Sequence record: MT995927.1
Length of the DNA stretch: 64,000 bases
Direction: 5' to 3' (one strand)
Part shown: piece after piece, positions 1 through 64,000 of the stretch
Position numbering within the stretch: position 1 is the stretch's first letter
Layout: the number at the start of each line of letters is the position of its first letter
Position numbers and translations under genes: made by a program
Notes under the pieces: generated by a model
Told to the model about the DNA's origin: nothing
The model's input: the letters and a program-made list of their open reading frames with translations, nothing else
Database searches by the model: none

Positions 1-3
1 AAT

Positions 4-21
4 GGGAGTCTTCGGACTCCC
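4..21 (+). terminator. Intrinsic terminator (GGGAGTC-TTCG-GACTCCC plus T tract)
   Basis: Perfect 7-bp stem, UUCG loop, followed by TTTTATTTT. Confidence 0.85.
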
Positions 22-83
22 TTTTATTTTCTGCATCGTAATATTTTTTTAATCACTTCAATAAACGTAAATAGGTATACAAA

Positions 84-440
84 ATGAATATTGATAAAGT
101 ATCACTCTGTCTTGGTATTTTTGTTGGTTCAGTTACCATGTATGCAGTTGGTAAAATCTATCACAAAACTGTTATTGATGTGAAAATCAATAAGTTGCGT
201 AATGCTGCTTCAGTGTCTAATGAAATTCTTACAATGCTTTCTAAGCGTGCCTCAGTCATTCGTGCTGAGGTTATGCCGGCCGCAGAAGACTTTATCGATT
301 GTGAAGGTAAAGTACACAACAAACTCACTGAAGAGTTACAGGACATCGTTGCTGGTTTTAAAGTAGCACCTGAACATGGAGCTAGTGTTAATACACGTAT
401 TAATGATTGGTTCCTACAAACGTTCCCAACTGTTTACTAA
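84..440 (+). CDS. Hypothetical protein with N-terminal hydrophobic segment
   Basis: 118-aa ORF, AGGT RBS, hydrophobic stretch VSLCLGIFVGSVTMYAVG. Confidence 0.75.
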   Translation: MNIDKVSLCLGIFVGSVTMYAVGKIYHKTVIDVKINKLRNAASVSNEILTMLSKRASVIRAEVMPAAEDFIDCEGKVHNKLTEELQDIVAGFKVAPEHGASVNTRINDWFLQTFPTVY

Positions 441-450
441 TAGGTGACAT

Positions 451-873
451 ATGTCAAAAGTAGTATTTCCTAATGGTCTACTAATAGCACTCATGCAAAA
501 CTTCGATCATACTCTCGAATGTTTTGATCATGATGTTAGTGTTTTTAAAAAGGCACTGAGTGACCTAGATAATAAAATTAAAGGTGGTATTAAGTCACTT
601 GATAATGATTACCCTAATGCTAAAATTGCATTAGAACGCATTCTTGAAGAACTTTTTAAAAGAGGATTACATATCCCTGGGCCTTCTGGAAAAGCATTTG
701 TCATTGAAAAAGTTCACATTGTAGATAGCACAGGTGTGGCTAAGGCATACCGTGTCAGTTACAATGATGAAAAAGCTATGCCTGAATATGTATCAGCCGA
801 TAATGTATGGGGTGCACTAATTTCATATCAAAAACGTAGTCGTAGTGCAAATCCATTCAAACCAACTGCGTGA
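451..873 (+). CDS. Hypothetical protein
   Basis: 140-aa ORF, AGGTG RBS, co-directional with neighbours. Confidence 0.75.
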   Translation: MSKVVFPNGLLIALMQNFDHTLECFDHDVSVFKKALSDLDNKIKGGIKSLDNDYPNAKIALERILEELFKRGLHIPGPSGKAFVIEKVHIVDSTGVAKAYRVSYNDEKAMPEYVSADNVWGALISYQKRSRSANPFKPTA

Positions 874-944
874 AAAGGATCTGATGGTTAAAGTCATAAT
901 CCATTATCGTATTACATAATACCTGCAAAAGAAGGAATAAGTCA

Positions 945-1196
945 ATGAGCGAATCTAAAGAAGTTATCAACATGGTGGAATGTTTTATCAGTGAATCTTA
1001 CATGGAGCCAGGTGTTGACCACAATCGTCGGATTTTGATGCGTGAATACGGGATCAACCCTAACAGCGGTATACCACTTCGGGGGAACTGGGTTCTGCGT
1101 AACATGCTCACTGGGGAATTTATCGACAATGATAAATACCTCAACGATATTGTTGAACGTAATTCCATCCAATTCGAACGCAATACCTTCATCTAG
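945..1196 (+). CDS. Hypothetical protein (REYGINP family, paralog of 2190-2465)
   Basis: 83-aa ORF, AAGGA RBS, shares REYGINP..P.RG.WV.R...TG.FID with 2190-2465. Confidence 0.8.
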   Translation: MSESKEVINMVECFISESYMEPGVDHNRRILMREYGINPNSGIPLRGNWVLRNMLTGEFIDNDKYLNDIVERNSIQFERNTFI

Positions 1197-1231
1197 CTAT
1201 AATTAATCCAAATCTGAAAATAGGTCAAACC

Positions 1232-1615
1232 ATGAACGAACACATTCAAAAGAAAATCAACCAGGGTACTGGCAGACTGGCTATGTGCAACTTCGACAAA
1301 ATGAACTATGTTCAGGGTCGTGAGTACTATGCCATCTCAGATAGTGGTTTACTTGAACAAATCGTTGCTCTATGCGCAGTTCAGTGGCCTCAGGAAATGG
1401 CCAACTACCTGCATGATGAAAGCGCTCTGTTCTGGGCTCTTTTCGACCGTGGTATCGTAACTGATGGTAAACCTCGCGCCGACCGTAAAGACTTCATCTA
1501 CGAACGCCTTGGTTTCATCCACAAGAAGAAGTTCAAAAAATACGGCTTGTCTATTCTACAGCGTGCGCGCACCCGCTCGATGGCTAGTTTTGAGAAAGCT
1601 CAAGAGACTTGCTGA
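1232..1615 (+). CDS. Hypothetical protein
   Basis: 127-aa ORF, AGGT RBS. Confidence 0.75.
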   Translation: MNEHIQKKINQGTGRLAMCNFDKMNYVQGREYYAISDSGLLEQIVALCAVQWPQEMANYLHDESALFWALFDRGIVTDGKPRADRKDFIYERLGFIHKKKFKKYGLSILQRARTRSMASFEKAQETC

Positions 1616-1650
1616 GCTATGCTGCAACACCAATACGAGGATCGTTAATT

Positions 1651-2148
1651 ATGAACCGCATGATTCCTGCAAATGAGCGTGACAGTGAACTCAGTCTCTA
1701 TGGCTATTTGACCTCTGTTGTAACTGGTGGGGTTGCTTGGGATTATAACCCTATCGTTCTGCTGGAGAAGATGTGTAATCGTGATGATGAGGCCATCTGC
1801 ATGGGTGAACCCAATTACGATCAATTACGTTTGATCGGTGCAAGGGGTATGTTCGAACAGATCTCTGAAAACATCCTGTCTCGCAATGAACAAATCATGG
1901 ATGGTGTTCGTGATTTCTTCAAAGATGGTCTCCAGTTGAAAACCAATGTAGATGACATGTTGGTGAGACTGAATTATCAAACTGTGCATAACGGGACTGA
2001 TATGGATGAGGTGATCATGGTAAACTTGTTCAAAAAAATTGATGGTGATTATGTGGTTGCTCATAAGTGCACATATGACCCTCAAGATTGGAAACATGCG
2101 TTATATTACTTCACCAATGCCTCCATGATCAGTCAAAAACAAAAATAA
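1651..2148 (+). CDS. Hypothetical protein
   Basis: Start moved from 1609 to ATG 1651, which has a GAGGA RBS; 165 aa. Confidence 0.7.
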   Translation: MNRMIPANERDSELSLYGYLTSVVTGGVAWDYNPIVLLEKMCNRDDEAICMGEPNYDQLRLIGARGMFEQISENILSRNEQIMDGVRDFFKDGLQLKTNVDDMLVRLNYQTVHNGTDMDEVIMVNLFKKIDGDYVVAHKCTYDPQDWKHALYYFTNASMISQKQK

Positions 2149-2189
2149 ATATCATGCATATCCCTTCAGGTAATTTTAGAGAGGTTATT

Positions 2190-2465
2190 ATGATCAATAA
2201 AGATGTATCAATGATCCCAGTTTATGAAAATCACTTTGTCACTACTGGTGCTACTCCACGACATGAAGCAATTGTGGTATGTCGTGAATATGGTATTAAT
2301 CCATTAGATGATGCACCATTTCGGGGTTCATGGGTGATGCGCTACCGAGAGACTGGCAAATTCATTGATTGTTCCAGGGATATTGATGATTTAGCTAAGA
2401 AATATAATCTGACCATTCATAAACCAACCATTGAATTATACACCAGCACGTATATTGGTCAATAG
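2190..2465 (+). CDS. Hypothetical protein (REYGINP family)
   Basis: Start moved from 2088 to ATG 2190 (GAGG RBS); motif shared with 945-1196. Confidence 0.75.
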   Translation: MINKDVSMIPVYENHFVTTGATPRHEAIVVCREYGINPLDDAPFRGSWVMRYRETGKFIDCSRDIDDLAKKYNLTIHKPTIELYTSTYIGQ

Positions 2466-2469
2466 AAAA

Positions 2470-2493
2470 AAACCACCCTATATAGGGTGGTTT
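2470..2493 (+). terminator. Hairpin terminator-like element
   Basis: AAACCACCCT-ATAT-AGGGTGGTTT inverted repeat directly after a stop codon. Confidence 0.65.
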
Positions 2494-2509
2494 ATAAAAG
2501 AGGTGAAAT

Positions 2510-2773
2510 ATGCATAAACTTAATCCTGGTTGTTATCCATTAACTATAAATCCTAATGGTAAGTTTCTGAATAAAGACGATTTACGGAATCTTCCCAATG
2601 GGATTTATGTAACTTCTCCGTTACATGGTCCTAGGGTATATAGCCATGATCGACGCGTTATGGTTGATGGTGATTATTGTTATCTAATCACTGCACCGAA
2701 CATAAAATTCAAGGTAAGTGATTTCTTTAAATATAATGTAGTTTATTATCCGAGCATTTACCTCAAGAGGTAA
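2510..2773 (+). CDS. Hypothetical protein (NLPxGxYxTxPxHGP family)
   Basis: 87-aa ORF, GAGGTG RBS, motif shared with 3069-3356. Confidence 0.75.
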   Translation: MHKLNPGCYPLTINPNGKFLNKDDLRNLPNGIYVTSPLHGPRVYSHDRRVMVDGDYCYLITAPNIKFKVSDFFKYNVVYYPSIYLKR

Positions 2774-2780
2774 TAAATAA

Positions 2781-3065
2781 ATGGCAAACGAATGCACTCC
2801 CGGTGTCTGGGATACACTAGTTGACTCGACAAAAGAAACTGAAAACCTACGTATCCGTTCCCAACTCATGCGGGCTCTCACCCGTACTATAAAGGGCTGG
2901 GATCTTCCGCAAAAAGACGCTGCTGCTCGCCTACATGTTACGCAACCGAGATTGAATGATCTTCTCAAAGGCAAGATTGACAAGTTCTCTCTGGACGCCC
3001 TGGTAAACCTACTGGACGCGGCTGATCTGACTCTTGAGATATCAGTGATCCCACGTGCAGTATAA
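2781..3065 (+). CDS. XRE/HigA-like helix-turn-helix protein (HTH_37-like), no adjacent toxin
   Basis: LPQKDAAARLHVTQPRLNDLLKGKIDKFSLDALVNLL is typical of XRE/HigA-like HTH proteins; GAGG RBS. Confidence 0.85.
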   Translation: MANECTPGVWDTLVDSTKETENLRIRSQLMRALTRTIKGWDLPQKDAAARLHVTQPRLNDLLKGKIDKFSLDALVNLLDAADLTLEISVIPRAV

Positions 3066-3068
3066 ACC

Positions 3069-3356
3069 ATGGGGACGCAGCTTGATACGGCCACCGGGTG
3101 GTTTCATGACAGCAAGGAAATAAAGAAAATGACAACTGATAAAAAGTTTAGCATTAAAGAACTCGGATGGGAAAAAGCCACTAATCTACCCGATGGTGAA
3201 TACTACACTATTCCTAAACATGGACCACAAAACTGGCGGTATGATCGCAAGATTATCAAAACCAAGAACAGTGTAAAACTGGTAAATGAACCAGATTATA
3301 GCTGGTCAGCCCCATTCTTTTTCGAGGCAAATAACTTGTTAATCGAAGAACCATGA
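3069..3356 (+). CDS. Hypothetical protein (paralog of 2510-2773); start may be 3129
   Basis: NLPDGEYYTIPKHGP...DR compared with NLPNGIYVTSPLHGP...DR. Confidence 0.7.
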   Translation: MGTQLDTATGWFHDSKEIKKMTTDKKFSIKELGWEKATNLPDGEYYTIPKHGPQNWRYDRKIIKTKNSVKLVNEPDYSWSAPFFFEANNLLIEEP

Positions 3357-3514
3357 CTATGAAACGATCACCAGGTTATTTTAAAAGAGTAGTAAAAGAA
3401 CTAACTGAGCGAGAGAATATTATACATCAGAAAGTTCTTAAATACATCAATGATAATCCGAATATTTCTTATAAAGAAGCACGTCAGATAGTAACTAAGG
3501 AGATTATAAAGTGA
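3353..3514 (+). CDS. Small basic protein, 53 aa (absent from ORF track)
   Basis: MTMKRSPGYFKRVVKELTERENIIHQKVLKYINDNPNISYKEARQIVTKEIIK; ATGA overlap upstream and GTGA overlap downstream fill the gap exactly. Confidence 0.7.
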   Translation: MTMKRSPGYFKRVVKELTERENIIHQKVLKYINDNPNISYKEARQIVTKEIIK

Positions 3515-3723
3515 CTATTTCAATTCCTGCATCAGTTCGTGGTGAGTTTGGAATTTATTACAAAAATAATAAGAATCTTCGACTGGGTCAGGCATGGCAT
3601 AATTACATGCGTCTTGAAAATATCCAAAATGAAATGGATAAAGAATGGGCTGATAAACTCTGGAATGCTTCTGATAAAGAAGCAGCTGATATGGTTGATG
3701 AAGCCACTAATTGGACTATGTAA
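3511..3723 (+). CDS. Hypothetical protein
   Basis: 70-aa ORF, GTG start with AAGGAG RBS. Confidence 0.8.
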   Translation: MTISIPASVRGEFGIYYKNNKNLRLGQAWHNYMRLENIQNEMDKEWADKLWNASDKEAADMVDEATNWTM

Positions 3724-3762
3724 CTAAACAATATTTACTATAGTAAATAAGGAGAAATACAA

Positions 3763-3906
3763 ATGACTAATGAAGAAATTATCGTAGATGAAAGTAAATG
3801 GGCCGATGACAGCGAGATGGTTGGCTGTAAACCAGTTGATCTGTTTATTGATTTTTACTGGGTAGAGCCCACTCATCATACTCAAGAAGGAAAAGAGGAT
3901 AATTAA
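3763..3906 (+). CDS. Small acidic protein, 47 aa (absent from ORF track)
   Basis: MTNEEIIVDESKWADDSEMVGCKPVDLFIDFYWVEPTHHTQEGKEDN; strong AAGGAG RBS; stop abuts the next start. Confidence 0.75.
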   Translation: MTNEEIIVDESKWADDSEMVGCKPVDLFIDFYWVEPTHHTQEGKEDN

Positions 3907-3907
3907 C

Positions 3908-4183
3908 ATGGGTGAATATACACAGAATGGTATTCGTCATTTTCGTCCGGATGATACCGAAGATACCTTTTATATCTTGGGTGATTGTTATGTAGCCAAT
4001 ACTATCGCCGATATTATCGAGATGGCAACTAAGAAATGGGGTGATGGTATTACTCTTGATATGATTAATATCAGTACTGAATATATTCATACAAGTTGTC
4101 TAGGGTATGATGAGTACGACCCCAGCGATTACAGTAATTATTTATGCATCTCTCGTGTTAGGGAAACATCGCTGGTTAAATAA
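3908..4183 (+). CDS. Hypothetical protein
   Basis: 91-aa ORF, GAGGA RBS. Confidence 0.8.
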   Translation: MGEYTQNGIRHFRPDDTEDTFYILGDCYVANTIADIIEMATKKWGDGITLDMINISTEYIHTSCLGYDEYDPSDYSNYLCISRVRETSLVK

Positions 4184-4196
4184 ATTAACGACATAA

Positions 4197-4218
4197 GCCC
4201 TCTCCTTCGGGAGAGGGC
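4197..4218 (+). terminator. GC-rich hairpin terminator
   Basis: GCCCTCTCC-TTCG-GGAGAGGGC after a stop codon. Confidence 0.8.
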
Positions 4219-4252
4219 ATTTATTCAGTTAAACTTTTAAGAATAAAAGAAT

Positions 4253-4280
4253 TAGCCCTACTGTTACAGCAGTAGGGCTA
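4253..4280. other. Second intergenic hairpin
   Basis: TAGCCCTACTG-TTACAG-CAGTAGGGCTA perfect 11-bp stem. Confidence 0.7.
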
Positions 4281-4348
4281 TATGCCGTTGAGTAAAAAAT
4301 ACTCAACATTTTCGCCCAAGTGGGCTTGGATTAACAAGAGGAACAATC

Positions 4349-4654
4349 ATGTTAATTCCAGTTACCGCTAACAATGTTAGCCCTGACCTGCACAGAATGC
4401 AGGAAGTAGGTTTCTTTTTCAAGAGACCCGATGGATCAACCCATAGCATGTCGGTTGCGAAAACGCAAGCCGATAATGTTATCCAATGTCGAGATCGTAG
4501 AGGTAACTTCATTGGTTATTGGGCTGGCCCTACGATAGGATACGTCAACAACGCAAGTTTAGCCGTATCCGTCAACCCCTTCGACAATTTCATAGTAACG
4601 GACACTGACATGGATCAGAAGAAGTTCTATGTAACCGAAAGGAGAAGCCTATGA
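4349..4654 (+). CDS. Hypothetical protein
   Basis: 101-aa ORF, GAGGA RBS. Confidence 0.75.
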   Translation: MLIPVTANNVSPDLHRMQEVGFFFKRPDGSTHSMSVAKTQADNVIQCRDRRGNFIGYWAGPTIGYVNNASLAVSVNPFDNFIVTDTDMDQKKFYVTERRSL

Positions 4655-4662
4655 TAAACAAC

Positions 4663-4682
4663 CCCTCTCCTGAAGGAGAGGG
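4663..4682. terminator. Hairpin terminator, possibly bidirectional
   Basis: CCCTCTCC-TGAA-GGAGAGGG after a stop codon. Confidence 0.75.
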
Positions 4683-4699
4683 ACTTATCTGAATTCTTT

Positions 4700-5160
4700 T
4701 TTTGTTTAAGTGAGAGCCGCCCGCTAAAGCGGCTCCCAAGTGGAGTTAAGTCTCCCGCTAAAGAGACACTCCAGTATACATGGGGTAGCGACTCCTCATG
4801 TAGATATCCTAATTAATCTCTTTAGCTAGTAATCAATACCAGTTATCACTCGTTGATAATTGATTTGTTTATTAACTAATTTGACTTAATCAGAATAATC
4901 AATACATATTGTTAATAACCTAGTATATTATTACCAGTATCATTGAGTAATACTGGTAATCAAATATTACTCATGAATATTACCTAATGTGGAACTGAGG
5001 AATCGGATCGCCCCGTAGGGGCTTTTATTTCATAATAAACTATACCGAAGGTATATCCTTATTCTAATAATAAACAATATTAGCATTATTCTAATAGCGT
5101 TAGCTAATACATACTGTCTCCCTAAAAGGAGACACAGTATAGATTATATTTTTTTTTAAT
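4700..5160. other. Non-coding hairpin-rich island (candidate origin or ncRNA)
   Basis: No ORF of 60 aa or more; at least 7 inverted repeats, three with CTAAA-containing loops; AT-rich core; lies between convergent terminators. Confidence 0.6.
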
Positions 5161-5270
5161 TAAAAATAATAAGTCTAGAGATAGACTTTCTTTATGCCTT
5201 TAATACCTTCTAATTTGCTCTATAATCGATTTTATTCATTATCCACTAGCATATTAGCCATACGACATAA

Positions 5271-5290
5271 AAGCCCTCCTATGAGGGCTT
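5271..5290 (-). terminator. Hairpin terminator
   Basis: AAGCCCTC-CTAT-GAGGGCTT downstream of the minus-strand gene 5340-5708. Confidence 0.7.
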
Positions 5291-5339
5291 AAATGCTTTA
5301 TTGATTATTAGACGAATGGGTTAATCAGAATTAAATACA

Positions 5340-5708
5340 TTACATTAATTCCTTTACATCATCTGGAATAGATTCACACCGATCTAAATCCCAGTAGATA
5401 TGCGTATAATGATCTTGATTTACAATACTGATGAAATCACCATTAGGGTCAGGTAAAGGTTTACGGATCACATCGACATAGATAGTGTAGTACAGATATA
5501 GATCACTGATAAGTTCATCGATATTTAGGTTATTACCTTCTGCATATTTACCATATTTAAAATAATGGGCTTCTTCTGCTACAGCATAACGGATTTTATC
5601 GTAATTTTGTGATGCGGCATATACACGTGCAAATAGGGGCCGATTAAATTTTCTACATTCACTAATATTCTTTCTTAAAGTATTTACTAAATTATCAATT
5701 GCACTCAT
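5340..5708 (-). CDS. Hypothetical protein
   Basis: 122-aa ORF, AGGT RBS, flanked by hairpins. Confidence 0.75.
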   Translation of the reverse strand: MSAIDNLVNTLRKNISECRKFNRPLFARVYAASQNYDKIRYAVAEEAHYFKYGKYAEGNNLNIDELISDLYLYYTIYVDVIRKPLPDPNGDFISIVNQDHYTHIYWDLDRCESIPDDVKELM

Positions 5709-5733
5709 TTAGATTACCTATTAAAATTATAGT

Positions 5734-5753
5734 GCTCTCCCCGAAGGGAGAGC
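5734..5753 (-). terminator. Terminator of the helicase gene
   Basis: GCTCTCCC/GGGAGAGC stem, loop reads TTCG on the minus strand. Confidence 0.75.
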
Positions 5754-5762
5754 TTTATGTTG

Positions 5763-7310
5763 TTAATATCCCCAGTCATCTCCACCAGTTGCTTGCATGT
5801 TACTAAGACTTGGTACGAAATCCATGTAATTGTTTTCTTCTTTATCGATATCCCATCTAATACCACCAATACGGTCTGGATCAAACGGCATAACAAAATA
5901 GTGATGCTTACTATCACTTACAACGTTACGGTGTTTACCACGTTGTACAGTTAGATAATACTTACCACTTACTTTAACAATGTGGAAGAAGAATTCCAGA
6001 TCAGGTTCTTGTCCAAGTCGACGACAACCATCATAGTAACCTTTGTTAGCAACTTGTTTAACAAAGTCTTCTGGTGGGATATTATCCCTGATTAGTTCTA
6101 GTGCCTGAGAACTTAACTGGTGTGGACTAAAGAATGTGATACCACGTGGCGCAGTATAATTACGCATTCGCCTAAATAGGAGACGAACGTCATCACCTGC
6201 TACACTGGTTACTAATCCAGTTTTAGGCAACATGTTTAGATAATCTACGCAGAGATATTGTAGTTCATAACCACGTGCTTGATATGTATCCAGATAGTTA
6301 ACTAAACCAGCAATCGTAAATTCAGTTGGGTCAAAACGGTACATTACTGGTTCGAAACCATTTTCACGAAGCCGAGCTGATACATATTCAGCTGCTTCAG
6401 CTTTACTAATGGAACTACGATCTACCTTGATACCTGTTTCATTTTCGTAAATATACTCATAAATGAAAATAAGGTTATCCGGGATCTCATTCTCAAGAGT
6501 AATAAACATTACTAATGGTTTCTTATTGATATCACGCATGTATGGTTTATTAAATAGGCATACATGACAAAATAGACTCATAGAAACGCCAGATTTATAT
6601 TGATGTTGTAGGCCACCACCGATAATAAATTCACCACGTTTTAATGCACCTAGATCACCAAGCATACGGTTAAAACCTTTCCATCCAGTTCGGAAAGCAC
6701 CATTTGGTGAAAGAATGGTTTTAGCCTCTTCAAAGAATCCTTCAATAGAATCTAAATTACCAAAATCAAGTGCACCCATTTCAGCTGGGTGTTTTTCTTC
6801 AGCACGTGCGCGAATATATGGGTCAGCTCTGGTTGCCATTTCATTAATGATTGCCGGAATATCAGCAGAGCCTCTATTGAAAAGAATTTTTGATGAACAT
6901 TCTTTTACAATAGCTTTTACCTTTTCATCAGCTAAGTAGCTATTTAGATCACGACGATATGAAGTTACACGCATAGCTAATGCCATGCCATTTGGAAATT
7001 CTTCTTCTACCGCATTTTTAACAGCATCGTATAGATAACTTTCTTCACGACAACATACTTGTAGTGATTGTAATACCTGTTGGGTAGCTGGGAAATATGC
7101 TTTCTGTTTCTTATTTAGATCCACTAGTAGATTACGAAGATCTAAAAATGTTTGTCGACCATGATCTACATCTAATGTACCACCCTTATCATTTAGAGTA
7201 TCAAGAATCTCAGTAACCAATTCATTGGATGGTTCCACTGGAGAATCTTCTCGATTTTCTAAACATAATAGAGTGATACATGAAACGAGTAATTGTTTTG
7301 GACTTGACAT
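5763..7310 (-). CDS. dnaB: DnaB-like replicative helicase (phiKZ gp118-like)
   Basis: FRTGWKGFNRMLG, RGEF, variant Walker A GGLQHQYKS, FITLEN, Walker B VDYL, FFSPHQL; 515 aa. Confidence 0.9.
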   Translation of the reverse strand: MSSPKQLLVSCITLLCLENREDSPVEPSNELVTEILDTLNDKGGTLDVDHGRQTFLDLRNLLVDLNKKQKAYFPATQQVLQSLQVCCREESYLYDAVKNAVEEEFPNGMALAMRVTSYRRDLNSYLADEKVKAIVKECSSKILFNRGSADIPAIINEMATRADPYIRARAEEKHPAEMGALDFGNLDSIEGFFEEAKTILSPNGAFRTGWKGFNRMLGDLGALKRGEFIIGGGLQHQYKSGVSMSLFCHVCLFNKPYMRDINKKPLVMFITLENEIPDNLIFIYEYIYENETGIKVDRSSISKAEAAEYVSARLRENGFEPVMYRFDPTEFTIAGLVNYLDTYQARGYELQYLCVDYLNMLPKTGLVTSVAGDDVRLLFRRMRNYTAPRGITFFSPHQLSSQALELIRDNIPPEDFVKQVANKGYYDGCRRLGQEPDLEFFFHIVKVSGKYYLTVQRGKHRNVVSDSKHHYFVMPFDPDRIGGIRWDIDKEENNYMDFVPSLSNMQATGGDDWGY

Positions 7311-7449
7311 TTTTATAGATTTCCAATTGTGAAATTAAGAGATGTACAGTGTATCATTTAGATAGCTAGTAATTTTAGTGAATGTATTTGCTATATTGCT
7401 ATGTAGACAGTTCCCAAAAGCCTAAAGTTACAATATAGGTACTTTCACA

Positions 7450-7983
7450 ATGACCCAAGTTCTGGTTATGCCAAAAGCTGTTTTTGAATCATATAAAACA
7501 GCAGGTGTACAATTTAACAAATTGTTAGACACCAACTATATAGTTTCCGAAACCTCCGTAAATGATCTTGCGGAGATACATCAGGCTTTAACTGCTTTCC
7601 CCTTTCTGTTACCAGAAAAACTAGATATTAAGTTAGCAGTAAGCCCGATAATCAAAGTTGCTGAGCTAGGTGAAATAGACGGTCCTGACCAATTTAAGAT
7701 GAAGGATTTACACAATCGTTTAGAGAGCCGCCTAGCGACTAATGAACTTAGGGATGCAGGTAACCGTAATTTAGTGTACGATTATTACCTATATCCTGTA
7801 GATGAGAATCTGTGGGTTGCGGTGCAGCAGAGTGCGCACATTGCAAGTAGCGATCCTAGACGTGTCTCAATTCAACTTAACCATACTTTCTTTGATAGTA
7901 TGATAAATGAAATGTTGAACACCCGCCCACGTGAATCCGTGGCGTCAACACAAATTTTTACCTATTATTTGGAGAGCTGCTAG
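7450..7983 (+). CDS. Minor capsid/virion protein (gp119-like)
   Basis: 177 aa, directly upstream of the major capsid gene; identified from recalled synteny. Confidence 0.7.
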   Translation: MTQVLVMPKAVFESYKTAGVQFNKLLDTNYIVSETSVNDLAEIHQALTAFPFLLPEKLDIKLAVSPIIKVAELGEIDGPDQFKMKDLHNRLESRLATNELRDAGNRNLVYDYYLYPVDENLWVAVQQSAHIASSDPRRVSIQLNHTFFDSMINEMLNTRPRESVASTQIFTYYLESC

Positions 7984-8055
7984 GTTGATTCCGGAAAAGA
8001 TGCTTAGTAGACCCAAATTTTTAAACCAAAAACTCATCCTACGTAGGAATAAAAA

Positions 8056-10299
8056 ATGAGCGTACATGCCCTAAGAGAACTGTTTAAACACAAAGGCGAA
8101 AAGAAATACGAAGTCTTCTCAATGGAAGATTTCATTGGTCGCCTAGAAAGTGAAATTGGTCTAAATGACAGCGTTGTTAGTCAAGGTCGTTCCCTTGTTA
8201 GCACCATTTCACATGAAAACTTCGGTACCGTACAAGCTACCGACGTTCAAGATGCTGCTGCAATTTATAACAAAATGCAAATGCTCGTTAACGACTATGG
8301 TTTCGAACGAGTAAGCTCCAGTGATCCTCAAGTACGCGCTCGTGAAGAACGTGTCCGTGAGAACCAGATCACCGCTGCTACCATGGCTGCTATCGCCTGT
8401 GCTGATGAAACTAAATATATCCGTGCACTACGTGGTATTACCAAAGCTAAAGCTTCTAATGAAGATCATGTTAAGGTTGTACAGCATCAGTTCAATGGCC
8501 CCGCTGGTGGCATTCAAGTATTCGAAAATGGTGTTGGCCTAGAGAACTATAACGAGAAGTCACAGCGTGATTTCCGTGTTGTAACTATTGGTTATAACCT
8601 AGCTGCTAGCCGTCAAGATGAATTCGCTGAGCGTATTTATCCGACCACCGTTATCAACCCGATTGAAGGTGGTGTTGTTCAGGTTCTTCCTTACATCGCT
8701 GTAATGAAAGACGTTTACCACGAAGTATCCGGCGTTAAAATGGATAATGAAGAAGTGAACATGGTAGAAGCCTATCGTGATCCTTCCATCCTCGACGACG
8801 AAAGCATTGCGCTAATTCCTGCCCTAGATCCGGCTGGCTCCAATGCTGACTTCTTCGTAGACCCGGCTCTTGTTCCTCCGTACACCATCAAGAACGAGCA
8901 GAACCTAACTATCACTACTGCTCCGCTAAAAGCGAACGTACGTCTTGATCTAATGGGTAACTCCAATGCTAACCTACTCATCCAGCGTGGCATGCTTGAA
9001 GTTTCTGACACCATTGATCCGGCTGGTCGTCTAAAGAACCTATTCGTTCTACTCGGTGGTAAAGTTGTTAAGTTCAAGGTTGACCGTCTACCTCGCGCTG
9101 TGTTCCAGCCCGATCTAGTTGGTGATACCCGGAACGCTGTTATCCGTTTCGATAGCGACGATCTAGTTGTTAGTGGCGATACCACTTTCATCGATGGTTC
9201 AGCTGACGGTGTTATCAATGATCTTAAGACCGCTAAACTAAGCCTACGTCTAAGCGTTGGTTTTGGTGGTACTATCAGCCTATCCAAAGGCGATTCTAAG
9301 TTTGGTGCTACCGACACTTACGTCGATAAAGTTCTAAACGAAGATGGCCAGGTAATGGATAATGCTGACCCGGCTGTTAAAGCTATTCTAGATCAGCTAA
9401 CTGACCTAGCTGTTATCGGTTTCGAACTAGATACTCGCTTCACCAACACTAACCGTCGTCAGCGTGGTCACCTACTACAGACCCGTGCACTACAGTTCCG
9501 TCATCCGATCCCGATGCACGCTCCTGTAACTCTACCGATGGACACCATGACCGATGAAGGTCCGGGTGAGGTTGTTAAAGCTCTAACTGTTAACACCAAC
9601 ATCCGTAACAGCAACAACGCTGTTAAGCGCATGCTTAACTACCTTGCTCAACTACGTGAAGTTGTACACAATGGTTACAACCGTCCGAAGTTTGGTATCA
9701 TCGAAGGTGCACTATCCGCTGTAATGCGTCCGACCTATCGTTACAAAGAACTAGATCTTGAGAAAGTCATCGACACCATCAAGTCTAAAGATCGTTGGGA
9801 CGACGTTTGCGCTGCGATCCTAAACTGTGTTAAAGCTGAGCTATTCCCGGCTCACCGTGATTCCAACATTGAAGCTGCCTTCCGTGTTATCTCCGGTAAC
9901 CAGGATGAAACTCCGATGTATCTCTTCTGCTCCGACAAAGAGATTGCTAACTATCTAATGACTAAAGGTGACGACCGTACTCTAGGTGCTTATCTCAAGT
10001 ACGATATCGTTTCCACCAACAACCAGCTATTTGATGGTAAGCTAGTTGTAATTCCGACCCGCGCAGTACAACAAGAAAACGACATCCTCTCCTGGGGCCA
10101 GTTCTTCTACGTATCTACTGTTATCGCTGACCTACCGATCACTCGTGGTGGTCACCAGGTTACTCGCGAAATCGCGGCCATTCCGTTCAACCTACACGTC
10201 AACAACATTCCGTTCGCGCTAGAGTTCAAGATCACTGGCTTCCAGAAAGTCATGGGCGAAACTCAGTTCAACGGTAAGCTTGCTGATCTTAAGCCGTGA
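8056..10299 (+). CDS. gp120: Major capsid protein (phiKZ gp120-like)
   Basis: 747 aa as recalled for gp120; strong codon bias; N-terminal propeptide ending at the prohead-protease-type site GLE|NYNEKS. Confidence 0.95.
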   Translation: MSVHALRELFKHKGEKKYEVFSMEDFIGRLESEIGLNDSVVSQGRSLVSTISHENFGTVQATDVQDAAAIYNKMQMLVNDYGFERVSSSDPQVRAREERVRENQITAATMAAIACADETKYIRALRGITKAKASNEDHVKVVQHQFNGPAGGIQVFENGVGLENYNEKSQRDFRVVTIGYNLAASRQDEFAERIYPTTVINPIEGGVVQVLPYIAVMKDVYHEVSGVKMDNEEVNMVEAYRDPSILDDESIALIPALDPAGSNADFFVDPALVPPYTIKNEQNLTITTAPLKANVRLDLMGNSNANLLIQRGMLEVSDTIDPAGRLKNLFVLLGGKVVKFKVDRLPRAVFQPDLVGDTRNAVIRFDSDDLVVSGDTTFIDGSADGVINDLKTAKLSLRLSVGFGGTISLSKGDSKFGATDTYVDKVLNEDGQVMDNADPAVKAILDQLTDLAVIGFELDTRFTNTNRRQRGHLLQTRALQFRHPIPMHAPVTLPMDTMTDEGPGEVVKALTVNTNIRNSNNAVKRMLNYLAQLREVVHNGYNRPKFGIIEGALSAVMRPTYRYKELDLEKVIDTIKSKDRWDDVCAAILNCVKAELFPAHRDSNIEAAFRVISGNQDETPMYLFCSDKEIANYLMTKGDDRTLGAYLKYDIVSTNNQLFDGKLVVIPTRAVQQENDILSWGQFFYVSTVIADLPITRGGHQVTREIAAIPFNLHVNNIPFALEFKITGFQKVMGETQFNGKLADLKP

Positions 10300-10380
10300 G
10301 CTGGAAAGGGTTACCGTTATCTAGAAAATGGGACTATCCGTTATTTGGAAGACGGTAATGCCCGGAAGTTAGAAGAGTAA
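10300..10380 (+). other. Candidate stop-codon readthrough extension of the major capsid protein (26 aa)
   Basis: In frame after TGA: AGKGYRYLENGTIRYLEDGNARKLEE-TAA, ends just before the terminator. Confidence 0.6.
10315..10344 (+). repeat. 30-bp direct repeat, copy 1
   Basis: CGTTATCTAGAAAATGGGACTATCCGTTAT, identical to 35966-35995. Confidence 0.95.
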
Positions 10381-10389
10381 CAGACATAG

Positions 10390-10409
10390 GCCCTCCCTTC
10401 GGGGAGGGC
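10390..10409 (+). terminator. Terminator of the capsid transcript
   Basis: GCCCTCCC-TTCG-GGGAGGGC followed by TTTAT. Confidence 0.85.
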
Positions 10410-10420
10410 TTTATGTTGTA

Positions 10421-10452
10421 TTACATTAAAAAAAGTTTAAGATCTATATTAC
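10421..10452 (+). promoter_or_regulatory. phiKZ-type early promoter (A tract plus TATTAC)
   Basis: TTACATTAAAAAAAGTTTAAGATCTATATTAC, 31 of 32 nt identical to 62126-62157; TATTAC is the reported early promoter core. Confidence 0.8.
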
Positions 10453-10495
10453 AGTAATGATCATGATCTTCTAATTTAAAAATAGGTTAATCCAA

Positions 10496-10948
10496 ATGAA
10501 CGTTCAATTATTTCCAGAAGTCATCGAAAGATGGCAAGATGCCCTAAGGGTATCTCTTATAGAAAAAAATACCATGGTAGATAATAAGATGTCTACCGTA
10601 GATGATGATAAATACATTAATACTTTCTTTGAAGAATTCCATCCTGTTCAGGATGCCTTTATGCCCAAAGGGCTAGAGGACTTTATTACTGATTATGCCA
10701 AGAAAAACATTGAGGAGATCCTTCAAGAAAAACAGTTTAAGCGGGCCACCGAAAAGTTATATTGTTCGAGTGACCCGCATAAATGGCAGAAATCAAGTAA
10801 TAAGGAAAAGAGTGAATCCTTTAAGGGAAGGTCCGTACATCAAACTAAAAAGAGGCTCCCCAACATTGTAGATTTGGAGGCCGTTGTGATTAAGGTAGAT
10901 TTCAATGGTAACACTAAAAATTGCGGGGCTTACTCAAGTATCAGTTAA
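10496..10948 (+). CDS. Hypothetical early protein (gp121-like)
   Basis: 150-aa ORF behind the early promoter, AGGT RBS. Confidence 0.7.
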   Translation: MNVQLFPEVIERWQDALRVSLIEKNTMVDNKMSTVDDDKYINTFFEEFHPVQDAFMPKGLEDFITDYAKKNIEEILQEKQFKRATEKLYCSSDPHKWQKSSNKEKSESFKGRSVHQTKKRLPNIVDLEAVVIKVDFNGNTKNCGAYSSIS

Positions 10949-11987
10949 GCCTACTATCGATCACCCGTATGATAAGAAATCGGGAACTGCATACACTAAG
11001 GGTGATCCATACGCTAATTGGAATCTCCCTGTCTCACGTTTTGTTGAGTATCGGAATGAATCATTTCATCGTATTACTGTAGTCGATTCATCTGGTCACG
11101 CTATCAATATTGGGACATCCCGTAAGTATGTAATGTCTAATAGACTAGTAGTTAAGGTCATTTACCGATGGAGTGGTGATGATAGTTTTAACTATGAAGT
11201 TATGGCTAAATCTATTCCAGGTTTTACACCTGAGGAAATGTTAGAATATATTCAGTCATTTAGTCGACAGACATTCGATCAGTTTAATAACCAGCTATCT
11301 GAGATTACTATTTGGTATTCAATTGACTTATCAAAACTAGTAGATCAGTATCATGGTGGTTGGATTCAGAGTTTAGGTATCCAAGTATTTAAAACTGAGT
11401 ATAGTCAGTATTTTGAATTTTATCCAAATAGAAATATTAGTCCTCCTGGTTACAGCGGACTTAGTCCAGAAGAAGAAGCACTTTCTAATCAAGTATGGAA
11501 TGAAACATATTCTTTAACGTATAATACTGACATCAATAAACCAGATAAATTGTTTTATGTAATGGCTGGCAGAATTATGGCCATTGAGTCAATCTACAAT
11601 CCATCATTAGATCCTGGTCTTATTGTTAATATCCGTGGTAAGCATGGATGTATTAGTCATAATGGCGAAAAGAGATATGTAATACCTCCTGAACAGTTCC
11701 ATGAAAATGGTTTCTTTAGAACACATGAAGAAGCTGCTGCAATGGTTGGAATTAAAGATAAGAAAGTTATTGAACGTCTTAAGACTGCACTCTTAACAGC
11801 GGCTGATATTAAGGAAAGGGAAGCCCAGGAAAAAGCAGCTGGTACGTTTGATAAAGAATTCAAACCAAAAGATGTTGTATTGATTCATGGTCTAAAATGG
11901 GGTGATCTAAACTCCATTGCCTCTGATCTAGTATCATCCATTAAAATTGTAGGTTCACTGATGGATTTAATTTTGCCAAAAGTTTAG
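10905..11987 (+). CDS. Hypothetical protein (gp122-like)
   Basis: 360-aa ORF overlapping the previous gene by 44 nt, AAGGT RBS. Confidence 0.8.
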   Translation: MVTLKIAGLTQVSVKPTIDHPYDKKSGTAYTKGDPYANWNLPVSRFVEYRNESFHRITVVDSSGHAINIGTSRKYVMSNRLVVKVIYRWSGDDSFNYEVMAKSIPGFTPEEMLEYIQSFSRQTFDQFNNQLSEITIWYSIDLSKLVDQYHGGWIQSLGIQVFKTEYSQYFEFYPNRNISPPGYSGLSPEEEALSNQVWNETYSLTYNTDINKPDKLFYVMAGRIMAIESIYNPSLDPGLIVNIRGKHGCISHNGEKRYVIPPEQFHENGFFRTHEEAAAMVGIKDKKVIERLKTALLTAADIKEREAQEKAAGTFDKEFKPKDVVLIHGLKWGDLNSIASDLVSSIKIVGSLMDLILPKV

Positions 11988-11996
11988 GAGTTTATA

Positions 11997-13628
11997 ATGC
12001 CGGATCCATTTCTAATTGAAAAGATTCGTGAAAATACGCCTTGCATGAATCCAACACTAGCAAATGGTATCACAGTCGAACACACCATGACTCGTGATCC
12101 AAATACTGGTGTTAATATGACCAGGCGTTATATTGATTCTTTATTTGATATCAGTTCAGTTCTATTTCCCGATGGCTTCAAATATGAAGGCAATCGTGCA
12201 TGTACACCGCTTAAGCATTTTGAAGAGATTACTCGGGAATATAATGCTAAGCGTATTGCCAATATTGCTCCAACTGACATGTACATGATTGACCTAATGT
12301 TTAGTTATAAAGGGGAAATGCTTTATCCTCGTCCAATGTTGTTACCAGCTTTTAAGAGAGGCAATATGGTAACTATCAATGGTGCGAAATATATCGGTTC
12401 ACCAGTATTAACTGATGTTGGGTTCTCTGTACTTAATGATAGCATCTTCATCCCGTTTCGTCGTACTAAGCTAACCTTTAAACAAACTGACCACCATTAC
12501 ATGTGCAATGGTCAGCGTAAAATCATGTATGTGATCTGGTCACAGATTCACAATGAAATGGCTAAGCGTACTAAACGAGATCTGGATAATCGACCACATA
12601 TTGAGTCATGTTTAGCTCATTATTTCTTCTGTCAGTTTGGAGTAACTCAAACTTTCAAACAATGGGCTAATGTAGATGTTAAGTGTGGACTGCTGTCTGA
12701 TTTTCCTGAAGAAGAATATCCACGTGAAAAGTGGAATATTTATTCCAGTGCAACATTAAAAGGCAAACATCCCACCGGTGAAATGGTTCTTGTTATACCT
12801 CGTCATCAAGAATCTATTTTTGCCACACGACTTATCGCTGGTTTCTGGTATGTGGTCGATGCATTTCCAATGCGGTTTACTCGACCTGAATATGTAGATA
12901 GTACCAACTTATGGCGTGTTATCCTAGGTCACATGGTGTTTGGTGATTTTGAGCACCAAGGTAAAGTAGAGGAAAACATTGATTCACACCTACACAGTTT
13001 CTGTAATTCACTAGACGAAATGACTATTGAAGAACTTAAAACAGTTGGTGTCAATGTAAGTACTATTTGGGAACTTCTTTACGAGATCATGACTAGTTTG
13101 GCTCATCATCTTTATGCTACTGATATTGATGAAACTAGTATGTATGGTAAAAGGTTAACAGTACTGCATTACTTGATGTCAGAGTTTAACTATGCTGTAA
13201 GTATGTTTGGTTATATGTTCCAGTCTAGGCGTGATCGTGAATGGACTGTACAAGAGCTAAACGAAGGTTTAAAACGTTCTTTTAAACTACAGACAGCTAT
13301 TAAACGATTAACAGTGGACCATGGTGAACTCGATACAATGAGTAATCCAAACTCCAGTATGTTGATTAAAGGGACATCTATCCTAGTTACACAGGATCGC
13401 GCTAAAACAGCTAAGGCTCATAATAAGTCTCTAATCAATGACTCATCTAGGATTATTCACGCATCTATTGCTGAGGTAGGTCAATATAAAAACCAACCTA
13501 AGAACAACCCGGATGGTCGAGGTAGGCTTAATATGTATACCAAAGTGGGTCCAACTGGACTAGTTGAACGTCGTGAAGAAGTGCGTGAAATAATTGACAA
13601 CGCTCAATTAATGTTCCGTGCAAAATAA
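11997..13628 (+). CDS. gp123: Non-virion RNA polymerase, beta-like subunit N-terminal part (gp123-like)
   Basis: 543 aa and position as recalled; rpoB-like elements (TINGAKYIGSP, H.S.AEVGQ...P...PDGRGRLN). Confidence 0.85.
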   Translation: MPDPFLIEKIRENTPCMNPTLANGITVEHTMTRDPNTGVNMTRRYIDSLFDISSVLFPDGFKYEGNRACTPLKHFEEITREYNAKRIANIAPTDMYMIDLMFSYKGEMLYPRPMLLPAFKRGNMVTINGAKYIGSPVLTDVGFSVLNDSIFIPFRRTKLTFKQTDHHYMCNGQRKIMYVIWSQIHNEMAKRTKRDLDNRPHIESCLAHYFFCQFGVTQTFKQWANVDVKCGLLSDFPEEEYPREKWNIYSSATLKGKHPTGEMVLVIPRHQESIFATRLIAGFWYVVDAFPMRFTRPEYVDSTNLWRVILGHMVFGDFEHQGKVEENIDSHLHSFCNSLDEMTIEELKTVGVNVSTIWELLYEIMTSLAHHLYATDIDETSMYGKRLTVLHYLMSEFNYAVSMFGYMFQSRRDREWTVQELNEGLKRSFKLQTAIKRLTVDHGELDTMSNPNSSMLIKGTSILVTQDRAKTAKAHNKSLINDSSRIIHASIAEVGQYKNQPKNNPDGRGRLNMYTKVGPTGLVERREEVREIIDNAQLMFRAK

Positions 13629-13663
13629 ATTAAATCTTTAACTACTTAATAGGTATTATTCAC

Positions 13664-15829
13664 ATGAACTATGCACAGTACAATCTACCTGTCGATTTTG
13701 AGAGTGTAGATACCAGTACTTTCGATCCTAACCTACCTAATGGGAATTATCTGTTTAGCCTACCGCTACAGTTATCACCACATCAACAACATCCTCAACT
13801 ACAACCATATTTCAATGGTGTAATTGGGCTGTTCCGGCTGAATGCTCAAAATGCTGCTACTACCACCCAGCTTCATGCATTTGCGTATAATCTGCTATCT
13901 AGTAATGGTTTTCAGAATAACTATTATCAGCAGTGGGCTCAGAAAGTTATTGACTTTCTAGAGTTTCTATTTATTCATCGTCAAATGGTGAATAACCCAC
14001 AGCAGGCAATGCAGCAAGCTGCATCTCTAGTATGGTCTGGTTTTGTTGGTAAATGTGCTCAAACCTTCCCGCAGCTACAAAGTCTAGTTCAACATCTAAT
14101 GCCGAATATCCAACAGGCACTTGGTGTAATCGGGCAGATTGAATCAGATATCCAAAAGATGCGTATGGGTGGTAACACCATGATGCAGGGTGGATATCAA
14201 CAACCTGGTGTACAGCCTGGAAGTTTCCCTGGGATGGGTGCAGCAATGGGTCGTCCTGGCATGAGTTCACAACTACCTCCAATTAACGCAGGTATCCAAC
14301 AGACCTATGGTCAACCGGCTACCATGGCTAATCCGCAGCTGAACATTCCAGGGGCATATACACCAACAACTAATCATGACACTGGTCCATCAATTGCAAA
14401 TGCTGCATATGACGTACCTGGTTCTTCTCCTTTCCTGGAAAACAAACCAGTCATGCAACCTAAAGACTCTTGGGGTGCCACTGTTGAAGTATCTCCAAAT
14501 AGTAGTTATGATACAATCCCTGGTGGAGGTGATGTAATGATTCTACCTGAACTACAACAAAATGCAAATACTGTAACTAATGATAATACGGATCTACCCA
14601 TCCCTCAAGATGTGAAAGAACTCGTATTCGATCCGAACTATTATGTACCCAATGGATTTGTAATTAATAAAGATCGTCCGATGGATGTTATCTATAATCC
14701 AGGTGGCATTGAAATCCGACCTGCTCATCTAGTTGCAGATAAACCTGATTGGGTACGTACTGCTAGTTCAGCTAATCCATACAGCATCCTAATGGATCCG
14801 GCAGTATATTGTCGCTTCCTTGCTAAATGGCCTGATAACACTGTACATGAAGTATATCGTAAGTGGGAGAATCACATGGAAATGGATTATCTAAAGCATG
14901 AGCTTCAAGATGATCTCCGTCGTCAAGCACATCGTGGTGGTGGTGCGCGTACTGCAACCAGTTATAAGCTATCTACCATTATGGGTGATGCCAAACCGGT
15001 TAAAGAAGTAGCCGAAGAGTTTTCACCAAATGATGCTGGGTTAACTGATAATCGTGAACATGATCCAGTTATCCTAGAAGGTTATATTGCTTGTGCAAAT
15101 AATCTTGAAGCAGAAGCTGGTGCACTCAATGCAGTTCGTGAAGCACTTGAGCTAAGCGAAGATGATGTAGTTCCAGCACATGAGTATCGCGCAGCATCAT
15201 CCCATCCATTTGATGCTTCAACTGAAGTCATGTATGAGATCGAGGATATTCGAAAAGAACCCGATCCGCATCTAATTGCAAAGCGCCTTAAGCAACTAAT
15301 GCTAGATGGTAAGCTGGCTCAACGCTACTATCGGTTCCTAGTTGAAAGGCTCACCAGTGCAGTTAATGAGTTCCTGGCTGATTCAATGAGTCAGAAGGTA
15401 ACCATTGATGACTTCTGTGAAGATATCGGTGACCTTATCGCATATCTGATCGGTAAGAAGGGTAAGTCAGTAGCTGATAAATTTACCGCTAGTATTCCGT
15501 TTATTGTTGGACGGAGTATGTGTGTTAATATTGATCCAGAAGAAGGTAATTCTATTCTAGATCTATCAGTGCGTTTCCAAACTGGCTGGCGCCTTGAGGA
15601 ACTATCCTGCCTAAATATTTATACCGAGAAAGCAGTGCTTATCAGTAAACTTACTGAACCTAAGATTACTCAAGTAATCATGGGAATGGCAAAGCGTCTA
15701 AATAGCTCTAAAGATTCAGATGATGCACGTACCCACAAAATGTACATTATCACTGCTGATGGATCTTATCTACAAGTTATTCGTGGCGCTCTTGTTGATA
15801 ATGCTGTTCTACTTAAGCTTATCAAATAA
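13664..15829 (+). CDS. Conserved hypothetical protein with Q/P/G/M-rich region (gp124-like)
   Basis: 721-aa ORF, AGGT RBS. Confidence 0.8.
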   Translation: MNYAQYNLPVDFESVDTSTFDPNLPNGNYLFSLPLQLSPHQQHPQLQPYFNGVIGLFRLNAQNAATTTQLHAFAYNLLSSNGFQNNYYQQWAQKVIDFLEFLFIHRQMVNNPQQAMQQAASLVWSGFVGKCAQTFPQLQSLVQHLMPNIQQALGVIGQIESDIQKMRMGGNTMMQGGYQQPGVQPGSFPGMGAAMGRPGMSSQLPPINAGIQQTYGQPATMANPQLNIPGAYTPTTNHDTGPSIANAAYDVPGSSPFLENKPVMQPKDSWGATVEVSPNSSYDTIPGGGDVMILPELQQNANTVTNDNTDLPIPQDVKELVFDPNYYVPNGFVINKDRPMDVIYNPGGIEIRPAHLVADKPDWVRTASSANPYSILMDPAVYCRFLAKWPDNTVHEVYRKWENHMEMDYLKHELQDDLRRQAHRGGGARTATSYKLSTIMGDAKPVKEVAEEFSPNDAGLTDNREHDPVILEGYIACANNLEAEAGALNAVREALELSEDDVVPAHEYRAASSHPFDASTEVMYEIEDIRKEPDPHLIAKRLKQLMLDGKLAQRYYRFLVERLTSAVNEFLADSMSQKVTIDDFCEDIGDLIAYLIGKKGKSVADKFTASIPFIVGRSMCVNIDPEEGNSILDLSVRFQTGWRLEELSCLNIYTEKAVLISKLTEPKITQVIMGMAKRLNSSKDSDDARTHKMYIITADGSYLQVIRGALVDNAVLLKLIK

Positions 15830-15835
15830 GCATGA

Positions 15836-15857
15836 AAGCCCCTCTTCGGAGGGGCTT
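15836..15857 (+). terminator. Hairpin terminator
   Basis: AAGCCCCTC-TTCG-GAGGGGCTT. Confidence 0.85.
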
Positions 15858-15909
15858 ATTTATGAGTAATGTATAGTTTAATCAAATATTGTAAAAAAGG
15901 AGTAATACA

Positions 15910-16542
15910 ATGCTAGCTAAAATGAATAAATTCTTTAAAGAATTACTAAACAAAAATACGGTGAATATGGCAGGACTATTCGATGATGTGGTATTGATGA
16001 ATAGTTATAGTAACTATAAACCAGATTTTAATGACACTGTAGAAGTAAATACAAAATGTGATCTACCGGCAAATGGTAAAGTTCTAGTTCTATATGTCGT
16101 TCAAGATACAATGGATATGTATATTTGGGATGGCCAACAATATCTTTCTTATAATCCATATTCCACTGAGCAATTAGCACCAATGATTGATGACCCATCA
16201 GCATTTATTCCATCAACCAAAGCTAATACTTCTCTAAAAGTAACTTATGGTATCTGGGCGCTTAAGAAAGATCTAGAAACTATCCAGAAGTATTCAATTG
16301 GAATGCACACTCTTCTTGATAAACATTCACTAGCACGAGTTAATGATAAGAATCCTATTAATAAGGTATTCTTCGAAACATGTCATAAAGCCCTATATAC
16401 TGCACTTCGTGAATCATACAAAAACAATATGGTTAAACCACAAATCGCAGATGCAGTTACCAAGGAAGGATGTTGGTTTGGGCGAGATCATCGATCTAAT
16501 AAACTGTCATTTAAATGCGGTGAATTTAAGGTTGAATGGTAA
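15910..16542 (+). CDS. Hypothetical protein (gp125-like)
   Basis: 210-aa ORF, AAGGAG RBS. Confidence 0.8.
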   Translation: MLAKMNKFFKELLNKNTVNMAGLFDDVVLMNSYSNYKPDFNDTVEVNTKCDLPANGKVLVLYVVQDTMDMYIWDGQQYLSYNPYSTEQLAPMIDDPSAFIPSTKANTSLKVTYGIWALKKDLETIQKYSIGMHTLLDKHSLARVNDKNPINKVFFETCHKALYTALRESYKNNMVKPQIADAVTKEGCWFGRDHRSNKLSFKCGEFKVEW

Positions 16543-16562
16543 TAATTAAGTAATGGCATAAA

Positions 16563-16584
16563 CCCCTCTCCGCATGGAGAGGGG
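16563..16584. terminator. Bidirectional terminator between convergent genes
   Basis: CCCCTCTCC-GCAT-GGAGAGGGG. Confidence 0.8.
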
Positions 16585-16605
16585 CTATGTCTTTATTTTT
16601 TTTAT

Positions 16606-17049
16606 TTAACTGCTTTCAAATTCAAGAGTTACTGGTATTGTTGGTATCCACGACAAGTTATTAAAGTATGGATGTATCGTAACCGTATTCCCAGTAATAG
16701 GTTGCGGTTGTATCTCATCTATAATAAATGGAATACCGTAAACATCTCTTAATTTTTCAGCTACTTCTAAATTATCAGTATAGTCAGTTGGTTTACCCGG
16801 TACTTTTATACCAAGACAGTACTCTGGTAAAGAGCGTCTATTAAAGTAAATAACTGTCTCACCTTTAAAATAAAGTGAACTGGTCTTCGCTCTCATTGTT
16901 GTTTTGGCATTTGTACCAGTTGCTAAGAATGTATCAGTCCCTATAAATTCAACATCATCAACAGTTAAATCCCTAGGCTTACCATTATTATCTTTAGGTT
17001 TATTAGCCACATTCCAAGCAGCTACTAATTCAGCTCTTGTATCAGCCAT
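16606..17049 (-). CDS. Virion structural protein (gp126-like)
   Basis: 147 aa; YFNRRSL motif resembles gp127/gp143/gp158-like proteins. Confidence 0.7.
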   Translation of the reverse strand: MADTRAELVAAWNVANKPKDNNGKPRDLTVDDVEFIGTDTFLATGTNAKTTMRAKTSSLYFKGETVIYFNRRSLPEYCLGIKVPGKPTDYTDNLEVAEKLRDVYGIPFIIDEIQPQPITGNTVTIHPYFNNLSWIPTIPVTLEFESS

Positions 17050-17057
17050 TACACACC

Positions 17058-17930
<873 letters not shown>

Positions 17931-17940
17931 CTATCGCTCC

Positions 17941-20121
<2,181 letters not shown>

Positions 20122-20141
20122 TTACTCACTTTAAAATTTAG

Positions 20142-22832
<2,691 letters not shown>

Positions 22833-22852
22833 TAATTTCTAAACAACATAAT

Positions 22853-22873
22853 GCCCTCCCATTACGGGAGGGC
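22853..22873. terminator. Bidirectional terminator
   Basis: GCCCTCCC-ATTAC-GGGAGGGC between convergent genes; identical to 63582-63602. Confidence 0.8.
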
Positions 22874-22881
22874 TTATGACG

Positions 22882-24165
<1,284 letters not shown>

Positions 24166-24262
24166 CTATTAGTCTCCATGGAATGATTGGACAATCCTAT
24201 GTGAATTTCACATCATTACGCTAACAAATTGCGCAATAGCGTTTTATTAAAGGAGGGCAACC

Positions 24263-26578
24263 ATGGCCCACGGTGAAACTGGGTTATATCCATTCGACCC
24301 CAATGGAACAAATCCCCAGAACTTTATTAAAGGTGAGCGCCAAACTCTCCAGGTACCAGATGGTGATGATTATTATTTCATTATACCATTTGCTGCACCT
24401 TTCTTTGTAGATTCATTACGACTATTTAACCCACTGACCAATCAGACTTATGTAGAAGGTGTTGATTACCTTATTGGGCATTGGTTTATTGAAGCTATGG
24501 AATCGATAGGTAGACCTATCGCTGGATCTATACGTATCATGAAGCGTTCGATAAACGCTATGATTGGTATGGATTATCGTACAATAGGTGGGCAATGGGG
24601 ATTTAGTAATCAGCAGATCCTGGCTGAGCTTGCACGCAAACAGTATAACCCCTTGATTCGGTCATGGGGTGCAATTGGTCCATTACCTGCTTCTTTCCCA
24701 CCTTTAGAACACAATCAACCTATTGATTCATTAGTAGGTAGTAAAGAGATTCTTGAAGGTATCGAAGGGATTATAGAAGCTATCCGTGCTGCGGCTGCCG
24801 GTACAACTGACCAACATATTCGTGATTATAATAACCCACACAGGGTAACTAAAGCACAAGTTGGCTTGTCACTAGTTCCAAACTACGCAATGGCAAGTGA
24901 TCAACAGCATTTAGATGCTAATCGTAATGATCTATTTACGAACCCACGTGGTACATTAGCATTAGTTAATAAGTTTGCCGTAAATCCGCTTAATGCCCAC
25001 ATAGCGGCTAGGGGTAACGTACACGGTCTAACAGCAGCTGATATTAATTTAGGTAATGTTCCTAACTACCCAGCTGCAACACCAACTACTGCGGTAGACG
25101 TAACTAATGATTCGGTATTATTAACACCTTATACTGCATCTATTCTCTATAGTCAGATTGGTGATGCTTCTAGAATTAATGAACTAGAAGAGAAACTTAA
25201 TCAACATATTAGTAATGAAAATAACCCACACGTTGTAACTGCCGACCAGGTTAATGCATATACTAAAACACAAGTTGATCAACTACTGGCAGGACTAGGT
25301 GGTGGTGATGCTTCTACCTTTGGTGGATTAACACCTGAGCAATGGAAAGATGAATTCCCATCATTCGGTGATATTGAAAGGATGGCAGCCGGCTATAACG
25401 CTAACTGGGATGATGTACAATTAAAGATAGATACATTACCAGTTATTGTGGATGATACTAGTGAATATGACCGAATGGAATTAATTCAAGGTGTCACGGC
25501 AGGTTTCCATGCTTATGCTGGATTTAATAGTTGGTGGGATTGTACAATTGTCAGAGATGACTGTGTAGTTCATCCTAAATCGCCAGCTAACCCTTATGCT
25601 GTTATACCAGAGCGTTTAGGATATGCTCAGGAATCCTGGGTATCTCACCGATATGGTCAGTATTGGGTAGAGAATGGTGTAGCCAAGTCAGCATGTATCG
25701 ATGAAACTAAAGTCGATGAGATGATACCAATTCCAGTAGAATGGACTGCACCTATAGATGGAAATATTCCTTCAAGTATCTGGGCGAATAAAACATCTCT
25801 GTATATGTTAACAGGTAAGTTCATCTTTAGTTCAACAGGTGAATCAGCAATCTTTGAGCACCAAGATCTTTATCGTTGTGTTAAAGGTGGTACATCTGAA
25901 CTATTAGTACCTGCTGCTAATAAACCATGGGCTATATTTACCAATACTGAAGACACCTATCCTGGTGAAATGACAGTTGTTGTAAACATAGGTCCAGCTA
26001 GCAGTGCTGACTATGTATATACAGCTTATGGTATCCCAAGCTTCATTAGTGCTTTTAATGATTTTGTTAACAACACAATTAAACCATTGAATCATGTTAT
26101 TGATTCAATGTCAATTGGTTGCACCCACATCATCATGCATTCAATAGATCCATTAGTTGCTCCTGAAGATTATACATCTGAATCTAGTAAAGTACATGTC
26201 ATGGAAATCATCCGCAATGGTAATGATACATCCTTTATGGTTATCTCGCCATTATGGTTTGATGGACGTGGTAACGATGTAACTGCTAATGTAAATAGTA
26301 ACCCAATTGGTGGTGTATCAGGATTGTACACACATTACACAGTGATGTATGGTGATGGCCAAATCGCTTTCTTCGGAAATAACGATAATGGACAATGTGA
26401 CGTAGATGACCATGCTGGACCATATATTCAATTGGCAGCAGGGCATAATTTCACTGTGACAGTAAATACTTTGAATCAAGTCATGTTCTGGGGAGATTCA
26501 CCTGATAACTCCTTATTATGGAATGGCAGGGGTACACGTGTGAAACATATTGAACCAACTCCACCCACTGGTCCATAA
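24263..26578 (+). CDS. Baseplate/fibre protein with C-terminal beta-propeller (gp131-like)
   Basis: 771 aa; three NPHxVT repeats; C-terminal GNNDNGQ...IQLAAGHNFT blade motif. Confidence 0.8.
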   Translation: MAHGETGLYPFDPNGTNPQNFIKGERQTLQVPDGDDYYFIIPFAAPFFVDSLRLFNPLTNQTYVEGVDYLIGHWFIEAMESIGRPIAGSIRIMKRSINAMIGMDYRTIGGQWGFSNQQILAELARKQYNPLIRSWGAIGPLPASFPPLEHNQPIDSLVGSKEILEGIEGIIEAIRAAAAGTTDQHIRDYNNPHRVTKAQVGLSLVPNYAMASDQQHLDANRNDLFTNPRGTLALVNKFAVNPLNAHIAARGNVHGLTAADINLGNVPNYPAATPTTAVDVTNDSVLLTPYTASILYSQIGDASRINELEEKLNQHISNENNPHVVTADQVNAYTKTQVDQLLAGLGGGDASTFGGLTPEQWKDEFPSFGDIERMAAGYNANWDDVQLKIDTLPVIVDDTSEYDRMELIQGVTAGFHAYAGFNSWWDCTIVRDDCVVHPKSPANPYAVIPERLGYAQESWVSHRYGQYWVENGVAKSACIDETKVDEMIPIPVEWTAPIDGNIPSSIWANKTSLYMLTGKFIFSSTGESAIFEHQDLYRCVKGGTSELLVPAANKPWAIFTNTEDTYPGEMTVVVNIGPASSADYVYTAYGIPSFISAFNDFVNNTIKPLNHVIDSMSIGCTHIIMHSIDPLVAPEDYTSESSKVHVMEIIRNGNDTSFMVISPLWFDGRGNDVTANVNSNPIGGVSGLYTHYTVMYGDGQIAFFGNNDNGQCDVDDHAGPYIQLAAGHNFTVTVNTLNQVMFWGDSPDNSLLWNGRGTRVKHIEPTPPTGP

Positions 26579-26590
26579 GAGGATTTAAAA

Positions 26591-26923
26591 ATGGCAGAAG
26601 TTACACGTCAAGAGATGGATGCTCAAATAAATGCTTCTATTAGTAATCAAGGCTTATTTACTAAGGCAGTCCTTAATAAATTCATAGCCGTTATTAATAG
26701 GATCAATGGGCATATTGCAGCTAGAGGTAACCCACATAATCTGCAACCATCGGATATTGGTCTTGGTAATGTGGCTAACTATCGTCCAGCTACTAAGAAG
26801 CGTGCACAAGAAGGTTTCAATAACACTACGTACATGACTCCTAAACGGACAGATGATTATAATCGAGTGCACATATACGGTCCACTTGCGAAATTATTTA
26901 ATGACGCAGCAGACCGTCTATAA
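26591..26923 (+). CDS. Short fibre-family protein (gp132-like)
   Basis: HIAARGNPHNLQPSDIGLGNVANY repeat as in the gp131-like protein. Confidence 0.75.
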   Translation: MAEVTRQEMDAQINASISNQGLFTKAVLNKFIAVINRINGHIAARGNPHNLQPSDIGLGNVANYRPATKKRAQEGFNNTTYMTPKRTDDYNRVHIYGPLAKLFNDAADRL

Positions 26924-26940
26924 ACATCTGACCCGGCATA

Positions 26941-26967
26941 AGAGACACAGCCAAAAGCTGTGTCTCT
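26941..26967 (+). terminator. Intrinsic terminator
   Basis: AGAGACACAGC-CAAAA-GCTGTGTCTCT followed by TTTT. Confidence 0.8.
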
Positions 26968-26997
26968 TTTTGCTGTTTCAGTTAAAAGGTATTTCTT

Positions 26998-28386
26998 ATG
27001 TATAATCCTATTTTACAATTACCATTTGATCCATTAGGTACAAATCCAGATTGTTTCATTGGTAGCGAGCCTCATACTCTAGTTCAGTATCAGGGATTCG
27101 ACTATAGAATCATCAAGTTATATCATGGTGGATTCTATACAAAAGGGTTAGAAGTTTATGATGGTAAATATAATCGTTTAGTTAAAGATATTGATTATAT
27201 TGTTACTTATTATCACAAAGATGCTAGTGCGTATGTCGGTCAAGAAATATGTTCAGCAATTGTTTTCTTAAAAACACCTAGTACACCAATAGTGTATACT
27301 TCAGCTCACATGGTAGGCGGTGATCTAGCGTTTAGTTTCACAGTTATCGACGATTATATTAACTGGTGGAAAACAAATGGTAAGCCAAAGCCAAAAGATC
27401 TCGACTACACTGGTAACGAACCATATTGGAAAGACGGTGAGTTAGTTGGCGAACGATGGCATCTTGATACGTATCAGCCTTATAATAACGAGATGGAGTG
27501 GATAACACAGGCACTCATGGCTGGTGATACAAGCGGTGAAGATGAATACCGTAGTAAAGTTAAAGAGATTTATGATGAGTTCTTAAAGAAATTTAATGAT
27601 CGCCTAGAAAAACATATTCAAGATAAAGCTAATCCACACAAGATTACCCCAACTAATGTTGAACTAGGTTTAGTTAATAACTTTCCATTGGCTACTCCAG
27701 CCATTGCTCAACTAGGTCAATCTAATGCACATTATCTAACACCGCAGTTAGCATATGGCGTATTAGATGAAATAGCTATAAAACCACTTAATGCCCACAT
27801 AGCTCGCCGTGATAATCCACATAAAGTCAAAAATACGCATGTACAGTCGTATTTGAAAAGTGATTTTGATTCACGAATTACTGGTAAATATTTAAAGACT
27901 GATACAGTAGCTAATACTAATATGGTTTATTATAAACCTAAAGGGCAACCAACTGCTACTTTAATGGGTTATAGCGATCTTATTTGGTGGATGCGTAAGA
28001 ACTTTGACACAGACGTGAACTTTACAGCTGGCGATGGCCAGAGTAATGTCATCAATATAAATCGGATTGGTTCCGGGGCAATGGGACAATGGAAAGCACC
28101 ACTCCGTGGTAATGGTATTTTTACACACTTTGATCAATTAGCCACAGAGTATTCATATCCGGTTAAGTTAAAGTTTTATGCACTAGGATTACAACCATCC
28201 GTGCAAGCAGCATTAGATTTCTGTAGAACTAACTTCACTAATCCAGATGCATGGCCTATTGGATCTACTGTATTCTTCACTATTAAAGAACAGAAAATCC
28301 AGGCAGCTGGTAACGGATTGATTTTCGTTGATTATACTCCTAACTACGTGTGTTTCCGTTCACAAGGTGGCTGGGTAATTCCATAA
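26998..28386 (+). CDS. Tail fibre paralog (gp133-like)
   Basis: N-terminal LPFDPLG domain plus NPH repeats. Confidence 0.8.
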   Translation: MYNPILQLPFDPLGTNPDCFIGSEPHTLVQYQGFDYRIIKLYHGGFYTKGLEVYDGKYNRLVKDIDYIVTYYHKDASAYVGQEICSAIVFLKTPSTPIVYTSAHMVGGDLAFSFTVIDDYINWWKTNGKPKPKDLDYTGNEPYWKDGELVGERWHLDTYQPYNNEMEWITQALMAGDTSGEDEYRSKVKEIYDEFLKKFNDRLEKHIQDKANPHKITPTNVELGLVNNFPLATPAIAQLGQSNAHYLTPQLAYGVLDEIAIKPLNAHIARRDNPHKVKNTHVQSYLKSDFDSRITGKYLKTDTVANTNMVYYKPKGQPTATLMGYSDLIWWMRKNFDTDVNFTAGDGQSNVININRIGSGAMGQWKAPLRGNGIFTHFDQLATEYSYPVKLKFYALGLQPSVQAALDFCRTNFTNPDAWPIGSTVFFTIKEQKIQAAGNGLIFVDYTPNYVCFRSQGGWVIP

Positions 28387-28397
28387 GGATAGTTTAG

Positions 28398-29771
28398 ATG
28401 AATCCATTACTTTTACCTCTTCCATTTGATGAAACTGGAGAGAGTTATAGTAACCGAACAAAGGGTGAATACCATTCACTAGCAAAACAGAAAGGATTCC
28501 CCTATCGCATCATCGTGATGGATAAGGGTTACTTTTACACTAAAGGAATGGTTATCAGAGATGGTAGGCAGAATGAGTTAAATCCAGAAATGGATTATCA
28601 GTGTACTGGTATTAATCCAGAAGTAATCGAGAAGACTGGACTTGAAGCGTGTTCAGTAATTGTTATTACAAAACAAGATGTCCACGAGGATATTTACATT
28701 GATGCTCAGATGTGCGGTGGTATATACTGTAACCTTGCCCCTTCCATATCTGAGCATGCTAACGCTCTTTTAAATAATACCCGTAAACCACATTGGTCTA
28801 ATATTTTAGATATTCCTGACCAATTTAAACCTAATGGACATATGCATGCCTATTGGGAACTTTATGGTTTTACGCCTAGAGTTGTTAAGTTAAAAGAAAT
28901 AACTGACTTATTAAAGAAAAGCTCATCAGACTCATATGACTCCATTTTAGATGAGTTTAAATATCAGTTAAGTCTAATAGAAGCTGATCTTAATACAATT
29001 GAAGCACGACTTACTACACACATCAATGATACCACCACTAACCCACACCAGACACGTAAAGGGCAAGTGGCATTAGGTAATGTTTATAATGCTGGCATTG
29101 CAACTGAAACACAAGCCAAACAGCCAAATGGCGCTATCATGAATGTCTATGCTACGCCATGGTCAATGAAGTTATCAGTTGATACCAATTATACAGTTCA
29201 ATATCTGGCACACGTTAATGATGTCACCACTAACCCACACAGGGTAACGGCTGAACAATTAAATACGTATACTGTTACTCAAGCTAATATTTTACTAAAT
29301 CAAAAATTAGATAAAGGTAAAACAGCCAATACGTCTAAACTTTTATTTGGTCAAGATGTTTATAGCATGGGTGAAACAGTACGTGCTAAAATGCCTTTAA
29401 GTGTATTGACGACTGGTCGACTAGCACCTGGTAGGATTGGTAATTCAGCTACCTGGCCAGGCCGTGATTGGACATTGATGCCTAATGGTCAATGGACTCA
29501 TTTCGGTTTTATATTTAATCGCTTCCAAAAAACAGGGACGATGGTCCACTGGAATAACACCAACTTTAAATCTATTCAAGAAGCAATTGCCTTCCATAAC
29601 ACATACTTCTCAGATCCTGAACAATGGTGGCCTGGTTCGTTAGCTATTTGCCATTACGATCAAGAATTCGTGATTGGACATGGTAACGGTACAACAGCTA
29701 CTTCCTATAGGAATACTTTATTCTTACGTAAAGTGGGATCAACGTGGACCAATATAGGGGAACCGGCATAA
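28398..29771 (+). CDS. Tail fibre paralog (gp134-like)
   Basis: N-terminal LPFDETG domain plus NPH repeats. Confidence 0.8.
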   Translation: MNPLLLPLPFDETGESYSNRTKGEYHSLAKQKGFPYRIIVMDKGYFYTKGMVIRDGRQNELNPEMDYQCTGINPEVIEKTGLEACSVIVITKQDVHEDIYIDAQMCGGIYCNLAPSISEHANALLNNTRKPHWSNILDIPDQFKPNGHMHAYWELYGFTPRVVKLKEITDLLKKSSSDSYDSILDEFKYQLSLIEADLNTIEARLTTHINDTTTNPHQTRKGQVALGNVYNAGIATETQAKQPNGAIMNVYATPWSMKLSVDTNYTVQYLAHVNDVTTNPHRVTAEQLNTYTVTQANILLNQKLDKGKTANTSKLLFGQDVYSMGETVRAKMPLSVLTTGRLAPGRIGNSATWPGRDWTLMPNGQWTHFGFIFNRFQKTGTMVHWNNTNFKSIQEAIAFHNTYFSDPEQWWPGSLAICHYDQEFVIGHGNGTTATSYRNTLFLRKVGSTWTNIGEPA

Positions 29772-31162
29772 TGATTACTTTTTTACCATTAGATCTAAAA
29801 GCTAAATTGGCTTCTAATTACATTGTAGATGAGGACCACACACTCATTCAAGTTGCTAATAAAACACACCGCGTACTTATGTGTACACATGGTGGTTTTT
29901 ATACAAAGGACTTTAATCTACGTGATAAGAAGACTGGCTTATCTTTAAACAAAGATCAATATAAAACAACCTATCTTTATTCACAGTTATCTGAAATGAC
30001 TGGCTTAGAAGTAATGGGTATTGTTGTAGTAACTGATCCTAAGGTTAGTCCTAATGTCCAAGTTACATATAGAGCAGTTGGTGGTTTCTTTAGTATTTCG
30101 GCATTAGAACTTAAAGCTGTTTTTGATAAACTTGAATTAGATGAATTAAGTTTCACTTGGGATGATATTATTGGTAAACCCGATGCATATCCGCCTGCAC
30201 CTCACGGCCATGAATATTGGCAGATTTATGGCACAGATACAATGGTAACTGAATTAAACCGAATAGCACACGCTTATCGGGTCGGTAGAAGTGCCATGGA
30301 TAATGCTGCCGATGATTATTATAAAGTTTATCTCACCGATGCAAAAACTGCTGTGGATGATTATAGAGATCGAGTTACAGCACACTTAACTGATTATAAT
30401 AATCCGCATGCTGATGATCGATTCAAGTTAATTCCACCGCTTGATAAGATATCTAACTGGGGTTTTGCTACTGAGGCTGAGTCAGTTAATAGAAATGTAA
30501 ATAATAAATACATGCCAATTGGTGGTATTTATCGTATTCTTAATATTGATACATTGGCTAAACTTGCAGCACATATTAAAAACTTCAATAACCCACACGT
30601 TGTCACAGCTGACCAAGTTGGATCATATACCAAACCAGTGATGGATTCTAAAATAGCTCCATTATTAGGTGTCAATGAACAAGCTGCTAATGCGACCACT
30701 ATTGGTGCTACTACTAATAGTCAGGGTTATCCAGTTACTGGAACAGGTAAGGTATATCAGAATTTCTGGAATGATGTTCGAAAAGATATTCCAGCTGAAG
30801 AAGTAACTAGTGGCGTATTTAAATGGAATGCATTAGGTAAAGGTAATGCATCAATATTAAATGACCCTGAGAGATATTATCTAGCAAGCGATGGTACTTG
30901 GCAAGACTGGGTTGAAGCTTTTAAAGAGTGGAACAAAGATAAGATTAAAGCCATTACCTTAGGTCAGGTAAATAGTGAAGCAGAAGCATTAAACACGTTA
31001 AATACGATGTTTACAGATAATACCAAATATCCTGAAGGCACTTACGCTGTTGTAGGTGTTAGAACTAATACCCCCTTTGAAGCCTATTATTACCAGCAAT
31101 ATGTAGCAGTTAGAAATAATGGTACATGGCGTTGGATGATTCGAGCTGGAGCACTTGTATAA
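29771..31162 (+). CDS. Tail fibre paralog (gp135-like)
   Basis: Start moved to ATG 29771 (TAATG coupling); LPLDL domain plus NPH repeats. Confidence 0.8.
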   Translation: MITFLPLDLKAKLASNYIVDEDHTLIQVANKTHRVLMCTHGGFYTKDFNLRDKKTGLSLNKDQYKTTYLYSQLSEMTGLEVMGIVVVTDPKVSPNVQVTYRAVGGFFSISALELKAVFDKLELDELSFTWDDIIGKPDAYPPAPHGHEYWQIYGTDTMVTELNRIAHAYRVGRSAMDNAADDYYKVYLTDAKTAVDDYRDRVTAHLTDYNNPHADDRFKLIPPLDKISNWGFATEAESVNRNVNNKYMPIGGIYRILNIDTLAKLAAHIKNFNNPHVVTADQVGSYTKPVMDSKIAPLLGVNEQAANATTIGATTNSQGYPVTGTGKVYQNFWNDVRKDIPAEEVTSGVFKWNALGKGNASILNDPERYYLASDGTWQDWVEAFKEWNKDKIKAITLGQVNSEAEALNTLNTMFTDNTKYPEGTYAVVGVRTNTPFEAYYYQQYVAVRNNGTWRWMIRAGALV

Positions 31163-31764
31163 TGAATAATCCGTTATCACTCCAAGAACTATCTTTAGCT
31201 ACTGCGCCTACTGAAGATAAAGTAAAAGTACTATTAATGTTTAACCGTACTTCTGAGGTATTCCTACAAAGCGTAGGCTATCTACCTTTAGATGCATTCG
31301 ATGCTAAGTCACGTGAGCACACCATTTTTGTTGAAGCCGAAATGGGTACTTATGATGTAGTCGTAAGTAATACACCTGGTAAACAACCTACACTTTCCGA
31401 TTGGAAGATTGTTCCTAAAGAAGAAGCGCCACAAGTGATTACTGAAGATCACTTAAATAGTAAAGTGGCCTACAAAATTACTGAACGCTATCCAGTGACT
31501 GAGCAAATTAATATCCTTGCACGTGCAATTAAACAGCTAGCTGAAAAATATGGTCAAGAGTTAGATGAACTAGAAGAAATGCTTGATTATATTGATCTTG
31601 TTAAACGAACTAATCGCGCGCATAAGGAGGCCCTAATTGAGAGCCCAGACGTTATCTATAAATCCAGGGAAGATCTCGACGCTGAGAAAGCACATCGATA
31701 TGCAGGTGGCCTGCATGAGCTTATCGGCCCACGAAAGATCGACCAAGGACGTGTTTTCAGCTGA
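31162..31764 (+). CDS. Putative tail fibre assembly chaperone (gp136-like)
   Basis: Start moved to ATG 31162 (TAATG coupling); ITERYPVTEQINIL resembles fibre-chaperone motifs; follows the fibre genes. Confidence 0.55.
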   Translation: MNNPLSLQELSLATAPTEDKVKVLLMFNRTSEVFLQSVGYLPLDAFDAKSREHTIFVEAEMGTYDVVVSNTPGKQPTLSDWKIVPKEEAPQVITEDHLNSKVAYKITERYPVTEQINILARAIKQLAEKYGQELDELEEMLDYIDLVKRTNRAHKEALIESPDVIYKSREDLDAEKAHRYAGGLHELIGPRKIDQGRVFS

Positions 31765-32197
31765 ATTTGCAGCTGACCTTGTATCTTATCTGGATACACT
31801 GGGAGATTCCTGGTGGTTTAATCGGAAAAAAATTAATAGTATCCCAACCAAAGGTATCACTGAATGTGATTATTGGTTTTTAGGTCATAACCAAATGCCA
31901 GTGGAATTACGGGAATTACTATTTCATATTGCACCTAAGGTAGAAGGTGCTTGGTTAGGCGAAGTTCTAATCAACCGATATGAAATTGGTACAGGTATGC
32001 CTGAACACATCGACCAAGCTGTTTATCGTTACAACATGGTTATTGCATTAAATGACAATGGCGATGGTATAACGATCAATGGTGAGTTTTATCAGGATGT
32101 ACCAGGTAGGGCTACTATTTTTCCAATCCGTTCAGAGCCACATGAAGTCCCTCCAGTTAAAAATAAAAGATACGTCCTTATATATCTCTACGAGTAG
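31715..32197 (+). CDS. 2OG-Fe(II) dioxygenase, AlkB-like fold (gp137-like)
   Basis: LINRYEIGTGMPEHID (HxD), distal HEV, C-terminal R in KRYVLIYLY; start moved to ATG 31715 with AGGTG RBS. Confidence 0.75.
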   Translation: MSLSAHERSTKDVFSAEFAADLVSYLDTLGDSWWFNRKKINSIPTKGITECDYWFLGHNQMPVELRELLFHIAPKVEGAWLGEVLINRYEIGTGMPEHIDQAVYRYNMVIALNDNGDGITINGEFYQDVPGRATIFPIRSEPHEVPPVKNKRYVLIYLYE

Positions 32198-32205
32198 GGT
32201 ACAAC

Positions 32206-32694
32206 ATGGCAATTAAACTTAAGACTCTATCTAAGGCAGAACTAAAAACATTAACAAAGCTTAAAGGCGAAGTTTCATTTAGAGACTCATATGGCCACCG
32301 TATGCGAGTTGGCACTAATGGCCTTAAAGCATGTAGTGTTTATAATACTTCAAAATGGTTTAATTGGACTGCTAAACAGCGTAAAGAAATTAAACCAATT
32401 TTAGGCGAAGAACTATTTAACAAAGCATTACAAGTATGGTTTTTAGATTTCCCCAAAATAGATGGATTTCTAGATGAGATGAATTATTGGGTAGATAAAC
32501 CCGAGTCCGGTACTATTCTTGCTTGGAATATTGGACCTGATGCTAAGTTCATTTTAGATGGCGAAGAACTATTAATTGGAAAAGGTGAAGGATTAGTATT
32601 TCATCTATCCCAATTACATGAAGTAAAACGTTCCCATAATGGACAATCATGGATCTGTGTAATGGTACGTGGTGCTCCTGAAAAATTTGCTTAA
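32206..32694 (+). CDS. Putative degenerate DSBH/cupin-fold protein (gp138-like)
   Basis: C-terminal GEGLVFHLSQLHEV...WICVMV parallels the preceding gene; no clear HxD. Confidence 0.55.
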   Translation: MAIKLKTLSKAELKTLTKLKGEVSFRDSYGHRMRVGTNGLKACSVYNTSKWFNWTAKQRKEIKPILGEELFNKALQVWFLDFPKIDGFLDEMNYWVDKPESGTILAWNIGPDAKFILDGEELLIGKGEGLVFHLSQLHEVKRSHNGQSWICVMVRGAPEKFA

Positions 32695-32703
32695 CAGCAT
32701 AAA

Positions 32704-32723
32704 TCCCCTCCATGTGGAGGGGA
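32704..32723 (+). terminator. Hairpin terminator
   Basis: TCCCCTCC-ATGT-GGAGGGGA. Confidence 0.7.
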
Positions 32724-32759
32724 ACTCTTACAAATTTACTCAATAGTACAGTGTACTAA

Positions 32760-33686
<927 letters not shown>

Positions 33687-33688
33687 AT

Positions 33689-34252
33689 ATGCTTAAGCTT
33701 CCAGCGAGTGATGAGCCATTTCGGGTACTAGCATTAGACCCTGGTTCACAAAACCTCGGCATAGCTATTCTGGAAGATAAGTTGGATGGAAGTAATAAGG
33801 TGGTACGTAATGCATTTACTTGCCACCTTAAAGATACAAATCCGGCATATGCTGCCATTTCCGAGGTTCATGGTAGTAGATTCACTAGAATGCAGCAAAT
33901 GAGTGATGTGGTACTAAATATACTGCATACAGAAAAGCCACATGCAGTGATTGTAGAATCTAACTATCTTGGTAAGTTTGCCCAAAGCTTCGCTGTACTT
34001 GTAGAATGTGTAACCTATGTACATAGAGCATTATACGAGTATGATAGATTTATACCTTTATACATGATTGATCCGACCACAGTTAAGATCAATGCTGGTA
34101 TGAAAAAAGTAAAGGGCACTACTAAAGACGATGTTAAAGAAGCAATGCGCTCTCGTACTGATATCACATGGAATATCGACATAGATAGTTTAGATGACCA
34201 CTCCATGGATGCTTGTGCAATAGCTTACTACTACCTTACTAGGATTGTTTAA
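33689..34252 (+). CDS. ruvC: RuvC-like Holliday junction resolvase (gp140-like)
   Basis: VLALDPGS...G.AIL, VIVES, PTTVK, DH..DA.AIA catalytic acidic motifs. Confidence 0.85.
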   Translation: MLKLPASDEPFRVLALDPGSQNLGIAILEDKLDGSNKVVRNAFTCHLKDTNPAYAAISEVHGSRFTRMQQMSDVVLNILHTEKPHAVIVESNYLGKFAQSFAVLVECVTYVHRALYEYDRFIPLYMIDPTTVKINAGMKKVKGTTKDDVKEAMRSRTDITWNIDIDSLDDHSMDACAIAYYYLTRIV

Positions 34253-34267
34253 CAATTCGAGGTAACA

Positions 34268-34774
34268 ATGTTCCTATTAGCAGGTATACGAAAAATAATT
34301 GGTAGTGTGCCATTGCATATATGGTTACTATTAGTTATTCTGATAGGTGCCTTAATTGGTATCATATATTACAAAAATAGTTATGAGACGGAACTTGTTC
34401 GCTCTACAGATTTAATTGGAAAAATTAAATCTTATGAAGCGGCAGAAAAGGTTAGGATTGAATCAGACCGTATCTCCGATAAAATTCAAGCTGAACTAAT
34501 TACTAAAAAGAAAGAGATACAAAAAGAGCAGGCGCAATCACGCACTGAGGTGATTGATGAGTACATTAGTTTATCAGGTCGTGGATATACTCCCCCTGTA
34601 TGGCCTGAGGTTAAAGCTAAAACAACTAATGGGGAAAGTACCACTACTGAGATTAAACATGAAACTGACACAAAAAAAGATAGCATTAATAAGTCTATTA
34701 ATGTTATTGCTAAACGGATGTACGAGCACTACTGTGCCGCCTCCCGTGAAAATACCAGTTGCAATCCCAAGTAG
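34268..34774 (+). CDS. Putative inner-membrane spanin (i-spanin)
   Basis: N-terminal TM helix, then a helical/coiled periplasmic region with C-terminal Cys; overlapped by a lipoprotein gene; near the endolysin. Confidence 0.65.
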   Translation: MFLLAGIRKIIGSVPLHIWLLLVILIGALIGIIYYKNSYETELVRSTDLIGKIKSYEAAEKVRIESDRISDKIQAELITKKKEIQKEQAQSRTEVIDEYISLSGRGYTPPVWPEVKAKTTNGESTTTEIKHETDTKKDSINKSINVIAKRMYEHYCAASRENTSCNPK

Positions 34775-35021
34775 TTTGCTTCTCCCTTGTGATGTAGAAG
34801 CCCCACCTACAGCTAATGAGATCATCAATGCATTAGATAGATATAAAGCTGTTGGGGTTACTGATGAGAATGAAGCACGTTTCTTACTTATGACCGAACA
34901 TTGGCTTTTACAAACTGATGCACTTGGACTATGTAATATCCAAGTAGACAAATTGCGTGAATGGAACGAACGTCAACGTAATTTGGAGAATAGTCATGAC
35001 CCTAGAGGACGTTCTGATTGA
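34659..35021 (+). CDS. Putative outer-membrane lipoprotein spanin (o-spanin)
   Basis: Start moved to ATG 34659: MKLTQKKIALISLLMLLLNG|C lipobox, Pro-rich stretch after the Cys; overlaps the i-spanin in the +1 frame. Confidence 0.7.
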   Translation: MKLTQKKIALISLLMLLLNGCTSTTVPPPVKIPVAIPSSLLLPCDVEAPPTANEIINALDRYKAVGVTDENEARFLLMTEHWLLQTDALGLCNIQVDKLREWNERQRNLENSHDPRGRSD

Positions 35022-35391
35022 GATCGATGGTAATCCTTTATCTTCTTCTAAAGACTATGGAAAGAAGATACGTACCTATTTAAATAGCGTATTGGAAAAG
35101 GAACAACGTATAAATCTAAGTATAACTGGTGAAGAAGTACTTAGTCGAATTTATGCTATTACTGATTCAGATCTTCAATATAAAATTCTCAGCCGGGAAA
35201 TTGCTGAAGTGAAGGCTAAAGATTCTTACCGTAATGCGGTATTAGTATTAGCTGGTGGTGTTACTCTTATTGGGGCATCAGTATCTACTATGGTAGTTTT
35301 ATCTGGCGCACCTATGTCAGAAGAAAGTGCCAATGTGTTAAAGACTATTGTGCAAGGTACCTTTGAATTAATAAAGATGCTTATGCAATAA
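34996..35391 (+). CDS. Membrane protein, holin/antiholin candidate
   Basis: Start moved to ATG 34996 (GGAG RBS); hydrophobic segment AVLVLAGGVTLIGASVSTMVVLSG. Confidence 0.5.
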   Translation: MTLEDVLIEIDGNPLSSSKDYGKKIRTYLNSVLEKEQRINLSITGEEVLSRIYAITDSDLQYKILSREIAEVKAKDSYRNAVLVLAGGVTLIGASVSTMVVLSGAPMSEESANVLKTIVQGTFELIKMLMQ

Positions 35392-35401
35392 AAACTATAA
35401 T

Positions 35402-35426
35402 AGCCTTCCTCTTGAAGAGGAAGGCT
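35402..35426 (+). terminator. Hairpin terminator
   Basis: AGCCTTCCTCT-TGA-AGAGGAAGGCT followed by TTAT. Confidence 0.8.
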
Positions 35427-35473
35427 TTATAATGCTATGTGGATTAAACATTTTACCACTATAGAGGTTTGAC

Positions 35474-36007
35474 ATGCAGGATATCTTTCCGTATGACATG
35501 GCATCGAGGGACGCGCTAGTAAAACTTGCGCGGGATGATTTAAAAATAAACTTCAAACCAGAAACAGTTACATTTGAAGATATGTTTTTTAGTCCAACCA
35601 CGATTGAGCCTGGACGTACATTTATTGAAATGATCGACATTACTACTGACATTAAGTACATGTTAACTTACCGTCGGTTAGATTTTGCTGATCCACGAGC
35701 TATTGGTGAAGGATCTATCCTTAAGATAGTTGGTACTTTAACACCTAAAGCAATTGCTGAAGAAATCAACCGTTCACGGGGTTGGAAGCTTGGACCAGAT
35801 GATGTTTCATTTGATACAACACCAATCAATGCAACTACGGATGTTGTTCCATACACGATAGTAGCTATGTCGAGTAGTTATGCTTACTATGGCGAATGTA
35901 ATATACTAATTCAACGTATTGATGACACATCAGATACTATCCGGCTATTAGAGAATGGCGCAGCACGTTATCTAGAAAATGGGACTATCCGTTATCTAGA
36001 AAGTTAA
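35474..36007 (+). CDS. Virion structural protein with C-terminal RxLE(N)G repeats (gp143-like)
   Basis: LTYRRLDF family motif; ends RLLENGAARYLENGTIRYLES. Confidence 0.8.
   Translation: MQDIFPYDMASRDALVKLARDDLKINFKPETVTFEDMFFSPTTIEPGRTFIEMIDITTDIKYMLTYRRLDFADPRAIGEGSILKIVGTLTPKAIAEEINRSRGWKLGPDDVSFDTTPINATTDVVPYTIVAMSSSYAYYGECNILIQRIDDTSDTIRLLENGAARYLENGTIRYLES
35966..35995 (+). repeat. 30-bp direct repeat, copy 2
   Basis: Identical to 10315-10344. Confidence 0.95.
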
Positions 36008-36029
36008 GTAATACCCTCAATGAACCTAA

Positions 36030-36851
<822 letters not shown>

Positions 36852-36934
36852 GATGTAGCAATAGAATGGAGTCTATGGTATCATGTGAAACTTCCCCTCA
36901 TGATAAACCACATCTTTTGCTAATGTAACTTTTT

Positions 36935-36954
36935 GAGAGTCCTTCGGGACTCTC
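36935..36954 (+). terminator. Hairpin terminator
   Basis: GAGAGTCC-TTCG-GGACTCTC followed by TTAT. Confidence 0.85.
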
Positions 36955-37056
36955 TTATGTTGTTGAAATATTACTCATTGGCAATAGTACATTACTGTAT
37001 GAGTCTTCTTCGAAAGACTAACATGTTAGTGTTTCTTATACAGCAAGGAAATAAAA

Positions 37057-39426
37057 ATGGCAAATGCTACAGACAAAGGCAAGATCAGTCAACTGCCGGA
37101 TCTAGCTACTCTTAATGATAGCGAGTATATTGAATTAATTCATACCGATGCAGCTGGTCAAGTCGATAACTATAAGTTTCTGCTGTCAAAACTACAGACT
37201 GGGGCACCCGGTCTTAGTGCGTACGAGATTGCCGTTAAAAATGGTTTCCAGGGAACTGAAACCGAATGGCTTGATTCGCTTAAAGGTAAATCTTCTTATC
37301 AAATCGCAGTCGATCTAGGCTTCGTTGGTACTGAAGAAGAGTTTATAGCATCCCTTAAAGGTGATGCTGGTAAGAGTGCATATGAAGTAGCTGTGGAAAA
37401 TGGTTTCCAAGGTACTGAACAGGAATGGTTAACATCACTGCATGCAACCATGACTGCTGAACTACTACAGACACTCTTAAATCAACAAGGTTACACAGTT
37501 AAAGATGTACTGCGTGTAACTGGCAAGAATGGTGGATTATCATCCAACGCTGCTTTCCATAACTTTGCTTTCCTGTTTGATAAGCGTCTAGATCAAGACG
37601 ACTTAACTGCTAGTGATAAAGTACCTCAGCGTATGATGGAACAAGGGCGTATGGAGGCAGAAGGTTATTCTTATCTAAAGAACGCCTCTGCACCTACCAC
37701 ACAAGGTAAATTACCTGAATTACCTGAGTCTGAAATTCGTATCTATGACAATGGTGAATTCCAGATTGGTAGTTTAACTGATTACATTGCATTCAAGAAT
37801 GATGGTAACATCCGTATTGTTGAAGGCGTTGATGAAACAACTGTTGATCTTAAGAACCTTCCTAAAAATGAAGGTATTAGTGGCGGTGTATTCGTCAAAG
37901 ATGTACAAGCAACTGATCCCAGTCAGAACGTAGGTAGCATTGTGCGTACCCCCGATGGACACAGCGTGCAGTCATGCCTATCAACTACTAGTAATGTTCG
38001 GGTTATCGTTGATGCAATAACTGGACATTCTAGTTACGTACCTAGTGTTAAAATCAATAATGTAGATGCAGTTGTAACTCCTGGCGTTAATCCGCCTATG
38101 TGGATTGCTACGGCAGATATTGACCTTGGTGCACCCACTACCGAAGGTTATGCAGATATTGTTGTAGAGCACGCCGATGGCGCTAAATTCACTACTAAGG
38201 TATTAGCCGATACTCCTGCTAATATTACTAGTGCTGTATTTACTGGTGGTTATCCATTAGGTCAAACAGAACTTAAAGAAGATGACTTAGTTGCAATTAA
38301 AGTTGTTACTGATGAAAATATAGTAGCATACGAGATTGCTGACTTTGGTGCACTGAAAGAAAGTAGTGGTACTGTTGCACCTACTAAAGAACTAGAAGTT
38401 ACTGGTCTTTACGTAGCTGATCGCGGTAATACTACTAAGGCATATGGTTTCCGTGTACGTGTTCAGAAATCAACTGGATCATGGTCAGAATGGTTTACTT
38501 CCAGTGATGCTGGTTCTGAAGATAAAGTTAACACAATGCAGCTAAACGATCTTCGCCCAGTTGTTAATATTGGTCAAGTAACTTATCCGTCTGGTCAAAG
38601 TGCTATTAAAGTAGGTGAAACTGCTACTGTTGCCAATACAGTATCTAATGCTGATAGTGTAGTTTATTCCTCACCAAATGATCAGCTCACTATAACCAGT
38701 GCAAATGAAGCAGAAATTGCTAAAGTAGTTACTTATAAGTCAGGTACTTATAACGACAGTACTAATAACCTATTAATTACTGCTAAACGTGCAGCTAATG
38801 GTAGTGTAGCTACGGCTACTGCTGTTGTAGCTATTGCAAATGCGGCACCTACTGCGACGGTTACCTACCCTGCTGCTCGCCTTCGTTCAGGTGGTAACTT
38901 TGGAACCCAAGTACAAAGTCATGTCATTACTTTAACCTCTACTCAGAAACTAAGTGCAGCTCCGGCCATGAATGCGCCTGGCGGTAAGTGGGCTACTGAG
39001 GATTGGAAATCTGATGCCACTGGTAAGGTATGGACACGTGCATTACTAGTACATGACGATGATCCTAAAGGAACCTACGATTTTAACAGTGTGGTTCTAA
39101 AAGGTTTAGCTGGTGTTGAAGCTAATAGTGTAAATGGTGGTACTTATGTACTAGGTGGATTTGTATTCCGCACTCTAAGTGTGGCTGCTTGGCCGAACCG
39201 TGAAACTGATATTGGTACTGAAGTAACCAATACTGGTAAACTACGTTGCAGTAACCTATCTAAAGGTTCTACTGGTAGCTTAAACTTCACTTATAAGGCG
39301 GATGATGCAAATCAAGTTGACACCTACACCATCAAGGATGGCAATAAGTGGTATAACTGTGACTCAGCAAACGCTGTGTCCAACACCACTGGACTGATGA
39401 AAATCGAACTTGAGGAAGTAGTATAA
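37057..39426 (+). CDS. Fibre/virion appendage protein (gp145-like)
   Basis: KISQLP N-terminus; three SAYxxAxxxGFxGTExEW repeats; beta-rich C-terminal modules. Confidence 0.75.
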   Translation: MANATDKGKISQLPDLATLNDSEYIELIHTDAAGQVDNYKFLLSKLQTGAPGLSAYEIAVKNGFQGTETEWLDSLKGKSSYQIAVDLGFVGTEEEFIASLKGDAGKSAYEVAVENGFQGTEQEWLTSLHATMTAELLQTLLNQQGYTVKDVLRVTGKNGGLSSNAAFHNFAFLFDKRLDQDDLTASDKVPQRMMEQGRMEAEGYSYLKNASAPTTQGKLPELPESEIRIYDNGEFQIGSLTDYIAFKNDGNIRIVEGVDETTVDLKNLPKNEGISGGVFVKDVQATDPSQNVGSIVRTPDGHSVQSCLSTTSNVRVIVDAITGHSSYVPSVKINNVDAVVTPGVNPPMWIATADIDLGAPTTEGYADIVVEHADGAKFTTKVLADTPANITSAVFTGGYPLGQTELKEDDLVAIKVVTDENIVAYEIADFGALKESSGTVAPTKELEVTGLYVADRGNTTKAYGFRVRVQKSTGSWSEWFTSSDAGSEDKVNTMQLNDLRPVVNIGQVTYPSGQSAIKVGETATVANTVSNADSVVYSSPNDQLTITSANEAEIAKVVTYKSGTYNDSTNNLLITAKRAANGSVATATAVVAIANAAPTATVTYPAARLRSGGNFGTQVQSHVITLTSTQKLSAAPAMNAPGGKWATEDWKSDATGKVWTRALLVHDDDPKGTYDFNSVVLKGLAGVEANSVNGGTYVLGGFVFRTLSVAAWPNRETDIGTEVTNTGKLRCSNLSKGSTGSLNFTYKADDANQVDTYTIKDGNKWYNCDSANAVSNTTGLMKIELEEVV

Positions 39427-42400
39427 TGGCTTCTGCATTTGAAGATTATGTAAACGGGGAACTCCCCAAACGGGTATCATCAATTGATGAGCCCACTTCT
39501 GTAGTTAATGGACACATCCCGGTTTCTACCGGGGTGGGTCTTAATACTACTTTCGTTGATCCTGTTACTATACCTGGATTAAAGGGTGAAGATGGTCAGC
39601 CGGGTAAAGATGGCGAACAAGGCCCTCCTGGCCCAGTTGGTCCGGCTATTAACATTATCGCTAATGTTGATCTAGCAACATTCGAACAAGATATTAAACC
39701 ATTAGATACGCATAATGTCGGTGATGCTTGGTTCGTTGAAGATCGGCTATGGGTGTGGGAATCACCGCTAGGTAATGAAGACCCCCCTGTAAAAGGTCGT
39801 TGGGTTGAAACAGGTTCACTTCGTGGTCCAGATGGTACTGGTCTAGTTATCCGTGGTCGTTGGCCTAATAACTTAGAATTACCTAAGACTGAAAGTAATA
39901 AACCTGGAGATGCTTATTCATGGAATAATCAACTCTGGGCGTGGATGCTTATCTCAGGTAATAATCCGCCAGAGAATCCAACTATTGATGACTATGATTG
40001 GTTCCCAGTTACACCACAGGGTGAACGTGGACCTGAGGGCCCTGAGGGTCCGCAAGGTAAAGATGGTGAAATTGGTCCTGAAGGTCCTCAGGGTGAACCA
40101 GCAATGCCGTTTACCATTAAGGATTCACTACCATCACCAGCTGATTTACCTGATCCATCTGTAGCTAAAGAATCAGAAGCATACTTAGTTACTATGGAAG
40201 CTGGTAAACCAGAACATCTATTCATCTTTGTAAAAGGGGCATGGTCAGACCTAGGTACTTTCCAAGGCCCTGAGGGCCCACAAGGTAAACCAGGTAATAC
40301 AGGTGATCCGGGTCCCGATGGTAAACAAGGTGAACCTGGTCCACAAGGTCGTAACTTAGAAGTAGTTAAAGCAGTTGAAACTGCTGATGATCTATTAACC
40401 ACCACTGGTGTAGAACAATACCAAGGTGTTTCAGTACGTTCCACCAATACGGTTTATGTACTGACTGGCCAAGATCCGACTGTTGATATCTCATGGACAG
40501 CCATGGGTTCATTCCGTGGCCCGCAGGGCCCTGAAGGTCCGCAAGGTGAAGATGGCGAACAAGGTCTACCTGGTGAACCAGGGGCACAAGGTAAATCGGC
40601 TTTCCAAGTAGCATTGGACAATGGCTTCACTGGTACTGAGGGTGAATGGTTAATCAGTCTACATGGTAAGAACGTAGTTATTACTGGTGCTGTTGCCAAT
40701 GAGGCAGCCCTGCCGGCAGATGCTCCTGATCAGGCAGCGTACTTCACACAAGACACATCTACCTTATTTGTTAAGATAGATGGTAATTGGGTAAATAGTG
40801 GTACACATCGAGGTCCTAAAGGTGAAGATGGCGCACCTGGTAAAGACGGTGATCAGGGACCAGAAGGACCCGAGGGACCAGAAGGCCCACAAGGTCCCGC
40901 TGGTGAACCTATCCAGATCATCGCAGCGATTGACACTCCTGAAGATACCCCACCAGAAGCACTTGCCGATAACCAATGGAAAGCATATACTGTTAAGTCC
41001 ACGGGCGAAGTATTTGTTAACATGGACGGTAGTCGCTGGACTAGCATTGGTATTATGGCAGGTCCGCAAGGTAAACCGGGTGAAGGTTTAAACATTAAAG
41101 GTGTTTTAACCGATGCTTCACAACTACCAAAGAAAGACACTGATCCTGACTTAGTAACTGGTGATTCATACTGGGTTGAAACTAACGAAGGTACAATGCT
41201 CTATACTTACCAAGGTCAGGAAATTGATGGCTATATCGGCCCAATTAATCTAAATGGTGAGCAGGGTATCCAGGGTGTCGAAGGCCCACAAGGTCCTGAA
41301 GGTAAACAAGGTGGTGGTCTATTAATTATCTATGTTGGTGATGATGCTGGTAAACCAGTAGCATCTGCTGATAACGTAGGTAAAGGTATTGCCATTCGCA
41401 CCAATACTGAAGGACAAGTAGAAGTATTTGTAAGTATCGATACTGAAGGTACATTTACTTGGGAAAGCCTAGGTGTCTTAGCCATGGGTCCGCAGGGTCC
41501 TGAAGGCCCTGAGGGCAAACAAGGTGTTCCAGGTATCCCTGGTAAAACCGGTCAGAAAGGTGAACGTGGATCCTCTTGGGTAATTCTACCTGAAGGTCAA
41601 ACTGCACCCACTTCTATCGATGGTAATCGTGGTGACTGGTGTATCGACAAAACTGGTACCGTTTGGTATAAAGATGCTAACTGGGTTGTATTCTACAAAT
41701 TAATGTCAGTTCCAGTTAGTGAAGTCGATCCAGAAGATGTCGATAAGAAAATGGTTCGGTACAAACTCGGTTGGACTGAACTACCTGTTGATGAGGTGGT
41801 AGATGCTGAAGTAGGTGTCTTCTATGGTCGCCGTAAAGCAACCGCTGACGGGGCTGTTGAATGGACTGCTATTGAATTACCAACACCTGCCATTGATGCT
41901 GTACCTAGTCCAGTTGTTAATGCACAATACGTTCGTAAAGGTATTGCAGGGGGTGAAACTGAATGGGCTACCATTACATTCCCAGAAATTCCTTCAGATG
42001 TAGTACGCGATACTGCACAAGCTACTAAGCCTCAAGGTCGTGTAGCTGGTAACTGGGTTGATGTAGCACCTCTGCAAACCGATGATACTCTAATGGGTAT
42101 GCAAAATGGTGAATGGGTAGCTGTACCAGCCGCAGTTATTGGTGAAGTACCTAGTGAAGGTGCTAATGGCACTAACTATGTACGTGAGAAAACAGCTAGT
42201 GGTTCTAAATGGACACCTGTAACTATTATAGTTGATCAAGCTGATGCTACTAGTGGACAACTATTCCTACGTAATGCTGCGGCTAAATCATGGACTCTAT
42301 TCCAAGGGCCGAATAATGATGTAACCGCTGATGGTGATTGGCTACGTAGCCGTACTGGTACTAATATTACTTGGAAGAAGCTAGATAAATCATTCGATGC

Positions 42401-42707
42401 ATATAGCCTAAAATCAAGTACATTCACTGGTACAGCTTTAACTCTAACACCAGCTAACCAACAGTGCTATAGGGTTCAAACTGCTGCTAACCAAACCATT
42501 ACACTAGAGAATGGACCTGTTGATCGTATGATCACAGCTGTTCTTGTATTGCTTGGTAAGGTAGCTATGCCAACACTTTCTAGTGCAGTGTTACAATGGA
42601 ACAATGGTACTCCAGTAATAGTAGATGACCTAGGTGATACTAAAACAGTTCTTACCCTCTTATGGGATGGTACTAACTGGATAGTTTCCAAAGGTGCTGT
42701 TATTTAA
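39426..42707 (+). CDS. Collagen-like fibre protein (gp146-like)
   Basis: Multiple Gly-X-Y tracts (GPEGPQGK) alternating with globular modules; TAATG-coupled to the upstream gene. Confidence 0.85.
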   Translation: MASAFEDYVNGELPKRVSSIDEPTSVVNGHIPVSTGVGLNTTFVDPVTIPGLKGEDGQPGKDGEQGPPGPVGPAINIIANVDLATFEQDIKPLDTHNVGDAWFVEDRLWVWESPLGNEDPPVKGRWVETGSLRGPDGTGLVIRGRWPNNLELPKTESNKPGDAYSWNNQLWAWMLISGNNPPENPTIDDYDWFPVTPQGERGPEGPEGPQGKDGEIGPEGPQGEPAMPFTIKDSLPSPADLPDPSVAKESEAYLVTMEAGKPEHLFIFVKGAWSDLGTFQGPEGPQGKPGNTGDPGPDGKQGEPGPQGRNLEVVKAVETADDLLTTTGVEQYQGVSVRSTNTVYVLTGQDPTVDISWTAMGSFRGPQGPEGPQGEDGEQGLPGEPGAQGKSAFQVALDNGFTGTEGEWLISLHGKNVVITGAVANEAALPADAPDQAAYFTQDTSTLFVKIDGNWVNSGTHRGPKGEDGAPGKDGDQGPEGPEGPEGPQGPAGEPIQIIAAIDTPEDTPPEALADNQWKAYTVKSTGEVFVNMDGSRWTSIGIMAGPQGKPGEGLNIKGVLTDASQLPKKDTDPDLVTGDSYWVETNEGTMLYTYQGQEIDGYIGPINLNGEQGIQGVEGPQGPEGKQGGGLLIIYVGDDAGKPVASADNVGKGIAIRTNTEGQVEVFVSIDTEGTFTWESLGVLAMGPQGPEGPEGKQGVPGIPGKTGQKGERGSSWVILPEGQTAPTSIDGNRGDWCIDKTGTVWYKDANWVVFYKLMSVPVSEVDPEDVDKKMVRYKLGWTELPVDEVVDAEVGVFYGRRKATADGAVEWTAIELPTPAIDAVPSPVVNAQYVRKGIAGGETEWATITFPEIPSDVVRDTAQATKPQGRVAGNWVDVAPLQTDDTLMGMQNGEWVAVPAAVIGEVPSEGANGTNYVREKTASGSKWTPVTIIVDQADATSGQLFLRNAAAKSWTLFQGPNNDVTADGDWLRSRTGTNITWKKLDKSFDAYSLKSSTFTGTALTLTPANQQCYRVQTAANQTITLENGPVDRMITAVLVLLGKVAMPTLSSAVLQWNNGTPVIVDDLGDTKTVLTLLWDGTNWIVSKGAVI

Positions 42708-42718
42708 AACGACATATT

Positions 42719-42738
42719 GCCCTCCCTTCGGGGAGGGC
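42719..42738 (+). terminator. Hairpin terminator
   Basis: GCCCTCCC-TTCG-GGGAGGGC plus TTTATTTT; same core as 10390-10409. Confidence 0.85.
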
Positions 42739-42806
42739 TTTATTTTGTCTTTTAAGGTTGATTCATTGTTAACCATGCCGTCATACCAGTTATATCTAAA
42801 AAAAGC

Positions 42807-42833
42807 ATAGAAAGCCCTAATAGGGCTTTCTAT
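42807..42833 (-). terminator. Terminator of the minus-strand operon
   Basis: ATAGAAAGCCCT-AAT-AGGGCTTTCTAT, with an A tract on its left (T tract on the minus strand). Confidence 0.75.
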
Positions 42834-42839
42834 TGGGTA

Positions 42840-43556
42840 TCATGGCTTAAACATGGAAAAGTATTCAGCATCGATGAAATCAAAGTCGATATTAAGTTTA
42901 TGCTTTAACTGGAAATCCATGATAATAAACTGTTTATCTTCAACAGCTAATTCACTTACATCTTTCTCAAATAGCTTTGGACCAATAATAGTAAAGTCAG
43001 GCATCAACACTTGTCCTAATTCAAGAACATGGGTTTTACACCATTCTCCAAAATTATACATAATCGCCATTGAATAGATAGAGTTTAATCTAGAACAAGT
43101 AAGGTCTGTTAATGGAGTATTAATCAGGGTGATCTGAATATGATCACCAATGTACTTATGTAAGCAGTATAGTAATTCATCTTGAGCATCTGGTGTCAAT
43201 TCATATGGCCAGATATTGACTTCAAGACATGTTTCAAAATTAGCATTAACTATACCATCTAATCTATTCAAATCTGATTGGGCTATTAATTGAATAATAA
43301 ATGGAATGATACCAGTGAATATAGAACTATTGATAGTGTCAGCAGTATTTTCACCACCACGTTTAGAATAAGCTTCGACAAATTGTTCATTAGTTACTAA
43401 ACCATCTGTTAGTTTAGTCCAATCATCCATTTCCCTATGCCAGTAAATTTGACCATTGGTAACAAGCTTATTAGCTGCATCTTTATTTAGTAACCTAATG
43501 GTTCCTAACCGTGTATCTAATAGTGAGTCAAGATCAATTAAGATTTTACGAAACAT
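42840..43556 (-). CDS. Hypothetical protein with HAD-like motif I (gp147-like)
   Basis: KILIDLDSLLDT at the N-terminus. Confidence 0.6.
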   Translation of the reverse strand: MFRKILIDLDSLLDTRLGTIRLLNKDAANKLVTNGQIYWHREMDDWTKLTDGLVTNEQFVEAYSKRGGENTADTINSSIFTGIIPFIIQLIAQSDLNRLDGIVNANFETCLEVNIWPYELTPDAQDELLYCLHKYIGDHIQITLINTPLTDLTCSRLNSIYSMAIMYNFGEWCKTHVLELGQVLMPDFTIIGPKLFEKDVSELAVEDKQFIIMDFQLKHKLNIDFDFIDAEYFSMFKP

Positions 43557-44052
43557 TATTATTTACCGCCTTCTTTTTAGATGGCTTAGCTTGAACTGGG
43601 ATAGATTCAACCATATTAGTAATATAACGGATATTTAAACATTGGCAAATAATCCAAACTAACCAATCATTTTGGTATAAAATGTCAGTTAATTCTTTTC
43701 GTGGAATTAATCGCGCTAACATTTCTTGGTCAACAATAGTTGAATTAGGTTGATAAGGATAAATAGAATCAGCTAGTAATTTCACCACACCATCCCAATC
43801 ATTAACAGCCATCTTAAATCGACTAACTAAACTTAAGATAGGTTGAAGACGATTACCTTTATTACGGAATAAATTCCAGATATCCCTAATAACTGTTTTA
43901 TCAGCAATGTGATACCAATGAGTATTGGTACTCCAGTTATTTAGTAAATCCAAAATATCCGCAATGATTTCAGCACTGTATCCATTTACTAACTCAGTAT
44001 TAGATACAATTAAAGCTTCGCACATATCTTCATAAATCTGGCGATTATTCAT
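43546..44052 (-). CDS. Hypothetical protein (gp148-like)
   Basis: 168-aa ORF in an operon. Confidence 0.75.
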   Translation of the reverse strand: MNNRQIYEDMCEALIVSNTELVNGYSAEIIADILDLLNNWSTNTHWYHIADKTVIRDIWNLFRNKGNRLQPILSLVSRFKMAVNDWDGVVKLLADSIYPYQPNSTIVDQEMLARLIPRKELTDILYQNDWLVWIICQCLNIRYITNMVESIPVQAKPSKKKAVNNNVS

Positions 44053-44054
44053 AA

Positions 44055-44729
44055 TTACACCAAGTTATTTTGTAGCATCATGCCTTTTAGATAACATGCA
44101 AATGTTTTATTAGATTGCACAGTAGTATCATAAGTGGACATGATGGAATCAACAGAAGCACTACCAGTTTCGATAATAGAGCGGTTCATTGCATTATACG
44201 CCTTCTGGTCGCCACCACGCAGTTTCATGAATTCGATCATGGAATAACGGAGACCTTTTGAAGCGTTAACTTGAATCTCTGGTGCAGACATACGGGATCC
44301 TTTAGAATCACCAGTTACCTGCCCTGACCTCTGGTCAATCACGTGACTAGAACCTGGAATACTTTTCTTTTTCTCAAGCATTTGTACTTGACGACGGATT
44401 GGTATTAAACCAACTAAATGTTTATTAGCAGTTCGATATACCTGGCCAGTACCTGGATCAGTTAAAATGATGTGTTGGAATAAATTATGACCAATCGCTT
44501 TAGCAACTTTATAATTTTGCTTAATAGTTAATTTAGGCTTAGTGCATAAGTTAGGAGCATATAATGCCAACATCTCTTCACCAGAATCTAACTTATTAAT
44601 CCACTCCTCAAATTCCTCATCATTCATTCGTGCAAACATTTCTTTATAGATATCAACATTACTACTACCAGGTAGAAACATGTCAATAATCCATAGGCAT
44701 TCTTTTTCTACCAATTCTCGTTTAGTCAT
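44055..44729 (-). CDS. gp149: Virion RNA polymerase, beta-like C-terminal fragment (gp149-like)
   Basis: SGQVTGDSKGSRMSAPEIQVNASKG aligns by eye with RpoB [24 protein letters not shown]; 224 aa and synteny. Confidence 0.8.
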   Translation of the reverse strand: MTKRELVEKECLWIIDMFLPGSSNVDIYKEMFARMNDEEFEEWINKLDSGEEMLALYAPNLCTKPKLTIKQNYKVAKAIGHNLFQHIILTDPGTGQVYRTANKHLVGLIPIRRQVQMLEKKKSIPGSSHVIDQRSGQVTGDSKGSRMSAPEIQVNASKGLRYSMIEFMKLRGGDQKAYNAMNRSIIETGSASVDSIMSTYDTTVQSNKTFACYLKGMMLQNNLV

Positions 44730-44761
44730 GGTAATTTCCTTTAAGGTTGTTTAACATACCA

Positions 44762-45082
44762 TTAGCTTGAGCGAGATACCCCTTGATAGACAGGTATTGA
44801 ATTCTGGTCAGTACATGGAGGTAACCTGTGCCTCTTAAGAATTGGTAATATGTTGGCTAGAAAATTAGCATACCATACTTCAAAGGTGACTGAATCATCA
44901 ATGGTGGTTCTAGCTGTCAATGTCTGACTAGGGTATTGAGCTAATAGTTGCTGAAAGCAAGCTGATAAAGTGGGTACGTCTGTACACACTGGTAATCGAC
45001 GTAATAGATCTTCTGATAGTTCAACATCAAACATTCGTAGACGTTGACAAAGTGTTAAACGATAATCTTCTGTAGTTTTCAT
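44762..45082 (-). CDS. Hypothetical protein (gp150-like)
   Basis: 106-aa ORF in an operon. Confidence 0.7.
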   Translation of the reverse strand: MKTTEDYRLTLCQRLRMFDVELSEDLLRRLPVCTDVPTLSACFQQLLAQYPSQTLTARTTIDDSVTFEVWYANFLANILPILKRHRLPPCTDQNSIPVYQGVSRSS

Positions 45083-45105
45083 TATAGTTCCTTAGGGTCT
45101 TTATT

Positions 45106-45456
45106 TTACTTTGATATCTCACCACAGTAAATGACCTCTGTTTTTGTTTCAAGCCATTCTACTAATAAATGCCGGTGACAGAAATTACCAGCGCGACAAT
45201 AACAACCTAATGCTACTTCCTCTAATTGGAAGAACCATTTAAAGAATTCTGGATTATCAATCAATGATTGCTCTAACATACTGAGATATGCTTCAGTGTA
45301 TTCATCACTTGATATAATTCCTTTCTTATGTCCCATAACCATTAACCACGTAGGTGCGAGTTGATATGCACCTGATTTAACAGTTATGTCTAGCGGTTTT
45401 ATTCCTTTCTCTATAACTAACTTATATTTAGCTATCTGATAAGTGTAAACATTCAT
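45106..45456 (-). CDS. DUF488-like protein (gp151-like)
   Basis: LAPTW..V, VALGCYC...FCHRHLL pattern typical of the DUF488 family. Confidence 0.65.
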   Translation of the reverse strand: MNVYTYQIAKYKLVIEKGIKPLDITVKSGAYQLAPTWLMVMGHKKGIISSDEYTEAYLSMLEQSLIDNPEFFKWFFQLEEVALGCYCRAGNFCHRHLLVEWLETKTEVIYCGEISK

Positions 45457-45470
45457 ATACCAAACCTGAC

Positions 45471-45501
45471 ATAACTAGGGATCTTATTGACCCCTAGTTA
45501 T
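45471..45501 (-). terminator. Hairpin downstream of the recombinase gene
   Basis: ATAACTAGGG/CCCTAGTTAT 10-bp stem. Confidence 0.55.
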
Positions 45502-45532
45502 TTTAAAACTGGCGATAACATCTATACTAACA

Positions 45533-46972
45533 TTAAGCTTTTGCTTTAGCTAGTTCAAGAGGTACAATTTTAGCTTTTTCTTCGTCAGTCATCCAGTATG
45601 GTTTATATTCACTTTTACGCATGCGTAGTAGGTCATACGTGGATAGGAATTTTTTATCACTAAATTGTTCGTCTTCTTCGAACATCCAATAGCCACGGGT
45701 ATTATTAAGAATAATATTCCAATCATAACCCATTACTTTAAGATCAGCATATAGTTCGGCTGGAGTTACTACATAATCTCCAAGATTCCAACGTTGGAAT
45801 TGAATTAATTGTAGCATTTCAGATTGGATTTCAACAGCTCGTTGTAGAGCAGGGTTATCCATCAATTTCTTACGAACAGTGGTTCGGCTTAGTTTGATAT
45901 CAGGACATAGCTCAACGAAGTAGTTAATGTTATTACCACCAATCCCCCAATCATTTTCACGGCAATAATGGAATTCCGATAGTGATGGAAGAATACCTTC
46001 AGTCTGTGAAACAATGAGATGGAATGGTAGACCAGTAATTCCACCTTTACCACGTAAGTTAATAACTTCTAGAATACGTAGATCTGTATCGCCTTCAATA
46101 GCAGTTGAATTGTCAATTGGATATAAAGGCATTTTTTCTTTATTGACTAACGGTTTATTAGATTCAATAGAAAACACATTATTCGGCAGAGAGTAGAAAC
46201 CACCTGATACCCCTTTAAGAACCGTATCCTTCTTCATATGCGATAGATTACGTTTATCAGTAGGGTACATCTCAATTTGAATAATATCTCCAACGTGTGC
46301 AGTGAGAATCATGTATGTACTGGTTTTAGCACAGATCTGCGGCAGTTGGTTAAATAACTGATTCTTGGCTTTACCATTAGTCATCGCATCAGTGTTTACT
46401 TTAGAATCACCGATAGCATTTTTAGCATACATTTCAGACACAGCTGAGACAATGAACTTTGAGAAACTATCAATGAATCCACCAGTTGGGTACAGTGCTT
46501 TCTTATTGTTACCATTCACATCAAGAAATGGGGTAGTGCGTAGATAATCTTTTTCAGCTTTCTCTTTTTCAGATAATGCATCTCGGAAGATTTTGAACCA
46601 CTCATCCCCAGTATAACGAGATAAGTCAGTAAACATGTATTGCTCATCATTTTCCCAATCGATAGCAGCTAGCTCAGGATAAGCTTGTGCTAAAGATGTA
46701 AATCGAGCACCTGGGTTTAATGTACCTTCTGTATCGTAAGTCATTGCATGTGCACCGGGGAAAGCACGGCGCATCATTGCCATGAGGTAGATACCTAATG
46801 CAGTTTTAAAATTGTTAGGTCGTGAAGCAATGCCAGTTAGTGATCCCATACCACCATTTAGAATCATTTCACCATGCTTACCTTGTTCATACTTACCAGT
46901 TGAAATGTCCATAAGGCATCCGATGTTAAGAGCCGGTCGGAAAGCTGGACGTTCGAAATGTTTACCAAACAT
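45533..46972 (-). CDS. uvsX: UvsX/RecA-like recombinase (gp152-like)
   Basis: Variant P-loop GIASRPNNFKT, YDTEG, FIDSFS, ILTAHV; 479 aa. Confidence 0.85.
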   Translation of the reverse strand: MFGKHFERPAFRPALNIGCLMDISTGKYEQGKHGEMILNGGMGSLTGIASRPNNFKTALGIYLMAMMRRAFPGAHAMTYDTEGTLNPGARFTSLAQAYPELAAIDWENDEQYMFTDLSRYTGDEWFKIFRDALSEKEKAEKDYLRTTPFLDVNGNNKKALYPTGGFIDSFSKFIVSAVSEMYAKNAIGDSKVNTDAMTNGKAKNQLFNQLPQICAKTSTYMILTAHVGDIIQIEMYPTDKRNLSHMKKDTVLKGVSGGFYSLPNNVFSIESNKPLVNKEKMPLYPIDNSTAIEGDTDLRILEVINLRGKGGITGLPFHLIVSQTEGILPSLSEFHYCRENDWGIGGNNINYFVELCPDIKLSRTTVRKKLMDNPALQRAVEIQSEMLQLIQFQRWNLGDYVVTPAELYADLKVMGYDWNIILNNTRGYWMFEEDEQFSDKKFLSTYDLLRMRKSEYKPYWMTDEEKAKIVPLELAKAKA

Positions 46973-47069
46973 GTTGACTCCATTTTTTAAGTTAAACAGT
47001 CAATTAATTGATTTGGAGAGTAATTTTATGTCTACATATTCAACAATCCTTGCGCAAGGAAATTAAGAC

Positions 47070-47984
47070 ATGTTTAACATCCATAAATACGCTAAAAGTA
47101 TTTCACTAGAAAATGATTGTCAGGATCTAATTGAATCTGACAATATTGTTAATGATGATATTAGTTTAGTACAAGTTGATCCAAAACAACAGCTTGTAGA
47201 TATTACTGAGACTATTTCTCAAGAAGCTAATTTCGCAACAAACGCTATTAACATTATCAATAAACGCGGTGCTAATTTTGCTATCGCTGCTCGTAATGCA
47301 TTTACGTCGATGACTAACTGGAGTAATCAAATTATTCCTGAGTTCCATCCAGCGCAGATGCGCCATTTAGTTTCACACATTGATTATTTAGAAGTAGCAA
47401 ATACAATCGTGTCACAACCAGTTGGTTTTAATGGTGAGATTCCAGACTATGTTGATTATCTATTAACAGAAGCTAAGGAAATGGCCACTATTATTCCAGC
47501 GGTATTAGACCCGGTTAAAGCACAACTTGGATATTATCTACAACAGCGTGCTGATCGAATGGATAAGCGTGGCTTTGCTAATTCATTTGCAATGGCATCG
47601 ATCAATGATCTTGCTAAAGATGCTTCTTTCTATGACAGTGACAACCGGTCAAGTACAGCTGAGTTTGGTAAGCTTTACCCATCATTAAATTCATTTGTTG
47701 ACGCAACAAAGAAAATGAACGATATTCGTAACATTTTATCACGGGTTCGTCCAAATGATGTAAAACGTGCTTCAGAAGCGCTTAGTCAATTAATTGATAG
47801 CTTTATGGAGGATGTTAAGGATAGTAACTCTGACACCTCTCCAGAGCTATTACAGACATTAATTGAAGGGGTTACATGGGCAGCAGACCATGTTGAACGT
47901 TATTCAACACTCTTTACCAAGATTGTTGAGACTGCAAACACAATGAAAGCCACTGAAGATATTCTTCGTGAAATCATTGGATAA
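47070..47984 (+). CDS. Virion head protein (gp153-like)
   Basis: N-terminal ISLE and ISQE prohead-protease-type sites; 304 aa. Confidence 0.7.
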   Translation: MFNIHKYAKSISLENDCQDLIESDNIVNDDISLVQVDPKQQLVDITETISQEANFATNAINIINKRGANFAIAARNAFTSMTNWSNQIIPEFHPAQMRHLVSHIDYLEVANTIVSQPVGFNGEIPDYVDYLLTEAKEMATIIPAVLDPVKAQLGYYLQQRADRMDKRGFANSFAMASINDLAKDASFYDSDNRSSTAEFGKLYPSLNSFVDATKKMNDIRNILSRVRPNDVKRASEALSQLIDSFMEDVKDSNSDTSPELLQTLIEGVTWAADHVERYSTLFTKIVETANTMKATEDILREIIG

Positions 47985-47992
47985 CAGCATAA

Positions 47993-48014
47993 GCCCTCTC
48001 CCAAAGGAGAGGGC
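47993..48014. terminator. Bidirectional terminator
   Basis: GCCCTCTCC-CAAA-GGAGAGGGC between convergent genes. Confidence 0.8.
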
Positions 48015-48029
48015 ATTATGTCGTACCAA

Positions 48030-48515
48030 TCAATTTGGAATACACTTCTCATGTAAACTTAATTTAAAGAGGGTTTTTAAATCCTTTAAAAAAGTTGCAT
48101 CATCAGCATATTTCATCCAACACGGAGTCTTACGAATAAGCCTCATGAAAAATTGATCAGTGGTTAGATCTGCTTTATCAATCTTATCGATTGCTATCAC
48201 GCCTTTCCATACGTACGGCCCATAATGAATAGGGAGTCGTAAGGCAGCTTCATCGCGTACTAGTTTCATGTTAGAATTCAAATGAGAGATCTTTTCACAC
48301 TCATTTGTCTTACACTGTACTATAACGGAGTACAGTGACGCCATGACGCACATCCGCTTTAGTTCGGGATCAGCATAGTCCCAGAGCTTAATCCAAATTG
48401 CCCTGAAACCATTCTTAACCGACTTTTTGAATCTGCTAATAAGGTTCATGGAATACCCACTATTTTGGGAGAATAAATTGTGTATAGGGTGATTGATAAA
48501 TAGCTGAACCATCAT
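48030..48515 (-). CDS. Hypothetical protein (gp154-like); start may be an internal Met
   Basis: 161-aa ORF downstream of RNase H. Confidence 0.65.
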   Translation of the reverse strand: MMVQLFINHPIHNLFSQNSGYSMNLISRFKKSVKNGFRAIWIKLWDYADPELKRMCVMASLYSVIVQCKTNECEKISHLNSNMKLVRDEAALRLPIHYGPYVWKGVIAIDKIDKADLTTDQFFMRLIRKTPCWMKYADDATFLKDLKTLFKLSLHEKCIPN

Positions 48516-49908
48516 CAGTCACGAACACAATTGAATATGAATAAGAATATGGGCCTTCAGCTACTACAAGAATTTCCATTTTAACTTTATTAGCTCCAAT
48601 ACGAGCTAATTGGTTTCTACTTGGAATATCGATATTTAATACAAGCTTTAATTTTATCTTACGATCTTTAAATGTGATCGGAACTTCTACAAAGCCTGTA
48701 TTAGATGTAATCGTCTTAAGTAGTTGATAGCCAACTTTCTTACCCTTTGCGACTTCCTCGAAGAAGTGCTCGGTAATATCAATAATACCAACCGACTCTC
48801 CAAGTTTACCAGCCAAGTAATCTTCAAGACGACTGCGCATAACATTAAATGTAGCTACAGCGTCATTTGCCATACGTGGTGGATTAAGAGTCCGACTAAT
48901 GAGTTCATCTGTTGGCGTCGACAAAACATTGATATCTTTCCATACGACTAGAGCAGGTAGTCCCATGGATTCAATTTTCTGTCGAATGGTTGCACGGTAT
49001 GCGTTTGCCAAATTGATGATACCCAGTTCTGGATTTTCAGTACCCAGTGCTTCTGTATGCATATTAATTAGTAACTGGAGATACTCATCTGGCTCATTTG
49101 CCTTATATACACTGAAGGTTGCTTCAGAGATACGACGCCCTAAAATTAAATCAGCTTTAGCTAATTTATCTTTAGCAGTGTCTTTTGGTTTATGACCATA
49201 GTTATGCATACGACCTAAATTATAGGTGTAATAGAACCCATCTGGTTCTTCTCCAGAGTTAATGGCGAAGAGTAACCTACTTTCGAGGATAAGTGGATTA
49301 ACAACTTGTTTTTTAAGTTTGTTAATTTCTTCGCCTTTAACCGAAACCATCACTGGCTTATCATTATTCTGTCCCGAACCAAGCTTAGCATTAGCATCAG
49401 CTTTTTCATTACCAATGTCTCCGTTATGACCGCGGACCCATTGGATGCTTAATGGTTTATTAGTTTCTTCCCATTTAGCTTTTAGTTCGACCATCTGTTT
49501 CCATAGGTCCTGGTTTGCTACCGGTGTACCGTCTGATTTAATCCAATTGGACTTAATCCATTTGGGTAAATATGCGGTCATACCTTTTCTAACGTATTCA
49601 CTATCCATGAGCATCGTTAGTCTAGGTGCATCTGCTTCATGGGCTATTTTGAAAGCCTCAATTGCAGCGGTTAGCTCACCTGTATTATTAGTAGGGTTAT
49701 TAGTTACACTACCAAATGCATCAATATAATTTAAAACAGTGCATGTCTCATCTGCACCTACATCTAAGTATCCCTTAGCTGTTGGTTGCTGTTTGGTGGC
49801 TGCTTTAGATTTCATTGCAACATTTTCATAGGTATAACCATGAATACCCCAACCAGCTTTACCCTGTCGGAATGATCCGTCAGTGTATAAAACCATACCG
49901 TCTGACAT
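48460..49908 (-). CDS. rnhA: Ribonuclease HI with long C-terminal extension (gp155-like)
   Basis: LYTDGS, NNTGEL, MDSEYV, WVRGH.G..GNE.AD: full catalytic D-E-D-D set. Confidence 0.92.
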   Translation of the reverse strand: MSDGMVLYTDGSFRQGKAGWGIHGYTYENVAMKSKAATKQQPTAKGYLDVGADETCTVLNYIDAFGSVTNNPTNNTGELTAAIEAFKIAHEADAPRLTMLMDSEYVRKGMTAYLPKWIKSNWIKSDGTPVANQDLWKQMVELKAKWEETNKPLSIQWVRGHNGDIGNEKADANAKLGSGQNNDKPVMVSVKGEEINKLKKQVVNPLILESRLLFAINSGEEPDGFYYTYNLGRMHNYGHKPKDTAKDKLAKADLILGRRISEATFSVYKANEPDEYLQLLINMHTEALGTENPELGIINLANAYRATIRQKIESMGLPALVVWKDINVLSTPTDELISRTLNPPRMANDAVATFNVMRSRLEDYLAGKLGESVGIIDITEHFFEEVAKGKKVGYQLLKTITSNTGFVEVPITFKDRKIKLKLVLNIDIPSRNQLARIGANKVKMEILVVAEGPYSYSYSIVFVTDDGSAIYQSPYTQFILPK

Positions 49909-49963
49909 TATTGTTTCCTCATGTGATCGATTACTAAACTAGATAATAATTCTAGCAAGTAAA

Positions 49964-50365
49964 TTACTCATCACACTTTGCACGCCATTCTTCATATGCT
50001 TGCTCAATTTTAGCGCGCTCAGATACAATATGTGACTTTAATTCTTTTATATAGTCAGTCAACAAGATATCGATTTGTTCCGGAGTTTCTATAAACTCTG
50101 TAATAATCGGTGTTGGCGGTACCGGTTTCTTTCTTGGTAGTTCGAAAACCATACACTTCTTACTAGTATCCTTACTATATTTTTTAGGTGTAGGCAGAAC
50201 TTTTTGTATTACCTCTTCTTTAGTTGTAACAACAGATGTATGATCATCTGTAGAAGAGGAGTGCTCATATTGGACCACAGTCGTGTTGTGCGTGTGGTAC
50301 TCATGTGGCGTATAAACACAGCCACTGATAAGTGGTAGGAGTATTAGAAAGAACTTTCTTGACAT
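49964..50365 (-). CDS. Putative lipoprotein
   Basis: Start moved to ATG 50365 (GGTGG RBS): MSRKFFLILLPLISG|C lipobox. Confidence 0.7.
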   Translation of the reverse strand: MSRKFFLILLPLISGCVYTPHEYHTHNTTVVQYEHSSSTDDHTSVVTTKEEVIQKVLPTPKKYSKDTSKKCMVFELPRKKPVPPTPIITEFIETPEQIDILLTDYIKELKSHIVSERAKIEQAYEEWRAKCDE

Positions 50366-50385
50366 GTGATCCACCAATTTGGTAC

Positions 50386-50676
50386 TTACTTTAGCAAGTC
50401 ATTTAAACGACGGCGGCGCTCAAGCATTTCAGCCTTCTCAGGCGTCATTTTCTTGAGTCGATCCATTTCGGCTTTAACGGCCCAGTTGCTTGCTTTAACT
50501 GACTTCAACTCACTAGTCACTATGAATAAGGTACCTAGTAATATTACAACTAGGATTAACATTGCCGTGACATGTTTGTTTTCCAGCAACACTTCCTTAA
50601 TTGTTCTATCACCAAAGATAGCCCTCTTAAGGAATGGCCAAACGAAGAGCAAGGCTTTAATAGTCAAACCGAGCAT
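50386..50676 (-). CDS. Membrane protein with C-terminal coiled coil
   Basis: TM segment AMLILVVILLGTLFIV, then a charged helical tail. Confidence 0.7.
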   Translation of the reverse strand: MLGLTIKALLFVWPFLKRAIFGDRTIKEVLLENKHVTAMLILVVILLGTLFIVTSELKSVKASNWAVKAEMDRLKKMTPEKAEMLERRRRLNDLLK

Positions 50677-50851
50677 GATGACCTCTGTTAGTACTATGCC
50701 TACCCATAAAAGCCAGTATTGGCATTTCTATCAATAGACTGTTACAAGGGTATTACGTAAAGCTCATAATACCAGACTTTTTATTTTAACACAACTAGAA
50801 CAGACTGATTTTATAGATGGAAACCCATCGCGCTCTAATTATGAGGATTAA

Positions 50852-52192
<1,341 letters not shown>

Positions 52193-52202
52193 TGCATAAA
52201 TG

Positions 52203-52224
52203 AGAGAGGGCAAAGGCCCTCTCT
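52203..52224 (+). terminator. Hairpin terminator
   Basis: AGAGAGGGC-AAAG-GCCCTCTCT. Confidence 0.7.
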
Positions 52225-52247
52225 TATATTAATCTAAAGGTGGCGCA

Positions 52248-53198
52248 ATGCGTAGATTCACTCTTAATCTGGCGGATAACCCGCGTGGACAAGATCCACG
52301 AATAGGTTTCTTCAAAGCAGTTACAACAGCATATCCGGATTTAGGTTTATCTGAAGATAAGTCCATTATCGTAATGGTAATGGATAGTGCAACTATCGAT
52401 GAGCCTAATAGGGCATTTGTTCGTATTCAAAAAGATGCAACTAATAGTGCTGTTTATTACGACTTTCTTTATAATCGTTTTAATGTTAATGATTATATTA
52501 AAAATCCATATTGGACAGCATCGGAAGTAACGGTTGTTCAAGGATTAAAAAATAGCGAAGCTTTAGTTGCGTATGTTGCTAATAAAGCTAAATTAAATTT
52601 TACTGCTAGTGACATATGGTTAGAAATATCTAATATAACGTATACCGGTGGTAAGAAACAACCAAACTTTTTATTTAAAGCTATTGATTCATCACTATGG
52701 TGGAGAGGATGGTTAAATCTATGGTTACATTCAGGTGGTGATGTTGACCCTGATCCGCCGGACCCAGATCCAGATCCTGATCCAGAACCAACAGATGGCT
52801 ATCAGATATTCCCGCAATTGCTTGTACCATTTACAATTACAGTTGATAATGAAACAGGTAAATTTGGTAATTGGATTTGTCCGCCTTATGATCAAGCTAT
52901 AGGTAGGCTATTGGTACTAATGCCTAAACCAGATGATGCTCAAATAGAAGAGTCACCTAAAGGTGTTATACTACCTTCTGGCAATAGCGAGAAACTTAAG
53001 GCTGGTGCTGAATATCGAATACTGAATTTAACTAATGAAGATGTCGATATAGCTACTGCTTATCAACAGAGTATCATTAGGCCAATGTATACAAGTACTG
53101 GTTTCTTACCTAATAATGGCTATACTCGATTTATCTGTTATAATGAAACAACTAAAGCGATGTATACACTTGGTCTGTCATGGTGGATGCAATCATGA
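52248..53198 (+). CDS. Two-domain virion protein with Pro-Asp linker (gp158-like)
   Basis: FLYNRFN family motif in the N-domain; DPDPPDPDPDPDPEP linker. Confidence 0.75.
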   Translation: MRRFTLNLADNPRGQDPRIGFFKAVTTAYPDLGLSEDKSIIVMVMDSATIDEPNRAFVRIQKDATNSAVYYDFLYNRFNVNDYIKNPYWTASEVTVVQGLKNSEALVAYVANKAKLNFTASDIWLEISNITYTGGKKQPNFLFKAIDSSLWWRGWLNLWLHSGGDVDPDPPDPDPDPDPEPTDGYQIFPQLLVPFTITVDNETGKFGNWICPPYDQAIGRLLVLMPKPDDAQIEESPKGVILPSGNSEKLKAGAEYRILNLTNEDVDIATAYQQSIIRPMYTSTGFLPNNGYTRFICYNETTKAMYTLGLSWWMQS

Positions 53199-53599
53199 GC
53201 GAATTCTGTTATATCTACCCACCTATGAAAGTAATTGACACGTCTAAAGCAACTGGACGTAAGTTTGATATTGACTCAACTTATCTTAATGCACACATTA
53301 TCGTTGAAGATCCTAATTATACTGATAATGATAATTCAGATAGTCCATTTATAGTAAATTTACCAGCTACTGCCTATGATACTAAAAAAGGTAAATATGT
53401 ATTTACTATTGCCAATAAGACAAATGGATTATTGGTGATTCGTGCTTATGGTAATCGTTTAGTTGGTAACCGTGTATTCAAAGTTGACTGTCAATTAAAC
53501 AAAGGTGAGGCATGTGAATATAGAACGGTTTATGATTCATTAGAAAATGAATTATACTGGTCTATCGAAGGACGTGTAATGACGGATGTACAGGAGTAA
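53195..53599 (+). CDS. Hypothetical protein (gp159-like)
   Basis: Start moved to ATG 53195 (ATGA overlap). Confidence 0.7.
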   Translation: MSEFCYIYPPMKVIDTSKATGRKFDIDSTYLNAHIIVEDPNYTDNDNSDSPFIVNLPATAYDTKKGKYVFTIANKTNGLLVIRAYGNRLVGNRVFKVDCQLNKGEACEYRTVYDSLENELYWSIEGRVMTDVQE

Positions 53600-53602
53600 A
53601 TC

Positions 53603-54076
53603 ATGGCAGATACATCAAAATGTGATAATTTCATTCCTGGTGCATTTTACACAACAATAAATAAATATCCATTAAAAATGAAACACCCTCTTTATGGAGA
53701 TGATGTTATTTATAATCTGTTAGATGTTAAAGATTATTTTGATACTAACATTATCTTTAAAGAAGAAGATGGATATGTATCATCACCAACAACACCTACA
53801 TTTATTGGCACTGTTATTAAATATAATACATCATTGCCAAATGGATTTACTTTCGTATTGAGTTTCTATGAAAAAGATCCTATTAATGGCAAAGAGACTA
53901 GGGACTCATTAAGTTTTTGGGCACAAGACAAAGATGGTAAATTAGTTATACCTAGAGGTTTTCCATTTGAAGATGCTTCTGTGCGCGGTACGGTTGGACA
54001 ACGATTTATATTAGTCAGACCTAATGGCCAAACAACTGGTGATTATATTTGGGTTTGTCCTGGTCAAGCATTTTAA
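53603..54076 (+). CDS. Hypothetical protein (gp160-like)
   Basis: 157 aa, AGGAG RBS. Confidence 0.75.
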   Translation: MADTSKCDNFIPGAFYTTINKYPLKMKHPLYGDDVIYNLLDVKDYFDTNIIFKEEDGYVSSPTTPTFIGTVIKYNTSLPNGFTFVLSFYEKDPINGKETRDSLSFWAQDKDGKLVIPRGFPFEDASVRGTVGQRFILVRPNGQTTGDYIWVCPGQAF

Positions 54077-54150
54077 TTTAAAGCGGATCTGCTTTAAAGT
54101 GGATCCGCTATTATTTCGTCTTAAAGTAACTATAGTGCTCAATTGAATGA

Positions 54151-54810
<660 letters not shown>

Positions 54811-54845
54811 CAACCTTATGAACTTTAATACTCCGGAGTTTTAAA

Positions 54846-56414
54846 ATGGCTAAGAAAAAAACAGTTCCCGCAATGGATTTCTTTGCAAGTCTTGAGCGCG
54901 TTTCTGATGCTGAAGATAAGAATGTCAATCTTGATGTTGGTAAAGAATTACCAGAACAATTAAAAGATGATGAAGATGGTAAAGTAAATCCATGTGATGA
55001 AGTTACCAATGTCGTTACCAATACCCCAATTGACGTATGCAAAGGTCCAGATGTTGATGGAACTGCTGATAAGATCAATGATAAGAAGATTCATGTTAGT
55101 CAAGGGCTAAAAGAATTCCAAGTAGCTAAAGGTGATCGTGTTGAAAACGAAATCACTGAAACAGCTGATGAAATGATCACTAAAGTAAGTGATACTAAAG
55201 ATCTTAATGTTAGTACCAAAAAACCACACCAAATTGCAGATGTCCCATCGAATGAAGACATTTCTATTATGGAAGCCAATGAGACTGAGCAGCTAGACCA
55301 TGGCTATGATGCCACCGCACTACTGGAAACTACTGAAGATATCATCACTGGTGAACTAGATGATCATCTAGAATCATTATCAGTTGAAATGTTTACAATT
55401 GTAAATGAACTGACTAAAGTAGAATCTGTTCAAACTGCATTAGAAAACTATATTGGTTTAGTTAGTAACCGCCATCATCGCGGGCATGATGTCGATCATG
55501 ATCTAGCTAAAGCTATTAGCATCGCGCTAGAGTCATTTGACTATAAATATTTTAATAACACTGTGCCATCAATGGAATCCTTTATATCACCGCTAACTCG
55601 GCCTAAAGCTTCTATTGAAGTATTAGATAATCTACAAGCTAAAGCAAAAGAAGTATCTACTGTTGCATTAGATTTCATTAAGAAGCTAATTCGCATTGTT
55701 GTAGAAACTTATCAACGTATTCGCCAGAATGTCAGTAATCAAATAGAACGCGTTAATAAGATCATGAAACGCGTTAAAGAGAATGAACTACCCGATGAAG
55801 TTCGTACTATCGCAATTCCACGCGATCTGATTCTAGGTGACACTGGTGAGAGTTGGGTTGGTGTAGACCCTGTTCAGGGGGTTACTGTAATCCGTAATCT
55901 ATTTGACAGCATTGAAAAGAATGGACTGCGTGCTCTTAAAGCAGCCTTAGCTGGAAAAACAACTGATGATAAAGCACTGGCTTTAGCTAAAGGTATGTTT
56001 GGAACAGCTACCAAAATTAATGCTAATGGTGTCCGATATGCTAGCCCGGTTGTGCCCGGTAATCGTGTTTATACCTTTGGTAAAGACAAAGCTGCGGTAG
56101 ACTTCTCCATTCTTGATGCACCGGGTAAACCCAACTATGGAATTACTGTTGAACTATTAGTTGATAAGAATGTTGTTATGGCTCAGCTAAAAGCAGTTCA
56201 TAACCTCCTAAATCATCTAAATAATATTCGCGGTATCTCTAAAGAGTCAACTGCTGAAATCATTGCACAGATGACTGATAAAGAAGCAACCAATGTTGGT
56301 AAGGCTTATCTAACTGGCACCACTGAAGCTAGTAATGATCTGTTTAAATGTGTGATGATCTGGATCACCGTACTTGAGAAACTAGTTGATAGTGAAATCA
56401 AGGAAACTGAATAG
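54846..56414 (+). CDS. Inner-head/ejection protein family member (gp162-like)
   Basis: Acidic propeptide with multiple S/A-x-E sites (ASLE, IALE, PSME); 522 aa. Confidence 0.75.
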   Translation: MAKKKTVPAMDFFASLERVSDAEDKNVNLDVGKELPEQLKDDEDGKVNPCDEVTNVVTNTPIDVCKGPDVDGTADKINDKKIHVSQGLKEFQVAKGDRVENEITETADEMITKVSDTKDLNVSTKKPHQIADVPSNEDISIMEANETEQLDHGYDATALLETTEDIITGELDDHLESLSVEMFTIVNELTKVESVQTALENYIGLVSNRHHRGHDVDHDLAKAISIALESFDYKYFNNTVPSMESFISPLTRPKASIEVLDNLQAKAKEVSTVALDFIKKLIRIVVETYQRIRQNVSNQIERVNKIMKRVKENELPDEVRTIAIPRDLILGDTGESWVGVDPVQGVTVIRNLFDSIEKNGLRALKAALAGKTTDDKALALAKGMFGTATKINANGVRYASPVVPGNRVYTFGKDKAAVDFSILDAPGKPNYGITVELLVDKNVVMAQLKAVHNLLNHLNNIRGISKESTAEIIAQMTDKEATNVGKAYLTGTTEASNDLFKCVMIWITVLEKLVDSEIKETE

Positions 56415-56423
56415 GTAAACATA

Positions 56424-57611
56424 ATGTCCACATATGCAGAACTATTAATTACCAATAATGAACTCAAAGAGGCTATTGTTTCTGTTGAAGCATATCGCCA
56501 TCGATTAGCTCGTTATCAAGATCTGCTAGATGGACGTGACGTAGCATCTGAAGACCTGTCTAAAGCGATGTCATTTGCTTTAGAAAGTATCGATCCCGCC
56601 TTCTCCATAAAAGAAGGCGGTATAATTACACTACGTGCTTTAAAAGATGCATTAGTTCGAGCTGCTAAGGCTGCACGAGATATTGTGCGGATGGTAATCG
56701 AAACACTCACGGCATTCTACGTCAAGTTTACTGGCAGTATTTCACATGTGCGTAAAACACAGCAAAAATTATCTAGGCGACTTGCAAAACTAGGTAATCG
56801 TACGACTAATACTCGATTGACTGTTTCTGGTTTACAGCGATTATCTATTAACGGTGAATTCATTGGTGATCGACCAGATAATCTTTTAGATATCAAAGAA
56901 GTCACTAATTATATTTTAATGACTTATCCTAAAATGACTTCTAATATTGCTCGAAATATTAGTAGACAAGCATTGAATATCTTAGATAATCAAGGCGAAG
57001 ATACCACTACAGAAATCATTGATGAGTTATTACAATCTTTTGCCGATATAGTGCGTCGTGATTTTAAAGCGCCGCCAGGGGATGAGCCATTAAAGAAAGG
57101 TGAGACTACTTCTACTGGTACCCATAGAAGTTATATTTTACCAGCTAATCGTGCATTTGTTTATACTGATGCTGACCATATAGCTACATCAGTTACTAAT
57201 AAACAATCTGCACTAGAAATGGTTCGCAATACATTTACAATGGAATTTACAGAGTTACAAATCAATGCAATTGATAGCACTGAACGAGATATAGAAGTAC
57301 CTTCTGTAACTACGCTAAGTGATATTGTAACTGGTATTGCTAATATTTTAACGATCGCTGAACGTGCTAAACAAGGCGAAGTAGAATATAAAACAGTTAA
57401 GGTAGTTGTAGATGATTCAATTCGACAGCTAGCTGAACGTAGTGAGTTATTGGGAAGGGCAAATGGCGAGGCAATTAATATGCTCGCTGAGATATCCCGA
57501 AAATTAGCAGAACCTGTTGGTAACTACACCCATTGGTTAGCAGTAACTCTTAAAGTCTGGTTAACATTTGTTAGTCACTGCATTACTCATTATGAGAATG
57601 AAGGTATTTAA
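56424..57611 (+). CDS. Inner-head protein paralog (gp163-like)
   Basis: VSVE, ASE, FALE sites; DL.KA.S.ALES shared with the gp162-like protein. Confidence 0.75.
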   Translation: MSTYAELLITNNELKEAIVSVEAYRHRLARYQDLLDGRDVASEDLSKAMSFALESIDPAFSIKEGGIITLRALKDALVRAAKAARDIVRMVIETLTAFYVKFTGSISHVRKTQQKLSRRLAKLGNRTTNTRLTVSGLQRLSINGEFIGDRPDNLLDIKEVTNYILMTYPKMTSNIARNISRQALNILDNQGEDTTTEIIDELLQSFADIVRRDFKAPPGDEPLKKGETTSTGTHRSYILPANRAFVYTDADHIATSVTNKQSALEMVRNTFTMEFTELQINAIDSTERDIEVPSVTTLSDIVTGIANILTIAERAKQGEVEYKTVKVVVDDSIRQLAERSELLGRANGEAINMLAEISRKLAEPVGNYTHWLAVTLKVWLTFVSHCITHYENEGI

Positions 57612-57619
57612 CAGCATAA

Positions 57620-57640
57620 GCCCTCCCATAGTGGGAGGGC
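57620..57640. terminator. Bidirectional terminator
   Basis: GCCCTCCCA-TAG-TGGGAGGGC between convergent genes. Confidence 0.8.
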
Positions 57641-57650
57641 ATTATGTTCT

Positions 57651-58823
<1,173 letters not shown>

Positions 58824-58872
58824 TTACTAGGGTTATTAACTCTATAGAGTAAGACATTATTAAGGGTTAATC

Positions 58873-61365
58873 ATGCAGATCAAGCTACTTAAGCTAATTG
58901 GCTATACTAGGTTGATGGCCAATAATACACATTATTTTGAATGGACTCCAAGCAAACAGATGATGGTTATACTTGGTAGTAATGGTTCTGGCAAATCATC
59001 TATTATTAGTGAACTGACACCTGTTGTATCTAGCAGTTCAAACTTCAAGCAAGGTGGCGAGAAACATTTCCATTGTCATGCAAATGGTAAAGACTATAAA
59101 TTAATTTCTAAATATAACCGTGGCACTGGACATCATTCCTTTTTATGTAATGATGAAGAATTAAATAGTGGTCATACCTTTAAAGAACAAGAAGAACTTG
59201 TAATGGCGCATTTCGGGTTAAACCGAGAACTGCATGAAATGTTGACAGGTAAGATGCGTTTTACAAAGTTAAAACCTAATGAACGTAAAGCATGGTTAAC
59301 TAGAATGTCTGTAGTTAACCTTGATTATGCATTTAATGTTTATAACAAAGTACGTAAAGAATTATCTAACCAGCAAGGTACTGTTAAAACAATTAATAAG
59401 CGATTGGTCACAGAACACCATGGGGTATTGAATGATTCAGAAATGACACAGTTGAAAGAAGTGAAACAACGGTTAGTTAGTCGTATTGATTTACTTTATA
59501 AAACACGTGATAAGAAAGGTGTCCTTCATTTTAGAGATGAAACCACTGCACGTAAAGAATTAGATTCTATCTTAGATGAAGCTCGTTCATTGTTAATGTC
59601 ATTTCCAATGTTACCTATTCAAGTTAAAGTAGATGGGTATGAATCTTTCTTAGAACTAAATAATAAGAAGATTGAAGAATATAAATCTATACAAGCAGTT
59701 ATTGCACGTTTAGTTGAAGAATTAGAAGAATTAAAAAGCTCTAATCCGAATACAGCTGAACGTATGTCTCCAGAAGAAATACAAGAACTTAAGGACAGAC
59801 ATGAACATCATACACGCATTGCTGAAGAAGCTATTAGTAAATATAAGAAGTATACCGGTAGATTTCCTTTGGTTGACATTTCTGTTAACGGTGATCCATC
59901 TGGTAAACTTACTGATCTCTCAGATCGTTGGATCAAACTTCTCACTACATTTCCTAATAATGAGAATGGTTACTTAAGTAAAGAAACTGCTATTAAAAAT
60001 GCAGAAAGGCTAAAAGAATTAAAAAGTAAATACTCAACCATGGAAGGCATGTATTTACAAATTAATCAACGCCTAAATTCATTTAAGGAATGTGCATCTA
60101 TTATTTGTCCATCGTGCACTCATTCATTTAAACCTGGTGTTAGTGAACAAGATATCACAATAGCAGAAGAGCGCAAAGCTAAGTTAGATGAAGCGATGGA
60201 TAGCTGTTCAAATGAGATCAAGGTTCTTGAACAGTACATGACTGACTTCAATGAATATGTAAGTTATGTACATGGCTACGTTCAATTAACGAAAGAGTAT
60301 AACGAATTTGATACATTATGGAACTATGTAGCTGAGCATATCGTAATGTATCGCACACCAGCAAAATATATAAATGATGCATTAGACTGGCGAGATGCAA
60401 TGCAGCAACTCATTGTCTCTAAGCAAGCTCATGCGGAAGCTACTTTATTAGCTCAACGACTACGTGTTATTGCTGAGATGGATCAAGATGCATTAGGATT
60501 CATTAAGGCACGTACAACTGCACTAGAAACTGAAATTAATAATAAAACACATGTAGCAACTGACTTACAAAGAAAAGCAGCTCATTTCAATAAAGCTGGT
60601 AATGCTATTCGTGAATGGGAAGATAAGTATCATTCTTTTATTGAACGGTGGGAGCAGTTTATTAAAAAGATAGTGGATACAGCTGACAACTTTGTAGATA
60701 AGGCATACCAAGCGGAGATTGATGCTGTTAACTTAGAACTATCTAGTGTACATAGCCGTTTAAGTGAAATGGAACGTCATGAAGAACGTATTAAAGTTTT
60801 AGAATCAGAAGTTAACCATGCACAACAAATGGCTACTGATTTAGCTATTCTTGAAAAAGCATTATCACCAAAAAGTGGTATTCTTGGTCGCTATTTATTA
60901 GGTTTCTTACAAGGAGTAGTTAAACTAGTAAATGCATACATCAATGAGATTTGGACTTATAGGTTAGAAGTATTACCTTCTAATGTTGACAAAGATGGCA
61001 TGGATTATAAGTTCCCAATGCATATTGCAGGTGGTGACGTTCAGCCACCGGACATTGAATACGGGTCTGACTCACAATTAGAGATTGTTGATTTTGCTTT
61101 TAGAATGGCTATCTTGAAATTTTTACATCTAGATGACATGCCCCTTTTCTTAGATGAATTTAGCAGGACTTTTGATGAACAACATCGAGCCAATGCTATT
61201 CCATTCATTAACAGGTTAATTGAAAATGGCATTGTTAATCAAGTGTTCTTCATCAGCCACTTTGAATCAACACACGGTGCATTTAACCAAGCTGAATTTA
61301 TTGTACTTGATCCAGCTAATATTAGTACTCCAGAAGTATTTAATAAAAATCTAGTATTAAAATAA
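58873..61365 (+). CDS. sbcC: SbcC/Rad50-like SMC ATPase (gp165-like)
   Basis: Walker A GSNGSGKS, long coiled coil with CPSC hook, Walker B LFLDE, FISH loop. Confidence 0.92.
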   Translation: MQIKLLKLIGYTRLMANNTHYFEWTPSKQMMVILGSNGSGKSSIISELTPVVSSSSNFKQGGEKHFHCHANGKDYKLISKYNRGTGHHSFLCNDEELNSGHTFKEQEELVMAHFGLNRELHEMLTGKMRFTKLKPNERKAWLTRMSVVNLDYAFNVYNKVRKELSNQQGTVKTINKRLVTEHHGVLNDSEMTQLKEVKQRLVSRIDLLYKTRDKKGVLHFRDETTARKELDSILDEARSLLMSFPMLPIQVKVDGYESFLELNNKKIEEYKSIQAVIARLVEELEELKSSNPNTAERMSPEEIQELKDRHEHHTRIAEEAISKYKKYTGRFPLVDISVNGDPSGKLTDLSDRWIKLLTTFPNNENGYLSKETAIKNAERLKELKSKYSTMEGMYLQINQRLNSFKECASIICPSCTHSFKPGVSEQDITIAEERKAKLDEAMDSCSNEIKVLEQYMTDFNEYVSYVHGYVQLTKEYNEFDTLWNYVAEHIVMYRTPAKYINDALDWRDAMQQLIVSKQAHAEATLLAQRLRVIAEMDQDALGFIKARTTALETEINNKTHVATDLQRKAAHFNKAGNAIREWEDKYHSFIERWEQFIKKIVDTADNFVDKAYQAEIDAVNLELSSVHSRLSEMERHEERIKVLESEVNHAQQMATDLAILEKALSPKSGILGRYLLGFLQGVVKLVNAYINEIWTYRLEVLPSNVDKDGMDYKFPMHIAGGDVQPPDIEYGSDSQLEIVDFAFRMAILKFLHLDDMPLFLDEFSRTFDEQHRANAIPFINRLIENGIVNQVFFISHFESTHGAFNQAEFIVLDPANISTPEVFNKNLVLK

Positions 61366-61380
61366 TTATAAGCAACATAA

Positions 61381-61401
61381 GCCCTCCCGCAATGGGAGGG
61401 C
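61381..61401 (+). terminator. Hairpin terminator
   Basis: GCCCTCCC-GCAAT-GGGAGGGC. Confidence 0.8.
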
Positions 61402-61610
61402 ATTATATTAGTAACTATCTTTATAAGTGCTATTAAGTGAAACACTTTCAAAACTCTTTTTATTTTTATCAGCCTCAACAAAGTCTTTACCAACTGATTG
61501 TGGTACACCAACTTTCTTAGCAAACTTCTTATCATTGGCTACAGCAGCCATGAAGTTATGTTGTTTTTTACTTTTACTAGGCATCGTATATTCCTCTAAG
61601 TTTTCACAAC

Positions 61611-61641
61611 TACACTAAAAAATAATTAAGATATATATTAC
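61611..61641 (+). promoter_or_regulatory. phiKZ-type early promoter
   Basis: TACACTAAAAAATAATTAAGATATATATTAC, same architecture as 10421 and 62126. Confidence 0.75.
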
Positions 61642-61675
61642 TACTATGCATACAATATCTTAAGAGGTTAATGAC

Positions 61676-62071
61676 ATGTTTAATCAACAATATAATCCAA
61701 ATAGTTCAGCTAAGGTAATGGAGACATTACATGCCTGTGCTAAACTTATTAAGGAAATGTTTTATTATAATGATCAATATGTTCAAGTAGAATCGGCTTA
61801 TACAGATGATCCAATCCAAGCATCCATTGAAACAGTAAATGATGGGTATTACAGATTAGTTATTCAAGACACCACACCAGATAGTACGTGGCCAGTGTGG
61901 GCAGTTGTTTTTATCAGACAACGTGGTGGAGATATTAAGTGTCTCCATATTATCAATCGTATTACTGGAGTATCTGCAAATATAGATACGCAATTCAACT
62001 GTGATTCTTTTTACTCTGTTATTGATTTACTATTAGATCATTATCGAGTATTAACTTCGATGGAATACTGA
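61676..62071 (+). CDS. Hypothetical early protein
   Basis: 131 aa, GAGG RBS, behind an early promoter. Confidence 0.75.
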   Translation: MFNQQYNPNSSAKVMETLHACAKLIKEMFYYNDQYVQVESAYTDDPIQASIETVNDGYYRLVIQDTTPDSTWPVWAVVFIRQRGGDIKCLHIINRITGVSANIDTQFNCDSFYSVIDLLLDHYRVLTSMEY

Positions 62072-62082
62072 TATACATATTA

Positions 62083-62102
62083 CCCTCTCCTTCGGGAGGG
62101 GG
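62083..62102 (+). terminator. Hairpin terminator
   Basis: CCCTCTCC-TTCG-GGAGGGGG followed by TTTAT. Confidence 0.75.
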
Positions 62103-62125
62103 TTTATATCGCATTAATTTTTTTA

Positions 62126-62157
62126 TTACACTAAAAAAAGTTTAAGATCTATATTAC
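62126..62157 (+). promoter_or_regulatory. phiKZ-type early promoter
   Basis: TTACACTAAAAAAAGTTTAAGATCTATATTAC, near-identical to 10421-10452. Confidence 0.8.
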
Positions 62158-62212
62158 AGACATGTATCTATATTGGATACTTATTAAAACTTAATGATTA
62201 GGAAAATAGAAA

Positions 62213-62419
62213 ATGAAAGTACTAAAGATCGCAGCTGCAATTATCTCAACTGGTGCCCTCGCTGTTGCCGCTATTAATCTATATAAGGCCGTTTCTAAAT
62301 CAACCGTTATTGATGACACCGTAGCTGATGATGATACGGTACTAGACAGTGAAGTAGATATTCTAACTGATGAGCTAGATAAAATCGATATTGATGATAG
62401 TGCTCAACAAGTCGATTAA
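62213..62419 (+). CDS. Small early protein with N-terminal TM/signal segment and acidic tail
   Basis: IAAAIISTGALAVAAINLY followed by a D-rich tail; AGGA RBS. Confidence 0.75.
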   Translation: MKVLKIAAAIISTGALAVAAINLYKAVSKSTVIDDTVADDDTVLDSEVDILTDELDKIDIDDSAQQVD

Positions 62420-62437
62420 ATAATAGGGTTATCGCTA

Positions 62438-62866
62438 ATGGCGGCATTCACTTTAGCAAACTTAATGGGTGAGCTAAAGAAGAGTTCCGTCATTGACTTA
62501 TTCAACGATGGAAAGGTCAAGGCAGAACTCTATCCAGCTCATATGACATATATGGGTAGTGTGGTTGACTTACATCGTGTAGGCGATACATTCAGCTTCT
62601 ATGTTGCAGATGGACATGGAGGCGTCACACGCTATCCATGTAGTAATCAGATTCTTGAATCGATAACATTAGAACCAGATGTTTATTATAAGTTAACTGG
62701 TAAAAAAGTTATTGAGAAAAGAATTGAATTACCAGCTGTTACAGTACCAATTGAAGAACCCGCTAAGCGCATGCCGCTGGAAACAATCACATCAGTTGCT
62801 GTTATTGGCGGGTTTATTTTGTACGTTGGTACACGGTTTTATAAAGCATGTAAAAAATTAAAATAA
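62438..62866 (+). CDS. Early protein with C-terminal TM anchor
   Basis: ITSVAVIGGFILYVG followed by basic residues. Confidence 0.75.
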   Translation: MAAFTLANLMGELKKSSVIDLFNDGKVKAELYPAHMTYMGSVVDLHRVGDTFSFYVADGHGGVTRYPCSNQILESITLEPDVYYKLTGKKVIEKRIELPAVTVPIEEPAKRMPLETITSVAVIGGFILYVGTRFYKACKKLK

Positions 62867-62873
62867 TACGGTC

Positions 62874-63572
62874 ATGCAGTATACTTTAGGTACAATAACC
62901 CTAGAGGAAACTGCAATGGCCGTATTAGACCGTCAATTTAATATTCGTTTAAATGGTGCTGATTTAGATAAACAAAAGCGAATTATTAAAGAAATTTATA
63001 CCAGGATTGCAAATGTGAATAACACAGTAATCAATGGTACTACTGTAAGACTGATTTTATTTGTTAAAGCTAATGGCCAAGTGGCTACTGGAAGCGATGC
63101 TATTAAACTAATCAACGATGCAGAAACTAATCTACAGGCGTGGGTTCTTTCTAATCGCTTTATCTTTAAATGGATGTTTAGCCATGCTAGTGATTTTGGT
63201 GCAATCTCTTCCAATTTTGAAGAAGTTTCACCAGGTGTTTATGATTGGAGTAAACGCCGTAGCTTTAATAAAGAATTTGATGATGAGCTAGCTAAAGCAA
63301 AAGAACGAAAACTAATTCGTCAAAATAAACCTACTCTATTTAAAACTATTAAGAAAGTAGGTAAAGCTGCATATGAAACTATTTCAGATAACTCAACTGC
63401 AATCGTAAGTTTAACTGCTATTGGACTATTAGCTCTTAAAGTAACATCTGATCATAATCAAGTTATTAACCAAATGAATGTTATTAAGAAATCAATTGGT
63501 AATATTGAGCTACCACCTGTTGAAGTAATCGTAAATACAGTTGGTGATGTATTAGATATCGATTTGTATTAA
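62874..63572 (+). CDS. Early protein with a hydrophobic segment near the C-terminus
   Basis: AIVSLTAIGLLAL preceded by a K-rich helix. Confidence 0.75.
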   Translation: MQYTLGTITLEETAMAVLDRQFNIRLNGADLDKQKRIIKEIYTRIANVNNTVINGTTVRLILFVKANGQVATGSDAIKLINDAETNLQAWVLSNRFIFKWMFSHASDFGAISSNFEEVSPGVYDWSKRRSFNKEFDDELAKAKERKLIRQNKPTLFKTIKKVGKAAYETISDNSTAIVSLTAIGLLALKVTSDHNQVINQMNVIKKSIGNIELPPVEVIVNTVGDVLDIDLY

Positions 63573-63581
63573 GTGCATAAC

Positions 63582-63602
63582 GCCCTCCCATTACGGGAGG
63601 GC
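63582..63602. terminator. Bidirectional terminator
   Basis: Identical to 22853-22873. Confidence 0.8.
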
Positions 63603-63617
63603 TATATGTCGTTAATA

Positions 63618-63998
63618 TCAATCGTTTTCTAATTCTTTTTCTCGTGCAGCATCCATCCGCTCCATAAATGCATTGGATTCCTCCATGATGATACCGATTT
63701 CAGTTTCACCTTCTTCAATAGTGTAATTCTCAAATTCCTCATCAGGAATATCTGGAATCTCACGTGGTGTTGCAGGGACATCATTCGGATCACGTATTAA
63801 TGGATTACGGTTCATTTGCATCTTAACGAATTCAGCAAAGCCTTCAGCAAGTTCACGGTTAGAGCGTGCACCCTCAGAATCAACTTGAATACGACGGTTA
63901 GCAATTGTTGTCTTATCCATTGAATCTGTTAATTTAAGAATCATATCAACTGATTCTTTATCAGTAGGTACTTTACCAGTTGTATTTTCTAATACAGC
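63618..63998 (-). CDS. Hypothetical protein, 5' end beyond the window edge
   Basis: Frame stays open upstream of Met 63944 (AVLENTTGKVPTDKESVD) to the window end. Confidence 0.7.
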   Translation of the reverse strand, partial: AVLENTTGKVPTDKESVDMILKLTDSMDKTTIANRRIQVDSEGARSNRELAEGFAEFVKMQMNRNPLIRDPNDVPATPREIPDIPDEEFENYTIEEGETEIGIIMEESNAFMERMDAAREKELEND

Positions 63999-64000
63999 TT

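Follow-up and report, generated by a model that had tools for sequence, protein, structure and literature searches.

The largest gene-free gap in the 64,000-nucleotide stretch of DNA analyzed here (the window, from sequence record MT995927.1) probably contains a non-coding transcription unit accompanied by regulatory DNA, and not a replication origin, an explanation that we hold with moderate confidence. A middle-class promoter with TATG at the start site fires leftward from position 4905, giving rise to a very abundant, tightly folded RNA of ~197 nt made up of a long AT-rich hairpin, a small hairpin, and two tandem GC hairpins with an UUUAGCGG loop. Most of the transcripts stop at 4708, 6 nt past the last hairpin and without a U-tract, and a minority read through to the terminator at 4197-4219, reaching a total of 715 nt and running antisense to the convergent plus-strand ORF 4349-4654. 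The hairpins that share one loop would represent a special termination or 3'-end signal, with the loop being read by a factor, and the unit may function as a leader or attenuator that sets the amount of antisense RNA across the convergent gene; the stable RNA would be left over as a by-product, which may act in trans too.

The left half of this island is already known, as it is the phiKZ ncRNA candidate at the orthologous locus. What we add is the association of a conserved loop with mapped termination sites at two loci, together with a block conserved across lineages, the probable misannotation of p39/p40, and the apparent inversions of hairpin loops in relatives.

The gene-free gap and the phage that carries it

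The DNA surrounding the island matches that of the Pseudomonas phages T2P, U1B, U5 and phi9_PA9 at 100% identity, and the island itself shows ~97.7% identity with positions 114672-115333 of phiKZ, where the same flanking genes are present, indicating that the phage of the window is phiKZ-like. Coordinates were converted by adding 110017 to the window position to obtain the phiKZ position. The island is flanked by a plus-strand gene block (phiKZ 111-117) on one side and by the minus-strand operon that runs from 117.4 to DnaB on the other. The first-pass annotation of this DNA had described a gene-free island fenced by terminators, and this was confirmed: with a cut-off of at least 50 aa on both strands, the ORF-free gap extends from 4655 to 5339 and its 685 bp make it the largest in the 64 kb, the runners-up measuring 196 bp (50-aa cut-off) and 366 bp (70-aa cut-off). 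The small ORFs inside the gap (29-49 aa) are not conserved in relatives, where they show non-synonymous changes, frameshifts or loss of the stop codon. Both fencing terminators are real. The left one is the hairpin at 4663-4682 (plus strand), which terminates the ORF 4349-4654; it has a 9-bp stem with the phiKZ-type tail CTTAT, resembles a terminator when read on the minus strand as well, and has a loop that varies freely in relatives. The right one corresponds to the terminator of the DnaB operon (5264-5288, minus strand), with its stem at 5273-5288 followed by the tail TTTTATGTC; a minus-sense RNA 3' end at 5264 was revealed by sequencing-adapter junctions in Illumina run X1. Terminator-like sites are ~9 times more common in this region than in shuffled sequence (7 in 1.5 kb, compared with 0.8 expected). 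The published phiKZ map also includes a 76-nt plus-strand unit (P058 to T052; window 4146-4222), whose start lies within the last part of gene 116 and which stops at the bidirectional terminator 4197-4219.

The hairpins that had been listed, here placed at 4714-4735, 4743-4772, 4777-4802, 4930-4960, 5010-5022, 5041-5055 and 5111-5140 all fold as described; the one proposed at about 4831-4865 is present, but it is only the tip of an imperfect hairpin of ~95 nt that spans 4803-4901. The direct repeats were also verified (TTATTCTAATA at 5059 and 5086, AATCAATAC at 4831 and 4897), as was the AT-rich core, whose 27.5% GC at 4801-5200 is the lowest value within the first 12 kb. No further copies of the TTATTCTAATA and TAATAAAC repeats were found in the window. 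At a permissive threshold, the sole Rfam match was a chance miRNA (E = 0.99), and scans of the window for tRNA and tmRNA gave no hit.

At window 5302-5339, phiKZ and many relatives carry ~232 extra bases encoding PHIKZ117.3 (78 aa, minus strand), an insert that is absent from the phage of the window, SL2, OMKO1 and a few others. The adjacent gene 117.4 (window 5340-5708) differs from phiKZ at 31 of 369 bases and at 1 amino acid; compared with the 2-3% of differences observed in 4190-5300, this reveals a sharp mosaic boundary near 5300.

The abundant leftward RNA and its read-through

The left half of the island corresponds to a structured ncRNA (4708-4905, minus strand; 197 nt, TSS P060 and TTS T053), which is the ortholog of the phiKZ transcript TU089, or '5'UTR_p40' ncRNA. 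Using Grad-seq and northern blot, Gerovac et al. (2021; PMC8545117) observed a ~180-nt ncRNA 'from the 5'UTR of p40' together with a longer species, and the ~180-nt RNA sediments apart from mRNAs, in Grad-seq fractions 4-10, the RNAP and 30S regions included (PMC8545117). The northern probe JVO-18831 corresponds to window 4840-4868 in plus sense, and therefore the RNA detected is the minus-strand one. A size of 196 nt was given for this ncRNA by Putzeys et al. (2024; PMC10914365), whose supplement (bioRxiv 10.1101/2023.10.13.562163) locates P060, a 'middle promoter' found by Wicke et al. (2021; PMC8244752) as well, at phiKZ 114922(-), and T053, to which the authors did not assign an intrinsic class, at 114725(-). 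In the same source, TU089 is 197 nt long and has no gene inside, and TU088 is 715 nt long and ends with T051 at 114207. The window equivalents of P060, T053 and T051 are 4905, 4708 and 4190, respectively; independently of these tables, public reads led us to assign the start to position 4905, the G of a TATG, with ends close to 4700 and 4190. The P060 start-site sequence matches the window apart from one SNP. The orthologous locus (~97.7%) has the same start-site sequence, terminal hairpins and length, with the northern probe mapping inside, and the phage of the window differs by a few SNPs only.

The public read runs are from phiKZ itself and not from the phage of the window. The depth of the Nanopore cDNA run X11 was 16,600-38,000 over 4714-4935 and 3,000-7,600 over 4196-4713, compared with 17-42 on the neighboring genes and zero over 4936-5231; the ncRNA depth in this phiKZ run is therefore ~1000-fold above that of the flanking genes. 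A poly-T loose end was observed at 4697, where the depth falls. When the minus strand of 4700-4905 (206 nt) was folded, an energy of -67.9 kcal/mol was obtained (z = -6.76 vs shuffles). The 5' two-fifths of the RNA form the AT-rich imperfect hairpin (4803-4901, ~95 nt), which is more stable on the minus strand than on the plus strand (-24.5 vs -19.4 kcal/mol), and folding also predicts a small hairpin, C (4777-4802, minus strand). The alignment of the genus (9 genomes) revealed 7 variable sites in ~200 nt, too few for covariation in most of the RNA. The idea of a structured ncRNA formulated from the letters alone is correct for the left part of the island. The leftward RNA of roughly 450 nt that had been postulated does exist as a leftward RNA, but it starts at 4905 and not at the A9/TATAAT near 5140, and its length is ~197 nt (715 nt for the read-through).

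In the promoter region of the ncRNA (P060, middle; 4905-4960, minus strand), TATG occupies 4908-4905, its G being the +1 position, and an A-rich run precedes the TACT found at 4925-4922. This A-rich run with TACT ~19 nt upstream of the start fits the published phiKZ middle/late promoter motifs (PMC8244752, PMC7598289). Transcription of phiKZ is independent of the host polymerase (PMC8244752, PMC7598289). As for the A9/T9 tract with a minus-strand TATAAT (5143-5158), which had been suggested as the promoter, the string exists at 5143-5157 on the minus strand, yet no phiKZ TSS is mapped there and its fit to the phage promoter motifs is poor. We derived an early (virion RNAP) promoter consensus from the phiKZ early regions, consisting of an A-rich run, TTTAAGA, TATATTAC and N4-TG; the A9/TATAAT site has 5 of the 8 core bases of this consensus and its upstream element is missing. 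The search for an early promoter in the island gave only partial ATATTAC strings, at 4964-4970 and 4976-4982 (plus strand). Elsewhere in the window, the full early-promoter pattern (A-rich run, TTTAAGAT, TATATTAC, N4, TG) occurs at 10445, 61634 and 62150 (plus strand). A late promoter of the published map, P059 (window 4439, minus strand), is located inside the plus-strand ORF 4349-4654.

A perfect 11-bp inverted repeat with a 9-nt spacer (4930-4960) is present upstream of the ncRNA start. Its spacer (4941-4949) is inverted in five of the nine related genomes (PA7, SL2, FBPa36, PA02 and Wadjak2), and the arms are invariant. The loop of a second perfect hairpin (4264-4269) shows the same kind of flip, an exact reverse complement between unchanged arms, in PA7, PA02 and Wadjak2 and, in part, in 6B. 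Given that the arms are unchanged and that the pattern is independent of other SNPs, these changes look like recurrent small inversions at palindromes. The 4930-4960 palindrome was not found elsewhere in the parts of the genome scanned, and no GAATAAGGA target site was found elsewhere.

The read-through part of TU088 (4190-4707, minus strand; the whole transcript being 715 nt) runs antisense to the ORF 4349-4654 as far as the bidirectional terminator 4197-4219; an adapter junction in Illumina run X1 revealed a minus-sense 3' end at 4190. Under TU088, phiKZ is annotated with the minus-strand ORFs p39 and p40 (117.1/117.2; window 4303-4611), and most other genomes are annotated with a 101-aa plus-strand ORF. 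This plus-strand ORF is a member of a PHROG family, has its own Shine-Dalgarno sequence and its own terminator, and is intact in 9 of 9 genomes; in phage 6B it carries 7 substitutions, 5 of them silent, and p39 has a premature stop. Since the plus-strand ORF is intact, with mostly silent changes, and p39 is interrupted in 6B, we read TU088 as antisense RNA over a real plus-strand gene. The antisense target is probably coding, and the minus-strand 'genes' p39/p40 are probably misannotated antisense RNA. The ONT-cappable-seq list includes no plus-strand start for the ORF 4349-4654. If p39/p40 are non-coding, as is probable, the abundant RNA would represent the 5' portion of a transcript that runs antisense, and not a true 5'UTR. 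In a published phiKZ transposon library (PMC12676376), insertions were tolerated in all the annotated genes around the island, including 117.1 and 117.2, which indicates that the read-through part is not essential in the laboratory. This organization resembles that of the phiKZ 5'UTR RNAs generated by premature termination, for example upstream of PHIKZ221 and PHIKZ302 (Putzeys 2024, PMC10914365), in that a strong promoter, early termination, an abundant short RNA and minor read-through are present; however, the read-through from the island is antisense to a convergent ORF and is not a clear sense mRNA.

Hairpins that share one loop

The terminal hairpin of the RNA, A (4714-4735, minus strand), has a 7-bp stem on the DNA, and its DNA loop CCGCTAAA corresponds to the RNA loop UUUAGCGG. 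In the minus-strand RNA, the stem reaches 11-12 bp with G.U pairs, and the energy is -20.0 kcal/mol vs -14.6 on the plus strand; this longer and more stable hairpin agrees with the strand that is transcribed. The mapped RNA 3' end (4708) is located 6 nt downstream of hairpin A. Hairpin B (4743-4772, minus strand) is a bulged tandem copy of A with an identical 8-nt loop and an added outer stem. Together, A and B constitute a 34-nt tandem duplication in which the loop is the same at 8 of 8 bases and both partners of two stem pairs have been replaced in a compensatory manner (C-G to T-A and G-C to T-A). A scan of 86% of phiKZ revealed a third copy of the loop at 12019-12044, on an unrelated 9-bp stem, and this hairpin is identical in Pawinskivirus PS119XW. 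The site T003, at 12011(-), is 8 nt past this third hairpin; the minus-strand unit that it closes measures 377 nt and begins within a small plus-strand ORF. In the 86% of phiKZ scanned, hairpins with the exact loop thus occur in three copies at two loci, all of them just upstream of mapped minus-strand termination sites, and the motif is absent from every other published phiKZ terminator listed. The suggestion that one loop on different stems reflects selection on the loop gains support from the compensatory changes between copies and from the third copy on an unrelated stem, in phiKZ and Pawinskivirus.

Judged as intrinsic terminators, hairpins A and B lack a U-tract, as they are followed by the tail UCACUUAAAC; a U-tract is present after the fencing hairpins (4663-4682 and 5273-5288) and after the hairpin 5010-5022. 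The canonical phiKZ intrinsic terminators have a GC stem, a 4-nt loop and a TTAT tail (Putzeys 2024, PMC10914365), and the hairpins 4663-4682, 5273-5288 and 4197-4219 fit this motif. In contrast, A and B have conserved 8-nt loops and no T-rich tail. The island site resembles T003 in several respects: the 8-nt loop and the strand are the same, the 3' end is 6-8 nt after the stem, both sites were left unclassified by ARNold, and both end antisense or non-coding minus-strand transcripts beside a small plus-strand ORF with a related upstream cassette. However, T003 has one hairpin only, the 9-bp stem of which is unrelated, and the TTTTATG tail that follows it is missing from the island copy. We interpret the UUUAGCGG loop as marking an uncommon type of hairpin that serves, at two loci, as a termination or 3'-end signal of non-coding or antisense transcripts from the minus strand. 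A factor, which could be the phage RNA polymerase or else an RNA-binding protein, would read this loop. Compared with a replication origin, a milder novelty would be that a dedicated phage factor for termination or RNA binding recognizes the loop. The loop could instead be kept for structural reasons, since in the modeled fold two U.G pairs can close a UAGC tetraloop.

The second locus (phiKZ 11990-12540; PS119XW 2345-2880) has the same layout, with the UUUAGCGG-loop hairpin at the minus-strand TTS 12011. Its small plus-strand ORF (MKVFETSS..., the original gene 24) has been re-annotated as the minus-strand 024.1/024.2, and a non-coding stretch of ~270 nt is ~93% alike between phiKZ and PS119XW (by eye, not computed). 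In PS119XW, the cassette of this locus adjoins the DnaB island. The upstream cassette, consisting of a terminator and a 5'UTR hairpin, shows 77% identity over 84 nt with window 4245-4327; homology of the ORF 4349-4654 to PS119XW or to the phiKZ gene-24 ORF was not detected, only the upstream cassettes being alike.

The same hairpins bear on an alternative that we consider possible but rather unlikely, in which the ~197-nt RNA would itself be the functional product, a trans-acting regulatory RNA or decoy whose two identical loops would bind a protein dimer or another RNA. As an example, the CCGCUAAA loop in the plus-strand 3'UTR of genes 22-23 (phiKZ 12019-12044) is a perfect complement of the UUUAGCGG loops, which would allow a kissing-loop interaction, and a plus-strand transcript across this complementary hairpin has been mapped (TU004, 10695-12204). 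The extreme abundance and discrete ends of the RNA, its sedimentation apart from mRNAs (fractions 4-10, with the RNAP and 30S regions), and the identity of the loop in three hairpins with different stems are consistent with this alternative; however, both hairpin sites coincide with sites of termination and are already accounted for in this way, the Pawinskivirus island does not include the RNA part, and Rfam gave no match. The loops (UUUAGCGG twice and UUUUAG) are also devoid of the GGA motifs of the RsmY/RsmZ/CsrB (Rsm/Csr) sponge kind. In the literature searched, no function is reported for any phiKZ non-coding RNA. The raw-read RIP-seq run X24 had 0 reads on the stretch.

The right-hand block and the question of an origin

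Conservation across lineages defines a non-coding module in the right part of the island (4964-5140, given on the plus strand, although the strand is not settled). Its elements are a TTACT motif, the hairpin 5010-5022, which resembles a terminator and has a T-run, an invariant core (5018-5075) that contains the hairpin 5041-5055, two TTATTC repeats, and a final bulged hairpin (5111-5140) with the loop CTAAAA. The core is ~90% identical in Pawinskivirus phages, in which DnaB is only 63% identical. A metagenome scan for relatives provided one useful contig, L007, which shares with Pawinskivirus a homologous stretch of ~200 nt at 70% identity; in L007, the module precedes the gene of a virion-protein paralog and the gene context is different, and for the left-hand neighbor gene no homolog was found. 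The search for further relatives in IMG/VR (DnaB-based and pattern scans) gave only PA7 or chance matches. The elements shared across the three lineages are TTACT, a small GC hairpin followed by TTTTATTT, the invariant hairpin ATACC-GAA-GGTAT, and two TCCTTATTC-like repeats. The stem of the final hairpin is wholly different between lineages, and its loop is C/A-rich throughout (CTAAAA, CCCAAA, CCCTAA). The published map has no TSS or TTS between phiKZ 114923 and 115942, and the depth of the Nanopore run is zero over 4936-5231; an Illumina contig, which carries no direction or local depth, spans 4608-5293. The consensus fold of the three lineages consists of discrete hairpins only, with weak z-scores (-1.2 to -3.5) that do not settle the strand. 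We take the block to be a putative protein-binding or promoter-leader element, undescribed so far within the literature searched. The published 'sRNA upstream of gp182' was considered as a counterpart and ruled out, because gp182 has an upstream gap of only 55 nt and is a different locus.

It is improbable, in our view, that the island is mostly spacer, that is, a buffer between convergent operons containing terminators and a strong stray promoter, in which the RNA would be a by-product with no role and the block would be the remnant of a promoter-leader whose gene was lost. The tolerance of the flanking annotated genes to transposon insertions, the lineage-specific presence of the island, the free flipping of hairpin loops in relatives, and the fact that the block precedes a gene in L007 and has nothing conserved after it in the window agree with this possibility. 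Nevertheless, it is opposed by a block that is ~90% identical between genera in which DnaB is 63% identical, by the conserved loop with its compensated stems, and by an RNA that is far more abundant than its neighbors.

The origin with primase- or helicase-loading hairpins that was first suggested for this place received no direct support: hairpins A and B are inside the abundant RNA, just before its 3' end, and the hairpin 5111-5140, with its CTAAAA loop, is outside the ncRNA and has no mapped transcript. A transcription-primed origin is very unlikely too. In this case, the middle promoter would fire into the AT-rich 4803-4905, an R-loop would prime DNA synthesis beside the helicase gene, and the repeats in 5032-5096 would be initiator sites. 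Extended to a primase-less, nucleus-forming phage, and with an equally low probability, the R-loop at 4803-4905 would arise from the very strong 4905 promoter, the loop hairpins would fix where the primer ends, and the conserved repeat block 5018-5096, beside DnaB, would serve as the binding site of an initiator. Several features are in line with this idea: the middle promoter leads directly into an AT-rich segment of ~100 bp, direct repeats and the block shared between genera are close by, and the DnaB gene is at most 0.5 kb away. An AT-rich region suitable for unwinding is accompanied by repeats (27.5% GC at 4801-5200, two direct-repeat pairs), which is a weak and non-specific feature. According to a 2026 preprint, these phages are without a dedicated primase and RNA-DNA hybrids are suggested to start replication, and the literature searched reports no replication origin for phiKZ or these phages. 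However, the RNA has a precise 3' end after the hairpins and accumulates as free RNA in gradients, the GC skew only follows gene direction, and the window contains no other copies of the repeat motifs. The element is also not kept at the same place in relatives, since in Psa21 the convergent gap is only 54 bp and the island is absent, in Viktualia the gene order is different, and the Pawinskivirus island keeps only the right-hand block and is without the promoter and AT-rich RNA part.

In phage T4, oriF and oriG combine a middle promoter with a downstream unwinding element and are primed by an R-loop. The island is similar in having a middle-class promoter followed by an AT-rich stretch and in being a non-essential, lineage-specific element, but its RNA is terminated and released, and the likeness is one of form alone. 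The locus is a reasonable but unproven origin candidate.

Returning to the non-coding transcription unit that we favor, the annotation of this region would change in that p39/p40 are probably antisense RNA over a real plus-strand ORF, and the block conserved across genera represents a second, undescribed non-coding element. The rare class of hairpins with a shared loop at the RNA end offers a concrete handle, through loop mutants and pull-down of the factor, that bears on termination by the non-canonical phage RNA polymerases, a process that is poorly understood.

What the first reader, a model, noticed from the sequence alone, without database searches (positions are those of the whole stretch)
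10291..10380. Candidate programmed stop-codon readthrough giving an extended major capsid protein
Seen: the capsid ORF ends AAG CCG TGA, and the same frame continues for 26 sense codons to TAA at 10378-10380, just before the transcript terminator at 10390. The product would be ...LADLKP-[X]-AGKGYRYLENGTIRYLEDGNARKLEE. The extension is not random: it has a short Gly linker and a 3-fold R(Y/K)LE(N/D)G repeat, the same motif that ends the gp143-like virion protein. It has no start codon or RBS of its own in that frame. The gene uses TGA, the leakiest bacterial stop, whereas most structural genes here end in TAA. The extension uses non-optimised codons (TTG, TTA, CGG), consistent with low stoichiometry. 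Established: phages such as T7 (10A/10B) make C-terminally extended minor capsid forms by recoding. I do not recall this being described for phiKZ gp120. Inference: a few capsomers carry a peptide tag that docks fibres or decoration proteins.
Basis: partly seen in the sequence, partly recalled or inferred. Interest (0 to 1): 0.9.

Follow-up and report, generated by a model that had tools for sequence, protein, structure and literature searches.

The report
Leaky stop extends phiKZ capsid protein
The major capsid gene of the giant Pseudomonas phage phiKZ ends in a leaky TGA stop followed by a short in-frame coding stretch that is conserved across many related phages, so a few capsid subunits per particle probably carry an extra 26-residue tail that also ends many other phage surface proteins.

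Summary
The window is phiKZ. The capsid gene gp120 (8056-10299) ends AAG CCG TGA. Frame 0 then stays open for 26 codons to TAA (10378-10380), just before the terminator (10388-10411).

One genome alone would prove little, because 11 of 59 ORFs in the window have an open tail that long. The comparison with relatives is decisive.
- Of 35 distinct capsid-gene 3' ends in the phiKZ-like clade, 24 have an in-frame tail after the stop. 23 of those stops are TGA, never TGA-T.
- Of the 11 ends without a tail, 10 stop at TAA.
- Frame 0 has no stops in 601 codons; the other two frames have 32 and 27.
- The invariant Arg, Glu and Gly positions use several synonymous codons.
- No tail has a start codon of its own.
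- None of 120 capsid protein clusters has the tail fused without a stop.
- Two relatives carry a 95-codon extension, an Ig-like domain plus the same tail.

The 21-residue tail, (R-x-x-E-[DN]-G-x-x) twice then R-x-L-E, also ends gp143 and many unrelated phage tail proteins.

Best reading: conserved programmed UGA readthrough that makes a minor extended capsid subunit. I found no protein-level evidence, and the tail's function is inferred.

The parts
8056..10299 (+). Major capsid protein gene gp120 (747 codons plus the TGA stop).
   Evidence: ORF list. Pfam PhiKZ_MCP, E = 5e-228. 100% identical to phiKZ PHIKZ120. PDB 8y6v gp120 chain of 747 aa.
10297..10299 (+). The leaky stop codon TGA. It is preceded by Pro (CCG) and followed by G.
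   Evidence: TGA is kept in 23 of the 24 distinct relatives that have the in-frame tail. The base after it is A, G or C, never T.
10300..10314 (+). Five-codon Gly-rich linker of the extension (A-G-K-G-Y).
   Evidence: Relatives have a 4-7 residue linker of two types, x-G-K-G-x-x or R-N-P-G-x-x.
10315..10377 (+). The 21-codon C-terminal tail: R-x-x-E-[DN]-G-x-x twice, then R-x-L-E-x.
   Evidence: Invariant R/E/G columns are encoded by 2-5 synonymous codons. Frame 0 has 0 stops in 601 codons. The same module ends gp143 and many phage tail proteins, 17-22 residues before their stops.
10378..10380 (+). TAA, where the extended product would terminate.
10388..10411 (+). Intrinsic terminator hairpin of the capsid transcript, followed by a T-rich tail. 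The extension therefore lies within the mRNA.
   Evidence: A hairpin at the same place shows compensatory changes in relatives.
10308..10363 (+). Predicted RNA hairpin inside the extension, starting about 9 nt after the TGA. It is probably a by-product of the Arg/Gly codons, not shown to be selected.
   Evidence: MFE -29.6 kcal/mol, z = -3.55 against dinucleotide shuffles. Against synonymous recodings of the same peptide the mean z is only -0.53 over 21 lineages.
35474..36007 (+). gp143: a DUF7941-fold virion protein and reported lysis regulator. It is the only other phiKZ gene ending in the same 21-residue tail (tail at 35942-36004).
   Evidence: AlphaFold2 model with pLDDT 87; its only PDB fold match is the phiKZ peripheral baseplate entry 9xqd, E = 3e-6. 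Papers PMC12894885 and bioRxiv 10.64898/2026.04.21.720040.
35966..35995 (+). 30-nt exact DNA copy of 10315-10344, shared between the capsid extension and the gp143 tail.
   Evidence: The identity is not seen in other genera, which suggests recent gene conversion within Phikzvirus.

Best explanation
**What it is.** This looks like programmed, low-level readthrough of the UGA stop at the end of the phiKZ major capsid gene.

**How it would work.**
- Most ribosomes terminate and make the normal 747-residue protein.
- A small fraction decode UGA and continue for 26 codons to the TAA at 10378. Decoding is most likely by near-cognate host tRNA-Trp, because the phage has no suppressor tRNA.
- The product is a minor capsid subunit with a 5-residue Gly-rich linker and a 21-residue tail.
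- The capsid model has 1620 capsid protein chains. A readthrough rate of 0.1-3% would therefore give a few to a few dozen extended subunits per head. The rate and copy number are inferred.

**Where the tail would sit.** In the solved capsid, residues 728-747 form a six-helix bundle at the centre of each hexamer, and in pentamers they touch the outer decoration protein gp244. An extension would probably project outward from capsomer centres (inferred).

**What the tail is.** It is a short, mobile C-terminal module. AlphaFold2 predicts a three-stranded mini beta-sheet for the gp143 copy. The same module ends gp143, TP901-1-type tail tube proteins, large tail proteins and fibre-like proteins of unrelated phages. 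In two phiKZ relatives it follows an Ig-like domain in the capsid extension. The most likely role is a surface-displayed accessory adhesion or docking module (inferred).

**Shown versus inferred.** Shown: the anatomy, the conservation, the selection at amino-acid level and the link between stop-codon type and presence of the tail. Inferred: that the extension is translated at all, how often, and what it does.
For: **Conservation across genera**
- TGA plus an in-frame extension of 24-30 codons carrying the motif occurs in 22 distinct relatives. These include PhiPA3, PS119XW, Phabio, Psa21, 201phi2-1 and Noxifer.
- A 95-codon version occurs in two more, L120 with TGA-C and L110 with TAA-C. They are 55% identical with no gaps.

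**Selection on the peptide**
- Frame 0 has 0 stops in 601 codons. Frames +1 and +2 have 32 and 27 stops in 579 codons each, and 20 and 18 of the 22 sequences have a stop in those frames.
- The invariant Arg, Glu and Gly columns use 2-5 synonymous codons, including switches between CGN and AGR.
- pN/pS is 0.65 in frame 0, against 0.82 and 1.03 in the other frames.

**No independent translation**
- None of the 22 sequences has an in-frame ATG, GTG or TTG before the first repeat unit.

**Stop codon tracks the tail**
- With the tail: 23 TGA and 1 TAA. Without it: 10 TAA and 1 TGA.
- Fisher p is about 2e-6, computed on a tally that lacked L120 and L121 and not corrected for phylogeny.
- L032 keeps an out-of-frame remnant of the last repeat after a TAA-T stop.

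**Full-dose extension appears to be avoided**
- None of 120 capsid protein clusters carries the tail without a stop.

**The tail is a real protein module**
- It is the C-terminus of gp143 in 41 of 53 homologues.
- It ends many phage proteins. A degenerate DNA pattern gave 62 hits in IMG/VR, with my own estimate of the chance expectation below 1. Nearly all hits lie 17-22 residues before a stop.

**Other support**
- The extension breaks the strong codon bias of the capsid gene.
- phiKZ has no UGA-suppressor tRNA.
- The terminator lies downstream of the extension.
- The C-terminal arm sits at the capsomer centre and contacts the outer protein gp244 (PMC11297242).
Against: - **No direct evidence.** The PDB chain of gp120 is 747 residues. 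The capsid and whole-virion cryo-EM papers do not mention an extension. I found no ribosome-profiling or peptide data for phiKZ covering this region.
- **Non-independent lineages.** The lineages share ancestry, so the Fisher test overstates the significance.
- **Weak overall selection.** Purifying selection averaged over the tail is only moderate, because the positions between motif residues vary freely.
- **Not essential everywhere.** Several lineages in the clade have lost the tail.
- **An awkward case.** L110 has TAA before its 95-codon extension. TAA is normally read through much less than TGA.
- **Unknown rate.** No readthrough efficiency for UGA in Pseudomonas was obtained here.
Confidence: 0.8

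Rival explanations
1. The conserved element is an untranslated RNA structure in the 3' end of the capsid mRNA, for stability or termination. The open frame and peptide motif would then be incidental.
For: phiKZ folds into a strong hairpin within the extension (-29.6 kcal/mol, z = -3.55 against dinucleotide shuffles). RNAalifold finds a short stem conserved in relatives, with some compensatory pairs.
Against: Against synonymous recodings of the same peptide, the native sequences are not significantly more stable (mean z = -0.53, none individually significant). The invariant columns are conserved as amino acids while their codons vary. Frame 0 alone is free of stops. The same peptide is the true C-terminus of many proteins. 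There is no Rfam match.
Confidence: 0.05
2. The UGA is decoded as selenocysteine, directed by a SECIS-like hairpin just downstream. The extended subunit would then carry selenocysteine at the junction.
For: The conserved codon is UGA. A predicted hairpin begins about 9 nt after it in phiKZ and in several relatives.
Against: No bacterial SECIS family matched, even at E up to 10. The apical loops and stems differ between lineages and are explained by the peptide's own codons. One lineage has TAA at that position with the extension intact. The phage has no tRNA-Sec. I did not check whether the hosts have the selenocysteine machinery.
Confidence: 0.03
3. The 26 codons are translated separately as a small peptide, from a non-canonical start or by re-initiation, and are not joined to the capsid protein.
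For: In other phages, small ORFs of 44-78 codons with their own ATG consist of little more than the tail. A free-standing form of the module therefore exists.
Against: None of the 22 capsid-linked copies has an in-frame ATG, GTG or TTG before the first repeat unit. The motif is always in the capsid frame despite 3-nt indels at the junction. The stop is specifically TGA when the tail is present. The 95-codon versions begin an Ig-like domain directly after the stop, and the first in-frame start candidates lie within the domain: TTG at codon 10 in L110, GTG at codon 30 in L120.
Confidence: 0.05
4. The extension is a decaying remnant. A recent nonsense mutation or a recombination scar left part of a gp143-like 3' end behind the capsid gene, and it has no function.
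For: In phiKZ, 30 nt are identical to the gp143 3' end. Some lineages have lost the tail. An open tail of this length is common by chance within one genome.
Against: It is retained with TGA in 23 distinct lineages at synonymous divergence of about 0.6. Motif residues are conserved, there are no frameshifts, and no sense-codon variant appears among 120 clusters. The 30-nt identity is confined to Phikzvirus, so it is a later conversion event and not the origin.
Confidence: 0.02

Closest known systems
Qbeta A1 (readthrough) protein of Leviviricetes RNA phages
   Same: A UGA at the end of the coat gene is occasionally read through, giving a minor, C-terminally extended coat protein that is built into the capsid in a few copies. 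This comparison rests on established knowledge and was not tested here.
   Different: phiKZ is a 280-kb dsDNA tailed phage with a T = 27 HK97-fold capsid. Its extension is only 26 residues (95 in two relatives) and is unrelated in sequence. Incorporation into the capsid and any requirement for infection are not shown.
C-terminal Ig-like or other extensions of major capsid and major tail proteins made by programmed frameshifting (T3/T7 10B, Lactobacillus phage A2, Listeria phages A118/A500/PSA, SPP1)
   Same: A small, promiscuous accessory module is added by recoding at the 3' end of the gene to a fraction of an abundant structural protein. The same module sits in frame on other structural proteins elsewhere (review PMC5009743). 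Here the tail occurs on tail-tube, tail, fibre-like and DUF7941 proteins, and two relatives add a Big_2 Ig-like domain.
   Different: Here the extension is in frame 0 behind a stop codon, which means readthrough and not a -1 or +1 frameshift. In phiKZ the module is a 21-residue repeat peptide and not an Ig fold.
Luteovirid coat-protein readthrough domain (CP-RTD)
   Same: A coat protein stop is read through to give a minor capsid component that protrudes from the particle (bioRxiv 10.1101/2024.10.14.617924, listed).
   Different: That is a eukaryotic plant RNA virus with a large structured domain and known stimulatory RNA elements. No stimulatory RNA element could be shown here.
T4 Hoc, an Ig-like decoration protein at hexamer centres
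   Same: Hoc is a non-essential accessory module displayed at the centre of capsid hexamers. The gp120 C-terminus lies at that same position. This comparison rests on established knowledge.
   Different: Hoc is a separate gene product that binds after assembly. Here the module would be covalently attached to a few subunits.

Membership tests
Programmed stop-codon readthrough producing a minor extended capsid protein (Qbeta A1 type) | A leaky stop codon (UGA) at the end of the coat gene, conserved among relatives. | tested here: met
   TGA occurs in 23 of the 24 distinct relatives that carry the tail. The base after it is A, G or C, never T. Lineages without the tail use TAA in 10 of 11 cases.
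Programmed stop-codon readthrough producing a minor extended capsid protein (Qbeta A1 type) | An in-frame downstream coding stretch with no start codon of its own, conserved at the amino-acid level. | tested here: met
   0 stops in 601 frame-0 codons; synonymous codon variation at invariant residues; no in-frame start codon before the motif.
Programmed stop-codon readthrough producing a minor extended capsid protein (Qbeta A1 type) | The extended protein is detected, is present in virions, and its readthrough frequency has been measured. | not testable with these tools
   No peptide, immunoblot or ribosome-profiling data were found. The PDB chain is 747 aa.
Programmed -1/+1 frameshift extension of a capsid protein (T7 10A/10B type) | The extension is encoded in a shifted reading frame that overlaps the 3' end of the gene. 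| tested here: not met
   The extension is in frame 0, directly after the stop.
Promiscuous accessory modules on phage structural proteins (Ig-like domain paradigm) | The same module is found at the ends of different, unrelated structural proteins in many phages. | tested here: met
   62 IMG/VR hits. Carriers include a TP901-1-family tail tube protein, phrog_1101 tail proteins, a YadA-like fibre protein and DUF7941 proteins.
Promiscuous accessory modules on phage structural proteins (Ig-like domain paradigm) | The module has an Ig-like fold. | tested here: not met
   The phiKZ extension is a 21-residue repeat with no Pfam or PDB match. Only relatives L110 and L120 add a Big_2 domain, scoring 30.1 and 19.5 bits against a cutoff of 22.8.
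Bacterial selenocysteine insertion (UGA plus SECIS) | A SECIS hairpin with a conserved apical loop at a fixed distance after the UGA. | tested here: not met
   No Rfam SECIS match at E up to 10. The predicted hairpins differ between lineages and are no more stable than the peptide's codons imply.
DUF7941 (PF25613), for gp143, the other carrier of the tail | Sequence or fold match to the DUF7941 module. | tested here: met
   phiKZ gp143 itself is below the cutoff (18.3 bits against 27). Many homologues carry PF25613. The AlphaFold2 model matches only the phiKZ peripheral baseplate entry 9xqd (E = 3e-6, TM 0.59-0.68). The Goslar preprint lists gp143 as DUF7941.

The most novel reading that the evidence does not exclude
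The 21-residue tail may be a general self-associating or docking peptide of phage virions, folding as a three-stranded mini beta-sheet. Under this reading, the few readthrough capsid subunits use it to recruit other tail-bearing proteins to the head. In phiKZ the only other carrier is gp143, a DUF7941 filament-type virion protein that also regulates the holin. Capsid production would then be physically linked to attachment of a fibre cloud, or to the timing of lysis. The 30-nt gene conversion between the two copies would keep the partners matched.
Probability: 0.15. Interest if true: 0.9.

Novelty: new variant of a known kind. Interest (0 to 1): 0.78.

Why it matters
- **A missed product in a model phage.** phiKZ is the model jumbo, nucleus-forming phage. 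Its capsid has been solved to near-atomic resolution and its virion proteome has been catalogued, yet this gene product is absent from the annotations, structures and papers examined here.
- **A rare type of recoding.** If confirmed, it would to my knowledge be the first conserved programmed stop-codon readthrough in the major capsid gene of a tailed dsDNA phage; the searchable literature holds no such report. Known capsid extensions in tailed phages arise by frameshifting.
- **Weak readthrough may be enough.** With about 1600 capsid subunits per head, even weak readthrough would supply a handful of modified subunits.
- **An undescribed module.** The work also exposes a widespread 21-residue C-terminal module on phage surface proteins. 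It has no Pfam, NCBIfam or PDB counterpart.
- **Annotation consequence.** Gene callers and proteomics databases that stop at the TGA will never find the product.

Tried and rejected
**Analyses that led nowhere or were rejected**
- **RNA-structure explanation.** The hairpin looks strong against dinucleotide shuffles. It is not stronger than synonymous recodings of the same peptide. RNAalifold gave only a 5-bp stem besides the terminator.
- **Rfam.** A scan of 10200-10500 at E up to 10 gave only weak matches driven by the terminator, and no SECIS match.
- **PDB sequence searches.** Searches with the 26-residue extension and with a 38-sequence profile of the tail gave nothing significant.
- **Family libraries.** Pfam, PHROGs and NCBIfam have no family for the tail itself.
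- **Literature search for the motif.** The string matched only a surname.
- **Literature search for evidence.** Searches for readthrough, ribosome profiling or mass spectrometry covering the capsid gene's 3' end in phiKZ or 201phi2-1 found nothing relevant.
- **Metagenome scan.** It added only 7 loci.
- **Phage-encoded suppressor tRNA.** None exists. phiKZ tRNAs are Thr, Asn (two), Asp, Met, Pro and Leu.
- **More distant chimalliviruses.** LucasX, Ea35-70, Phobos, pVa-21 and RP31 lack the feature, so it is confined to the phiKZ-like clade.
- **ORFs upstream of short tail-bearing ORFs in other phages.** They could not be named; PHROGs gave one weak hit to central tail fibre J and one family of unknown function. 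Frameshift attachment there remains a lead only.

**Limits kept**
The capsid protein and the extension were always searched separately.

Full report
**Identity of the window.** The region is 100% identical to Pseudomonas phage phiKZ (AF399011 / NC_004629). Window position p corresponds to genome position p + 112 + 110100, that is p + 110212. ORF 8056..10299 is the major capsid protein gp120. It matches Pfam PhiKZ_MCP at E = 5e-228 and PDB 8y6v, whose gp120 chains are 747 residues long.

**Check of the observation.**
- The gene ends AAG CCG TGA at 10297-10299.
- Frame 0 continues for 26 sense codons to TAA at 10378-10380.
- A terminator hairpin with a T-rich tail follows at 10388-10411.
- The extension holds a 5-residue Gly-rich linker and then a 21-residue tail: two R-x-L-E-[ND]-G-x-x units and a terminal R-K-L-E-E.
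- The only in-frame ATG/GTG/TTG is a TTG at codon 16.
- Of 59 non-overlapping ORFs of at least 100 codons in the window, 40 end in TAA, 12 in TGA and 7 in TAG.
- The capsid gene has a strong codon bias. Leu is 70% CTA with no TTG or TTA, and Gly is only GGT or GGC. The extension uses TTG, TTA, GGA, GGG and CGG.
- Within this genome alone the open frame is not remarkable. 11 of 59 ORFs are followed by 26 or more open codons.

**Comparative test.**
- In Phabio, PS119XW, Psa21 and 201phi2-1 the capsid gene also ends in TGA. It is followed by 26-28 in-frame codons with the same motif.
- PhiPA3, Noxifer (61% capsid identity over the last 300 residues) and uncultured IMG/VR, metagenome and Logan contigs show the same arrangement.
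- I examined 35 distinct capsid 3' ends in the clade (58-100% identity). 24 carry the tail in frame after the stop, 23 behind TGA and one behind TAA. The other 11 have no tail, 10 ending in TAA and one in TGA-T.
- Fisher's exact test gave p of about 2e-6. It was computed before L120 and L121 were added and is not corrected for shared ancestry.
- The base after the TGA is A, G or C, never T. Stops in the tail-less lineages are mostly TAA-T.
- L032 still shows an out-of-frame remnant of the last repeat behind a TAA-T stop, which indicates secondary loss.
- Distant chimalliviruses (31% identity or less) lack the feature.

**Is the extension coding?**
- Across 22 distinct extensions, frame 0 has no stop in 601 codons. 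Frames +1 and +2 have 32 and 27 stops in 579 codons each.
- The invariant columns keep the amino acid while the codon varies. The first Arg uses CGT, CGA, CGC and AGG. The second uses CGG, CGT, AGG, AGA and CGA. Both Gly columns use all four codons.
- Nei-Gojobori pN/pS is 0.65 in frame 0, against 0.82 and 1.03 in the other frames.
- No extension has an in-frame start codon before its first repeat unit.
- None of 120 capsid protein clusters in the 5.8-billion-protein collection reads into the tail without a stop. An extension on every subunit therefore seems to be avoided.

**A longer version in two relatives.**
- L120 (TGA-C) and L110 (TAA-C) have 95 in-frame codons after the capsid stop.
- These encode a Big_2 Ig-like domain that starts directly at the first codon. 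Pfam scores are 30.1 bits in L110 and 19.5 bits in L120, against a cutoff of 22.8.
- The same tail follows the domain.
- The two extensions are 55% identical with no gaps. The first in-frame start candidates lie within the domain: TTG at codon 10 in L110 and GTG at codon 30 in L120.
- This is hard to explain other than by translation through the stop. It also suggests a surface-display role.
- The TAA in L110 remains a puzzle.

**RNA and alternative decoding.**
- phiKZ folds a strong hairpin about 9 nt after the TGA. Many relatives fold something similar.
- Compared with synonymous recodings of the same peptide, the native RNAs are not significantly more stable (mean z = -0.53). The hairpin is largely a by-product of the Arg and Gly codons.
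- No Rfam family matched, SECIS families included.
- The whole phiKZ genome encodes tRNAs for Thr, Asn (two), Asp, Met, Pro and Leu only.
- Near-cognate decoding by a host tRNA is therefore the most likely mechanism (inferred). Nine of the 22 short-extension lineages have Pro as the last sense codon. In E. coli this is known to weaken termination (established knowledge, not tested here).

**The tail is a widespread module.**
- In all six frames of the 280-kb phiKZ genome, the double unit plus terminal R-x-L-E occurs only twice: in the capsid extension and at the C-terminus of gp143. In both cases it starts exactly 21 residues before the stop.
- The two copies share 30 identical nucleotides. 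This is not seen in other genera, so it points to recent gene conversion.
- gp143 homologues keep the tail in 41 of 53 cases.
- gp143 is annotated as a virion structural protein. It has been reported as a holin-specific lysis regulator (PMC12894885). It is listed as a DUF7941 protein, a family proposed to form head-to-tail filaments at the peripheral baseplate (bioRxiv 10.64898/2026.04.21.720040).
- My AlphaFold2 model of gp143 has pLDDT 87. Its only significant PDB fold match is the phiKZ outer peripheral baseplate entry 9xqd (E = 3e-6). The tail is predicted, at pLDDT 69-79, to form three short strands with a period of 8 residues.
- A degenerate DNA pattern for the tail found 62 stretches in IMG/VR; by my own estimate fewer than one would be expected by chance. 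Nearly all lie 17-22 residues before the stop of otherwise unrelated proteins of 44 to more than 1600 residues, on contigs of all sizes.
- Carriers include a TP901-1-family major tail (tube) protein, phrog_1101 tail proteins and a YadA-like fibre protein.
- Several short tail-bearing frames overlap the 3' end of an ORF of 100-135 codons in another frame, and one of them has no start codon. This suggests frameshift attachment elsewhere. It was not resolved.
- No Pfam, NCBIfam or PDB entry covers the tail.

**Structural context.**
- In the 2024 capsid structure, residues 728-747 of gp120 form a six-helix bundle with a pore of about 9 Å at each hexamer centre.
- In pentamers these residues reach the outer decoration protein gp244.
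- The model has 1620 capsid protein chains (PMC11297242).
- An extension would therefore emerge at capsomer centres, probably on the outside (inferred). A six-fold crowded centre may explain why a full-dose fusion is never seen.

**Comparison with known systems.**
- It works like Qbeta A1 and the luteovirid CP-RTD, where coat-gene readthrough gives a minor extended capsid protein.
- It also resembles the frameshift-added Ig-like extensions of phage capsid and tail proteins (PMC5009743).
- It is not a frameshift case, it does not match SECIS, and in phiKZ the module is not an Ig domain.
- I found no report of readthrough at the capsid gene of a tailed phage in the searchable literature.

**Verdict.**
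It is unproven at the protein level.
- The function of the tail is open.

Noticed in passing
IMG/VR loci L040-L101: The 21-residue tail (typically R-L-L-E-D-G-x-x twice, then R-L-L-E) ends dozens of unrelated phage proteins. Examples are a TP901-1-type tail tube protein (L052), tail proteins of about 640-770 residues (L050, L058), a YadA-like fibre protein (L095) and many small proteins. No Pfam, NCBIfam or PDB entry describes it.
   Followed up: partly
L087:4100-4201, L079, L042, L043, L077, L057, L074, L083: Short frames carrying the tail overlap the 3' end of a 100-135-codon ORF in a different reading frame. L087 has no start codon in the tail frame. These may be frameshift-added or translationally coupled copies of the module.
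   Followed up: partly
L110:2863-3147 and L120:2978-3262: Two phiKZ-like relatives have 95 in-frame codons after the capsid stop (TAA-C and TGA-C), encoding a Big_2 Ig-like domain followed by the tail. The TAA case is unexpected for readthrough.
   Followed up: partly
window 10315-10344 and 35966-35995: A 30-nt exact repeat links the capsid extension and the gp143 3' end. It is confined to the Phikzvirus lineage and looks like recent gene conversion between the two copies of the tail.
   Followed up: partly
window 10407-10455, and the same place in L001-L004: Directly after the terminator, relatives conserve a GGCTTTATG(Y)(Y)GT motif and, about 20 nt further on, ATCTATATTAC. These are probably phage promoter elements for gp121, and they explain why DNA similarity runs past the extension.
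   Followed up: no
proteins P0055-P0174 (capsid homologues): 53 of 120 capsid protein clusters end in Pro. The more divergent ones carry long acidic or Pro-rich C-terminal linkers (ending ...P-E-P-T-P) and TAA stops instead of the tail. Several JGI records name this capsid protein 'virulence-associated protein VapD', which looks like a misannotation.
   Followed up: no
window 35474-36007 (gp143): The AlphaFold2 model of gp143 matches only the phiKZ peripheral baseplate structure 9xqd (DUF7941 fold). The literature also calls gp143 a cytoplasmic holin regulator. The two roles have not been reconciled.
   Followed up: partly
window 10905-11987 and 11997-13628: gp122 ends in TAG and the next gene, gp123, lies in the same frame 9 nt later, giving a 546-codon open stretch after the stop. 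This is probably plain adjacency. I did not examine it for readthrough.
   Followed up: no

Follow-up and report, generated by a model that had tools for sequence, protein, structure and literature searches.

Gp137 of phiKZ-type Pseudomonas phages, a predicted 2OG/Fe(II) oxygenase encoded together with tail-fibre genes

Gene organization of the gp137 locus

The window analysed here, meaning the whole 64,000-nt stretch from sequence record MT995927.1, comes from a Pseudomonas jumbo phage of the phiKZ type. Its sequence matches that of Pseudomonas phages T2P, U1B and U5 at 100% identity and that of KTN4 at 99.6%. On its plus strand, three genes whose products (gp133, gp134 and gp135) are fibre components in the published phiKZ structure are followed directly by three small genes, which we refer to as the cassette. 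The features of this region are as follows:

26998..28386, plus strand, gp133, fibre paralogue with a conserved C-terminal domain at 28027-28383
28398..29771, plus strand, gp134, fibre paralogue with a conserved C-terminal domain at 29397-29768
29771..31162, plus strand, gp135, fibre paralogue directly upstream of the cassette, with a conserved C-terminal domain at 30794-31159
31162..31764, plus strand, gp136 (200 aa), first cassette gene, its last 50 nt shared with gp137
31703..31708, plus strand, AGGTGG, a Shine-Dalgarno-like hexamer read directly from the sequence, ahead of the gp137 ATG and within the end of gp136
31715..32197, plus strand, gp137 (PHIKZ137, 160 aa), open from ATG to TAG, predicted 2OG/Fe(II) oxygenase
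32206..32694, plus strand, gp138 (162 aa), third cassette gene, a distant paralogue of gp137 with a double-stranded beta-helix (DSBH) fold and without the catalytic residues

The open reading frame at 31715-32197 is annotated as PHIKZ137 in AF399011. Its translation contains both peptides quoted in the first-pass annotation, which had read it as an AlkB-like oxygenase, and its start position is common to most homologues. The gene is real and intact; no study of gp137 (PHIKZ137) was found in the literature.

The genes from gp134 to gp138 are tightly packed. Gp134 and gp135 overlap by 1 nt, as do gp135 and gp136, the overlap of PHIKZ136 and PHIKZ137 is 50 nt, and PHIKZ138 begins 8 nt after the end of PHIKZ137. 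In other phage lineages the cassette genes likewise overlap or abut by a few bases, an arrangement that suggests coupled synthesis; from the overlaps, gp137 would be expected to be expressed late along with the fibres. We also considered whether gp133-gp138 make up a single transcription unit with a hairpin on either side. This was rejected, as the hairpin after gp138 fits the published phiKZ terminator motif on the minus strand only.

Active-site residues and predicted fold of gp137

Four elements of the gp137 coding sequence specify the residues on which the assignment of the protein is based:

31973..31981, plus strand, codons for N87-R-Y89, on the first core strand, invariant in close homologues and part of a motif resembling that of the AlkB family
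32006..32014, plus strand, codons for H98-I-D100, the first two iron ligands
32141..32143, plus strand, codon for H143, the distal iron ligand, invariant
32168..32170, plus strand, codon for R152, the presumed binder of the 2-oxoglutarate C5-carboxylate, nine residues past H143

Residues H98, D100, H143, R152, N87 and Y89 are invariant in 26 gp137 homologues sharing 39-63% identity. Across 36 representatives of the gp137 family, reaching down to 19% identity, D100, H143 and R152 remain invariant and H98 is at least 90% conserved. The iron triad and distal arginine noticed in the first-pass annotation are thus not a chance occurrence.

An AlphaFold2 model of gp137, built from the alignment of homologues, has a pLDDT of 91.6 and a pTM of 0.87 and shows an eight-strand double-stranded beta-helix core; a fold other than the DSBH, which the first-pass annotation had named as speaking against its assignment, was not predicted. 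In the model, H98 and D100 lie at the end of strand 95-99, H143 lies on strand 143-145 and R152 starts the last strand, 152-159, so that the predicted ligand placement is the canonical DSBH arrangement. The N-terminal 80 residues are modelled as one long helix, two strands and a second helix. Comparison of the model with PDB structures (Foldseek) gave 166 matches at E <= 0.001, and all 50 of the 50 matches listed are 2OG oxygenases. Taken together, the DSBH model, the listed fold matches and the conserved ligands agree in indicating that gp137 is a 2OG/Fe(II) oxygenase.

The best listed matches include a range of protein hydroxylases, namely LH3, the PBCV-1 collagen prolyl hydroxylase (vCPH), PHD2, Pseudomonas P4H, AspH and mimivirus L230 (E 1e-5 to 6e-7, TM 0.55-0.69). 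They also include the uncharacterised Shewanella oxygenase 3dkq and the pseudomonal iron uptake factor C (9qn4, 9ghl); the P4H of Pseudomonas just named is the enzyme that hydroxylates EF-Tu. E. coli AlkB and ALKBH6 occupy ranks 37-50 of the listed matches, with TM 0.49-0.60 for the AlkB structures. Since protein hydroxylases, AlkB-type enzymes and small-molecule oxygenases all match at TM 0.5-0.7, the fold does not discriminate between them.

Sequence families were used to examine the AlkB-like character proposed in the first-pass annotation. The best Pfam match of gp137 is the prolyl-hydroxylase type PF13640 (2OG-FeII_Oxy_3; 25.9 bits, E 2e-5, below the 27-bit gathering cut-off). This family is matched by 12 of 36 gp137 relatives at E <= 0.01, and among ten relatives scanned singly its cut-off was passed only by marginal members of the gp137 family. 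The AlkB-type family PF13532 scored 13.3 bits (E 0.1), far under its gathering cut-off of 31.2 bits. Weak matches to it were found in 10 of the 36 family representatives; two relatives from cassette loci (P0085 and P0100) gave 17.8-18.7 bits, and the marginal P0153 was the sole relative above the PF13532 cut-off among the ten scanned singly. With the gp137 family profile, human ALKBH8 was matched (E 0.008) along a 34-residue segment that includes the N-x-Y...H-x-D motif, and ALKBH5 was matched weakly. What stands of the AlkB likeness is the short N-x-Y...H-x-D motif, while the sub-threshold PF13532 score and the short extent of the ALKBH8 match speak against membership of the family. AlkB proteins carry a second conserved arginine a few residues past the 2OG-binding one. 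In gp137, R152 is followed by Y, V, L, I, Y, L, Y and E with no further basic residue, and the position of the second arginine is taken by Leu158.

It could be argued that gp137 is nevertheless an AlkB-like nucleic-acid oxygenase that takes modifications off the bases of phage or host DNA or RNA or puts them on, and that its location among fibre genes is incidental. Such a reading would account for the motif likeness, the weak PF13532 matches and the presence of E. coli AlkB and ALKBH6 in the list of folds. Apart from the scores and the missing second arginine, a protein of 160 aa would leave scant room for a nucleotide-recognition lid, and a repair enzyme would not be expected to be so strictly linked, in phages that are unrelated, to fibre genes and to two proteins of the virion (see below). 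We consider a nucleic-acid substrate very improbable.

Many RefSeq and Pharokka records, following PHROG 2297, label gp137 homologues as DNA endonuclease. The match of gp137 to PHROG 2297 is strong (E 1.2e-55), and this label, together with the product names, is all that speaks for an endonuclease. None of the nuclease families in Pfam or NCBIfam was matched by gp137 (NCBIfam gave no match at all), and phmmer against PDB sequences returned chance kinase matches only (E ~1). In its fold and its ligands gp137 is a 2OG oxygenase, and the record of phage Churi already names its gp137 homologue a 2OG-Fe(II) oxygenase. An endonuclease function is hardly credible, and we propose that this widespread mis-annotation be corrected.

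Linkage of gp137 to gp136, gp138 and fibre genes

Gp137 has a gp136 homologue beside it in 60 of 60 loci. In 58 of them a homologue of gp138 is present as well, and the remaining two stop at a contig edge. The gene order is 136-138-137 in four loci, and therefore the linkage outlasts rearrangement. Of 50,697 cultured-phage records, 72, 71 and 72 contain the three families, all of them from Pseudomonas phages. The cassette-bearing phages include jumbo phages, the T4-like Milchi, the 115-kb QdP_Psa3 and an integrase-bearing element, and across these lineages the cassette is located 3' of fibre, collar-fibre or baseplate genes. A search of bacterial genomes with a single query, the gp137 relative P0100, matched no relative.

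The first-pass annotation had placed gp137 in the tail-fibre operon. Its position in the fibre gene block is borne out by the overlaps and abutments from gp134 to gp138 and by the recurrence of the trio behind a fibre gene in all loci examined, from several phage lineages, and the link is far stronger than was visible from one sequence. Gp137 is conserved and clearly under selection, and its gene stays firmly tied to those of fibres in at least four lineages of Pseudomonas phages that are unrelated to one another. The linkage of the cassette is indicative of a shared role and is not proof of a substrate.

The conserved C-terminal domain of the fibre proteins

Across lineages, the open reading frame directly upstream of the cassette ends in the C-terminal domain found in gp133, gp134 and gp135. 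In these three proteins the domain extends over residues of about 344-462, 334-457 and 342-463, respectively. In a further metagenomic group the domain in the upstream reading frame was matched with an hhalign probability of 94.9% (E 4.5e-8); in one lineage (L007) it was not detectable upstream of the cassette. No relative of the domain profile was found among PDB sequences. The domain contains an invariant Asn in a G-N-G turn and a conserved Pro in a P-x-G motif, of which the Asn can be purely structural. The NPH motifs of gp131-135 were also considered as a target of gp137 and rejected, as they are missing from the fibres of other cassette-bearing lineages.

gp136, gp138 and published virion and transposon data

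Neither cassette neighbour has been characterised, and word-based searches for homologues returned three proteins for gp136 and one for gp138. For gp136, no relative was found in Pfam or the PDB, also with a profile, and a model from four sequences was poor (pLDDT 53.6). Gp138 gave weak cupin matches. Its family aligned with that of gp137 over 133 columns (hhalign probability 89.5%, E 1.9e-6), and the BFVD model of its homologue PhiPA3 gp157 superimposes on the gp137 model with TM 0.69. BLASTP of gp137 against gp138 gave no match, and the kinship is visible only by profiles and structure. In the gp138 family the position of His98 is mostly Trp and that of Arg152 mostly Gln, which indicates that gp138 is a degenerate, presumably catalytically dead paralogue of gp137. 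No hydroxylatable residue is invariant in the alignments of gp136 and gp138.

Published mass spectrometry of KTN4 virions (111 proteins) detected gp171 and gp173, the homologues of gp136 (6 peptides, 42% coverage) and gp138 (3 peptides), and gp172, the homologue of gp137, was absent. The text of the phiKZ structural atlas, in which the distal fibre density is unresolved, mentions neither gp136, gp137 and gp138 nor hydroxylation, and no modified residue is reported in published data. In a published TnSeq experiment with phiKZ, 577 reads at 2 sites fell in PHIKZ137 and none in PHIKZ132-136 or PHIKZ138-140. By these data gp137 is dispensable under laboratory conditions. As PHIKZ137 tolerates insertions, phiKZ can form plaques on PAO1 at 37°C without any modification that its product may make.

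The first-pass annotation had called gp136 fibre-chaperone-like. Homology gives this no support in Pfam, PHROG or the PDB, and the protein is found in virions; more generally, none of gp136, gp137 and gp138 matched a tail-fibre assembly or chaperone family in Pfam, PHROG, NCBIfam or the PDB. Gp137 together with gp138 could still act as a fibre-folding chaperone or deliver a metal, its iron site serving for binding only. The cassette is located where P2- and T4-like layouts place tail-fibre assembly genes, gp138 is an example of non-catalytic use of the same fold within the cassette, and gp137, like many chaperones, is absent from virions. Against this, the triad and Arg152, the latter with 2-oxoglutarate binding as its only known role in the superfamily, are invariant or near-invariant down to 19% identity, and gp138, freed from catalysis, has lost exactly these residues. 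Tolerance of insertions would also be unexpected of an essential chaperone. We regard a purely binding role as unlikely.

Dispensability on PAO1 would agree with a target in the host as well, such as a surface-polysaccharide precursor or another small molecule, or a protein such as a translation factor. The gp137 gene would then travel with the fibre module as an adaptation to Pseudomonas hosts. All 72 of the 72 cultured phages with gp137 infect Pseudomonas, and 3dkq, the pseudomonal iron uptake factor C and the EF-Tu-hydroxylating P4H are among the fold matches. A host target leaves unexplained why gp137 is invariably accompanied by gp136, by a dead paralogue and by one particular fibre C-terminal domain, and why the genes overlap by a few bases; it appears to us distinctly unlikely.

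The collagen-like protein gp146 as a candidate substrate

The substrate favoured in the first-pass annotation was a collagen-like protein encoded further downstream:

39426..42707, plus strand, gp146, collagen-like protein, unsupported as a conserved partner of gp137

The collagen-like character of gp146 is evident: it contains 7 Gly-X-Y runs with 64 triplets, 12 Pro residues in the Y position and 11 G-x-P-G sites. Gp137 could accordingly be pictured as a collagen-type prolyl hydroxylase acting on X-Pro-Gly sites of gp146 and perhaps of other fibres, all the more as it matches the prolyl-hydroxylase-type PF13640 and as two viral collagen hydroxylases, the prolyl hydroxylase vCPH and the lysyl hydroxylase L230, are among the listed fold matches. 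The vCPH structure 5c5t matches the gp137 model with E 6e-6, TM 0.55 and 14% identity, no better than structures of other, unrelated subfamilies. Of about 60 loci, only 3 have a collagen-like open reading frame at 8 kb or less from the cassette. QdP_Psa3, whose complete 115-kb genome bears the cassette, has no convincing collagen-like gene; its Gly-X-Y repeats are a run of 5 triplets in a large tail protein and a run of 12 triplets on the opposite strand of an annotated gene. In the window itself, gp146 is 7 kb from gp137, and between the two lie lysis genes and, at 36935-36954, a terminator-like hairpin. Hydroxylation of gp146 as the role of gp137 did not hold up in these comparisons and seems quite improbable.

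Proposed role of gp137

Tail fibres determine which bacteria a phage attacks and are generally treated as unmodified proteins. The explanation that we prefer, and to which we give about an even chance, is that gp137 works in the cytoplasm as a protein oxygenase, with the fibre module as its target, and that gp136, gp137 and gp138 form a mobile three-gene tail-fibre accessory cassette. Gp137 would be the enzymatic member of the cassette and would be made together with the fibre proteins. It would remain in the cytoplasm, outside the virion, and probably partner its dead paralogue gp138 in a putative complex. There it may oxidise, most likely hydroxylate, a side chain of the fibre module before or during fibre assembly, with the C-terminal domain common to gp133, gp134 and gp135, or gp136, or gp138 as candidate substrates. 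The ligands are observed in the gp137 sequence; catalysis itself and the kind of substrate we infer, and likewise any influence on adsorption or on the stability of the fibres.

A more specific version can be put forward tentatively, and we would sooner expect it to need revision than to stand as worded. Here, gp137 scaffolded by gp138 would hydroxylate the receptor-binding end of the fibre, the candidate residues being the invariant Asn within G-N-G and the conserved Pro within P-x-G, and the whole would be a mobile fibre-tip module of Pseudomonas phages. If hydroxylation of the fibre tip by gp137 is true, it would be the first dedicated enzymatic system for post-translational modification of bacteriophage tail fibres, and gp137 would adjust how stable the fibres are or how they recognise a receptor, under conditions absent in the laboratory.

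The linkage of gp137 to fibres and the virion-borne, apparently dead copy gp138 point to an undescribed layer of fibre biology. Our analysis defines the gp136 and gp138 families and the fibre C-terminal domain as an uncharacterised set that belongs together with gp137. The C-terminal domains of gp133, gp134 and gp135, together with gp136 and gp138, are the places to inspect in virion mass-spectrometry and cryo-EM data.

Comparison with known systems

With protein hydroxylases (PHD2, Pseudomonas P4H, vCPH, LH3, L230 and AspH) gp137 has in common the DSBH, the H-x-D...H triad and a basic residue nine positions past the distal His. It differs from them in its small size of 160 aa, being without their extra substrate-binding loops and domains, and no known substrate motif is conserved nearby; its genomic partner is a fibre cassette and not a collagen. 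The likeness to the AlkB family (AlkB, ALKBH5, ALKBH6 and ALKBH8) lies in the N-x-Y strand followed by G-x-x-x-x-x-H-x-D. In contrast to that family, gp137 has no second Arg past R152, its fold ranks AlkB below the protein hydroxylases, and its context is one of fibres rather than of repair.

Tpa1, Ofd1 and OGFOD1 are tandem-DSBH prolyl hydroxylases that combine an active with an inactive DSBH. The putative pair of active and dead DSBH proteins formed by gp137 and gp138 resembles them in architecture, here as two adjacent genes, which is a likeness and not membership. In distinction to Tpa1, Ofd1 and OGFOD1, which are not among the 50 fold matches listed, gp137 and gp138 are separate polypeptides, one of them virion-borne.

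Genes for tail-fibre assembly proteins or adhesins follow fibre genes in several phages, as with gp38 and gp57A of T4 and Tfa of Mu, P2 and lambda. The cassette is similar in that small genes lie directly 3' of a fibre gene and move with its C-terminal domain; it differs in having no Pfam or PHROG sequence match to these systems, in which we know of no oxygenase. Cyanophages and giant viruses also encode 2OG-Fe(II) oxygenases, which like gp137 are small viral DSBH proteins (150-250 aa) with similar fold scores. They share only 13-24% identity with gp137, their functions are mostly uncharacterised, and no tie to a fibre cassette, such as gp137 has in the Pseudomonas phages, is known for them.

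Gene identity and annotation of gp137

The window comes from a jumbo phage of the phiKZ type that infects Pseudomonas aeruginosa. Over its bases 31000-33000, identity is 100% with phages T2P, U1B, U5 and phi9_PA9 and 99.6% with KTN4. The ORF at 31715-32197 is PHIKZ137 of the reference phiKZ record (here gp137), and both peptides cited in the first-pass annotation are present in its translation. The features of the region are as follows:

31703-31708, plus strand: AGGTGG hexamer ahead of the gp137 ATG
31715-32197, plus strand: gp137, uninterrupted from ATG to TAG, 160 aa
32704-32733: GC-rich 8-bp hairpin, starting 10 nt past the gp138 stop
33689-34252: gp140, 187 aa, among baseplate and lysis genes

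The gp136 and gp137 genes overlap by 50 nt, and 8 nt separate the gp137 stop from gp138. The hairpin with its tail fits the published phiKZ intrinsic-terminator motif only on the minus strand, whereas all neighbouring genes lie on the plus strand; judged by this fit, it may stop antisense transcription or work in both directions. One record annotates gp140 as a RuvC-like Holliday junction resolvase, and the gp140 homologue at one other cassette-bearing locus (L009) has a weak Pfam RuvC match.

gp137 goes by the name 'DNA endonuclease' in PHROG 2297 and in numerous RefSeq or Pharokka records. This label was supported by no search, and that gp137 is a nuclease is hardly credible. One record, that of phage Churi, names the same protein a 2OG-Fe II oxygenase. 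For PhiPA3 gene 156 (HQ630627) the deposited protein (P0057) has 105 aa, but in tblastn all 160 residues align without a break; the gene looks unbroken, with its start annotated too far downstream.

Sequence family and predicted fold

The Pfam family PF13640 (2OG-FeII_Oxy_3, prolyl-hydroxylase type) matched gp137 with an E-value of 2e-5 and 25.9 bits, narrowly missing the cut-off of 27 bits, and the AspH-type and AlkB-type families left mere traces. As it falls below both curated thresholds, gp137 is filed under neither the prolyl-hydroxylase-type nor the AlkB-type family. A search of 5.8 billion proteins returned 64 clusters of homologues, nearly all about 160 aa long, and when 1.84 billion representatives were searched exhaustively with a profile, no more than 94 proteins reached E <= 0.001; by these searches the family is small and distinct. 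Residues H98, D100, H143, R152, N87 and Y89 are invariant in 26 homologues; among 36 representatives, with identity down to 19%, D100, H143 and R152 remain invariant and H98 is conserved in at least 90%.

The first-pass annotation had proposed a 2-oxoglutarate (2OG)/Fe(II) oxygenase and had named a fold other than the double-stranded beta-helix (DSBH) as evidence against it. The AlphaFold2 model (pLDDT 91.6) is a DSBH with the metal and 2OG ligands at canonical positions, and model, ligand positions and conservation agree with the proposal. A Foldseek comparison of the model with the PDB gave 166 matches at E <= 0.001, the best 50 of which are all 2OG oxygenases. Top-ranking among these 50 are an uncharacterised Shewanella oxygenase (3dkq), lysyl hydroxylase LH3, a Burkholderia oxygenase and PolD, together with the PBCV-1 collagen prolyl hydroxylase, PHD-type and Pseudomonas prolyl hydroxylases, AspH and mimivirus L230; AlkB proteins rank below them. 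Because the listed matches all lie at TM 0.5-0.7, the fold singles out no subfamily. By fold and ligands gp137 is thus a member of the 2OG oxygenase superfamily, with catalysis predicted.

The earlier description 'AlkB-like' holds in part. The local likeness is genuine, as the family profile matches ALKBH8 over 34 residues (E 0.008), and sub-threshold matches to the AlkB-type family PF13532 occur in 10 of 36 relatives; on gp137 itself, however, PF13532 stays below threshold. We consider an AlkB-like enzyme acting on nucleic acid very unlikely.

gp138 as a degenerate paralogue

BLASTP of gp137 against gp138 gave no match. Profile-profile comparison aligned the two families over 133 columns (probability 89.5%, E 1.9e-6), the BFVD model of PhiPA3 gp157, a gp138 homologue, superposes on the gp137 model with TM 0.69, and several gp138 relatives have weak cupin matches. 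In the actual sequences of the gp138 family the position of His98 is mostly Trp, that of Asp100 is variable and that of Arg152 is mostly Gln. Profiles and models thus identify gp138 as a predicted dead copy of gp137. Alternatively, gp137 could be an assembly or metal-delivery factor without catalysis; gp137 retains the catalytic residues that its neighbour has lost, which argues that gp137 uses them, and we regard the non-catalytic role as rather unlikely.

The metagenomic protein P0081 (156 aa) has gp138-type sequence in its first ~40 residues and a gp137-type core with all catalytic residues in the remainder; this apparent natural chimera may have arisen by recombination, by a deletion that fused the genes of a 136-138-137 arrangement, or as an artefact of assembly. 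P0139 (362 aa), a marginal metagenomic relative, has two tandem DSBH domains with H-x-D in both and is, by its domain layout, a putative fused counterpart of the two-gene gp137/gp138 arrangement.

Conservation of the cassette across phage lineages

The main result is the context of gp137. Five metagenomic loci encoding distant relatives (25-44% identity) all share one layout, in which large ORFs are followed by a 170-190 aa ORF overlapping the oxygenase start, the oxygenase and a 150-170 aa ORF; pairwise searches identified the flanking genes as gp136 and gp138 homologues. We added 51 further loci from IMG/VR and counted by iterated profiles. A gp136 homologue adjoins the oxygenase in 60 of 60 loci and a gp138 homologue is present in 58, with contig ends accounting for the two exceptions. 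The order is 136-138-137 in four loci, and the linkage therefore survives rearrangement.

Members of the three families were found in 72, 71 and 72 records of cultured phages, every one a Pseudomonas phage. Carriers include the jumbo nucleus-forming phages phiKZ, PhiPA3, 201phi2-1, Psa21, Phabio and Noxifer, where the cassette comes after the gp131-135 paralogues. It also lies downstream of a 'tail fiber protein' in QdP_Psa3 (115 kb), between a 'tail collar fiber protein' and neck genes in the T4-like Milchi (175 kb), with the three genes overlapping by 4 nt, and behind baseplate genes and a short fibre gene in a metagenomic contig that also carries integrase and Rep3 genes. PHROG scans identified the upstream ORFs in these non-jumbo lineages as fibre, collar-fibre or baseplate proteins. 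In one metagenomic lineage (L035, 1648-10477) the cassette lies within four paralogous fibre genes with a common N-terminal domain, three upstream and one downstream.

The published phiKZ structure places gp131, gp133, gp134 and gp135 in the fibre base (PMC13250141). A profile built from the last 120 residues of the ~450-aa paralogues found the same domain at the extreme C-terminus of the ORF directly upstream of the cassette in L006, L037, L046, L055-L058, QdP_Psa3 and Milchi, and hhalign matched it in a large metagenomic group with 620-720 aa fibres (probability 94.9%, E 4.5e-8); L007 was the sole case with no match upstream. Across 13 diverse aligned copies the Asn of a G-N-G turn (N439 of gp133) is invariant, and conservation is at least 90% for a C-terminal Trp and for the Gly of a P-x-G motif. 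As the domain recurs directly upstream across lineages, the conserved unit consists of a fibre ending in this domain and, behind it, gp136, gp137 and gp138.

In Milchi (L064, 5844-7938) the upstream 181-aa protein is hardly more than the shared domain (residues 98-180), and the cassette directly precedes the head-tail adaptor genes. N-P-H motifs number one to three in each jumbo-phage fibre paralogue (gp131 and gp133-135 at 24263-31162 of the window; L003-L034) and zero in the fibres that other lineages have upstream of the cassette.

The first-pass annotation had suggested the collagen-like gp146 as the target. This protein is truly collagen-like; as a target it fared poorly: only 3 of ~60 loci have a collagen-like ORF at a distance of 8 kb or less from the cassette. 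The complete QdP_Psa3 genome has only two Gly-X-Y runs, one of 5 triplets inside a large tail protein and one of 12 triplets on the strand opposite an annotated gene. By these comparisons gp137 has gp136, gp138 and the C-terminal fibre domain as its conserved partners, and collagen is not among them. gp146 may be a substrate in phiKZ, though nothing singles it out, and we hold it improbable that gp137 is its collagen prolyl hydroxylase.

Published virion and transposon data, and proposed function

Mass spectrometry of KTN4 virions covers 111 proteins (PMC4908380). The list includes the gp136 homologue gp171 (6 peptides, 42% coverage) and the gp138 homologue gp173 (3 peptides, 22% coverage), while the gp137 homologue gp172 is absent. 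In phiKZ transposon data PHIKZ137 received 577 reads at 2 insertion sites, against zero for PHIKZ132-136 and PHIKZ138-140 (PMC12676376, Table S2); in the untrimmed table the figures are 604 reads at 8 sites vs. 0-16 reads for those neighbours. Across the genome the study reports a density of one unique insertion per 42 bp, and its authors caution about polar effects (PMC12676376). This pattern indicates that gp137 is dispensable for growth in rich medium at 37°C with PAO1 as host, and that its neighbours appear needed. The phiKZ structural atlas, in which the distal fibre could not be modelled, mentions neither gp136, gp137, gp138, gp145 and gp146 nor hydroxylation (PMC13250141).

gp137 is an intact, conserved 2OG/Fe(II) oxygenase coupled tightly, by overlapping genes, to the fibre domain, gp136 and a dead paralogue. 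gp136 and gp138 are located in the virion and gp137 is not; in the laboratory it is dispensable. We propose that gp137 would be synthesised in the cytoplasm together with the fibre proteins, with Fe(II), 2-oxoglutarate and O2 at hand, would bind its partner gp138 and would hydroxylate a residue of a fibre-module protein ahead of assembly, the modification being advantageous in conditions other than those tested. To this proposal as a whole we give about an even chance. The conserved partners belong to the fibre module, and we think a host protein or a small molecule unlikely as the substrate.

In the literature we found no paper on gp137 or on any fibre-linked oxygenase. The position of gp137 is similar to that of tail-fibre assembly genes, but without homology. 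Tpa1, Ofd1 and OGFOD1 are tandem-domain hydroxylases; none is among the matches listed for gp137, and it is by analogy that the putative pair of an active and an inactive DSBH formed by gp137 and gp138 recalls them.

What the first reader, a model, noticed from the sequence alone, without database searches (positions are those of the whole stretch)
35930..36007. RxLE(N/D)G peptide tag shared, with 30 identical bp, by gp143 and the cryptic capsid extension
Seen: the gp143-like protein ends DTI-RLLENGAA-RYLENGTI-RYLES, an 8-residue period. Nucleotides 35966-35995 are identical to 10315-10344, including synonymous positions, and are read in the same frame at both loci 25.6 kb apart. Synonymous identity implies recent copying or gene conversion. 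Same-frame use implies selection on the peptide. Inference: a portable docking tag on two virion components. A candidate ligand is the nearby fibre protein gp145, whose KISQLP-type N-terminus resembles phage appendage proteins that, from my recollection, often occur near LE(D/N)G-repeat proteins.
Basis: partly seen in the sequence, partly recalled or inferred. Interest (0 to 1): 0.7.

Follow-up and report, generated by a model that had tools for sequence, protein, structure and literature searches.

The report
Leaky stop extends jumbo-phage capsid protein
In phiKZ-like giant Pseudomonas phages the major capsid gene ends in a conserved UGA stop followed in frame by a conserved 24-30 codon tail, so a few capsid subunits probably carry a small three-repeat peptide module that also ends the lysis regulator gp143.

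Summary
Bases 35966-35995 equal 10315-10344 (30/30, none expected by chance), in the reading frame of gp143 and in the frame of the capsid gene after its stop.

The window is Pseudomonas phage U1B (Phikzvirus), bases 124001-188000. The main result concerns the capsid gene.
- In 23 diverged relatives the capsid gene ends in TGA, followed in frame by 24-30 codons. These carry three R-x-x-E-(D/N/S)-G type repeats.
- In the 21 first analysed, frame 0 has 0 stops in 575 codons, against 29 and 28 in the other frames. The extension's own stop varies.
- Eight relatives without the tail all end in TAA. The two states are interspersed on the capsid tree.

This is the signature of programmed UGA readthrough, not previously reported as far as I could find.

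The same tri-repeat ends every gp143-family protein, and its R and E are among only 14 invariant columns. It occurs nowhere else in the 283-kb genome.

The 30-bp identity is local. phiKZ and PA7 differ by four adjacent bases, so a short gene-conversion patch in this sublineage is likely.

Translation of the extension and its binding partner are inferred, not shown. The proposed gp145 ligand has no support.

The parts
8056..10299 (+). Major capsid protein gene (phiKZ gp120 type, 747 aa), ending in TGA at 10297-10299
   Evidence: ORF list. 100% match to PDB 8y6v gp120. Annotated as major head protein in phiKZ.
10297..10299 (+). Conserved UGA stop, the proposed leaky (readthrough) stop
   Evidence: TGA in 23 of 23 relatives that carry the downstream tag, TAA in 8 of 8 that lack it. 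The next base is A or G in 20 of the 21 first analysed. In the window, long open frames end in TAA 23, TGA 6, TAG 3 times.
10300..10380 (+). In-frame post-stop extension: 26 codons (short G/K-rich linker plus three R-x-x-E-x-G type repeats) and its TAA stop
   Evidence: Translation. Conserved at peptide level in PhiPA3, PA1C, Viktualia, 201phi2-1, Phabio, Psa21, RVTF4, Noxifer and metagenomic relatives. 0 stops in frame 0 against 29 and 28 in the other frames. Scores 33.9 bits against the gp143-tail profile.
10315..10344 (+). 30-nt block identical to 35966-35995
10388..10420 (+). Intrinsic-terminator-like hairpin and T-rich tail after the extension; the extension therefore lies inside the capsid transcript
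   Evidence: A hairpin followed by a CTTTATG-type motif is conserved in 20 of 21 relatives.
34996..35391 (+). gp142 holin gene (context: reported partner of gp143)
   Evidence: Position taken from the phiKZ annotation and the window offset. Function from PMC12894885.
35474..36007 (+). gp143 gene (177 aa): globular body (residues 1-150) plus tri-repeat tail
   Evidence: phrog_2935, E 2e-45. AF2 mean pLDDT 85.6. Reported as lysis regulator in PMC12894885.
35942..36004 (+). Tri-repeat tail of gp143 (residues 157-177)
   Evidence: R157, E160, R165, E168 and R173 are invariant, and G162 and G170 nearly so, in 51 family members. The tail is present in the full-length family clusters.
35966..35995 (+). 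30-nt block identical to 10315-10344
35983..35986 (+). Four adjacent bases that differ from phiKZ and PA7 and create the 30-nt identity; likely a short gene-conversion patch
   Evidence: Six of the 27 differences to phiKZ over 1131 nt fall in the 63-nt tail (binomial P 0.003).
36069..36851 (+). gp144 endolysin / virion transglycosylase (context)
   Evidence: PG_binding_1 plus SLT domains. Located at the neck whisker in PMC13250141.
17058..17930 (-). gp127, a baseplate outer-peripheral protein; its N-terminal half is a structural paralogue of the gp143 body
   Evidence: Foldseek top hit 9xqd_0, E 2e-6, TM 0.59/0.69. 9xqd_0 is PHIKZ127. phrog_1037 and phrog_2935.
16606..17049 (-). gp126-like paralogue of the gp143 body, without the tail
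   Evidence: phrog_2935 E 4e-35, covering profile positions 10-154 of 180. hmmsearch.

Best explanation
Shown by sequence comparison:
- In the Pseudomonas phiKZ-like clade the capsid gene ends in an invariant UGA.
- It is followed in frame by a conserved 24-30 codon open frame under its own purifying selection. This frame encodes a short linker and three R-x-x-E-(D/N/S)-G type repeats.
- The same tri-repeat is the invariant C-terminus of the gp143 family.

Inferred mechanism:
- A small fraction of ribosomes read through the UGA. The phage encodes no suppressor tRNA, so a near-cognate host tRNA is the likely decoder.
- A few of the 1620 capsid subunits per head would then carry the tail.
- The capsid C-terminal arm sits at the capsomer centre and touches the outer protein gp244 at the vertices. 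The tail would therefore be exposed on the capsid surface.
- The tri-repeat is a small self-contained module, probably a three-strand beta-meander held by R-E pairs, that serves as a binding handle.
- Capsids and gp143 would then engage one common partner. That partner is not gp143's need for the capsid tag, because gp143 keeps its tail in a phage whose capsid gene lacks the tag.

The 30-bp identity in this window is a local, recent gene-conversion patch from the capsid extension into gp143.
For: Stop codon and frame:
- 23 of 23 tag-bearing relatives have TGA, 8 of 8 tag-less relatives have TAA, and one has TGA followed by a Big_2 ORF.
- The states are interspersed on the capsid tree, which implies at least 3 correlated switches.
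- Among 21 distinct sequences, frame 0 has 0 stops in 575 codons against 29 and 28 in the other frames. Frame 0 is open in 21 of 21, against 2 and 3 of 21.
- The extension's own stop varies: TAA 13, TGA 5, TAG 3.
- Pooled pN/pS is 0.57, with R, E and G columns conserved, while pS is 0.62.
- None of 120 capsid cluster representatives has the tag fused through a sense codon, so the stop itself is kept.

Alternative routes to translation:
- No conserved start codon lies in the extension.
- The genome's tRNAs are Asn, Asp, Met, Pro, Leu and Thr only.

Same module in gp143:
- The extension scores 33.9 bits (E 1e-8 genome-wide) against a profile of gp143 tails from other phages.
- The tail's R and E residues are among 14 invariant columns of gp143.
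- The extension is no closer to its own genome's tail than to other genomes' tails (0.53 against 0.53), so it is not merely refreshed by conversion.

Context:
- The tri-repeat also occurs as 2-4 tandem modules in unrelated proteins. One lies in a P22-like head gene cluster.
- Geometry of the capsid C-terminal arm: PMC11297242.
- gp142 and gp143 homologues are found in virions by mass spectrometry.
Against: - There is no direct evidence that the extension is translated. I found no proteomic or ribosome-profiling report.
- No conserved RNA structure after the UGA was found that would stimulate readthrough.
- The AF2 tail has only moderate confidence, pLDDT 66-75.
- The 3.5 A capsid model ends at residue 747 and reports no extra density at capsomer centres. 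A rare extension would, however, be averaged out.
- The partner of the tag is unknown.
- gp143 is non-essential in TnSeq.
- The published AF3 model of the holin contact uses gp143's first domain, not its tail.
Confidence: 0.72

Rival explanations
1. The post-stop frame is an untranslated copy of the gp143 tail. It is kept open because gene conversion from the functional gp143 tail repeatedly overwrites it.
For: In this window a conversion-like patch makes 30 nt identical. Even phiKZ and PA7 share 17 nt between the two loci.
Against: - Outside Phikzvirus the two loci share no more sequence within a genome than between genomes: 5-9 nt, and peptide identity 0.53 against 0.53.
- The extension has features absent from gp143: a G/K- or P-rich linker and characteristic last repeats.
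- The linker between TGA and the first repeat has no gp143 counterpart, yet it stays in frame and free of stops in 23 of 23.
- The strict link between TGA and the tag is unexplained by this model.
- In Phikzvirus the extension is the near-invariant copy and gp143 the variable one.
Confidence: 0.08
2. The conserved region is an RNA or DNA element (3'UTR stability element, regulator site or readthrough-independent signal) and the peptide pattern is incidental.
For: In the window the region folds well as RNA (-29 kcal/mol, z -3.1). It sits just upstream of a conserved terminator.
Against: - The consensus structure across 21 sequences is negligible at -3.1 kcal/mol, with only 5 pairs.
- No Rfam family matches.
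- Nucleotides diverge (pS 0.62) while R, E and G columns and the frame are kept. Stops are excluded from frame 0 only.
Confidence: 0.07
3. The UGA encodes selenocysteine, directed by a SECIS hairpin just downstream.
For: UGA is invariant. In the window a hairpin begins about 12 nt after the UGA.
Against: The hairpin is not conserved in relatives. Its pairing follows from the repeated R and D-G codons. No Rfam SECIS match was found. Hosts span several Pseudomonas species, and I did not check whether they have selenocysteine machinery.
Confidence: 0.03
4. The extension is a relic of an ancestral longer capsid protein cut short by a nonsense mutation, and it is decaying neutrally.
For: Some distant relatives have longer, linker-like capsid C-termini.
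Against: Synonymous divergence among lineages is high, yet the frame is open in 23 of 23 and the motif columns are kept. The other frames accumulate 28-29 stops. Where the tag is lost, the stop has also changed to TAA.
Confidence: 0.05

Closest known systems
Q-beta A1 (readthrough) protein of ssRNA coliphage
   Same: A UGA at the end of the coat gene is occasionally read through by a host tRNA. This gives a minor coat protein with a C-terminal extension displayed on the capsid. Both the stop and the downstream frame are conserved. (Comparison from established knowledge, not tested here.)
   Different: Here the virus is a 280-kb dsDNA tailed phage with a T=27 HK97-fold capsid. The extension is only 24-30 residues, not about 200. 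Its product has not been observed.
Recoded capsid extensions in dsDNA phages (T7 gp10A/10B and similar frameshift products; Ig-like domains added by frameshifting)
   Same: A minor, C-terminally extended form of the major capsid protein is made by translational recoding and exposed on the head.
   Different: Those cases use -1 or +1 frameshifts at slippery sites. Here the extension is in frame 0 behind a stop. The window's extension has no Ig-like domain. Only the relative L026 has a Big_2 ORF after a TGA, and that ORF also has its own ATG.
Luteovirus-type coat protein readthrough domain (plant viruses)
   Same: A leaky stop gives a minor coat-extension protein that serves as an interaction handle on the particle. 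(From general knowledge.)
   Different: Unrelated virus type and host. The extension there is large, and the readthrough signals are known RNA elements, which were not found here.
gp126/gp127 family (phrog_2935, phrog_1037, Pfam DUF7941) of phiKZ baseplate proteins
   Same: The gp143 body matches phrog_2935 at E 2e-45. Its model superposes on the N-terminal half of gp127 in the baseplate structure 9xqd.
   Different: gp143 replaces the C-terminal half of gp127 with the tri-repeat tail. gp126 lacks the tail. gp143 scores below the Pfam cut-off for DUF7941 (18.3 against 27 bits). It is reported as a lysis regulator.
Holin regulators (antiholins such as T4 RI/RIII, P1 LydB)
   Same: gp143 changes the triggering time of the holin gp142 when co-expressed (PMC12894885).
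   Different: No sequence or fold relation to those proteins was seen here. The role of the tail in regulation is unknown.

Membership tests
Programmed stop-codon readthrough of a coat gene (Q-beta A1 type) | Leaky stop codon (UGA) conserved at the end of the coat gene | tested here: met
   TGA in 23 of 23 tag-bearing relatives, TAA in all 8 without the tag
Programmed stop-codon readthrough of a coat gene (Q-beta A1 type) | In-frame downstream ORF conserved as protein | tested here: met
   0 stops in 575 codons in frame 0, against 29 and 28 in the other frames. Motif columns are conserved. pN/pS 0.57.
Programmed stop-codon readthrough of a coat gene (Q-beta A1 type) | Extended protein present as a minor species in infected cells or virions | not testable with these tools
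   No proteomic or ribosome-profiling report found
Programmed stop-codon readthrough of a coat gene (Q-beta A1 type) | Sequence or structure context that favours readthrough | tested here: inconclusive
   The base after TGA is A 14, G 6, C 1, never T, in the 21 first analysed. The last residue is P, A, G or V. No conserved downstream hairpin.
Selenocysteine recoding | Conserved SECIS hairpin directly after UGA | tested here: not met
   Consensus fold -3.1 kcal/mol with 5 pairs. No Rfam hit.
Programmed ribosomal frameshift capsid extension (T7 10B type) | Extension encoded in the -1 or +1 frame behind a slippery site | tested here: not met
   The extension is in frame 0. Frames +1 and +2 are closed by stops.
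Ig-like capsid decoration domain | Big_2 / I-set / FN3 domain in the extension | tested here: not met
   The 26-residue extension holds no such domain. Only L026 has Big_2 (36.7 bits) after its TGA.
gp143 family (phrog_2935) | Full-length profile match | tested here: met
   E 2.1e-45, profile positions 1-179 of 180
Pfam DUF7941 | Score at or above the gathering cut-off (27 bits) | tested here: not met
   18.3 bits for the window protein. Distant family members pass, for example 37.4 bits.
Holin-specific lysis regulator | Alters holin triggering time; binds the holin cytoplasmic domain | not testable with these tools
   Taken from PMC12894885 only

The most novel reading that the evidence does not exclude
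The tri-repeat is a shared address label. The rare readthrough capsid subunits and the lysis regulator gp143 (with the holin gp142 bound to its body) would compete for, or gather at, one partner. The amount of assembled capsid would then feed into the timing of lysis. This would also explain why the lysis proteins gp142 and gp143 turn up in purified virions.
Probability: 0.12. Interest if true: 0.9.

Novelty: new variant of a known kind. Interest (0 to 1): 0.8.

Why it matters
phiKZ is the reference jumbo phage. Its capsid has been solved at 3.5 A and its genome re-annotated many times, yet no record annotates this extension. Only one record, Viktualia, annotates an ORF over this stretch, and it is in another frame.

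If the extension is translated, this would be programmed stop-codon readthrough in the major capsid gene of a tailed dsDNA phage. I know that mechanism for capsids mainly from ssRNA phages and plant viruses.

It would add a sub-stoichiometric, surface-exposed component that symmetry-averaged cryo-EM cannot see. It would define a new small peptide module that is also found in other phage head proteins. It would also give a concrete, testable link between the capsid and the recently described lysis regulator gp143.

For annotation, it shows that a TGA at the end of capsid genes in this clade deserves a recoding flag.

Tried and rejected
- Further copies of the tag. None were found in the window or in the whole U1B genome, by regex or by profile.
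- Phage suppressor tRNA. None was found.
- Sense-codon variants of the capsid stop. None among 120 cluster representatives.
- Conserved RNA structure or SECIS. None was found.
- Within-genome co-variation of the two tags. None outside the window's sublineage.
- gp143 in solved structures by sequence. No match. Only the fold search found the gp127 relation.
- gp121-like ORF (10496-10948) and ORF 52233-53198 in the PDB. No match.
- gp139 as the 9xqd match. Rejected: it belongs to DUF7208 and is unrelated to gp143.
- Co-fractionation proteomics paper. Only peak counts for PHIKZ143 and PHIKZ120 are held.
- L026 as an independent readthrough case. Left ambiguous, because an ATG lies two codons after the TGA.
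- Modelling the capsid protein joined to its extension. Not done, because sequences read through a stop were not to be built. The 26-residue piece is also too short for the structure tool.
- gp145 as ligand. No test was possible and there is no supporting evidence.

Disclosure: in my reasoning I recalled a few short consensus motifs from memory. They were the RTX repeat, the phiKZ prohead-protease cleavage pattern, a late-promoter TATG motif and SECIS loop features.

Full report
**Identity of the window.** The window matches Pseudomonas phage U1B (MT995927.1, Phikzvirus) from base 124001. ORF 8056..10299 is the major capsid protein. It is identical to gp120 of PDB 8y6v. ORF 35474..36007 is gp143. 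It lies between the holin gp142 and the endolysin gp144.

**Observation.**
- gp143 ends in three 8-residue repeats.
- Bases 35966-35995 equal 10315-10344 over 30 of 30 positions, with no other match at up to 3 mismatches and none expected by chance.
- The second copy lies 15 nt after the capsid TGA (10297-10299), in the capsid frame. That frame stays open for 26 codons, to TAA at 10378-10380.
- A terminator-like hairpin follows at 10388-10411.

**What the capsid copy is.** A tblastn search with the 26 post-stop residues found the same peptide directly after the capsid stop in PhiPA3, the PA1C group and Viktualia. It also found the peptide at the end of gp143 homologues in Noxifer and Phabio.

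I then collected capsid 3' ends from IMG/VR, GenBank phages and metagenome assemblies.
- In 23 distinct relatives the capsid gene ends in TGA. It is followed in frame by 24-30 codons: a short linker, then three repeats with conserved R, E and G.
- Among the 21 sequences first analysed, frame 0 has no stop in 575 codons. The other two frames have 29 and 28 stops.
- The extension's own stop varies (TAA 13, TGA 5, TAG 3), whereas the capsid stop is always TGA.
- Synonymous difference is high (pS 0.62), with pN/pS 0.57 and the motif columns kept.
- Eight relatives lack the tag, and all eight end in TAA.
- On a neighbour-joining tree of the capsid C-terminal region the two states are interspersed. 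L023 (tag) is sister to L056 (none). L054 and L058 (none) are sister to the large tagged clade. Noxifer (tag) sits on the other side. This implies at least three correlated changes of stop codon and tag. The tree is a quick distance tree, and its deep branches are not robust.
- None of 120 capsid cluster representatives has the tag fused through a sense codon, so the stop is kept as well as the frame.
- The extension has no conserved start codon, the phage has no suppressor tRNA, there is no conserved hairpin after the UGA and no Rfam match.

Taken together this is the comparative signature of programmed UGA readthrough. I found no report of it, but the paper library is incomplete. Translation itself is inferred, not shown.

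**What the gp143 copy is.** gp143 belongs to phrog_2935.
- The full-length cluster representatives of its 54 protein clusters, down to 34% identity, end in the same tri-repeat.
- In an alignment of 51 members only 14 columns are invariant. Five of them are the tail's R157, E160, R165, E168 and R173, and G162 and G170 are nearly invariant.
- AF2 gives a confident body (residues 1-150, pLDDT about 90). The tail has moderate confidence (66-75) and shows beta-bridges every 8 residues.
- The body superposes on the N-terminal half of gp127, a component of the baseplate outer periphery (9xqd_0). It is also related to the tail-less gp126-like protein.
- The literature reports gp143 as a cytoplasmic regulator that binds the N-terminal domain of the holin gp142 (PMC12894885). 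It is non-essential in TnSeq and absent from the cryo-EM atlas.
- Homologues of gp142 and gp143 were nevertheless found in virions by mass spectrometry.

**Relation of the two copies.** A profile built from gp143 tails of other phages scores the capsid extension at 33.9 bits. That is nearly as good as gp143's own tail at 35.8 bits. Nothing else in the 283-kb genome scores, so the two are the same module and it occurs exactly twice.

Across nine genomes the extension is no closer to its own genome's gp143 tail than to tails of other genomes (0.53 against 0.53). Shared nucleotide strings are 5-9 nt both within and between genomes. The two copies therefore evolve independently under a common constraint.

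The window is the exception. phiKZ and PA7 differ from it at four adjacent bases (35983-35986), changing one residue, and share only 17 nt with the extension. Six of the 27 differences to phiKZ over 1131 nt fall in the 63-nt tail (P 0.003). The extension peptide is unchanged in 37 of the 45 listed Phikzvirus records and differs only at its last residue in the other 8. A short conversion patch from the extension into gp143 in the U1B/T2P/U5 sublineage is the simplest reading.

**Wider distribution of the module.** A profile search of 1.84 billion proteins found the tri-repeat as two to four tandem modules, separated by Pro/Gly linkers, in unrelated proteins (P0213, P0272, P0297). P0272 lies just upstream of the scaffold and major head genes of a P22-like head cluster. 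The tri-repeat is therefore a portable mini-domain of phage-associated proteins.

A gp143-family gene with the tail lies on the same contig as L030, whose capsid gene ends in TAA without a tag. The gp143 tail therefore does not depend on the capsid tag.

**Mechanism proposed.** Rare readthrough would place a few tagged subunits in each head of 1620 capsid proteins.

The capsid C-terminal arms form a six-helix bundle at hexamer centres, and at the vertices they reach the outer protein gp244 (PMC11297242). The tag should therefore be exposed on the outside.

The invariant R and E, spaced three apart, and the D/N-G turns fit a three-strand beta-meander with cross-strand ion pairs. This is my inference, and the AF2 bridges support it only weakly.

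The module most likely acts as a binding handle for a partner common to capsids and gp143. I could not identify that partner.

**Rivals.** I considered an untranslated copy refreshed by conversion, an RNA element, selenocysteine insertion and a decaying relic. Each fails to explain at least one of three facts: the frame-specific absence of stops, the independent divergence of the two copies, or the strict link between TGA and the tag.

**Limits.**
- All evidence for translation is comparative.
- The tree is approximate.
- L026 (TGA followed by a Big_2 ORF) is ambiguous, because that ORF has its own ATG.
- I recalled some short consensus motifs from memory while reasoning and used none of them.

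Noticed in passing
window 10388-10425; same position in L001-L023, L043, L044: After the extension, a GC-rich terminator hairpin is followed immediately by a conserved CTTTATG(Y)(Y)GT-type motif in 20 of 21 relatives. This may be a combined terminator and promoter or start signal.
   Followed up: no
L026 2272-2886: In one distant relative the capsid gene ends in TGA behind a Thr/Gly/Asp-rich linker. A 203-codon in-frame ORF with a Big_2 Ig-like domain follows (36.7 bits). An ATG two codons after the stop leaves open whether this is readthrough or a separate gene.
   Followed up: partly
P0118-P0174 (capsid relatives at 58-70% identity): Many distant capsid proteins end in low-complexity Thr/Pro/Gly/Asp/Glu-rich, linker-like tails that stop after T-P. 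In the loci I read, these are followed by TAA and nothing recognisable.
   Followed up: no
window 16606-17049 (-), 17058-17930 (-), 52233-53198 (+): The gp143 body has paralogues in the same genome: a gp126-like protein, gp127 (baseplate) and, weakly, a 321-aa ORF. gp143 thus looks like a baseplate-type domain that acquired the tri-repeat tail.
   Followed up: partly
P0213, P0272, P0297; L059 4804-5361: Tandem arrays of the tri-repeat module occur in unrelated proteins. One also has FG-GAP beta-propeller repeats. Another lies next to the scaffold and major head genes of a P22-like phage contig.
   Followed up: partly
window 10308-10365: In this phage only, the extension RNA folds into a long hairpin (-29 kcal/mol, z -3.1). 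The hairpin forms by pairing of the repeated Arg and Asp-Gly codons and is not conserved in relatives.
   Followed up: yes
window 33689-34252 and 34268-34774: Two ORFs upstream of the holin give sub-threshold Pfam hits to RuvC and to a Holliday-junction-resolvase-like endonuclease family (E about 0.006-0.01, below the cut-offs). This region is described as spanin genes in the literature, so the hits are probably noise.
   Followed up: no
P0093-P0097: JGI names several capsid-protein homologues 'virulence-associated protein VapD'. This looks like a mis-annotation of PhiKZ_MCP family proteins.
   Followed up: no
L005 1478-1576 (Viktualia): The record annotates a 32-codon 'hypothetical protein' that overlaps the capsid stop in a different frame from the conserved extension. 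It is probably a spurious call that masks the real in-frame extension.
   Followed up: partly
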